Shown one piece after another: positions 1-43,407 of a stretch of DNA of 43,407 bases (its first letter is position 1; each line of letters opens with the position of its first letter). The stretch lies in the NCBI GenBank assembly GCA_000388065.2, contig KB932203.1; one strand, written 5' to 3'. The notes below the pieces were generated by a model, which had not been told where the DNA came from, ran no database searches, and saw only the letters and a list, made by a program, of their open reading frames with translations. A program made the position numbers and the translations under genes. Source of the DNA: Fonticula alba ATCC 38817 (taxonomy: Eukaryota; Protista; Nucleariida).

Positions 1-1092
1 GGGGCTGGGGCCGCACACGCCGCCCCCCCCCCCCCGAGCCCTCGAACGGACGGGCCCGAGAGACCCGGGCGCGAGTCGAGGGGCAGGTGTGCGGCGCGAG
101 GCCGGATCTCACGCAGCTCCCCGTGGCCGGGCGTTCGCGAGCGCGGCCCTGCGCGTTTGCCCACTCCGTCCGGGCTCGACGTCATCGAGGAGCGACCCCC
201 GCGAGTCGGTGGGGCAAATGGCCATTCGGTTCGCTCGGGCGCGCCCCGGCATGAGGGGAGGGCGGGGCGGGGTTCGGCGCATTCCCTTCTCTGACTGCCG
301 CGGCGAGTCGGCGCCCTGCTGCCAACAACACCGGGCGCTCGTTGTTGGTTATGTGCGGCCCGCTGCGCGGCCTCCGCCCGGTGGCGGCCCCGGCCACAAC
401 GCGCCCCAGCGCCACGCGCCCCGCCGCACCCCCTGCACCCCGTGGTAGGGCCAACCCCGGCCGGCGTACGCTGGCAATAGCTCTCCCGGAGTTCTTCCCG
501 CCCTGCGCGGTCGCGCCCGCGCGCACTCGCCCCCGTCCCCGTCGGCTGGCGGGCAAATGGTTTCATGGCCCGGTCCAGCCGGGAAAAGCCCGCTCCCGCC
601 TTCCCCCCGGCCCGCCGCAGGACCGTGTGCCCTTTTTTCTTTCCGCCGGCGCGCACGTACGCGCGCGCGCGCATTCGCGATAACCGCGCGCCGGAACCCC
701 CACGGGGCGGCGGTCCAGGCGCCAGAATCCACGTTATCAAGTCACGCCTGGCGACTAATCACGCCATCGCACATTTCGATCAGCCCCTTGCCGGCCCGGG
801 CGCGCCTCCGATACAGGCCACCCCTTCACGCCTGTCCGCCCCGGGCCGCTCTCGGTTGCACCTCCGTCTTTCAGTCACCCTCTGGCGTCTATTGGCCTCC
901 CCGTCAACCTGGGCAATGCACGCACATGTGCGTGCGTGCGTGTGCGTGTGTGTGTGGGTGTGGGTGGGTGCGCGCAGCGAGGAGGCAAGAAGCCAGGGGA
1001 GGAGGGCCGAGTAGAGGTAAGTCCGCGCGCGGAGCGGGGGTCCGCGCACATGGGGCACGCTTGTCCTGTGCCCCGCGCCATTCCCCAGGGCC

Positions 1093-2966
1093 TCACTGCG
1101 CAGATGCATGAGTCGCATACTCCTCCGGGTGGAACAGGCGCAGGGTGTTGAGGAAGACCTGGTGCGCGAGGGCCCGCTCGGCGGCGTCCTTCTCCTCGTC
1201 CGACAGGAGCTGGTAGGCCTCCGGCCCATCCGGATGGCGGATGGCCGTGACAACCTCCAGGACCGGGTTCATGTGGACCAGCTCCACTCGATCGCGAACC
1301 ACGGACAGCGGATGTGTGGCGGATTCCGGTCGGGTTTGGGGATAGTGGGAGCGAATCAAATGGTACCCCGCATGCGACCGACGAATCATGCACCAAGGGC
1401 CATCGGTTTCCAGCAGCAGCAGTTCAAGCGGAATGCGCCGCACCGTTTGGAGGTTGTCCTCGGTCTTGAGGGAGCTGTGTGTGCATGTGCGTGTGCGTGT
1501 GCGTGTGCGTTGGGGAACAGAGGCACGAGCAAACCCGAAGGCGAGAGGTCAGAGGGATCAATCGTCGGGGAAGAGGGAGAGTAGAAAGAACCGGATGGGC
1601 GGGGCCCCATCGCACGCACCAGCCATTCACGCCGAGGAAGAGCCCAAGCTCGATCAGCTGCTTGGCCTCCTCCCAAGACCCGGTGAAGGAATGGACCACA
1701 CCGCCACCCGGGACCCGGTGGAGGTTCTGCTTCATGATCGAGAGGAAGTCATCGCAGGAGTTGCGGCTGTGAAGAAACATCGGCAGTCGATACTTTTCCG
1801 ACAGGTCAAAGTGCCGCATGAAGACGCTGGCGTTTTCCCGGCCAAGGTAGTGAAAGAAGTGTCAGACACCCGGCCCATGCATCTTGGAGGGACTCACCCG
1901 GAGGACGCACTCCTTCTGGATGTTCTTGGTCGTGTGGCGCAGGCGATCGTAGTCTGCCATCGGCCCCGTAGGGGAGGGGGGGAGGGGGGGGGGGGGGGGG
2001 CATGGGGAAGCACATTCCCAAGTCAGCCGAGTGGCGAGCGTGGCGGAGGGACAGCGGCGAACAGGGAGGCGACAAGGGGAGAGACCCACGCACCAAGGCC
2101 ACACTCGCCGACGGCGATGATCTTCCGGTGGGCTGGCAGGCCGTTTGCCAGAGAATGAGCCATTTGCTCCTGGTCCGCGGCCAGCAGGGCGTCCAAGGCG
2201 CGAAAGTAGTTGTTCATACGGGCATGGCCGCTCTCTTGCTCAATGCGCGCGTACGGGGCCAGCAGGCTGACATCGTAGTGCCCGGGAAACAGACCCTCGT
2301 AGGTCTCGGGCTTGCCCGAGCGCATGTCCGGCCGGGCGGCCACCGCATCTTTGGAGCTGCTTGGGTGCACGCCGGCCGTGGTCATCAGACGAGCTGGGCC
2401 AACATCGAGACAATGCATCAGAATACCAAGTCACATATGGAGGAGGTTCCCCCCGAGAAACCAGGAGAGTGACCGAGGAAGAGGTGTATGTGTGTGTGTG
2501 TGTGTGTGTGTGCGTGTGTGCGTGTCTGAGAGAGAGGGAGGGGGAGAGAGGGAGGGAGGAGGGCACGCGGACGCACGCTCGTCGACGCAAATGCGCAGCG
2601 AGGTCAGCAGATCGCGCAGACTGCCGGCCGTGGCATACGCCCGGTCGACGCCGGCGTCCCAGCCGCGTTGGAGCATCACCGGCAGGTCGCCCGGGCGCTG
2701 TTGGCGGCCTCGATTCATGCCGCGGTACTGCTGGTCGCAAAGATTGATACCAATGTCTGTTTCGCCCCCGCCAGCCCACCCAAAGACAGGCATTCGAGGC
2801 ACAGGCGGGGAGGGGGGGAAGGAGGGATCGGCAAAAGGGAGGAAGGGCAGCCGAGACGCCGGGTGGTGTTAGACATGAAGTCGAGCGCCTGTGTGTGCGT
2901 GTCTTCGGCTGACACGCAAAGCCGTGCCGAGAGAATGAGCAGAGGCCCGAGACACGCACCAATCAT
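1093..2966 (-). CDS. TATDN1: TatD-family DNase (TATDN1-like), 6 exons: 2966-2960, 2756-2577, 2393-2094, 1953-1911, 1826-1620, 1474-1093 (372 aa)
   Basis: Spliced product reads MIDIGINL...TTAGVHP...GECGLDYDRL...LPMFLHSR...VVHSFTG...GVNGCSLKT...LETDGPWC. All five introns are GTGCGT...AG. Exon lengths sum to 1119 nt, in frame to TGA. Confidence 0.95.
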
Positions 2967-3811
2967 CTTGATGCCCTGCTTGGCCGGGGGAAAGGGGAGG
3001 GACGACCGCAAGAGGGGGCTCGCTTGATCTGGCGCCTGGGTGGAATGGGTGCGCCCCCGGGGGGGCTGATCGGAAGCCGGGCCACAAGGACGACAGGACA
3101 TGCTGCTTCGGAAGGCGGCCAGGGTGAACAGAGGCCCGTGACGGGAAACCTCGCGAAGGGACGGAAGGGCGAAAATATCGACGGCCAGGCGGATGCGGCT
3201 GCCGTTCAGTCGGGGAGACGGGCAGACCGGCGGAGGGAAATCAGGAGGAGCTGGGGGCTGCAAAAAAAGAGAGAAGCCGTGTGGATGATGCAGCACGGGA
3301 CCTCCCCCCTGGAACAACGGCCCCTTTTGCCCGAGGGCTGACACATCCCCCTCCGCGCGCCTGGGCACTCGCGCCCACCCGGCGCCCGCACGCCGCTCCG
3401 TCGGCGGCGGCCTCGGCGCCGCCCGATCCTCCTGGGGGATCAGCCTGGCACCCTTGGCCGATGGCCCGGGCTGCCAACGGATCACGAATCCGCGCCGATC
3501 GCATCGTCGGCCCCGCTCCTCCTTCGCCCTGTCCCGGGTGTGGCCCCGGGTGCGGCCTCGGGTGCGGCCCCACCCACTGCCCCCCCCCCCCCCCCCCCGG
3601 GTCGCAACCGAGTCGGGCTCCGCTCGGGTCGGCTCCTGACAGCCATGGGCGGGAAGTTTGTTGAGCGTGTGTATTGTATGCGCCATACATGTTGCGGTTG
3701 TGGGTGGAATTGGGCACCGGAGCCGTTGCGTGTATGTTGCATCATCGCGAGAGCTGGCGGAAGATGCACGCTTCCATGCGCCCTGGCTCAGGCACCTGGG
3801 ATAGTCTTGAC

Positions 3812-3854
3812 GCTGCTGCTGCTGCTGCTGCTGCTGCTGTTCTTGTTGTTGTTT

Positions 3855-3899
<45 letters not shown>

Positions 3900-3900
3900 T
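3812..3900. repeat. Interrupted (CTG)n/(TTG)n trinucleotide tract; CAG/CAA on the minus strand
   Basis: Seen directly: (CAG)10-(CAA)3-AAA-(CAA)3-GAA-(CAG)9 on the minus strand. Confidence 0.95.
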
Positions 3901-4167
3901 TCCTGTTGGTGGCGATGCTGTTATCCCCTTTTTGTGCCGTGCCCTTGGCCGGGAGGAGATACCGATGGACAAGGGGCGCGAGAGGAAGATGGGGGGGGGG
4001 GGGCGAGAGAGCGCCGCGAGATGCCGCTCTCGCCGGCCATCCTAGCAATGAACGGCCCGAGGCCCGAGGTGGGTGTCAGCGCGAGGGGCTGGCCCCCCTG
4101 GTGGCCCGATTCCTCTCCGCCCGGTGGACTTCCGGCCCATTGGCCGGCACGCCCCCTGGAGATCTCG

Positions 4168-7100
4168 CTACTCGCCCATGTCCACGTCCTCCTGGGTGGC
4201 GGTCGGCTCGGCCGTGGCAAGGAGGTGCTGCCCGCCCGCGGCAGCCGCGGAGGCGTTGCCCTGCCCGGCTCCGGGGGCCGGGGCTCCGCGCCAGGACTGG
4301 CCCGCTGGCCGAAGGTATTGCCCGTCGGCTGCCGTATCGGACACCGAGGAATCGGTCGAGCTGGAGGCGGCCACACCGCTGAAGGCCTGGTCATGCGGGC
4401 CCGGCTGCGACGAGCGGTCCACGCCCGGGCCCGGGGTGCTGCTGCCATCAGGCAGGGGCACGCCCGAGGCGAAGGTCGGCACACGCAGCGGGCCACTCCC
4501 GAGCGCCGGCTGCCCGAAGGGGCTGCCAGTCGAGCCGCTGCCCGGCATCCCCCCGCGGAAGGCCCCTCCCGCGGAGCCGACCTTGGTGGGATCCAAGTTT
4601 GGCCCCAGCCCGGGGGCGGATGCTGGGACCGACACGGCAGCGACCGCCGCCGCGGCCGCCGCCGGTGGTGCGGCCATCGCCGACGCGAAGAAATGCTTCG
4701 GCCCCGGGCCGATGCCCGAGCGCAGGGCCGCATCCACAAAGGCCAGGTCGCTCTTTTGCAGGGTGTTGTTCCAGGACAGGGCATTCCGGTCGCCGGCCCC
4801 GGCAGCCGGGGCTCCCGGGTCGGAGCGCCCGCCGGCCGGGGCCGACTGAGCCCCGGCCGCCGCCGGCACCCCCGACGAGTCCCAAGCCATGTCGAAGGCC
4901 GACTGCCGGGTCAATTGATCCATGCCGGCTGGCCGGAACGGATCCACGAAGGGGAACCCCTGGCGGAAGACCAGCTTCGGGCTGTGCCCGGCTGGGGGGT
5001 TGTCGCTGTAGGGCCAGCTGGCCGGGGCCGGTCCCTCGATGATCATCTTCTCACAGACTCGCGCCTGCCGGGCCATGAGCTCCAGGTGCGGGCGAATGGG
5101 AAACCGGGAGTAGTCTAGGGGGTTCCCGTGCCCGAGGGGGGGGGGGGGACGCGCATGGGTCGGCACATTGCGGCGGACATGTGCATGTGCACAAGTGGCC
5201 ACAGGCAGGGACATGTGTGTGTATGTCAAAGGACACACATGGGTGCGTGCATGTGCGTGCGTGAGTTAGAGGGCTCCACGGCGAGAAGGTGCATCAGCAT
5301 GGCGACATGGGCAACCCGACGGGCCACCGCGGGGGAGGGGGAGGAATGCACGCACGCAGCAGCGCCGCATTCACCAGGGCCGCCACACGGGCACACTCAC
5401 TGGTGACGCGATTGAAGCCGGGCTCCCCTTCCACAGCCCAGATGTCCTGGACGTGTGTCGGGGCCAGCAGCGGCCAGGGGGGATACCGATGCGTGGGGAT
5501 GGGTCCGCCGGATGCGTGGTCCGCGTCGCTGGGCGGCTGGGCCGGCCCTTCGACCGACCAGTCCCCCGGCTGGGGGGCATGCAGCGCCTCGGGGGCCATC
5601 CCGTCCGACGGGTGGGCCCCCTCGCCGAAGGACCGGCCCAAATAGGCCAGCAGACTGAACAGCCGATTGACATGCAGGAAGGCATGGCGATCCGACACCA
5701 GCAGGTCCTGGCTGTCATGGTTGAGCTTCTGCCCATAGTAGAGGGCCGCCGTGAGGTCGGGGAAGTTTTCCTGGCTGCAGGAGGGCCGCCACGAGCCCGG
5801 GCCCATCTCGGCGATGCGCCGGTGGATGTCCTCCGGCAGAGGGACACTCAGGTCGAAGATCTCCACCGGGGCCAGGGACCCGCCGCGCAGGTACCGTCGA
5901 ACGTAGTCCAGAGCCAGAAGACGGAACTTGAGCCTGCTCCGCGGCCGGGGGGCGGGACACAGAGCAGCGGCCCAGCAGGCAGACAAGCGCCAGCGAGCGT
6001 GACAGCATGCACAAACACACAGGCGCACATGCACGGCAGCCGCGCCCGGGCCCCATATGGTCCGGGGTCACATGCGGTCAGTGGACCTGGCAGCGAGGCA
6101 AGGCGCCCGAGCACTCCTGGAGCAGAGCACTCCCCCCCCCCCCCCCCCCCCCCACCGGCCCGCTGGGCGAGTGTCAAACACGGCCCTGCCGCGGGGGCCT
6201 CCACGCACCTTGGATCCATGAGGACAGCTTCGGCGGCGCTGATGCTACCGGCCTTGGGGGGCCCGGCCGAGGTGCCGCCATCACCCGCCAGCCGGGGGGA
6301 CGCCTCCCCGGCGTGGGTCTTCAGCTGGCGCAAAATGACCATCGCCTCGGCAGGGTACCCGGCGCAGATGAGGCGATTGACGGTCCGGTGGATGCGGGCC
6401 ACTTCCATCTGCCCGCGCAGGCGTTCCAGATCGTGGGCCATTTGCAGCGGGACCGTGTGCCGCGGGGCGACCGGCGACCGGGGCTTCGGGCTGTCGGTGC
6501 TGCTTTCGGCGGGCGGCGGGCTCTCCGCGGCCAGGGGCTCCTGGCCCGGGCCGGAGGCCGGCTCTCCTTCGATGTTGTTGCTTAGCTCCGGGTAGGTCGA
6601 CCGGAAGAAGGTCTGACATGGCAGCGGTCAGCAGGCGCGCGAGGGCCCCCCGGGTGGCAGGCCAGCCCGACGGAGGCCAAGCGACACGCCGCACAGGACC
6701 CACACTGGTGCGTCAGTCCCTCGGAAGCCATTGGCTGTGATGCCCCCCAGTGCCGGATTTGGCGCGCGTGCCCCACCGGGTGTTTTTGCATGAAGAGAAG
6801 CAGCTCCCTGCCCCGCCCCGCCCCCCCCCCCTCGTCGGGACTCCTCGCACCTCGGCCGCCTGATCCGCGCCGCGGTGGATCAGGTACCCCAGAACCAGGG
6901 ACTGGGCTCCGACTTTCAACAGCCGAGCCTCGGTTTCGATGCGCTCGCCCGGACTGGGCAGGCTCTGGGGATTGCCCACCAGATGCTCGATGGAGGAGCC
7001 CCGGTCGCTGGCAGCCGCCTCGCGCGGGTGGGCCCCGGCCGAGCGCGCCTCGCCGGGCTCGGCTTGGCCCTTCCCCGGGCCATAGTCCTCCAGCGTGCGT

Positions 7101-9032
7101 GGCCGGTTCCGATAGATCCGGTCAAAGAGGCCGGCCAGCTGCTGCCCGGCGGTGCGTGGCTGCCCGGCCGGGTCCGGCCACACCTGCAGAATGGACCACA
7201 CGCGTTCCTGCTCGGCCTGGGCTCGGTGGTGGAAAGGCGGCCTGGTCAGTCCGGCCAGCGAGCAGTGCCACCTCCCTCGCCCTCCCCACTCCCCTGTCGG
7301 AGACGCACCTTAACATGGGCGTCAATGTCGAAGACAAAGGGCCAGTTGCCGAAGTTGGCCACCACGCTATCCCCGGGCTGGGTGAACCCGACGGCGGGGG
7401 CCAAGAAAACCGACGCCGGGGGGCAGCCCCGGCCGTCGACATTACGGAAGTCGATTGGGCAGCCTACCATCGGGTCACCCGTCGTCCGAGGGGGCGAGGA
7501 ACCAGGCGAGGCACGCGCGCACGCGCAGAGAAAGGCACAGTGAGTGAGGCGGCCCGCGAAAAGGCTGGTCCCGGGAGATCGCGGCTTCCCGCGCCCCCTC
7601 GGGCGGACATCAAGGCCCACACGCACCCAGGTATACGCCGTTCTTGGTGAAGAAAATCCGCCGCCGGCGGATATCATACCCGGCTCCAATCACATCGCCC
7701 ACGCCGAAGCACGGCCCGAAGGTGGTGCCCGTGCTGCTTTGATTGTAGAAGTGCCCATTGTCGCTGTGGTAGCCGAAGGACTCGTTGACCCAGCCTGTGG
7801 CATGCGCCGCACGGGCCATTCAGGGCACATGGTCAGCCGGCCGGAGGGTCAGCAACTGCGCCAGGAGCCGACGCCGGGCATGTGCCCCATCGGCACCCCT
7901 CCCACCAACCCGCCTCCTGCGCTGGTGCCAGTCCTGCCTCGGCCCCTCTCTCCCCTCCCGGCGCATGAAAGGCAAGTGCTGGTCGGCTGCGGTGGGGCGC
8001 TCCCGTAGCACTGGAAGTGCCAGCTCCGCAAGGGGTCCCGGGCCTGCGCTTCCTTTGCGTGCAGACCCGGGATGCCCCGGGGCACGAACCGCCGGGCCGG
8101 GCCACCACGTGCAATGATGTTCGCTGATGCGGGCCAACAACTGGGCCAAAGGAATGGAGTGCACACAGCGGGTCCTCCAGACACCGAAGGCATGACGCAC
8201 CTGGGAGACTTTGTTGCACGCACTTGTGCGAAGAGTAGCCGACACAAGTGGCCCTGGGGGTGGGGGCACGAGGCGGCGCACAAAGGACAGCATGTCAGTG
8301 TCCACCGGGGAGGGGCCCGAAGGAAAGATGCTGTCCATGATGATGGTTTACATACCCGGCTCCCTCGCATTCGAGGACCATCACCTCGAAGTAGTAGATG
8401 CCGCAATAGAGCGGGACCGTGACATTGCTGCGAATGCTGCGCGGCTTGTTGTCGGCATCTGGCCATCGGGCCCGGCATGCACCAGCGCGGGGAGGGGGGG
8501 GGGATCATTTCCCGATACAATGAGTGTGACCAGTGTCAGAATAGAAAGCAGAGGCCGAGAGAGAGAGACAGGCCGAGAGCCCGCAGGGCTATAGGTCCAT
8601 GGTGGCAGGAAAGCGCTTGAGCCCCGCACCGGTCCCCATGGTGGCGCAAAGGCCACCCCAGTCGAGCTTGATGTTGGTGAAGGCCTGGTCGAAGGACCAG
8701 CTGGAGGGCAGGGTCTCCAGCAAGGCGGCCGGGTTGCAGTACCAGCGCTCGGCCGGCGGGTCGCCGGAATCCAGGTCCACGCTGTCGACGCTGGGCCCGA
8801 CCAGGTCTTGGCTCAGGCCGGAGGGAGGGTTTTTGTCGCTGGCCGGCATGGCCAGCAGGTGCTGCAGGTACGACGGCGGGCTGGTCAGCCGAGGGAAGAC
8901 CGACACCGCCATGTGGACCTTGCGCACGCGCTCGATGCGCTCACGTAGCTGTGCCGGGATCGCCGAGTCCTGGGGCGGCCGGGTCTGGGCATGCGACAGC
9001 CGTGTTGGCAGTCGGTGCGTCGGCCACGACAT
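4168..9032 (-). CDS. RANBP9: RanBP9/RanBP10 (Gid1/Vid30)-like CTLH E3 ligase subunit with SPRY-LisH-CTLH-CRA domains; about 9 exons
   Basis: SPRY motifs: LPSSWS, CGIYYFEV, LPGWVNESFGYHSDNGHFY, GDVIGAGYD...FFTKNG, ANFGNWPFVFDI. LisH: LVLGYLIHRG. CRA: FSLLAY...VNAALL. GT-AG introns restore the frame. ATG 9032, stop 4168. Confidence 0.9.
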
Positions 9033-9970
9033 GCTTCAGTGTCGAGGGCTGCGGCGGGAGGTGCACCGGCGAGCAGGGCGACGGCGGGGGAATTAAGTTG
9101 TCCCGAAGGGGTTCGGGCAGCAAGAAGCACCTGCGGGCAGTCGCGTGGAAGGGCCAAACCAGCCCGGTGGTCACGGCGAAGGCGGGAGGCAGTGGCGAAA
9201 AGGCGACCGTTGCGCGGGCGAGGGAGTGCAGCAGACAAGAAAGGAATGGGCAATATTGCAGGGGGAGGAGAAGGGAGGGGGAAAATAGAGGGCGGAAGAG
9301 CCTGATGGAGGAGAAAGTACAACAAGGGCCCCGACGCAGTGGGGATGTTTTCTTTTGGCGGACGGCTCGGGGGGGGGGACACCAGTGTCCGGCTGGACTA
9401 ACATGTGGGCTTCCCAGGGCCCGGCGCCTGGCCCGGCGCCTGTACAGGGGCCTCCCGCGGCGCGCCGCGAACCAGGACGCGTCGGCATGCCGGCTGTCGA
9501 CGGCCAGAGCATGGGGCGCGTGCCGAGCCCCGCCCCGGGGGAGCGTGCGTCACGCCGGCCCCTGACACCGCGCCAGCACCTCGCAGTCGCCCCCTCGAGA
9601 AACATGCTTGGCCAGGGCATGGGGACGTTGTGCAGCAACGGCACGCGCCTCTCCATCCCCCGCTATACCCTCAATCGCCCGCCCGCCCGCCCGCCCGCCC
9701 CCGGTCCTGGCCCACAATGGAAAATGACAACAGATGTCGAGCGATCAGCCGCGCGGTGGCCATATCATGCCCGGGTCACATTATTCAATGAAGGTCACGC
9801 GCCGGTCGTGGATGGCTTTTTCCCGCGCCTCGGCGCGCGGCTCCTGCACGCTGCTCCCCGGCACACGGCCCACCTCCCCCCCACCTCCCCCCCCCCCTCC
9901 CATATACCCCTCCCCCACGCCTCTCCCGTCTCCGAAGCCTCTCCCCGTTACCCCTCCTTCGCCTGCCGAG

Positions 9971-11726
9971 ATGAGCGACGACGATCGCCGGCGCCGGCGT
10001 CGCCGGCGCTCTCGCAGCCGCAGCCGCTCTCGCAGCCGGTCCCGGTCGCGCACCGAATCCTCGCATCGGCGGTCGTCCGGTCGCTCGCGCGATCTGTCGC
10101 CGCGAAACCGCTCACGCGATCGGGATTCCCGCCGAAGCCGTCGAAGCGACTCGTCCCGATCTTCTGCACGTCGACGCCGGTCTCGCTCTCGCTCTCGCTC
10201 TCGCTCTCGCTCTCGGGACCGTTCGCGCGATCGTCGCCGTGACCGCGATCGTGGCCGCGACCGCGATCGTGGCCGCGACCGCGATCGTGACCGTCGCCGG
10301 CGCTCCCGGTCCCGTTCCCCCTCGCCTGTGAGCGAGCGCCGCCAGCGTGCCAGCCCCCCTCCAGCCGAGCCCCTCTCCCCCATTCGGTTGCCGGCTCGCA
10401 GCAACACCCCCACCGACGATGGCCGGAATGGTAGTGCGACAATTGGCCCCGCGGTACCGGCCCACCTGGCCAACGCGGGTGCCGCTGCCTCTGCTGCTGC
10501 GCCCATTGGGCCACAGCTGCCGGCCGGGCTTGCTCCGCCCGGGGCGGCCATCGGCCCGGCCCGGCCGCCCGGGCCCCTTCCCCCGGGACCCATTGCCGGT
10601 GCCCCCGGTCCCGGACTCCATCACAGCGATTCCGATGACTCGGACGACTTTGGCCCGAGCATCACCTCGGCCATGACCTTCGACCAGGCCCAGCGCCATG
10701 TGAATGCCGCCACCATCGACTCTTTCAACTCGGTTTCTCAGGCGCAGCGCAGTCGCTTGGAGGCGGCCGCCGAGCCAGAGGTGCGTCCTTGGCATCTGCC
10801 TGTACTTTCGCCCCCTCCTTCCCCCGGAACACACACACATACACACACACACACACGCGCGCGCGCGCGCGCGCGCGCGTGCGCCCCATCGTGCAATGGG
10901 GCCGGGACATGCTCATGGCTCTGACGCTGACTTCTTGCTTGCTCTGGACACTTGCTCCTCTTCTCCGCGCGGTCACTCCGAAGGATGATGGCTCCACCAA
11001 GCGTGAAGAGTGGATGACCGTTCTGCCGGACATCAATCTCTTCGGACCGAGTCGTAAGCGCCTCGGGTCTGGCAACCCCAATGCTCTCGGCGACCGATCT
11101 GTCTGGACAGACACCCCGGCCGATGTGGCGCGCAAGCAGCAGGTACACCGGCCCACGATGTGCCCTCTCGTCTGTCCTGCCACACACACGCGCACACACA
11201 CACACACACACACACTTCCTCTCCTCAGTCAGCTGTAGCTCCTCACATATTGCTGTTTGTCCACACACACACACACACACACACACACAGGAAAAGCTCC
11301 AAAAGAAGGACGACGAGCCAGTCCTCGTGACCCTCCAACGCCCGGCGCTGGTGCGTAGACATGCTCCGCCTCCTGCTCGCGCACCCGCACACCCGCGCAC
11401 CCACACACCCGCACACCCGCGCACCACCATCGCCTGACCGTATCCCCGCCACTTGGCCGCCTGTGTCGGGGGCCACCCGCGCACATCCGCCCACACAGGC
11501 CCCGACTCCCCGAGCCGGGCCGTCTCTCATGGATAGCTACTTGAAGAGCTCCACTTACAGTGAGCGCAAGACCGAGGATGCCCAGTACCGGCCCTTCAAC
11601 CCGCTGGTCGACATGGCCGAGCCGACGCAAAAAAGCGCCGCGCAAAAGAACAAGATGATCCGTAGTATCATGGGCGACGCGTATGGCCACGCCGGTGGCG
11701 GAATGTCTGGCTTCGAGCGCGGATGA
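9971..11726 (+). CDS. GPALPP1: GPALPP1/DUF3752-like protein with N-terminal RS/RD domain; exons 9971-10780, 10984-11142, 11291-11350, 11499-11726
   Basis: IGP-x-x-P repeats (IGPAVP, IGPQLP, IGPARPP), then REEWMTVLP, GDRSVWTDTPAD and SLMD...RPFN, matching recalled GPALPP1 motifs. All exons are phase 0. Confidence 0.85.
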
Positions 11727-12068
11727 GAGAGGCCGTTCCCTCCCCCCTTTCCCTGCCTCGCCTCGTTCACCTGTGGTCGACGCTCAAGAATACACCCTTT
11801 GATCGACTGGATGTCGTCCTGCCGTCATTTGTGCGTGCGTGTGCGTGTATGTGTGTGTGCGTGCGTGTGGCGGACCGGGCCTGTGATTTTTCCCAGCGGT
11901 TATCCCTCCCTTCACCTACACACACACACACATACATACACACTTGGCCGCGGTCAGGGGGGTAGATAGGCGACCATGTACAAATTCCAGTGCGACGCGG
12001 TCCCCCCCCCCCCCCCAGCAATCAGCCCTCAAAGACGACACACTCTAAAAAGGTGGCCAAAGACCACC

Positions 12069-12075
12069 AAAAAAA
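12069..12075 (-). terminator. RNA polymerase III oligo-T terminator (T7) of the tRNA gene
   Basis: Seven T on the minus strand, starting two nt after the discriminator base. Confidence 0.8.
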
Positions 12076-12077
12076 CT

Positions 12078-12149
12078 GGGGAGCACCGGGAATCGAACTC
12101 GGGACCTCTCGCACCCGAAGCGAGAATCATACCACTAGACTATGCTCAA
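12078..12149 (-). tRNA. tRNA-Pro, anticodon CGG (12117-12115); acceptor stem mismatched at pairs 1:72 and 2:71; A52:C62 mismatch in the T stem
   Basis: Minus strand reads TTGAGCA TA GTCTAGTGGTATGAT T CTCGC TTCGGGT GCGAG AGGTC CCGAG TTCGATT CCCGG TGCTCCC C. This is a typical eukaryotic tRNA-Pro body with A and B boxes. Confidence 0.9.
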
Positions 12150-12516
12150 ATGCGGTGGCAGTAAATGCGCACACATACCACTCCTCTCAAGTGCCCACGA
12201 ATGTGCGCTCCTTCCGCCAGCATCAACCACGACCCCCCCCCCCCCCGAGGCGCTGGCACCGCGGCCCAGAAAGCCGAGGCAAACACTCGGGACAGGACAC
12301 AGCGCCGAGAGGGACAAGTGGCCCCGGGCCCGGCAGCGATCCGAGCGACGCGTCGGGGCGCACATCTCCCTCTTCTCCCCTCCCCCCCCCCTCCCACCTC
12401 CCCTTCGTCCACCTTGTCTTCCTACACCTCCCGAAAAACAGTCCCGCCGTTTGTTGTTTGTTCGTTTGCTTTTTGCCCGGCCCTCCCACCCCCGCCGGCC
12501 CTCTCTGCGTCGCGCC

Positions 12517-15500
12517 ATGAGCTCCTACGACGACAGCTCTTTCCTGGCCTCGCTCGAGGCCCCGGATGAGGATTTCGGCAGCATGTTCCAGGAAAAGCGC
12601 TCCTCGTCCTCCTCTTCTTCATCGCGGCGGTCCTCCAGTCGGTCGGCGATCAGCGGGCGCGAGGCCGGCACTTCCGACGGTCGCCGTCGCCGGTCTTCCG
12701 GGAGAAGTCGCACTGAGCGGCGCCGTCGATCTGGCTCCCCGAGCCGGCGCCGATCCGGCGGCCGGCGCCGATCCCGCTCTCCGAGCACCGACAGCGACGA
12801 CGACAATGCGGCTGGGGGCTCCTCCTCGGATGAGGAGCCGCGGTCGCGCAAGCGCTCCCGACGCAGCGATCGCACGCACGACACCCGGGACCGGCATCGC
12901 CGCCGTCGCCGTCGATCTGGCCGGCTTTCGGTGCGCTCTACCACATGTGCCAGGGGGGGGCGGGGCCACGCTCCTCTCCTTCGTGCTCTCCCGCACATCT
13001 GACCGTCGCTTTATGCTGCTCCCCCATTGACACACACACACACACACACATAGACGGACAGTGAGGGCTCCGACTCCGACTCCGACTCGTCGTCAAGCGA
13101 CTCGGACGACCGGCCGGCCATGACGCCGGCCAGTGCGGCCACCACGGCTGCGCCGCAGCCCGAGCGCGAGGACTGGATGAACATGTCAAGCTTCGGCGAG
13201 CGGTACCTTTTCTCGTCGAAGGTGGTCAGTGCTCGTGAGGAGGTGCGGCGCTTGTGTTGCGCGGTTGCGCCCCCCCCCCCTCCCCCCACGCGCGGCACTG
13301 CGTGATTAGCCGCCAGCCCGGGCTTCCCCCTCTAACCAGCCTGCCCCTCTTCCTCCTCCTCCTCCTCTCCTTTCATGTTCACGCAGTCGGCAAATGAACT
13401 CCGGAAGCATGTTGGCTTCGTGGACATGGGTGGATCGACCCTCCGGCCGCGTGCCCGTACGTTAGTGCTGGCCTCGAGCCACACACGCACCAGCGTTCGT
13501 CCCGGGCCCCGGGCGTCTGCGCGGGTGACAATATCTCCCCCTCTTGCCTGCGTGCACTGACACTCTGCTGCCTTCCGTTGGCCACATAGCCGCGCCGGTG
13601 GTTTCCGATGGCGGCCTTTCCTGGAAGCAGCGGAAGCTCGCCCGCGCTCGCGCTCGCGCTCAGGAGTCTGGCAGATCTCTGACCGAAGTATGGCTCGAGA
13701 TGGGCGAAGTGCGTACACACCTGAGCAGGGCAGGGGAGAGGAAAATCCCCCACACATGCAGACATTCTCACCCCTTCTCTCTCTCCCTCTCTCCCGCACA
13801 CGTGCCGCACGCCAGACCCCCGAGAGCCTTGAGGAGCTGACTGCTGGATCGGCGACTGGTCGGCCATCAGACGAGCAGCCAGGGTGCGCTTCGACACCTT
13901 CTTGCGCCTTCCTCTCTTTCTCTCTCTCTCTTCGTACAAGCCCCGGTTCTAACTCTCCCGTTGTTCCCTTTAGTGTGCGCGTCTCCGCCGGCGCCTCAGG
14001 CCCGCGGACCACCGCCAGGACCGACTACACCATGGCCATCAAGGACAAGCTGCTTGCTCCATCGGCCACCTCGCAGTGCGTCCAGACCCGCCACACGGCT
14101 CCCCATCCACTAGCACACATGCACAAGCATATTTCCCTCTCCTCTCCCCCCCCTCTCTCTCTCGCTCGCCCTTTGCCTGACCCTGCCCGTCCGAACGCCT
14201 CCATCACCTGCACGACAACACCCAGGGGCGGGTATGGCGGCTTCGCGCCGGATCTGATCGACGGGACAAACCAGCGCCGCGGCGACCACATTTTCGCTCC
14301 GGTCACGGCTCCGTTGTCGGTCTCCCCGCCGGGGAGCCCCGACCGGGGTGCCTCGCCCGCCGGGCCTGTGTCTTCGGCAAGCGAGTCCCGGGGCTCCGGG
14401 CCTGCCGCCTCGGGCGCTGTGGCCGGGCCAGCGGCCCCGGCTGCCGCGCCTGCCGCGCCTGCCGCGCCTGCTGCCCTGTCGGTCACTGAGCGCAATAAGC
14501 TGGCAGCACGCATTATGCGTGCGGAGATGAAGGGCGACCATGCATTGGCCCAGACATTGAAGGCCAAGCTGGATCCGGGCCCGGCTGCTGCCCCGGCCCG
14601 GGCCTCGGCCCCGGCTGCTGACAGCCACCAGCCGGAGGGAGACTCAAACGTGCGGGTCATTTCGGCACCGATGGCCGCGCTGGAGCGCCTGCGTCAGCAG
14701 GATGCCGCCTTTGTCCCGTCTCAGGTCCCCGGGCCGAATCGCCCAGTGCGCATCCCTCCCACGATCACCCCGCCCGGGCTTGCAGCCTGCATCTTGCTTC
14801 GACATTGTCGTCGAATGCTCTGACCCGCTCCTCCCCTCCCCCTCCCCTTCCCCTCCCCCTCCCCCTCCCTTCCTCCTCTTGTCTCAAGGTTGCCACGCAT
14901 GATCGCCATGGGAACCGTGTTGCCTATGCTGGCGAGAACTCCGCCGAGTCGGATCTGTCGACTGATGAGCTGCTGCGCCGGGAGCGCCTCCTGGCGGCCG
15001 TTGCCCGGCAGTCCTCCTCCCGCGATACCGATTCCCCCGACGCGGAGTTCGCTCGGAACATTGCGCGGAACCGTCGGTACACCGACAACTTGGATTACCA
15101 GGACGACAATGCCGACCTCCTGGCTGTGGCGCCGCGGCGGGCCCGTGCCAAGGATCACGCAAAGGAGACGGAAAAGTCGCGCCAGCGTGCCATCTCCGGT
15201 GCGTCCCCCATCCATCCGCCCCGGCGCCGCTGTCAGCAGCCCCCTCTCTCTCTCTTTCTCACACACACACACACACACATGCATGCATGTGCGCACCTAC
15301 GCACCTACGCACGTAGACCTTCAGCGCGAGGAGCGCCTGCATAACCGCTGCTGGTATTGCGTCGACAGCCCGCAGTACCGGCCGCACCTGACCATCTCGT
15401 CCGGCTTCCACGCGTACCTTGCGCTCCCCCGGCAGGGTGCGTTTGTATCTGCCCTGCCCCGGAAGCGCAGGCGAGCATCCTCCACCTTGGGGCCACTCGC

Positions 15501-16252
15501 TTCCGCCTGTCCTTTTTCTTTTTCTGACACACCTCGGACACACCGGCTCTCCCCTCCGCCCCCGGCCCTCTGAGAGCAGGCCAGCTGGCTCCGGGGCACT
15601 GCCTGCTGGTTCCCCGGGCTCATGTGCCCTCATCGTTGGCCCTGCAGGATGATGATGACTGTTTGGTGGAGCTGCGCAACTTCAAGAAGAGCCTGATCCA
15701 GGCATTCGCCGCGCGCGGACTCTCCTGCTTGTTTATCGAGCGCGGCGAGGGAACCACGGAGGAGGGCTCCCGTCGCCGCCATGGCATCATCGAGTGCATT
15801 CCTCTGCCCGAGGAGGCATATGATGAGGCGCCCATTTTCTTCAAGGTACGCCATGTGCCCACCCCTGGAGAAGGGCGCACTTCAGTCCTTCCCCGCTAAC
15901 CATGATGCGCGATCACATCCCGTCCTTCCGGCTCTCCGGCTCTCCGGGTCTCCTCCCGCCGTCACTTTGCCCGAGATAGAAGGCCCTCCTGGAATCCGAC
16001 GAGACCTGGTCTCAGCACCGGAAAGTCATCGACGTGAGGCCACGCTCGGCTTTCGTGGTCAACCAGGGCGAGCACGCCGGTGCGGCCCCCACCTCCTTCG
16101 GCCTCCGCCGTGCGGTTCCCCCGAATCTGCCCTTCTTCTTTGTCGAGTTCAGCCTCGACTCCGGCATGGCTCACATCATCGAGGACCGTTCGCGCTTTCC
16201 GGATGACTTTGGCTACGTGCGTGTAGGGTCTCCTCCTCTGTGCCGGGGATTC

Positions 16253-16318
<66 letters not shown>

Positions 16319-16579
16319 TTTCGCCTCTTTCTTTGCCGAGGCTTCTGGGGAAAAGCGAGGCCCCGCTTACACGGCTCTCTCACCTGCTTCATCACCTTCC
16401 ACCGACAGTCGGTTGTCGGGGGCTTGTTGGATATGGACGAATCGGAGTGGCGCCGGTCACGCCGGCGCCCGGACGAGGCATCGGCCGCCGCCGAAGCCCG
16501 GCGCATCGGGGACTTCCGTCAGATTTGGGCCCCGTACGACTGGACGCGGGCCCTCCAGGCACCACCAGGTGCCGGATAA
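12517..16579 (+). CDS. CWF19L2: CWF19-like protein 2 (CwfJ C-terminal domains), spliceosome-associated; about 12 exons
   Basis: Motifs: DGGLSWKQRK, RNKLAARIMRAEMKG, THDRHGNRV, RCWYCVDS, GHCLLVP, HGIIECIPLP...APIFFKKALLESDETWSQ, VPPNLPFFFVEF...AHIIED, WAPYDWT. Internal exon boundaries were only partly resolved. Confidence 0.92.
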
Positions 16580-17847
16580 TGTGGCACCTCCCTCGTGCTC
16601 CGGGGCTCCCCCTTGCCCCTCCTCCCTTTGCTTTTTTCCTTCTTTTTTTTTCCTGCAACCGACCCACACTCGAAATACACCTAGGGCCATGCAGCTGTTA
16701 TCACCCCCCCCCCCCCCCACTTGGCCTGGACCGGCTGAGCGGACCGAGGCGCGCCGGCTTGCCGGGGAGGGGCTGGCGGTGCGTGAGCCCGCCCCGCCCA
16801 AGTGGTGTTCGGTCCCTTCCCGCCCGCGCTCCGCCTCCTCCCCGTCCCCAGGTTCGAAGCGGCGTGAACACCACACGGCCGTCCCCAAGCGGGCCGGCTG
16901 CCTCCAATAGATATATTGCTATTCACCCGCTATCAGCGCTGGTCGCCGCCAACAGGAATGCACGAGCGCGCTCCCCACGCAATCGTGCTGTCCGTTGGTA
17001 GACGCGGTCACACGGACCTCGACGTGATCCTTTCGCCGCGGGTCGGCTTGGACACAAAAACAAATTGCCCGAGGACTACTATTCACGCAAAGGTGGATGC
17101 CTCTGTGCCCCGGCCCCCGGGCCACCACCGTACTTGCACAGCCGTACCCTGGCGCATCAGCCAATCTCCCCGTCCCCGGTGTCCTCGGCAGGGAGGCCCT
17201 AACACACAGCGAACGGACACACGTACAACCCTCTCTCGCTCCGCGGTGTGCCGGTGTTGTGCCGCGAGCCTCTCTGTTTTGGTGTGTTGCTCGGTCCTTC
17301 GCGGGCATCGGGCCCCACCGTCGGCTGCCGTAGCTGGGAGGTGCATGTGTGGCGGAAGGGGGGCTCCCCGGCCCGGGGGCGAGCGGGCGCGGACGGCTCG
17401 GGGGGAGGGGCGAGGGGGGAGGGGCGGGGGGCGAGGGGCGCAACCAAGCCGATCGACGAAGCTCTTTTCAGCCTGGCCGCCGCTCAATCGGCGCCAGGAA
17501 TGACCATCCCTCTTCTCCCCCGCCCCCCCCCCCCTCCCCCCTCCCCCTTTTCTGTCGCGCGCCGCACCATCGTCTCATCCCGCGCACGCCGCTGCCACTG
17601 TTTCCTCCTCCACTTCCTCCCCCATCCTGACCTGACCCCTCTGTGCGGGGCTCATACACACGCCTTTACGCGCGTGTACACCCGTGGGAGGCCCCGCCCG
17701 GATTCTCATCCCCTCGGCTCCCAGCCGTGCCCGTTGCTCCTGTCCCTTTCGTGGCTCGAGGGCGGGGTTCACCATCGCGGCAGGCGCTGTGTGCTGAGCA
17801 CCACCGGATAAGCCCCCGCTGCCTTCCAGCCACTGGTGCCGAGAATA

Positions 17848-18080
17848 ATGACCTCCGGCGCGACATTCCCCCTCCATGTGACCCGACCGGATGAGCAGGG
17901 CCTCTACCGCCTGCCGGCCGTGGGCACCACCCCATACGATGCGCTGACCTCCCTGGTGTCGTGGCGCCCGGTGCGCGTCCGCCCACCGACCGACCTGTCC
18001 TCCTACGATGCGCCGTATCCCGGGGACAACCACTTGGTCCGTCTGGGCACCGTCACTCCTGCCCCTCCTTCCTTTTCTCC

Positions 18081-18149
<69 letters not shown>

Positions 18150-21100
18150 AATGGGGTCACCCGTCCTACTTCACAGGGGCGTGCCTGCGGGCACCAGTGG
18201 CGCTGGGGTGGCCGGGGAGGGCGGGGCCCCCCCGGAGAGAAAGGCATCAAGGCGCAGACCCCACCGGTGCGCGCACTCCCCCCCCCTCCCCCCCTTCCCC
18301 CCCCCCCCCCCCCCCCCGCGCCCCTCGCCCGCGTGCCCGCCGCTCGTCCCCTGTGAATGCCTTGCCACCTGACACCCAGATGTGTTGCATACGCGTGCAC
18401 CTGTGCGGGCCTCAGTTCATCATCCATGTCCAGCCTGAGCAGGCGCCCTTCCCTCACACGGACTGCGACCCGGCAGTTGGGGCATTCACCGTCCTGCATG
18501 TGGACCCGAATACCGGCCGGCCGGAGCGCATCCCGGCGCCAAGCCACTCGACCGGGTGTCCGCTTGGTGGCCAGACGGCCGAGGCGAGCGCCCCCGTCAC
18601 CGGGCCCTGCTTCCTGTGTGTGGCTCTGGCCACCGGGCCGCGGTCCGGGCCGAGGACCACCCAGTCGGGCCAGTCGCTTGTCGAAGAGGAAGAGCAGGCC
18701 CTCCTCTGGGTGCGGGCTAGCTGCCTGGCCTTGCAATATCAATACGCGCGGGCGGACTTCCCGACACTGCTCCAGTACCCGGAGGTGGCCACGCTGCTTG
18801 GTGTGGGCGATTTGCTGGCCTCCGCCCCAGGGGCGGATCCCGACCAAAGTTGCACCCTCTGGCAGCTGTTCACCCTGTCCCTGCGGCTGAAGTTCTCAAT
18901 CAAGCGGGTGTTCGCCGTTCTCGGGCTCTTCACTTCGGCCAGCATCTTTCCCCAGCCGGACATTGGTGTGCCGCTGGCCATGGCCCATGTGCTGGTGGCC
19001 ATCAAGGTGCGTTCCCTGGTCCTCGCCACGGAGCGCGGGTATCTCCCGGGCCCTGCTGGTGGTCGTGTGTGTGTGTGTGTGTGCGGGGGGGGGGNNNNNN
19101 NNNNNNNNNNNNNNNNNNNNNNNNNNNNNNNNNNNNNNNGGGGGCGAGAGGAGGGACACAGACCAGGCACACCCCGCGAAGGATGACCGACTCTCACACG
19201 GTGCCTTCTTGCCCATCCTCGGTGCGCATGCGTCGCTCTGCGCAGGTGAGCCGGCTGGCCACCCTGCCCACCGGGCACCCCATCTACCAGGTGAACGATT
19301 CCATGTGGATTTCGGTGCGTCCACTTGATCGTGGCTCGGAGCGCTCCCTCGCCAGGTGACTCACCCCCTGCCCTCACCGGCAATGCAGATCCCCCTGTCA
19401 ACCATCCCGCCGGGTGCCTACTCGGAGCTTGAGGCCGAGAAGCTCATGCAGCGCCGCATTGCCCAGCGACACTACTACTGCCACGGCGTGGACTTGACAA
19501 CGTATGTGGTCCTCTTCGCCTCCTTCTTTTTCCCATCTCCTCCTCCTTCCCCCTTTAACGCCCACATGTCTGCCACTGCCCCTGGGGCTTTCGCCCTCTC
19601 GCGCGCAGTCCCTTTCCTCCGACGCCGACCGGCGCCGGCCGGCGCCCCTGCCGCAATCCGGGCTTCCGAGCGAACCACCTGCTGTCGGGCCCCTTCGCCA
19701 TGGCCGGCGCGCCAGAGGTGTGTGTCGCCCTCATCCGCGGCACGGTCAACCTCCGCCAGGAAACAATCAGGGCGCAGGGCCCCGCCGAGGAGGCGGCATC
19801 AGGCCTGCGGCCCGCACTGGAGCACATCACCTTGCTGGTGCTGACCCGGCTGGCGGATGACCTTTTGGCCAAGGCCCTTCCCTTGTCCTGTGGCTTGCTG
19901 CTGTCGCGATCCTCCCCGACCACCTTTGTCAAGTCGCTGCTGACCGCCGGGCCCGGTGGGCATCCAGGCGCCGGGGGTATGGCTGGCAATGGGGCGCATG
20001 CCGCCGGCATTGGTGTGCATCCTGGCCCGGGCTTGGCGACGGATGCCAACGCCTCGCCGCAGATGGCTGGCTTCATTGGCCTCCGGCGGTCGAGCCAGTT
20101 CCAGACACTCTCGGGGGCCGGATCGGCCAGCACGCCGGCCGGCAGCCCGGGGCTCATCCCCGGCAGCCCGGCGCCGGGAATGGCCCCCGGCGGCCCCGGG
20201 CCCGATGCCGCGCTTGCTGCCGGACCCGATCGGGCCGACCGCTTTGGCGACATCCAGAGCTCGACGCAATTGTGTGCGCGCGAGGGCGAGGTCCAGGCCA
20301 TTGCCTGGACCGGCCAGTCGCCCCAGCGCCCCGGGCCTGGGGCCTCGATTTCGGACGCGTGCCAGAGGGTGCGCTTCAGTGCCAGTGTCGCGCGTGCAGG
20401 CACCCCGCCGGCGGCCATCCGTCTGGTGCCGAACCAGACCCGCGACCCGCACGAACGCCCGTACCACTTGATCTTGGGGAACCGGGGGTCGGCCGGCTTC
20501 GAGGAGGACTTTCTCCACCTGGAGGTGCCACACAATTTGGCCTCCTCCGGGCCGTCGCTTTCTTCGGACTTCGCCCATGCCTTGGCCTACTTCTCCCTCC
20601 TGTCGACCGAGACGCTGGGGGCCTTTTCATCGGATCGGCGCCAGGAGGTCATCCTCCTGGACGTGGCATACCAGTATGATCTGTCGTACCTGGTGCGTGT
20701 GGCTGCTGCTGCTGCTGCTGCGGCCGCCTGGCTTGCCCCAATTGTCCGGGGGGAGATTCGCATGTTCGCTCTTTCTCCGCCTTTCCTCGTCTCCCCTGTC
20801 GCTGCCATGCCCTAACTGTGTGTGTCCCATTCCCGGGTGCAGCTCAAGAGCCTTTGTCGCATGGCCCGGTCCTCGCGCAGCCTGCCCATCCTGTCACACT
20901 TCAGCCGCGAGGAGTACCACCTCCAACAGATGGACCAGGCGTCGTATGCGCGGCGCATGACCCACGGTGTGCTGAACGTCCCGGGCTTGGCGCCCGGACG
21001 CTCGGGCCCTGCCAGCCCGGCGGCCACGGTCGAACGCATCATCAGTCGCCAGCAGACGGTCATGCGCCTGGCCCACCTGACCCCCTTCCCGCCGCTGGCC

Positions 21101-24100
21101 GATGCCCTTCGGCACTCATTCATGCTGGACGCAGCGGCCGAGCATTTGTTGTCTCCGGCAGCGGCGGCCGGCGGCCTGATGGCCAGGGCCCTGTGCGACA
21201 CCATGGAGGGGTTCGTCCATGCGCTGGCCTCGGCCATCCGGTCGCCCTCTTTGCGCAACAAAGTCCCCTGCGTGCGGGGGAGTGAGGCGGTTGTTGGGCG
21301 CTTTTTCCTGGCCCAAACGCCGCTGCGGTCGCCCGGTGAGGATGACATGGAGGAAGACCCGGCGACCGCCGGCGGTCCTGGCCGAGCTCCGGGACCCGCG
21401 GCCGCGCAGCTGTCTCTCCCCCAGGCCACCCTGGCCGAGGAGGCCGCCGGGCCACTCCGGCGACCGGGTCGGCGCCAAATGGCCGGGGCCGGGGCCCGGT
21501 CCCCGCTGGGACCCGGCATGGAGAAGCCCGCCGATACTCCGCCCACGCGGGCGTGCCCGCCACCGGGTCTGCCCCTGGTACCGGGCGCCCGGCGTGGCCT
21601 CGGCAGTGGGCAGATTGCCGAGCAGGAACCCCCAGCGGGGATGGAGGCCGACGATGATGTGGGCCCGGATGACTTCGACGATGACGATGACGATGAAGAT
21701 GCCGGTGCTGTGGATGACGAGGAAGATGCCACCGGCCACCGGGGTCCGGGCCGTACGCCGGCCAGCGTCGATGCGCGAGTCAGCCATCCGGCCTCCAGTC
21801 TGCTGCCCAGCCCGCCGGAGGTGAGGGCCGCGTGGCGGTCCGACGGGGCCGGGCCCTTGATGGCGGCCATGAGCCCCGACAACACACGGGCCGACTGGCC
21901 AGCGGCGCTGAGCGGGTCGGGCACGCCGCTGCCGGCGGCTTCGGCCCTGGTTCGGGGCCTGGCCCCGCACGGGACCGTCGCCATGCCGGTCAGCCAGCCC
22001 GGCATCACCGAATATGACTTCGACAACCAGCATGTCCAGAGTTCGGACGACGAGCCGGCAGACTGGGGCTTCGCCGACATCGAAGGCCATCTGCAGCAAA
22101 TGCATGCGGCCCTGGAGGGCGAGCAGTCTCAGCGTCTGGTGGCCTTCGCTCCGGAATTGGGCCTGGGCGCGGCCGTGTCCAAGCGCCCGGCCACCGGGGC
22201 CGGGGGCGCACTTCCCGGCAGCGGGTCACACCCGCGCATGGTTCCCCTGCTGCCTGTGCCGCTGCTGGTGGAGGAGCCCACTTCCGGGGGCCAGTGTCCC
22301 TTTGCCGTGGAGATGGGCTTTGCCCCGCCGCTGGGTGCTCTGCCGGCCATTCGGCGCCTTGTGGATCTGACTTCGCCCCAAGCCCCGGTGGACTGGTTCA
22401 CTTGGGATCGGCCGGCTCTGGCGCTGACCTTTGCCATCATGGCGCCCCTGTGTCGGCCACTGCGCCTGAATTTGGTCCTGCCGGCCGATGGCCGGGGCGC
22501 CCCGCGGCGCCTGGATGTTCTGGTGTCCGAGACCCTCGGGTCCCGGGCTGCCTGGCGAGTGATCTGCGACCGGGTGCCCCTCGCGGCCCCGGACTGCTCG
22601 GTCGAGTCGGAGTCCGACCAGGAGTCCGGCCGGCCGCGCGCACCGGATGCCTCGTCCGCTGACAGTGGGTACCTGCTGGTGAGCCGGTGCCGGAAGCACC
22701 GGGCCGGGCCGGGGGCTCGCGTGGCCCGGGGCGGCTCGCCACGCCTGGCCACCCTCAATGGCATGAGCATGGCCACCCCCTCTCCGAGCCTGGTGCTGGC
22801 CCCCGGGCGGTCGCCACTATTGGCCATCGCCGATCCGGAGGACGACCCCAGCCTGAGCGGCCTGGCCCAGGGGCTTGGCCCGGGCGGGGACTTCCATCGG
22901 GTCACCTCGCTGGAGGCACGCGAAGCCCTGCAGAGCGTCGACCGGCGGGGTGACAATGATGGCGATGACCGAGGCCATGCCGGGCATGGCATGGCGGAAG
23001 AGGAGGCGGAGGCGGAGGAGGAGGAGTGCTCCGGCTGCTCCAGCCAGTCCGAGGGCGAGGGCGAGGAGGACGACCTGCCGGACCCCGCGCGGGGCGATGA
23101 CCCCCGGCGTGGGGCCAGCTTCCGCAGCCTCGGCCAGACGGACAGCGGCCTGGCCGGGCCCTCGGTCTCCCGACGGGGGTCCATGCGGTATTCCTCGCGT
23201 CGTGCGTCGGCCTACTGTCACCGGGACTGCCATGGGGCCGAGAGTGAAACCCAGGCCGCGAGCCTGCATCCGGACCCACATGGAGATGACCCCCACGGCC
23301 GCCCGGAGTCGCAGGCGCTGCCATTGCAGCCACACCAGCAACAGCAGTACATCGAGCTGAGCTTCGACCTGGTGGACATGCACCAGGCCGGGCGGCCGAC
23401 TGGGCTGAGCCACATGTTCGCCGGGTCCAACTTCGGTGCCGGGTCGGCCACCGACACCGACTCGGATGCGGACACCGCCGCCGGCACGAACCCGACCGAC
23501 GGGTCCTCCACCGTGGGCGGGTCTGCTTGGCTGACGGGGCGCGGGTCAGGCCGGCGTCTCCCCCGGGCACGCTTCCTGCGCATTGTCCTGTACCGGGATG
23601 ACTTTGTGGATGCCGAGTCGGCGGCGGTGATGGGGCCGGCCTTCGGTGTGGGAAGTGCGGCTCTTTGCCACCGCCCGGGGCCGATGCGCCTCGGCCGGGT
23701 GTCGCTGCTGGCCGATGTGCCGGACGCGGCCCGGCAGCAGGCACGCCTGGTCGGGTGGCGTGGCCACCTGCGCGAGCGCCTGGTGGATGGGGCCCTGGCT
23801 GCGGCGCAGGGCCGCCTCTTGGCCGCGGTCTTCGGCACACCCGGGCCCGATGGCAAGTCGCGGGAAGACCGGTCGGGCAACACCCCGGCCGAGGCGCAGA
23901 CCCTGCCGGGCGACCAGCTGGTGCTTGGCGCCCCGGATTCCGATGCCCCGACCCCGGAGCAGCAGCTCCGGCGCTACTGTGCCCTGCTTCGCGAGAGTCT
24001 GGAGAGGCATGAGCCGGAGCTCCGCCGACGCGGGGTGCCCCGGCCAGTTGGCATCGGCCGGCGCCGGCGAGCTCCCTGCCCGCGGGCGGCCATCCTCCGG

Positions 24101-26611
24101 CGCTTGGTGCAGATGGACACCGCCCTGCACTTTGAGGAGACCAGCATCTACCAGAAGCTGGATCCCCTGGCCCGGCGGCGGCTGGTGGCCACGGCTGCGC
24201 ACTGGCTGACAATGGAGCTGCTGCTGGCCCAGTGTGCGGTGGCCACGGTCCCGTCACCGATGCCGGCGTGGTGGCAGCCGGCCGGCATTCGCGAGGCACT
24301 GGACCCGGCGCGCGTGCGTCATCTCCATAGCCCCTTGCGCCTGGCCGCCGGCATCACCGCCGGCATAAGCCCCGACGACGGGGGCGGCCCCGGTGTTGCG
24401 GTGTGCTGTGCGTGTGGGAGCCGTCTGCCTCCGGGGCCCGTCACCGGCCCTGCCGCCACCGCTGCCAATGTTGGCGTCGGCGTCGGCGGGCTGGTCCCCT
24501 CGCCTGAGGGCCGGCCAATTTGCCTCCTACGCGGGCCCCTTCCCGCGGGGAATGGGCTTGCCTGTGGCGCCTGCCAGTCGCTGCTGCAGCGGCAGAAGAC
24601 CCACACCGAATCGATCGGCCTGATCCAATCCTCCATGCCAATGTTGACGCACGACCGGGAGAGCGCGGATGCGGCGGCCGGGCGGCGCCTGTGCCGCGTG
24701 GCCGCGGTTGCCAGCAGCCCGGCTGCGATGCCGCTCTTTGCGGCGGCCTGCCTCGGCGGGAGTCGGCTGTCACGCGCGCCGGATGACCTGACAATCAAGT
24801 CGGGCGGCCCGAATGCCATGACAACCGGGGGCCTGGCCGCTTTGAGCCCGAACGCCGGGGCGTGCATCCCCCTGCGTAGCCCCCTGCTGACGGACTCGCC
24901 CCTGATGGACTGCCTGGGATCCCAGCACACTGGCCACACGGCCGAGCTGTCGGACCTCAGTCAAGCCGGGGGGTTGGCCGTTCCGCTGGACGCGGTCCTG
25001 GCGCCCTGGTGCCGGGAGGCCGACCGGGCGGACATGGCCCCAGGCCGGCGCCTGGATTGGGCTGCCACGCCACCGATTCGCCACCTGTGGGTTCCCCACG
25101 GCCGGGAGTCCACCGTGGCCGTGGTCCTGGCGCATGGACTGACTGCCGGATGCCCGGCGCGGCTGCGCCTGTGTCTGGCCACCGTGCCGGGCCTCCTGGC
25201 GCCCGGTTGCCCAGCCGTGGAGCTGACCTTGTCGGCCTGGCTGGCCGATCCGCTGGCCTCGGCCGGTGACAGCCAGCCGGTCCCCCTGGCGCTGAATGTC
25301 CTGCGACGCCTGGTCCCGGGTGCTGCGGACATGGTCAACACCGACCCGCATGGTGGCCGGGGGCTGACCCTCGGGTGGGTGGATGTTCCCCTGACTCGGG
25401 AGCCGGGGCCCGTGGCTCCGGGCAGTGTGTTGATCTTCCGCCTGGTGCTTGACCAGCCGGCCGCGCAGGGGCTCCTTGGTGTGGCGGACCTTTTGATCGA
25501 GCAAGACTCCCCCGAGGCGGATGATGACGAGGAGGCCGCGCACTTGGTTCCGGCTGGCAGCGAGCCCGATTCGCCGGTTGTGCTGTCTGCGGCCGAGGTG
25601 GCGGCGGCCGTGGTGGCCGACCAGGCGTCGATCGTGACCCGGGCAGCTGGGCGGCCCCGGTGCCGGCTTCTCACCCGGCGGGTGCCGCTGCGTCCGTGCT
25701 CGGAGGCTGCGCGCCGCCTTGCCACGCCGCAGGCCGGGCGCCTGGTGCTGGTGTTGACATCGCTGGCGAGCTTTGGCGCGCCGGCCGGCGGCTCGGCGGC
25801 TCTGGCGGATCTGCTGGAAACCGAGGCCTCCGGCCATGGCCCTCTCGGACATTTGGAGGCTGGGCAGTCGGGGGTTGCCGGTGCCGCGGTCCCGGGAACC
25901 GGGGCTCCGGTCGCCGGGGCTCCGACCCCTGCTGCCCACCCCACCGGGCAGTCCTTCCTGTCGCGGATTTTCTCGCGATCTGCCCCGGCGTCCGGTGGCG
26001 AGCCGGCCGGGTCGGAGCGCGGCGGTGCCCCCCCGCCCGACGGGGCCCCTGGCGATGCGGTGGCGTCGCATGTGATGGGCCTCGGCGGGAGCCGGGACTC
26101 CTTGGCGGCGCCGCCGCGCCCGGCCATCGGCCTGCGCCTGCGCGGCATCACCCTGCCCCGGGAGCTGGCTGTACATACGCGTCTTCTGCGCGTGACTTTG
26201 GTGCTGGGCAGTGGCCTGACATGCGTGGTCGGGGAGTTTGCCCTGCCGCTGGTGGCCGTTTCCGGGCGCTCGGCCCTGGAAGATCGCCTGTACCTGTCCC
26301 TGCTGACCCCCCTGCATCCGGAGGGGGTCTTCTTTGCGGAGGGCCGCGGCCCTGGCTCCGGGGCGGCCTTGGTGCTGGAGAGCGCGGACCCCGCCCCGGG
26401 GGTGGCTGCGGCGGTGGCCTGGCGCGATGGCAGCCTGAGCCAGCTCCCCTTCCAAGCCGTGGGTCAGATCATCTACCAGAGCGAGGGGTCGTGGCTTCGG
26501 CAGCTGTCGGCCGATCGGCGGAGTGCCGCGGCCCGGGCAGCCAATGCGGCCGCCGCCGCCGACCAGGGCGACGCCCGGCCCTTCAGTCGGATCCTCAGTT
26601 TCTTCGACTAA
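17848..26611 (+). CDS. SAC9: SAC9-like SAC-domain protein, probably catalytically dead; exons 17848-18036, 18380-19006, 19246-19314, 19389-19501, 19609-20692, 20843-26611 (about 2,600 aa)
   Basis: Spliced segments line up in order with recalled Arabidopsis SAC9 motifs: VLHVDPNTG (IYIDPTTG), LPTGHPIYQVNDSMWISIPL (LPGGGCVYTVAESQWVKIPL), HYYCHGVDLTTPFP (HYFCDTRDITRPFP), FRANHLLSGPFAMAGAPEVCVALIRG (FVWNRWLSVPFKNIGLPEHCVILLQG), RAGTPP (RRGTIP). Splice phases are consistent. Confidence 0.75.
18082..18147 (+). repeat. Poly-C homopolymer (66 nt) in intron 1 of the SAC9-like gene
   Basis: Seen directly. Confidence 0.9.
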
Positions 26612-26895
26612 GCAGTTCCGCCCTCGGCGCATGCGTGTGTGCGCGCCCTGTCCTTGTATACATATTCACCCATGCGGTGGGCATCCCGTGTCCGTGGCCC
26701 ATGGAGAGGTGGGCAGGAAAGAGGAAGGGGGGGGAGGGGGGAGGGGGGTGCAGAAACAATGGGCAGGAGTCTATTTTTGGGTGGAGGGGATTGCCGGCAG
26801 GGCACATCTGTGCCACGCGCGCGCAGGATGGGACACGAGGCCGGGAGGGTGCGGAAGGAAAGAAAGTGGCCTTTCTTGCTGGTCCGCTGGCTGGC

Positions 26896-28907
26896 TCAAG
26901 ACAGGTGCACCGTTGGCGAGGCGGCATTGGACGTGAAGGTGACTCCCCACTCGCTGACGGAGTTGTCATACGAGCAGGCGTACAGGCGCTCGGTGGTCGC
27001 GTCAAAGGCGAGGCCGCGCACGACGTTCCGGTGGTGACGGGCGATCTGGCAGATGGACTGGGTGGCCAGGATGACACAGGCGATGTTCCGGTCGTTGGTC
27101 ACGGCGAAAAGCACCTTGCCGGAGGGGTGCCACACGTAGGATGGCATGCCCAGGGGGTCGGTGTCGATGCCATAGATGTTGGCCACCTGCTCGGCCGAGT
27201 GCGCGCGGAAGATGATCAGCCGACTGCGGTCGGTCAGGACACCGAGGTATCCGCCGCAGGGGCTGAACTTGACTGTTGGCCGTGCGTTTTGGTGGGGGGG
27301 GGGAGGGAGGGGGGGGGGGGGGGGNNNNNNNNNNNNNNNNNNNNNNNNNNNNNNNNNNNNNNNNNNNNNNNNNNNNNNNNNNNNNNNNNNNNNNNNNNNN
27401 NNNNNNNNNNNNNNNNNNNNNNNNNNNNNNNNNNNNNNNNNNNNNNNNNNNNNNNNNNNNNNNNNNNNNNNNNNNNNNNNNNNNNNNNNNNNNNNNNNNN
27501 NNNNNNNNNNNNNNNNNNNNNNNNNNNNNNNNNNNNNNNNNNNNNNNNNNNNNNNNNNNNNNNNNNNNNNNNNNNNNNNNNNNNNNNNNNNNNNNNNNNN
27601 NNNNNNNNNNNNNNNNNNNNNNNNNNNNNNNNNNNNNNNNNNNNNNNNNNNNNNNNNNNNNNNNNNNNNNNNNNNNNNNNNNNNNNNNNNNNNNNNNNNN
27701 NNNNNNNNNNNNNNNNNNNNNNNNNNNNNNNNNNNNNNNNNNNNNNNNNNNNNNNNNNNNNNNNNNNNNNNNNNNNNNNNNNNNNNNNNNNNNNNNNNNN
27801 NNNNNNNNNNNNNNNNNNNNNNNNNNNNNNNNNNNNNNNNNNNNNNNNNNNNNNNNNNNNNNNNNNNNNNNNNNNNNNNNNNNNNNNNNNNNNNNNNNNN
27901 NNNNNNNNNNNNNNNNNNNNNNNNNNNNNNNNNNNNNNNNNNNNNNNNNNNNNNNNNNNNNNNNNNNNNNNNNNNNNNNNNNNNNNNNNNNNNNNNNNNN
28001 NNNNNNNNNNNNNNNNNNNNNNNNNNNNNNNNNNNNNNNNNNNNNNNNNNNNNNNNNNNNNNNNNNNNNNNNNNNNNNNNNNNNNNNNNNNNNNNNNNNN
28101 NNNNNNNNNNNNNNNNNNNNNNNNNNNNNNNNNNNNNNGAGAGAGAGAGAGAGAGGGGGGGGGGGTCAGTGAGTGCGAGGCATGCAGTTAGGCTGCGCGC
28201 AGGATGCGGCGCAGTCAACATGGGAGGGGAGGGAAAAGAGCGGGAAAGCGGGGCATCAGGAAGGGGGGGAGGCACGAACAGGCCGCGCGGACGAGGAACT
28301 TCTTGTGGTCGGCCCAGGACTGGGCCACGGCGGAGAACATGTCCGCAGAGGCGTCAATCAGATGGTGCGTGGCATCCATGGAGGTGGAGATGAGCAAATC
28401 CGGCCGGCGGGGGTTGAACACCACTGACAGGACCCCGGCACGGTGGTGGTGGAGGTACTTCTCCGGCAGGCCGGTGGCCAGGTTGGTCAGGATGACCTGC
28501 TGGTCGGCGCCGCCGGTGGCCAGGTAGCGCGGCTGGTCGGGGGTCTGGCTGCCATCCGGGACCGGGGGCTGCACCGCCACGCAGAGGATGTTGTTTCCGT
28601 GGAGGCCGGCCAGGTTCCGGAGGAGGCTGATGCCCGGCACGCCGGCCGGGTGCGGAGCCAGGAAGGCCGCGTCCGCCGGAGAGAGCGACCGAGCGATGGC
28701 CATCTCCGCCAGACCGGCCTCCACGCGGGCCTGCAAGGCGGTGTTCAGCATCTCGACCAGCTGGCCGCCGGGCTGCGTGCGGGCCATGTCCTGGTCGTAG
28801 GCGTCCAGCAGGCCGCCGGTTTCCTCCTCGAAGGCGGCCAGGGTCTGGTGGAGGCCGCGCTCGAAGAGAAACTGCTGCACGAGTCCGAGCACGCGGTTGG
28901 GGTCCAT
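26896..28907 (-). CDS. LisH + WD40-repeat protein; the middle part lies in an assembly gap
   Basis: N-terminal LisH-like VLGLVQQFLFERGLHQTLAAFEEE. WD blades LATGGADQQV, HRAGVLSVVFNP...STSMD, HRNVVRGLAFD...ACSYDNSVSEW. ATG 28907, stop 26896. Confidence 0.85.
27325..28138. other. Assembly gap; other gaps at 19095-19139, 35296-35353, 37005-37516 and 42530-42594
   Basis: Runs of N, each adjoining a G or C run. Exons of the WD40 and DPP4 genes are hidden in these gaps. Confidence 1.
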
Positions 28908-29526
28908 TGTGTGATGTGGGGCGAGGGGCGGGGGGGAGGGAGGGAGGGGTGCAAAGAGGCGGAGGGGGACGATCGGTAGAGCAGGGCCGGGGTGTGGTAT
29001 TATTGGTAGAGGCGCCCCAGCAGGCGGGGGGGGGGGGCTGGGGGCGGGTCTACTTGGGACGATCTGCGGCCTCCGGCCGGTGCGAGGCCTGCAAAGGGGG
29101 CGGGATTGACGAGGAGCCAATCCGTCGGCGATCGGGATCTTCGGGCGGTGCCCCCACAGAGGACACCAATAGGGGGGGGGAATCGGTCTTGCCGGGCCTG
29201 GCACCTTCCGCCTGGCGGGGGGGGGGGGCCTGTTGCTAGCGTCGGCGGTACCAAGGGCCAGTGTGGCCAGTCCTGGCGGGCGGGGAGCTCGGGTCTTTCT
29301 GTGTTCTCCCATTGCAGTTCACCCATTCTTCACCGGATTGATCACACCCCTGCTCATCGGCGAGGTCTAGGGTTTGCCGAGCTTTTCGAATATTCGATGA
29401 ATATTATTGGGCAATTTGATGGGACCCGGGGATTTGCAGCTTCTGTGCGGAGGGTATCCCGGCGGGCGCCGCCGCGTGTGTGTGCAACGGGCAATCAGTC
29501 GCCGACTGTCCGGGACCGCAGCCACA

Positions 29527-29528
<2 letters not shown>

Positions 29529-29617
<89 letters not shown>

Positions 29618-29643
29618 GGGGGGGGGGGGGGGGGGGGGGGGGG
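29529..29643 (+). repeat. 115-nt near-perfect poly-G tract in the divergent WD40/RPL23 intergenic region
   Basis: Seen directly; only three non-G bases. Confidence 0.9.
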
Positions 29644-30450
29644 CGCGGGAGGTCTGCAAACCGTGGAGGCCACCTCCAAACTCGGGCGGGCGACGAGGGG
29701 GCGCCGGACCGCGACCCGGGGTATGCGTGCAAGCAGGCGATGTGCCCGGGGACCGTGTGGGGGCCTGGGCGAGGGGTGTAATGTGAGTGGCTTGGGGGAT
29801 GGGCTGGCGGAACGCTGTGCGGCGCGCCGCGGCGGGCGCCATCGCCGCTGCCACTACTTTGCGAGGCAGGGGGGAGGGGAGAAATACCCGGAGTACGATG
29901 CGGGGTTCGCTTCCCGGTCTTCAGGGGGCGAGCGCGGGGCCGCATTGACGAAGGGGGGGGGGGGGAAGGGGGAAGAGTACCTCCACGCGCTGTCCTCCGA
30001 CCGCGGAGGCGCCACCCATCGCCCGGGGCCGCGGGTGGGAGGGTGTGTGTGGTGTTCCCCCCTGAACGGCCAGGGCCGTCGGGTGGCAGGACCGAGGGGC
30101 GGGGGGGGGGGGTACCTGTCCTCGTTGGCGCTGTCCGGCCGCCGAGCCCGCGTGTGCGGCCCCCTCCGGGTTGGCGCCCATGGCTATGAGGAACTCTGTG
30201 CCTGGCGTTTGTGTGCACCTGGGTGTGACTGGGGAGGGGGGGGGCCGGCGTGTTTCCGGGTGCGTGTGTGCGTGTGTGTGTGCGTGTGTGCGTGTGTGTG
30301 TGTGGGTGTCCGGCGGCGGACCCCTGGGTGGGGGGGTGGGGGGCCGAGGCGTCCCGGCGCCCGGCCCCGGCGTCCACCCCTGGCGCCCCTCTCCCGGGAG
30401 GCCCCTCTTTTTGAGGGCCCGCGCCGGGAACCTCGGTGGAGACCGGGCGG

Positions 30451-30480
30451 TCTCTCTACTTTGCTCTTTCTGGTTTCGTC
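30451..30480 (+). promoter_or_regulatory. Pyrimidine-rich TCT/5'TOP-like start region upstream of RPL23
   Basis: TCTCTCTACTTTGCTCTTTCTGGTTTC, with CTCTTTCT at 30464-30471, about 40 nt before the ATG. It matches the YC+1TTTYY pattern of ribosomal protein promoters. The TSS was not observed. Confidence 0.4.
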
Positions 30481-30507
30481 TGAATCATTTTCGAGTGAAG
30501 AGTCAAC

Positions 30508-32843
30508 ATGTCTGCCAAGCGTGGTATGTACCGATTGCCTGCTGGCGCAGACCCGTAGCCTCTTCCCTCCCCCCTTCCCCTTCTTCGCCTGCTCGCCCCC
30601 CCCTCCCCTTCCCCCTCCGCCTCCCCCCCTCCGCCGCCGTTGCCAGTTCCCCGCCGCCCGTGTTCCCTCTGCCGCCTGGATGTGCCTGCCCAGCACCCTA
30701 GCATGGTGTCTGGCCCGTGACGCTGTTCCTTCCCCCCCGTGGTTGAGAGGGGAAACGCTGCGCGCCCGTTTCGCGATCCGCCCTTTCCTCCCCCCTGCCC
30801 GGCGGCCGCCTTTCGGACTATGTGCGCCCCGCACGCACTCGGAGCCGTGTTCCCCCCCCCGGTTGAGAGAGACCCCTGCCTGCCCGTTTCCCCCTTCTCC
30901 CTGCCGACGCACTTCGTGTGCGCGTGCTCGAGGTCCGCCTGTGTGTGGGAGGAGTCCCGTATTACTCCTCCCCCGTTCGCGCGTGCGCTGGCTCCTTCCA
31001 TGCCGCCCTCCCCCTCCCCATAGTAGATAGTACGCCACGGATACCAGCCCCTCTGTTTCCAATTCCTGGGGGCGGGCTTTCCGCTCTCTCGGTGTGTGTG
31101 TGTGCCTGCGCGCGTGTGTGGTTTCCCCAGAGGACGGGCACGTTCTTGTTCTGGCGTCGCGGGCCACCCTGGTGGTCTCCGTGTTTGCTGCTGCATCGGA
31201 TGCATCATGCATCCGACGTGGCGCCGCCTGCCTGCCCCTCTTGGGATGCGCCTGTGCGTATGTGCGAGCATTCGTCGCACATACGCACGCACGCACGCAC
31301 GCACGCACATACACCGCGAGATCGGCCCCCTCCCTCTGAGTGTTGGCAGGGAGCCGCTCTATCCTCGTGTGCGCCGCTATTGCCTGCTGCTTGGTCGCTG
31401 GCCTGCCCTCTCCCCTCCGCCCGTGTGTTGCTCGGTCCTCGCGCGCGCGCGTGTGTGTGTGTGTGTGCGCTTCTATCCCCCTTCTCTCCGCGCGGCTGGG
31501 CGTCGCTCGCACGCGCGCACGGCATGCCCCGCCGCACTCACCAGCATGTGGCCCTCTCGCCGTGTGCCGGGCTGGCCCTCCGATGGATCGCCACCGCATG
31601 CATGGACTTTGGCAGGGGGGGCCTGTTGCGCCTCTCCCTGTTGGGGACCTCTGTGCGTGCGTGTGTGTTGCGACTCTCGGGGTGTGCTGGCCCGCGCCGG
31701 CGTTCTTGGTGTCCCCGTGTTGTCGGTGTTGTGGGCTGCTTGTGTGGCGTCGGTCGGTGCTCTCCCTTCGCTGTGGCGTACATTCTGCCCGCGCCATGTC
31801 GCGGTTCTCCGCTCCTTCTCCGGTTCCCTTTGCATGTCGTTCCCCTCCTTGTGTGACGGTGTGTAGCGGGGGTCGCCGGTGATGGGTGGCGGGGGTCGCG
31901 CTCGGCGAAGGTGGGTTTGTCCTCCTCGTCTTCTCCTTCTCGCCGTGGTGTTGCAGCGCGCGTGTGCCTGCCTGCGCTCGGCAGAGGGGCGAGAGAGGGG
32001 CAGGAGAGGGGGGGCAGGAGAGGCGTCTGTTGATGTGTGTGTACATGCTGCAGACTTCTAGGCGGGGCAGTGCTTGCCGCGCCAGCGTGCGCCCGTGCGC
32101 GTCCCTCTCCATTGGGGGCGAGCCGCGTCACATGTGTGGCCATCGCTGGTGCAGCGCGCGCGCTCTCTCTCTCTCTCTCTCTCTTCTCGGTGTGGGCTTC
32201 TCTCTGGGTTTCTCTCCCCGTGCGGGGGTGTCTTCCTCTCTCTTCCTCTCTCGGGACATGCATCACCTCCGGCGGCAATTTCTGGCATAACGCGCGCGGA
32301 TCGGCCGGCTTCTCCTTCTCTCTCCCCCTCGCTCTCGCTTCCTCCTCTCGCTTCTTGACTTCTCGCGACTCACGCTCCTCGTGTCCGCCCCGCTTCCCCC
32401 CTCTCTCTCCCCCCCTCTGCACGCGCGCGCGCGCAGGTACCGTTATTGCGGGCAACAAGTTCAAGATGTCCCTTGGTCTGCCCGTCGGCGCTGTCATCAA
32501 CTGCGCTGACAACTCCGGTGCCAAGAACCTTTACATGATCGCCGCCGTCCGCAACCAGGGCCGCCTGAACCGCCTGCCCTCTGCCTCCCCCGGCGACATG
32601 ATCATCGCCACCGTCAAGAAGGGTAAGCCCGATCTGCGCAAGCGCGTCCACCCCGCCGTCATCGTCCGTCAGCGCAAGGCCTGGCGCCGTCGCGATGGCA
32701 CCTTCCTCTACTTCGAGGATAACGCCGGTGTCATTGTCAACCCCAAGGGTGAGCTCAAGGGTTCCGCCATCACTGGCCCCGTCGCCAAGGAGTCCTCCGA
32801 CCTGTGGCCCCGTGTCGCCGCTGCCTCCGGCACCGTCGTCTAA
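30508..32843 (+). CDS. RPL23: 60S ribosomal protein L23 (uL14); exons 30508-30523 and 32437-32843 (140 aa)
   Basis: ATG TCT GCC AAG CGT G|gtatgt ... gcgcag|GT ACC gives [37 protein letters not shown]...[15 protein letters not shown]...[12 protein letters not shown]. The CDS is 423 nt, the expected length. Confidence 0.97.
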
Positions 32844-34110
32844 GGGACTTGTCCCCTTTCCCCCCTGTCCGTCCTCTCCTGCCGCCGCCGCCGCCCCCGG
32901 TGCGGTATGGGTGGCCGGGTGACACACACGCGCACATACACAATACTACCTGTGTGTCTGTGATGCCTTTGTCCGGTTTTTTGCCCTGCCTTCTGGCCGC
33001 GCGGGGGGGGGGATATGTTGTACGGGGGAGGGGGGCGAGAGGGGAAGGGCGCGCCGAGGGGTTGGTGTGGGTGTTCGAGGCACGCGCGCGCGCGTGTGTG
33101 TGTGTGTGTGCGTGTGTACGCGCACGCCCCGCCCTGCCGTGTGCTCGCCGTGCCGTCCCCTCTCTCTCTCTCCCGCTCTTTCTTCCTTCCCGGCGCTCCG
33201 CGCCTCCCCGCGCCGGGCGCGGCAGGACGAGCGGGGAAAGGGAGCAGCAGCAGCAGCGGCAGCACAGGGGGGGGGGGAGAAGCCACGTCCACATGCGGCG
33301 CGAGCGCGTTTGTTCGGGCGCGCACGCGCGAGGCGCCTGTTGTCCTTTCCTCCTCCGATCCCTCCCCCGCCCCCCTGCGGACCTGGCGCATTCTGTGCTC
33401 CGCTTTGCGGGGCACTTTTCTCGCTATCCCCCTGTCCCTCCCGCGCTGGATTTGTTTCTCCCCCCGTGTCCTCGGATTGTGTCGCCGCTCGCTGTGCGTG
33501 TGTGTGCGTTGCGTGTGTGCTGGAGAGAGCGGAACTGCGCGAGGCTGGACCGAGGGTCTGATTCTCGGTTCTGCACTTCCGGCGCGCGTCTCCCGAGCGG
33601 AGCGGCGAGGGTGCCCACGATTCGCATTGGCAGGCTCCAAATGCCACCGCACACGCACTCGTTGGAGATACCAACGCATTCGCCCTCTGGATGCGCCAGC
33701 GGTTCTCGAGCGTTGCTTGCTCGAGGGCGTCTGGTCCACTTCCGTGCCCGGCGCCGTAGATCGCGGCCTCCGGCCACTTGGAGGGAGAAGAGCCCATTCA
33801 CCGCACACGGCGCCGATAGCGCACGTACCCCCCCCCCCTCTCTGTCTCTCTCGCCTTGTGCTCAGTCCGGGCGCCAGCATGAGGTTCGCCGCTTCCGGGT
33901 GGCGTCCGCAGTCGATCTCCCCACCTCCTCGCCCCCAGGGACATCGCAGGCAAAGACCTGGCTCGTCAGTGCCAGGCGGGGTGCGGGTATTTATGCTGGG
34001 AGGGCACACGATCTTCCATGGATGGGGTGTCTATTGTCAGGAGGGCCCAAGAGGGCCGGAGGGAGAGAGAGGCAGGCGGGCTCACGCCCCTCCCTCGGAG
34101 AAGCACCGCC

Positions 34111-34802
34111 TCACCGGTGCGGGGGCGTCGGGTCGTCGGCCGGAGCGGCTGCAGGCGCTGGGACCACAGGCGCGGGCGGCGTATCCGACGCATCTAGCAC
34201 AGCAGACAGGGTGGCCACGGCGTGGGTGACACCGTCCGGCTGCGGAAGCCCGGTCGCCTGCGACAGGGTCTGCATTAGCCGCAGATTCCGCTCCATTTGT
34301 GGCATGAAGTCATCGCGGAATTGCTGTGCATACACCACTGGTCAGTGCTCGGAGATGGGGTTGGCGGAGGCCGGGGGAGGGGCTGCTTGCCGGGCGAGAG
34401 GGGTGCGCACCTGGTGGGTCTCCCGCAGGGCGGCGAGGTCGCTCTTCATCTCGGACAGGCCGCTGAGGAGCTGCTCCACGCGCGCATGGAGCTTGATCGG
34501 GTTTGTGTCTTCCCCATGCTGGACGTCGAAGCTATGGTGGAGGGGGGGGGGGAGCATAGGGCGCGGGTGTTACGGCCTCGAAGAGGGGGGAAGGGGCGCG
34601 AGGGGGAGGATGCGAGAGGAGGCAAAAAGGGGCAGGGGGAGAAAGCCCCATCGAGATGTCATCCTCGGCATGGTCGACGGCGCGGGCGGGCGGGCGGGAC
34701 GCACGACTGGATGAACTCGCGGTCGAGGCAGTCTTGGATGTGCTCGAGGCTGGCCTCGACCCGGGTGAAATGCCGCTCAACGGAGCGAATGGACGACTCC
34801 AT
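34111..34802 (-). CDS. SKA2: SKA2-like kinetochore protein; exons 34802-34705, 34531-34411, 34323-34111 (143 aa)
   Basis: MESSIRSVERHFTRVEASLEHIQDCLDREF aligns without gaps to recalled human SKA2 [30 protein letters not shown]. NPIKL...MQTLSQATGL matches NPVTL...IQKLQKQTDL with identical spacing (57 aa). Confidence 0.7.
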
Positions 34803-36926
34803 GCCGGGCGTGGGGGGCTACTCGCGTGGGTGCAAGGAAAATGTGAAGGGGGGGGGGCGAGCTCAGTGGACCGGGGCCGGGGCCTTTGTGTGCGCACGTA
34901 CACAAACAGCCGCAATCCCACTCTACCCGGCACAAATTCGTACAAGCATACCTGGGCACTTGCTCAAAGGCGCGTGCGCGTGCGCCCTCTTGCCCTCGGC
35001 GCCCCGGGCCAGACCAGGTCTATGCTTTGTCGGGCACACATTCCGACTGGCGCCCTCTCGCACACACATTTCCCTGCAGCCCCCTGCCCTCATGTCCCGC
35101 TTCGGCCGGCCCGGTCGCCCCCTCGGTGGCTGCGTTGCATGAAGGGGGAAAGGTGCGGAGCCGGCGCCGGCGGGGGCCTGCACATGTTGCACCCGTGTTC
35201 GCGCCCGCCAGCGCCAATATCACCGTGGAGCGCCGGCGTCGGCGTGTGGCGCCCGCTCTGGCGCAGGTGCGATGGCCTCCACCCCCCCCCCCCCCNNNNN
35301 NNNNNNNNNNNNNNNNNNNNNNNNNNNNNNNNNNNNNNNNNNNNNNNNNNNNNGGGCCGCTGACTCGCGAATAGGGGAGAATAATACCGCCGGCGGGGGC
35401 GGGCGCCCGAGTGTCGCGAGAGCGCATGCCCCGCCCGTGCCGGTGGCATCCCTCGCTCTTGGCCGAGCGTGGCCTCGGGGGAATTATTGCGGCCCGGCCG
35501 GCCCATGTGTCGTCTGCGTGGGATGCATGCCTGTGTTCGTTCGGCCGGGAGATGAGAGGCGGCGCCTCGGGGGCGGGAGCCTGGGGGAAAAAACAACAAC
35601 AGGAGAGGTGGACCCGGCCGCGAGGCGTGAAAGCCCTGCCGCCTCTCCGGCGCAAGGGCGCGTGTTGGGGCACATATATGTGCGTGCGCACGCGTGGCGA
35701 TCCCCGGCTCCAAGCCCCGCGGCTGGGCCTTCCAATGACTGGAGATTAGATCCGCGATTCGACCCGGACGTGACGACACGCTGGGGCGGCCCAGGTCCGG
35801 GCGGCGGCGGGCCGAGCTGACAAGGCGGCGGTATATCGGCGGCATACAGCCGGGGGGGGGGGGAGGTCCTACCTCCCTGCCCGAGGCACCGGGCACGCGC
35901 GCCCACGGGCGTCGAGTGTGCTGCGCTGGGGGGGGGGGGCGTGCCGGCGCCGCATCCGCGGGCAGCCCCGTCCCTCCCCAGGGGGCGCGGAGGGCGGGGG
36001 GGGGCCTCGACGCCTCTCTTTTGCCGTCCCCGTAGCCGGGAGGCGGGATGGGCCTGCACTTGCGCGGCGGACAGAACTGGTGCGGGCCGAGAGACTGGGC
36101 CTTTCTCACGCGCGCGGTGGGCCGTTTTTGTGGTTTTTTTTTTTTGTTGGGGGTTGTTCTGGCTTCTTCTTTTTCACGCACGCGGATTTCCGTGCCCCCC
36201 CCCCCCCCCCCGCCCCTGCCCCGTGTGGGGGTGGCGTCCTGCTGGTCGGACGCTATTTTGCCGTTGGCTGCCCCTCGCCCGGGTGGGCCGGCACGGGGGG
36301 GGGAGGGGGGGGGGAACGGCAGTGGCACGAGGAAAAGCCGGAGGTCGGCCCGGCTCTGGCGTCGTCCTGTGTTTCGGGCCCGCGCGGGCCTGGAACCGGG
36401 GAGACAACACCTTGGCCGCTCTCGAGGGTCCGAACCACTCTGGGGCGAGGGCCAGGACAAACAGGCCGCCGCGGCCCGGTCCCGGCCCCAGGGGACCTGC
36501 CGAGGAGGGGCCCGAGGCCACCCCCCCCCCCCCCGTCCTCAAGCCCAGGCTGCGGATGGGGAACGTGCGACGCTCTTCCATTGAGTGGGTCCCGGTGCGT
36601 GCGGCGGGGGCGATGCTTGGGGGGTGGGGCCTCTCGCGGGCCCTCGGCCTGTCTGTGGGAGGGCGGCGTGCGCGCGTGCGTGTGCGCGTGCGTGTGTTTG
36701 CGTCAGCCCCCCGAAGAGGCGGCCCGCCAGCCGGTCGCGCCCTCCTCGTCCGGGTTTCATAACCGAGTGAGCCCCGGGTTTGAGAAACGGTCGCGATCAC
36801 TGATCTCGTCCTTCCTCCCCCTACTACCGCCGCACCACCGCCCCCTTTCCCCCTCTCCCCCTCCCCGCCTCCGTTGCCCCGCCGCCTCCCCCCTCCCGAG
36901 CCCGCCGCGCACCGCTCCCCCTCGTC

Positions 36927-39900
36927 ATGGCGTCCACCTACGGCGGCGTCGACGACGACCAGGCCGGCCTGATCCAGCACACGGATACTGAGGCTGGCTT
37001 CCCCNNNNNNNNNNNNNNNNNNNNNNNNNNNNNNNNNNNNNNNNNNNNNNNNNNNNNNNNNNNNNNNNNNNNNNNNNNNNNNNNNNNNNNNNNNNNNNNN
37101 NNNNNNNNNNNNNNNNNNNNNNNNNNNNNNNNNNNNNNNNNNNNNNNNNNNNNNNNNNNNNNNNNNNNNNNNNNNNNNNNNNNNNNNNNNNNNNNNNNNN
37201 NNNNNNNNNNNNNNNNNNNNNNNNNNNNNNNNNNNNNNNNNNNNNNNNNNNNNNNNNNNNNNNNNNNNNNNNNNNNNNNNNNNNNNNNNNNNNNNNNNNN
37301 NNNNNNNNNNNNNNNNNNNNNNNNNNNNNNNNNNNNNNNNNNNNNNNNNNNNNNNNNNNNNNNNNNNNNNNNNNNNNNNNNNNNNNNNNNNNNNNNNNNN
37401 NNNNNNNNNNNNNNNNNNNNNNNNNNNNNNNNNNNNNNNNNNNNNNNNNNNNNNNNNNNNNNNNNNNNNNNNNNNNNNNNNNNNNNNNNNNNNNNNNNNN
37501 NNNNNNNNNNNNNNNCCCCCCCCTCCCCGCCCGTCCCCAGAGTCCTCCTCCTACGGCACCGAGTTCGGCTTCAATGACATCTTCAACTCCACCTTCCAGC
37601 CGGTGACCACCTCGGTCCGCTGGGTGTCCGGCAGTGTGTCCACTCACCGTGACGCCTCCGGCAACATCATGCTGACCCGCTTCCCGACTGTCGAGCCCGA
37701 GGTTTTCCTCGAGGCCGCCTCCGTCATCAACGTGCGTCTTCCTCCGGCTTTCTTGCCGTCTCTCGCTCTCGCTCTCCCCATGTGTTTCCCCCCCCCCCCC
37801 CCCTCCTCCCACTCTCCTTCCCCTCCACTGACCCCCGCGCCCTTGCGCATCATGCACCCAGCCCGACACCAACGAGCCCCTGAGCTTCTTCAACTACTGG
37901 ATCTCCCCGGACGAGCAGTTCGTCCTGCTGGCCACCGAGCGTGTCGGCGTCTGGCGCCACTCCTTCACCGCCTTCTACTTCGTGCACTCCATGGTCGATG
38001 GCACCACGCGTAAGCTGGATGCCGAGCGCCTGCAGCACGTCTCCTGGGCCCCGACCGGGCACCGCCTGGTTTTCGTCAAGGGCAACGACATCTTCCTGCT
38101 GAAGGATGTGTCCGGGAACCTGAGCGACACCGATCGCGTGACTCACGATGGCAGCCTCAACATCCTCAACGGTGTGCCCAGCTGGGTGTACGAGGAGCAG
38201 GTCTTCGGCCATGCGCACTCCATCTGGTGGAATACCGACGGGACCCAGTTCGCCTTCATGCGCTCCGATGAGACCGACGTGCCGACCTTCCACCTGACTC
38301 GCTACGGCAACACCGACTACCCGTCCCACACGCCGGTCAAGTACCCGAAGGTCGGCTACCCGAACCCGATCGTCCAGATGAGCATCATGGACGTCGACTC
38401 CGGCACCATTGCCAATGTGGACTTCGAGCGTGATGACGAGTTCATCATCGTCGATGTGGCCTGGTCCAACCCGGCTCGCATGGTTGTCCGTGTGACCGAC
38501 CGCATCCAGACCCAGGCCGACCTGTACACCGTGTCGCACGAGCGCCCGACCGCGCAGCAGATCTCCTCCCAGGCCCGGGCCAAGGGTTGGGTCGACTACT
38601 TCTCCATCCTCACGGTCCCGGCCACCGATGCCGCGGCCGAGCGCTACGTCGACATCATCGAGGTCAATGGGTACAACCATCTGGCCCTCTTCTCCTTCGA
38701 CAGCCCGAAGCCCGTGCGCCACCTGACCTCCGGCGAGTGGGAGGTCACCGCCTATGCGGCCTTCGACCCGGAGACCGGCACCATCTTCTACTTCAGCACG
38801 GAGAACGGGGCCATCGAGCGCAACCTCTACTCCGTCAACCTGGACGCCTCCATTCCCAAGCGCCACATCACCGCCGAGCAGCCCGGCTGGTACACGGCCT
38901 CCTTCAGCCCGGATGCCAAGTTCTACCTGCTGAACTACCGCGGCCCGTCGGTTCCCACCCAGCATATCTACTCGACCGCCGACCCGGCCTTCCGCCATGT
39001 GGTCCAGGAGAACCGCGCCCTGGCGGAGCTCCTGTCCACGTATGCCATGCCGCAGGTGCACTACACCAAGCTGCGCATCGGGGACTACGATCTGGATGTG
39101 TCCCTCACCGCGCCGGCCGGCTTCGACTTCAACAGCTCCAAGAAGCACCCGATGCTGCTGCATGTGTATGGTGGCCCCGACTCGCAGATGGTCACCCGGG
39201 AGTTCCCGGCCAACGACTGGCACACCTACCTGGTGTCCTCGCTGGGGTACATCATTGTCCGGGCTGACGCTCGCGGCACTCGTGGCCGTGGCAATGTCTT
39301 CAAGAACTCCGTCTACCTGAACCTCGGTGACTATGAGGTGGCCGACCAGATTGCCGTTGCCGAGCACTTCTCCAAGGCCCGCTACGTTGACCCGAAGCGT
39401 GTCTTTGTTTGGGGCTGGTCCTATGGCGGTTACATGACCTCCAAGATCCTGGAGCGTGATGCCGGCTCCATCATCCGCAAGGGTGTTGCCGTGGCCCCGG
39501 TCACCGACTGGCGCTTCTATGGTGCGTTTCCCCTTGGCTTTTCATTTGTGCCTGTTGTGTCTTCTTGGTGTTGTCCTTCTGTTTTCTTCCCTCCCTCTCT
39601 CCCCCTATCTTTCGCCTCCTTGCACACACACACACACACATGCACACGCACGCACACGCACGCACAGCCTGACACCCAACCTTTTCTCGGCCCCTCTCCC
39701 TCCCAGACACCATCTACACCGAGCGCTTCATGTCCACCCCGCAGCTGAACGGCGAGAAGTACAAGTCCTCGGCCCTGACCAAGTTCGACTCGTTCAAGAA
39801 CGTCGACTACTTCCTCATCCATGGCACTGATGATGACAATGTCCACTTCCAGCAGGCCGTCGTCTTCTCCAACAACCTGACCCAGGCGTCGGTCCGTTTC

Positions 39901-40023
39901 GAGCAGCACTACTACACCGACAGTGACCATCGCGTCAACACCGGTGCCCGCACCCAGCCCGATCTCTATTCTCGTATCACCGACTTCCTCGAGGAGAAGG
40001 TCGGCGTCGCTGAGGAGCTCTAA
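36927..40023 (+). CDS. DPP4: Dipeptidyl peptidase IV family (S9B; DPP4/Dap2/Ste13-like); the presumed transmembrane exon is in the gap; resolved exons 37541-37731, 37862-39521, 39707-40023
   Basis: WRHSF, NGVPSWVYEEQVF, YPKVGYPNP, nucleophile GWSYGGY (Ser 39419-39421), VTDWRFYDTIYTERFM, HGTDDDNVHFQQ (Asp), YTDSDH (His). Confidence 0.93.
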
Positions 40024-40816
40024 GCGATCTCCCCTCTCCCCCCCCCCCTCCCTTGTGTCTGTCTGCGTGTATGTTTGTATGCATACATGCAACGGTCGTA
40101 CATATATTCTTCTTCCCCTTTGTTTGTCCTCTTTGTTGCTCCGTCGGGGGCTGGTGGGGAGCGGCATGTGTATGTGCGTGTGGGTTGTGGGAATTTTTGC
40201 CCTCTGTGCATGCCTGGTGTATGGGCAACCTCCTTTTCTGCTCTCTACCGGGAGGACGGCTCGTACGCCAGCGCCTCCCCCCCCCTCCTCCCAGCGGGAG
40301 TGCCGAGGGCGAGGAGGCTCAGCCTCCCCACTGGCGGCGGGTGGCTGTCCATGCATGCAGCCCTGGTGAGCTCCTGGCTCCCTCTCCCCACTTCTCGGAA
40401 GCAAACATACATCCCTGAATCGGACCCCGTGCCCTGCCCCTTTTGTTGCCGGTCCTCTGGCCCTCGGGTTTCTTCATCTGTGCCCCCTTCTTTTGGGAGC
40501 CAAGTCCACCAAGGCACATCTCTGAGCCCTCCCCTCCCTGTGGCTCTCCTGCCGCGTTGTCGCCCCCCCCCCCCTCCCCCCCTCCTCTCCAGGTGCGACC
40601 CGATATTCGCCCTGCTCTCTCTCTCTGTCTGGACAACGAAATATATTACAAATGTGAAAGCATATCTGTGCGCACTGAGGAGGAAGGGGGCGGCGGCGAA
40701 GGGGAGGAAGAGGCACATGCTCGCCGGGGGACAGAGAGGAGGGGGCGCAGCCCGCCCTCCTTCCTCACCTGGCTGCTGGAGCGCTCTCAGCCCCCGCTCT
40801 GCTCGACTCTCTCTCT

Positions 40817-43237
40817 TTAGGCGGACACGCTGACCACTTCCGAGCCATCGTTGGAGGTGATGCGGGCGCTGACCGAGCCGGCGCGGTCAACCGACAGGAG
40901 AAGGTTGACCTCCGGGCCAGCCGAGGCGGGGATCATGATGTCGAGAGCGGAGGTGTTCTCGGCGGCGGTCTCGGAGTCGCCGGCTGTGCAGATGCGAGAA
41001 GGGGGGAGGGAGAGAGACAGGGAGTCAGCACAGGCGCGGGGAGGGATGACCAACAGGCTATCGCATGGGGAGAGCATGTGACGGAGAGCAAAAAAATACC
41101 CCCCCCCCCAGGGGGTCGGCCAACACACAGGTACCCCCACCCCCACCAAAGTACGCACCAACAATCGACAGGATGCTGGCCTTGTCGTCGCCGGCCACCT
41201 CGCAGGTGACAGAGATGGCCACAGGGACGGCAGTGCCGGCCGGCAGGAGCGGGACGAACTTGCCATCGGCGCCAGCCAGGCCGACAGCCTTGGTCAGGGC
41301 GCGCAGCTCGTTGTCAGCGCAGACGGTGGGCAGCTCGGGGAGCGGCTCGTCGGCGGCCGGCTTCAGCTGGTCAAACAGGTGGAAGGCATGGAGGGCAGCA
41401 CCACGGGCCACGGTCTCCTGGGGGTTGTTCTGCTCGCGAATGACGGGGACGCCCTCGCCGAAGAGCTCGGAGAACTTGCGCTGGACCAGGGGGATGGCCG
41501 AGCCACCACCGGTGAGGATCACACGCTGGATGGACTTCAGGGGGATGTTGCTCACGGTGAGGAAGCTGTCCACCGAGTTGAGGAGGGACTGGATCATGGG
41601 GGCTACGCGGTGGGTGGGGGGGTGATGATGATGAAACGAGGACGCGCACGTGGAAGAGAGGTTAGTTTGGCCGGCGCAGGGAGACATACACACAAAAGGG
41701 GACACACACGCATGTGTGACACTCCCCCCCCCCCCCCTTCCTCCCCGGTGGTTGCCCTTGCTGCACACTTCGACCGGAGGGTGGTGGGTTGACGCACTGA
41801 TCAGGACCTCGAAGTGAGAGCGGGACATGTTGGAGCCGGCGAAGTCCATGCCGTCATGGAGAGACTCCACGAAGACCGGGGCGGTGGTCGACTGGGAGAG
41901 GGTGCGCTTGATGCGCTCGCACTCCATGCGCAGCTTGATCATGGCGCGGCGGTTGTCGCTGATGTCGGCCAGCTTGCGGGAGATGTCGCGCAGGAGGTGG
42001 TTGGCCAGGAGGTCGTCCAGAGCGCGGGCGCCGGTGGCGGTGTCGACCTTGGAAGCGACAATCTGCATTCGTACGCGCGCGTGTGCGTGTGCGTGTGCGT
42101 GTATGTGCACGGTGGTATCCGAGAGGAGGGGAGGGGGGGGGGGAGAGGCTTAGTCCATGTCGCGGAGCGAGGGGGGTGGCGAGGGAAAGACGCCGGGGGC
42201 CCACACCCGGCCATGCAATGCAAGCAGACGCACCTCGAAGGTCTCGCCAACATAGCGGCGCAGGACAGTGGTGCTGACGGACGAGCCGCCGAAGTCGAAG
42301 ACCAGGATGTTCTCCGGCTCGGCGGACACCAGGGGCTCCTCGTCCAGGAGGGCCAGAGCCGCGGCGGCGGGCTCGCTAATCAGGGCGCTGAGCTTGAGGC
42401 CACACTTGTCGGCGGCCGAGCGAATGGCGGCCAGCTGGACCTCGGTCAGGTTGGTGGGGACAGACAGGACCGCCTCGCGAACGATGGAGCTCAGGATGCC
42501 TGGCAGGCCGGGCAGGGGGGGGGGGGGGGNNNNNNNNNNNNNNNNNNNNNNNNNNNNNNNNNNNNNNNNNNNNNNNNNNNNNNNNNNNNNNNNNGGGGGC
42601 GGCTGGAGAGGATGCGGGCGTGTGTACCCTCGGCAGTGCCCTTGAGACCGCCGATCAGGGCGGCCAGCAACTCGGTCGGGGTGACCAGCTGGGTCTCCTC
42701 GAGGTGCTCCAGGTTCAGCTCGACGGCGATGCGCGACGGGTCATCAGCGGTCGGGGCGCGCTCGGTGATGGAGAAGGGCCACTTCTGCAGGGACTTGGCC
42801 TTCTGAGCGCCCTCCGGGTCGTCCATGAAGGCCAGGAGGCGCATGACCTCCGGGATGGTGTGCTGCATGTTGCGCAGGAACTGGCGCTGGGCCGTGGTGC
42901 CGAGGATGACCTCGGTCTCGGGCTTGGCGGGCTCCTCGTCGGCCGGGGTGTCCTCCTCGGTCTCCTCGACATAGCGCGTGGTGTAGGCCACCCAGGCGGG
43001 GGTGGCGCGCTCGCCGTCCTCGTTGACGATGACCTCGGCGCCGTTGTTCCGGTGCAGGGCAATGGTGACGAAGTCGTTACCCAGGGCCAGGCCAACCGGG
43101 GTGGTGGAGATGACCGGGGTGGCCGGGACCTCCGGGACAACAGGCTCCGGGGCGACGACCGGGGCAGCGACCGGGGCGGCAGCCGCCGCACCGGAGGCCT
43201 TCTTGGACTTACCGACGTTCTTACGCTTGGGGGGCAT
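40817..43237 (-). CDS. HSPA14: Atypical Hsp70 of HSPA14/Ssz1 type (ribosome-associated complex subunit); about 5 exons
   Basis: Hsp70 NBD motifs: GLALGND, NEDGERATPAWVAY, SEPAAAALA, VFDFGG, KLRMECERIKRTLS, ILTGGGSAIP, PQETVARGAA. The substrate-binding domain is short, with no helical lid and no EEVD. Confidence 0.8.
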
Positions 43238-43407
43238 GGTGGCAGGGGGAGAGGGGAAGGGGGAGGGAGGGAGGGGAGAGAACAGAGAAGGCACCAGGAG
43301 GGGAGAGGTGTTCGCCGTTTGTCTGTGTGTCGAGGGGGGGGGGAAAACGGCGCCCGGGGCGCCGGGGCAGCGGCTCCCCCGCTGAAAAAGGGGGGGGGGG
43401 GACCCAC

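What the first reader, a model, noticed from the sequence alone, without database searches (positions are those of the whole stretch)
21041..21100. SAC9-like protein lacks the catalytic CX5R loop: candidate phosphoinositide pseudophosphatase
SAC phosphatases need CX5R(T/S); plant SAC9 has HQNGVIRFNCADSLDRTN. The positionally equivalent segment here is RQQTVMRLAHLTPFPPLA, with Cys replaced by His and Arg by Pro. The N-terminal SAC scaffold and the long SAC9-type C-terminal region are still retained in an intact ORF of about 2,600 aa. Retention suggests a non-catalytic role such as lipid or membrane scaffold, or regulator of an active SAC partner. I know of no described SAC9-type pseudophosphatase. 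The alignment is from memory.
Basis: partly seen in the sequence, partly recalled or inferred. Interest (0 to 1): 0.8.

Follow-up and report, generated by a model that had tools for sequence, protein, structure and literature searches.

The report
Dead-enzyme SAC9 relative in Fonticula
This slime-mould-like relative of fungi expresses a huge, very fast-evolving relative of the plant lipid phosphatase SAC9 whose active-site loop has lost both essential residues, so it probably acts as a non-enzymatic scaffold rather than an enzyme.

Summary
Bases 21041-21100 (+) encode ISRQQTVMRLAHLTPFPPLA, residues 749-768 of Fonticula alba H696_02226. This is a 2604-aa protein from a six-exon gene (17848-26611) that is expressed and spliced.

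- **Family.** Pfam and PDB sequence searches find nothing. An exhaustive phmmer search and profile comparisons show clear SAC9-type homology for residues 224-375 (hhalign 97.9%, E 3e-13).
- **Weaker remnants.** Colinear, shuffle-tested traces follow: the GNEVE/RRGTxP motifs, a Cys cluster and the SAC9 C-terminal domain.
- **Catalytic loop.** Three different SAC9 profiles each place IISRQQTVMRLA on the strand just before the catalytic Cys. His760 therefore sits where the Cys should be. The Arg position is Pro766, or His773 if LTPFPPL is an insertion.
- **No rescue motif.** There is no C-x5-R between residues 423 and 1869. The only C-x5-R-S (415) lies upstream of those remnants.
- **Contrast with the family.** 185 of 186 SAC9-family proteins retrieved keep C-x-DS[LM]DR[TS].
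- **Rate.** The Fonticula branch is about 11 times the family median, yet the coding frame has no stop in 1922 codons.

It is a credible SAC9-type pseudophosphatase. Dead SAC domains are already known (yeast Inp51), and one Anaeramoeba SAC9 paralogue has also lost the Arg. I class it as a new variant of a known kind. Its function is untested.

The parts
17848..26611 (+). Gene H696_02226 (Fonticula alba). The CDS has six exons: 17848-18035, 18415-19004, 19244-19313, 19388-19501, 19609-20691, 20842-26611. It encodes 2604 aa.
   Evidence: The protein is 100% identical to the big exon. All five GT..AG introns appear as joints in RNA contigs. Joining these exons reproduces P0001 exactly, with GC3 0.75-0.86 against GC2 0.48-0.67 along the whole CDS. 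The coding frame of the last exon has 0 stops; the other five frames have 8-42.
18025..18631 (+). Weak match to the start of the SacN subdomain (residues 60-135; VLHVDPNTGRP against the SAC9 consensus VDPTTG). It spans intron 1.
   Evidence: Second hhalign hit, colinear with the first but not significant alone (E 0.15).
18896..19771 (+). Well-conserved SAC9-type core (residues 224-375). It covers the end of SacN and the first strands of the catalytic subdomain, including the motifs LPTGHPIYQV, HYYCHGVDLTTPFP and CVALIRG. It spans introns 2-4.
   Evidence: phmmer E down to 5e-9. Custom SAC9 HMM 90.9 bits. hhalign 97.5% and 97.9%. This is the only part AF2 models with confidence. The top structural matches are Sac1 and Fig4.
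19095..19139 (.). Assembly gap of 45 N, inside intron 2.
   Evidence: N run located. An RNA joint 19004->19244 skips it. The spliced product fits the family consensus across the junction.
19889..19912 (+). CGLLLSRS (residues 415-422), the only C-x5-R-[ST] string in the protein. It is not the P-loop.
   Evidence: Regex scan. It lies upstream of the GNEVE and RRGTxP remnants, which precede the P-loop in every SAC9. Its score against the P-loop block is no better than shuffles.
20276..20425 (+). Remnants of two catalytic-subdomain motifs. AREGEVQAIAWT (544-555) matches GNEVECEQLVW. FSASVARAGTPPAAIRL (577-593) matches yvWRRGTiPiWW.
   Evidence: Each is the best ungapped PSSM match in the whole protein, with p 0.002 and 0.02. 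The joint chain was reached by 0 of 5000 shuffles. hhalign E 0.003 against one profile.
20534..20857 (+). Weak colinear remnants: NLASS..SLSSDFAHALAYF (630-650) against NLLR..LsehFqeS, and QYDLSYLLKS (676-687) against NfDWH..K. The second spans intron 5.
   Evidence: hhalign posterior 0.4-0.5 in the full-length alignment only. Not significant alone.
21041..21076 (+). Strand leading into the P-loop, ISRQQTVMRLAH (749-760). The His760 codon (21074-21076) is at the catalytic Cys position.
   Evidence: This is the best local hit of residues 700-800 in three SAC9 profiles, always on the columns just before the Cys.
21077..21118 (+). P-loop equivalent. It reads LTPFPPL (761-767, a Pro-rich insertion or the degenerate loop itself) followed by ADALRHS (768-774, pairing with ADSLDRT). 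The Arg position is Pro766 or His773.
   Evidence: hhalign MAC alignment and MAFFT. Posterior is low here (0.2-0.3), so the register inside the loop is uncertain.
22382..22606 (+). Possible first GBDL domain (residues 1196-1270).
   Evidence: Posterior reaches 0.9 in the full-length hhalign alignment, but the domain-level test is not significant (z 1.5). Atlas features point weakly to galactose-binding-like folds.
24398..24625 (+). Cys cluster (residues 1868-1943; CCxC ... CxxC) at the place of the SAC9 C8D or FYVE zinc module.
   Evidence: Domain test z 4.4, 0 of 24 shuffles. These are the only stretches with pLDDT above 80 in the C-terminal AF2 model.
26114..26329 (+). SAC9 C-terminal-domain remnant (residues 2440-2511; AIGLRL.., VVGEFALPLV).
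   Evidence: hhalign posterior up to 0.9. Segment E 0.039 at the colinear place. Domain test z 6.3, 0 of 24 shuffles.

Best explanation
H696_02226 is a very divergent Fonticula alba member of the SAC9 family of SAC-domain phosphoinositide phosphatases, and it has lost its active site. Shown: the first half of the SAC domain is clearly SAC9-like. The rest of the architecture survives as faint, colinear remnants: catalytic-subdomain motifs, a Cys cluster and the C-terminal domain. His760 occupies the catalytic Cys position, the Arg is missing, and no other C-x5-R sits where a P-loop could be. Also shown: the gene is transcribed and correctly spliced, and it keeps a 7.8-kb reading frame with coding-type base composition. 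Inferred: the protein cannot carry out cysteine-based phosphoinositide hydrolysis. It is kept for a non-catalytic job, most likely as an adaptor or scaffold that uses the conserved SacN-proximal surface (residues 224-375) and the C-terminal module to bind partners or membranes. This would resemble dead myotubularins, or the scaffold role of Fig4.
For: - Family: phmmer hits are all SAC9-type. HMM 90.9 bits. hhalign 97.5% and 97.9%. Sac1 and Fig4 are the only strong structural matches.
- Colinear remnants: the GNEVE and RRGTxP blocks are each the best match in the whole protein, and the joint chain was reached by 0 of 5000 shuffles. C-terminal domain z 6.3, Cys cluster z 4.4.
- Loop: three profiles place IISRQQTVMRLA on the pre-Cys strand. 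No C-x5-R lies between residues 423 and 1869.
- Family contrast: 185 of 186 SAC9-family proteins of at least 1000 aa keep the motif.
- Real gene: spliced RNA contigs; GC3 well above GC2 throughout; 0 stops against 8-42 in the other frames.
- Changed constraint: terminal branch 4.85 against a median of 0.44 substitutions per site, even in the best-conserved region.
- Cys is needed in plants: SAC9 C459A does not rescue the sac9 mutant (PMC9436410).
Against: - Pfam and PDB sequence searches see no SAC domain at all.
- HMMER cannot align the catalytic half.
- AF2 is below pLDDT 60 for the catalytic half and 36 on average for the C-terminus. No structural model shows the loop.
- Each profile match at the pre-loop strand is weak alone (E 0.04-0.28).
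- No orthologue was found, so purifying selection (dN/dS) could not be measured.
- No activity, binding or localisation data exist.
- Whether Fonticula has active SAC paralogues was not established.
Confidence: 0.75

Rival explanations
1. Relic gene. The protein has no function and is drifting. The loss of the loop is part of general decay rather than a change of role.
For: The terminal branch is about 11 times the family median. Most of the protein is low-complexity, rich in A, G, P and S, and cannot be modelled. No close orthologue appears among 1.8 billion representative proteins.
Against: The coding frame has 0 stops in 1922 codons, while the other five frames of the same DNA have 8-42 stops and a longest open run of 612. 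Coding-type GC3/GC2 asymmetry runs along the whole CDS. All five introns are correctly spliced in RNA. Residues 224-375 still score 91 bits. After this much divergence, a neutral sequence would not stay open.
Confidence: 0.1
2. Still an enzyme. Catalysis uses a non-canonical site, such as C415-x5-R421-S422 or C687 with Arg at +7, or His760 as nucleophile.
For: CGLLLSRS fits the CX5R(S/T) regex, and AF2 predicts a strand followed by a helix around it. The P-loop block PSSM has its best match within residues 372-900 there, although the score is at shuffle level.
Against: Residue 415 precedes the GNEVE and RRGTxP remnants, which always come before the P-loop, so it is not colinear with the P-loop. 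About 0.4 such strings are expected by chance in a protein of this size and composition (my estimate). It more plausibly corresponds to the l-I-s-R-R-S strand, which is inference only. C687 has the wrong spacing. The other conserved pocket motifs are also degenerate.
Confidence: 0.06
3. Artefact. An assembly gap or a wrong gene model hides the real catalytic exon.
For: A 45-N gap lies inside the SAC-coding region at 19095-19139. The genome is a draft.
Against: The gap lies in an intron that RNA contigs splice out, and the junction fits the family consensus. A single RNA contig runs without differences from 19609 to 21569 across the loop region. The pre-loop strand is present, so the loop position is in the assembled sequence.
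Confidence: 0.03
4. Not SAC9. It is a divergent member of another SAC subfamily (Sac1, Fig4 or synaptojanin-like) with an unrelated long tail.
For: No Pfam SAC9_GBDL, SAC9_C or WW hit. The GBDL domain tests are not significant.
Against: Every hit that reaches the loop has the SAC9-type C[AGV]DSLDRT, and the long ones carry SAC9-specific domains. The C-terminal domain and the Cys cluster match at colinear places.
Confidence: 0.06

Closest known systems
SAC9 family: Arabidopsis SAC9 and the 'SAC9-like' proteins of Thecamonas trahens, Naegleria, Planoprotostelium, Acrasis and Anaeramoeba
   Same: The SAC9-type signature is present in the first half of the SAC domain. The order of the remnants is the same: catalytic motifs, pre-loop strand, Cys cluster, C-terminal domain.
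   Different: The loop NCADSLDRTN, kept in 185 of 186 members examined, is replaced by AH-LTPFPPL-ADALRHS. The protein is about 1000-1250 aa longer because of low-complexity inserts. No WW domain or Pfam-detectable GBDL domain is found. The terminal branch is about 11 times the median.
Anaeramoeba ignava 'sac9-related' paralogue KAJ5070607.1 (P0022)
   Same: It is a SAC9-type protein with a degenerate P-loop: CFDSLEIT, with Arg replaced by Ile.
   Different: It keeps the Cys and has Pfam-detectable Syja_N, GBDL and FYVE domains. Paralogues with an intact loop exist in the same species. No intact SAC9 was seen for Fonticula.
SAC domain of yeast Inp51/Sjl1
   Same: It is a SAC domain without CX5R(T/S) and is considered inactive (PMC11244165).
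   Different: In Inp51 the dead SAC domain is fused to an active 5-phosphatase domain. Here no other catalytic domain is detectable.
Dead myotubularins (MTMR5, MTMR9-13)
   Same: They are CX5R lipid-phosphatase homologues with the Cys and Arg substituted. They are retained as regulators or adaptors of active paralogues (PMC4133831).
   Different: They belong to a different phosphatase family and are well folded and well conserved. An active partner for the Fonticula protein is not known.
Fig4/Sac3 in the PIKfyve-Vac14 complex
   Same: It is a SAC-domain protein with a scaffold role beside catalysis (PMC7525815, listed). It is a structural match of the model (7K1W).
   Different: Fig4 keeps its catalytic loop.

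Membership tests
SAC-domain (Syja_N) proteins | Recognisable SAC fold or sequence (SacN plus catalytic subdomain) | tested here: met
   There is no Pfam hit. However, phmmer hits are all Syja_N proteins, hhalign gives 97.9%, and Sac1 and Fig4 are the only strong structural matches (E 1e-5, Z 8.5-10.8). Only residues 224-375 are confidently alignable.
SAC-domain (Syja_N) proteins | Catalytic CX5R(T/S) P-loop | tested here: not met
   His760 is at the Cys position, and Pro766 or His773 at the Arg position. No C-x5-R lies between residues 423 and 1869.
SAC9 family | SAC9-type sequence signature in the SAC domain (LPGGH.VYTV.ES.WIKI, HYYCET.D.TRPFPS, FVWN..L..PF...GL..CV.LLQG) | tested here: met
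   90.9-bit match to a SAC9-only HMM. All hits that reach the loop are C[AGV]DSLDRT-type.
SAC9 family | First and second GBDL (galactose-binding-domain-like) domains | tested here: inconclusive
   No Pfam hit. High posterior appears in the full-length hhalign alignment, but the domain tests give z 1.5 and 2.2. AF2 is uninformative. The Atlas gives only a weak lead to galactose-binding-like folds.
SAC9 family | Zinc or Cys module (C8D in plants, FYVE in many protists) between the GBDL domains | tested here: inconclusive
   A Cys cluster at 1868-1943 aligns at the colinear place (z 4.4) and reaches pLDDT above 80. It has only six Cys and gives no Pfam hit.
SAC9 family | SAC9 C-terminal domain | tested here: met
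   Residues 2441-2488 match the family's C-terminal columns: E 0.039 as the top hit at the colinear place, and z 6.3 with 0 of 24 shuffles. It is weak and below Pfam detection.
SAC9 family | WW domain after the SAC domain (plant-type members) | tested here: not met
   No WW hit. Named non-plant members such as Thecamonas P0174 also lack it, so it does not define the wider family.
Pseudophosphatases (functional class) | No catalytic activity, yet a retained biological function | not testable with these tools
   Only indirect evidence is available: the motif is lost, and the gene is expressed with a maintained ORF.

The most novel reading that the evidence does not exclude
Fonticula's only SAC9-type gene is a dedicated non-catalytic scaffold. 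It would show that the ancient, pan-eukaryotic SAC9 family has a conserved function, carried by the SacN-proximal surface and the C-terminal domain, that does not need phosphatase activity. The same change of role may have begun independently in an Anaeramoeba paralogue.
Probability: 0.3. Interest if true: 0.6.

Novelty: new variant of a known kind. Interest (0 to 1): 0.45.

Why it matters
SAC9 is treated in the plant literature as a plant-specific PI(4,5)P2 phosphatase whose catalytic Cys is essential (PMC9436410). The searches here show that the family occurs across eukaryotes: Thecamonas, heteroloboseans, Amoebozoa, Anaeramoeba and a diplonemid. Its loop NCADSLDRTN is almost invariant. A member that has lost the loop, yet is still expressed and kept open over 7.8 kb, is a natural separation-of-function allele. 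It points to the parts of SAC9 that may work without catalysis, namely residues 224-375 and the C-terminal module. It would also add the SAC9 branch to the lipid-phosphatase families with dead members, beside the myotubularins and Inp51. The practical value is limited: the organism is hard to manipulate, no orthologues are available, and most of the protein cannot be modelled.

Tried and rejected
- Pfam on ORF pieces, on the whole protein and on nine sub-regions at E up to 10 gave no relevant family.
- phmmer against PDB sequences gave nothing.
- A word-indexed homologue search with the big exon found only the protein itself.
- Atlas features for residues 1-900 gave low-recognition PAZ and DUF4708 hits, which I treated as noise.
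- Glocal hmmalign, a sub-HMM of the catalytic half and seven block HMMs gave no usable alignment.
Only the strand part of that block matches.
- hhalign of 220-aa tiles against a plant-dominated profile gave nothing significant in the C-terminus. Signal appeared only with a diverse protist profile.
- AF2 of residues 50-830 is confident only for 219-389. AF2 of residues 1800-2604 has mean pLDDT 36. The loop could therefore not be inspected in a model, and no per-residue superposition on Sac1 was available.
- C415-x5-R-S as the P-loop was rejected because it is not colinear.
- Names of 27 of the 28 phmmer hits were looked up (all but P0019, a plant SAC9-type sequence). None is from Fonticula, though many are unnamed metagenome fragments.
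- A word search of earlier notes for SAC paralogues in this genome found nothing.
- Literature searches found no paper on a SAC9 pseudophosphatase.
Full report
**What is at the coordinates**

The window is GC-rich eukaryotic DNA. Bases 21041-21100 lie in a 5.8-kb open exon on the + strand. In frame they read ISRQQTVMRLAHLTPFPPLA.

A homologue search with that exon returned one protein at 100% identity: hypothetical protein H696_02226 of Fonticula alba, 2604 aa, with no precomputed Pfam domain.

**Gene model and expression**

RNA contigs from four runs of one study show five GT..AG joints: 18035/18415, 19004/19244, 19313/19388, 19501/19609 and 20691/20842. One contig runs from 19609 to 21569 without any differing letter. 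Joining the six exons from an ATG at 17848 reproduces the annotated protein exactly.

The 45-N assembly gap at 19095-19139 lies inside intron 2. The spliced junctions fit the family consensus.

GC3 is 0.75-0.86 and GC2 is 0.48-0.67 in every 200-codon block. The coding frame of the last exon has no stop in 1922 codons. The other five frames have 8-42 stops and a longest open run of 612. The gene is therefore real, transcribed and kept open.

**Is it a SAC9-type protein?**

Standard searches see nothing. Pfam at E up to 10 on the whole protein and on many pieces gave no SAC hit. phmmer against PDB sequences gave nothing.

An exhaustive phmmer search of residues 1-1000 against 1.8 billion representatives gave 28 hits (E 5e-9 to 1e-3), all on residues about 250-375.
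- All ten hits scanned with Pfam carry Syja_N. The longer ones also carry WW, SAC9_GBDL_1st, SAC9_GBDL_2nd, SAC9_C8D or SAC9_C.
- All 14 hits that reach the loop have C[AGV]DSLDRT, the SAC9 form of the motif.
- A SAC9-only HMM matches residues 224-375 at 90.9 bits.
- hhalign against a plant-dominated profile gives 97.5%.
- A profile collected independently of this protein, starting from an Anaeramoeba SAC9-type query, gives 97.9% and E 3e-13.

AF2 with a SAC9 alignment is confident only for residues 219-389. The only strong structural matches of that model are yeast Sac1 and Fig4, with Foldseek E about 1e-5 and VIA Z 8.5-10.8. This is not independent evidence, because the alignment given to AF2 was made of SAC9 domains.

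**The rest of the architecture**

HMMER cannot align the catalytic half. Ungapped block profiles do find two remnants.
- AREGEVQAIAWT (544-555) is the best match in the whole protein to GNEVECEQLVW (p 0.002).
- FSASVARAGTPPAAIRL (577-593) is the best match to yvWRRGTiPiWW (p 0.02).
- None of 5000 shuffles reached their joint, correctly ordered score.

With the diverse protist profile, hhalign gives one colinear alignment over residues 140-2514. Posterior peaks sit on family motifs.

Domain-by-domain tests against locally shuffled sequence gave the following:

| Domain | z | Shuffles reaching the score |
|---|---|---|
| C-terminal domain | 6.3 | 0 of 24 |
| Cys cluster | 4.4 | 0 of 24 |
| GBDL 1 | 1.5 | 2 of 24 |
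| GBDL 2 | 2.2 | 1 of 24 |

AF2 of residues 1800-2604 is uninformative (mean pLDDT 36), apart from the two Cys-bearing stretches. The SAC9-type tail is therefore only partly supported.

**The catalytic loop**

Residues 700-800 were compared on their own with three SAC9 profiles: diverse protists, mostly plants, and the phmmer hits plus eight plant sequences. The best local match was always IISRQQTVMRLA against l.S.QnGViRfN, the strand that ends just before the catalytic Cys. E values were 0.04-0.28, and the diverse-profile match scored above all 12 shuffled and the reversed control.

Inside the loop the register is uncertain. Ungapped, the Arg column falls on Pro766. hhalign and MAFFT instead treat LTPFPPL as a seven-residue insertion and pair ADALRHS with ADSLDRT, which puts His773 on the Arg column. 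Both readings lack Cys and Arg.

The protein has six C-x5-R strings, and none lies between residues 423 and 1869. The only C-x5-R-S (CGLLLSRS, 415-422) lies upstream of the GNEVE and RRGTxP remnants, which precede the P-loop in every SAC9. It does not score above shuffles against the loop block.

Among 186 SAC9-family proteins of at least 1000 aa collected here, 185 keep C-x-DS[LM]DR[TS].

**Rate of evolution**

A maximum-likelihood tree of the best-conserved region gives the Fonticula protein a terminal branch of 4.85 substitutions per site. The family median is 0.44. Its placement within the family is therefore unreliable.

**Interpretation**

The cysteine-based mechanism of SAC and other CX5R phosphatases needs the Cys nucleophile and the Arg of the loop (established knowledge). 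In Arabidopsis, SAC9 C459A does not rescue the mutant (PMC9436410).

Here the whole pocket is degenerate, not only the loop. RRGTiPiWW has become RAGTPPAAI, NLLR has become NLAS, and NfDWH has become QYDLS. Loss of phosphatase activity is therefore very likely.

Retention of a 7.8-kb frame, expression, and a 150-residue island of strong conservation argue for a surviving non-catalytic function. I infer an adaptor or scaffold role that uses that island and the C-terminal module. This is by analogy with dead myotubularins (PMC4133831) and with the scaffold role of Fig4 (PMC7525815). The function is not shown.

**Comparison with what is known**

Dead SAC domains are already described: yeast and Candida Inp51 lack CX5R(T/S) (PMC11244165). 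No paper pairing SAC9 with 'pseudophosphatase' was found.

SAC9 is called plant-specific in the plant literature. The searches here returned SAC9-type proteins named from Thecamonas, Naegleria, Willaertia, Acrasis, Planoprotostelium, Anaeramoeba and Lacrimia.

One Anaeramoeba ignava paralogue has CFDSLEIT, with the Arg lost. It is a second natural case of a degenerate SAC9 loop.

No Fonticula paralogue appeared among the named phmmer hits. The genome itself could not be searched for active SAC enzymes.

**Earlier notes of this scan**

A note on the same gene (s1-066743, SAC9-type architecture in an opisthokont) agrees with what I found. Another note named the organism, and one search confirmed it.

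**Verdict**

It is a new variant of a known kind. Interest is moderate.

Noticed in passing
P0022 (Anaeramoeba ignava KAJ5070607.1), residues 447-459: This is a SAC9-type protein with Pfam-detectable Syja_N, GBDL and FYVE domains. Its loop reads CFDSLEIT, with Arg replaced by Ile. It is the only one of 186 family members retrieved that lacks the motif, and its branch is about 3 times the median.
   Followed up: partly
P0174, P0169, P0175-P0177, P0182, P0165-P0171 (proteins): Proteins with Syja_N plus SAC9 GBDL domains occur in Thecamonas, Planoprotostelium, Naegleria, Willaertia, Acrasis and Anaeramoeba, many with a FYVE finger instead of the plant C8D/WW. The plant literature calls SAC9 plant-specific (PMC9436410).
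   Followed up: partly
P0013 (Lacrimia lanifica transcript, 1503 aa): This SAC9-type protein has a PTEN-like phosphatase module (CKAGKGRT at 622) and a PTEN C2 domain. They lie between the end of the Pfam Syja_N match (432) and the SAC loop CVDSLDRT (943). It is either a nested two-phosphatase fusion or a chimeric transcript assembly.
   Followed up: no
P0167 (Anaeramoeba flamelloides, 1925 aa) and P0172 (1567 aa): These SAC9-type proteins are fused to other modules according to precomputed Pfam domains. P0167 carries a metallophosphatase/PP1-type Ser/Thr phosphatase (PF00149, PF16891). P0172 carries a calponin-homology domain (PF00307).
   Followed up: no
window 18067-18158 and 18278-18317 (intron 1 of the gene): These are long C-rich tracts that would read as poly-proline in frame, but they are spliced out in RNA. 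The bin 18270-18403 shows a summed contig word depth of about 2100-2500, which comes from short low-complexity poly-C contigs and is probably not real expression.
   Followed up: no
window 27325-28138, 35296-35353, 37005-37515, 42530-42594: There are four further runs of N (65 to 814 bases) downstream of the gene. GC falls to 0.46 and 0.52 in the two 2-kb bins that hold the two longest runs (814 and 511 bases). The dips are probably caused by the gaps rather than by real composition.
   Followed up: no
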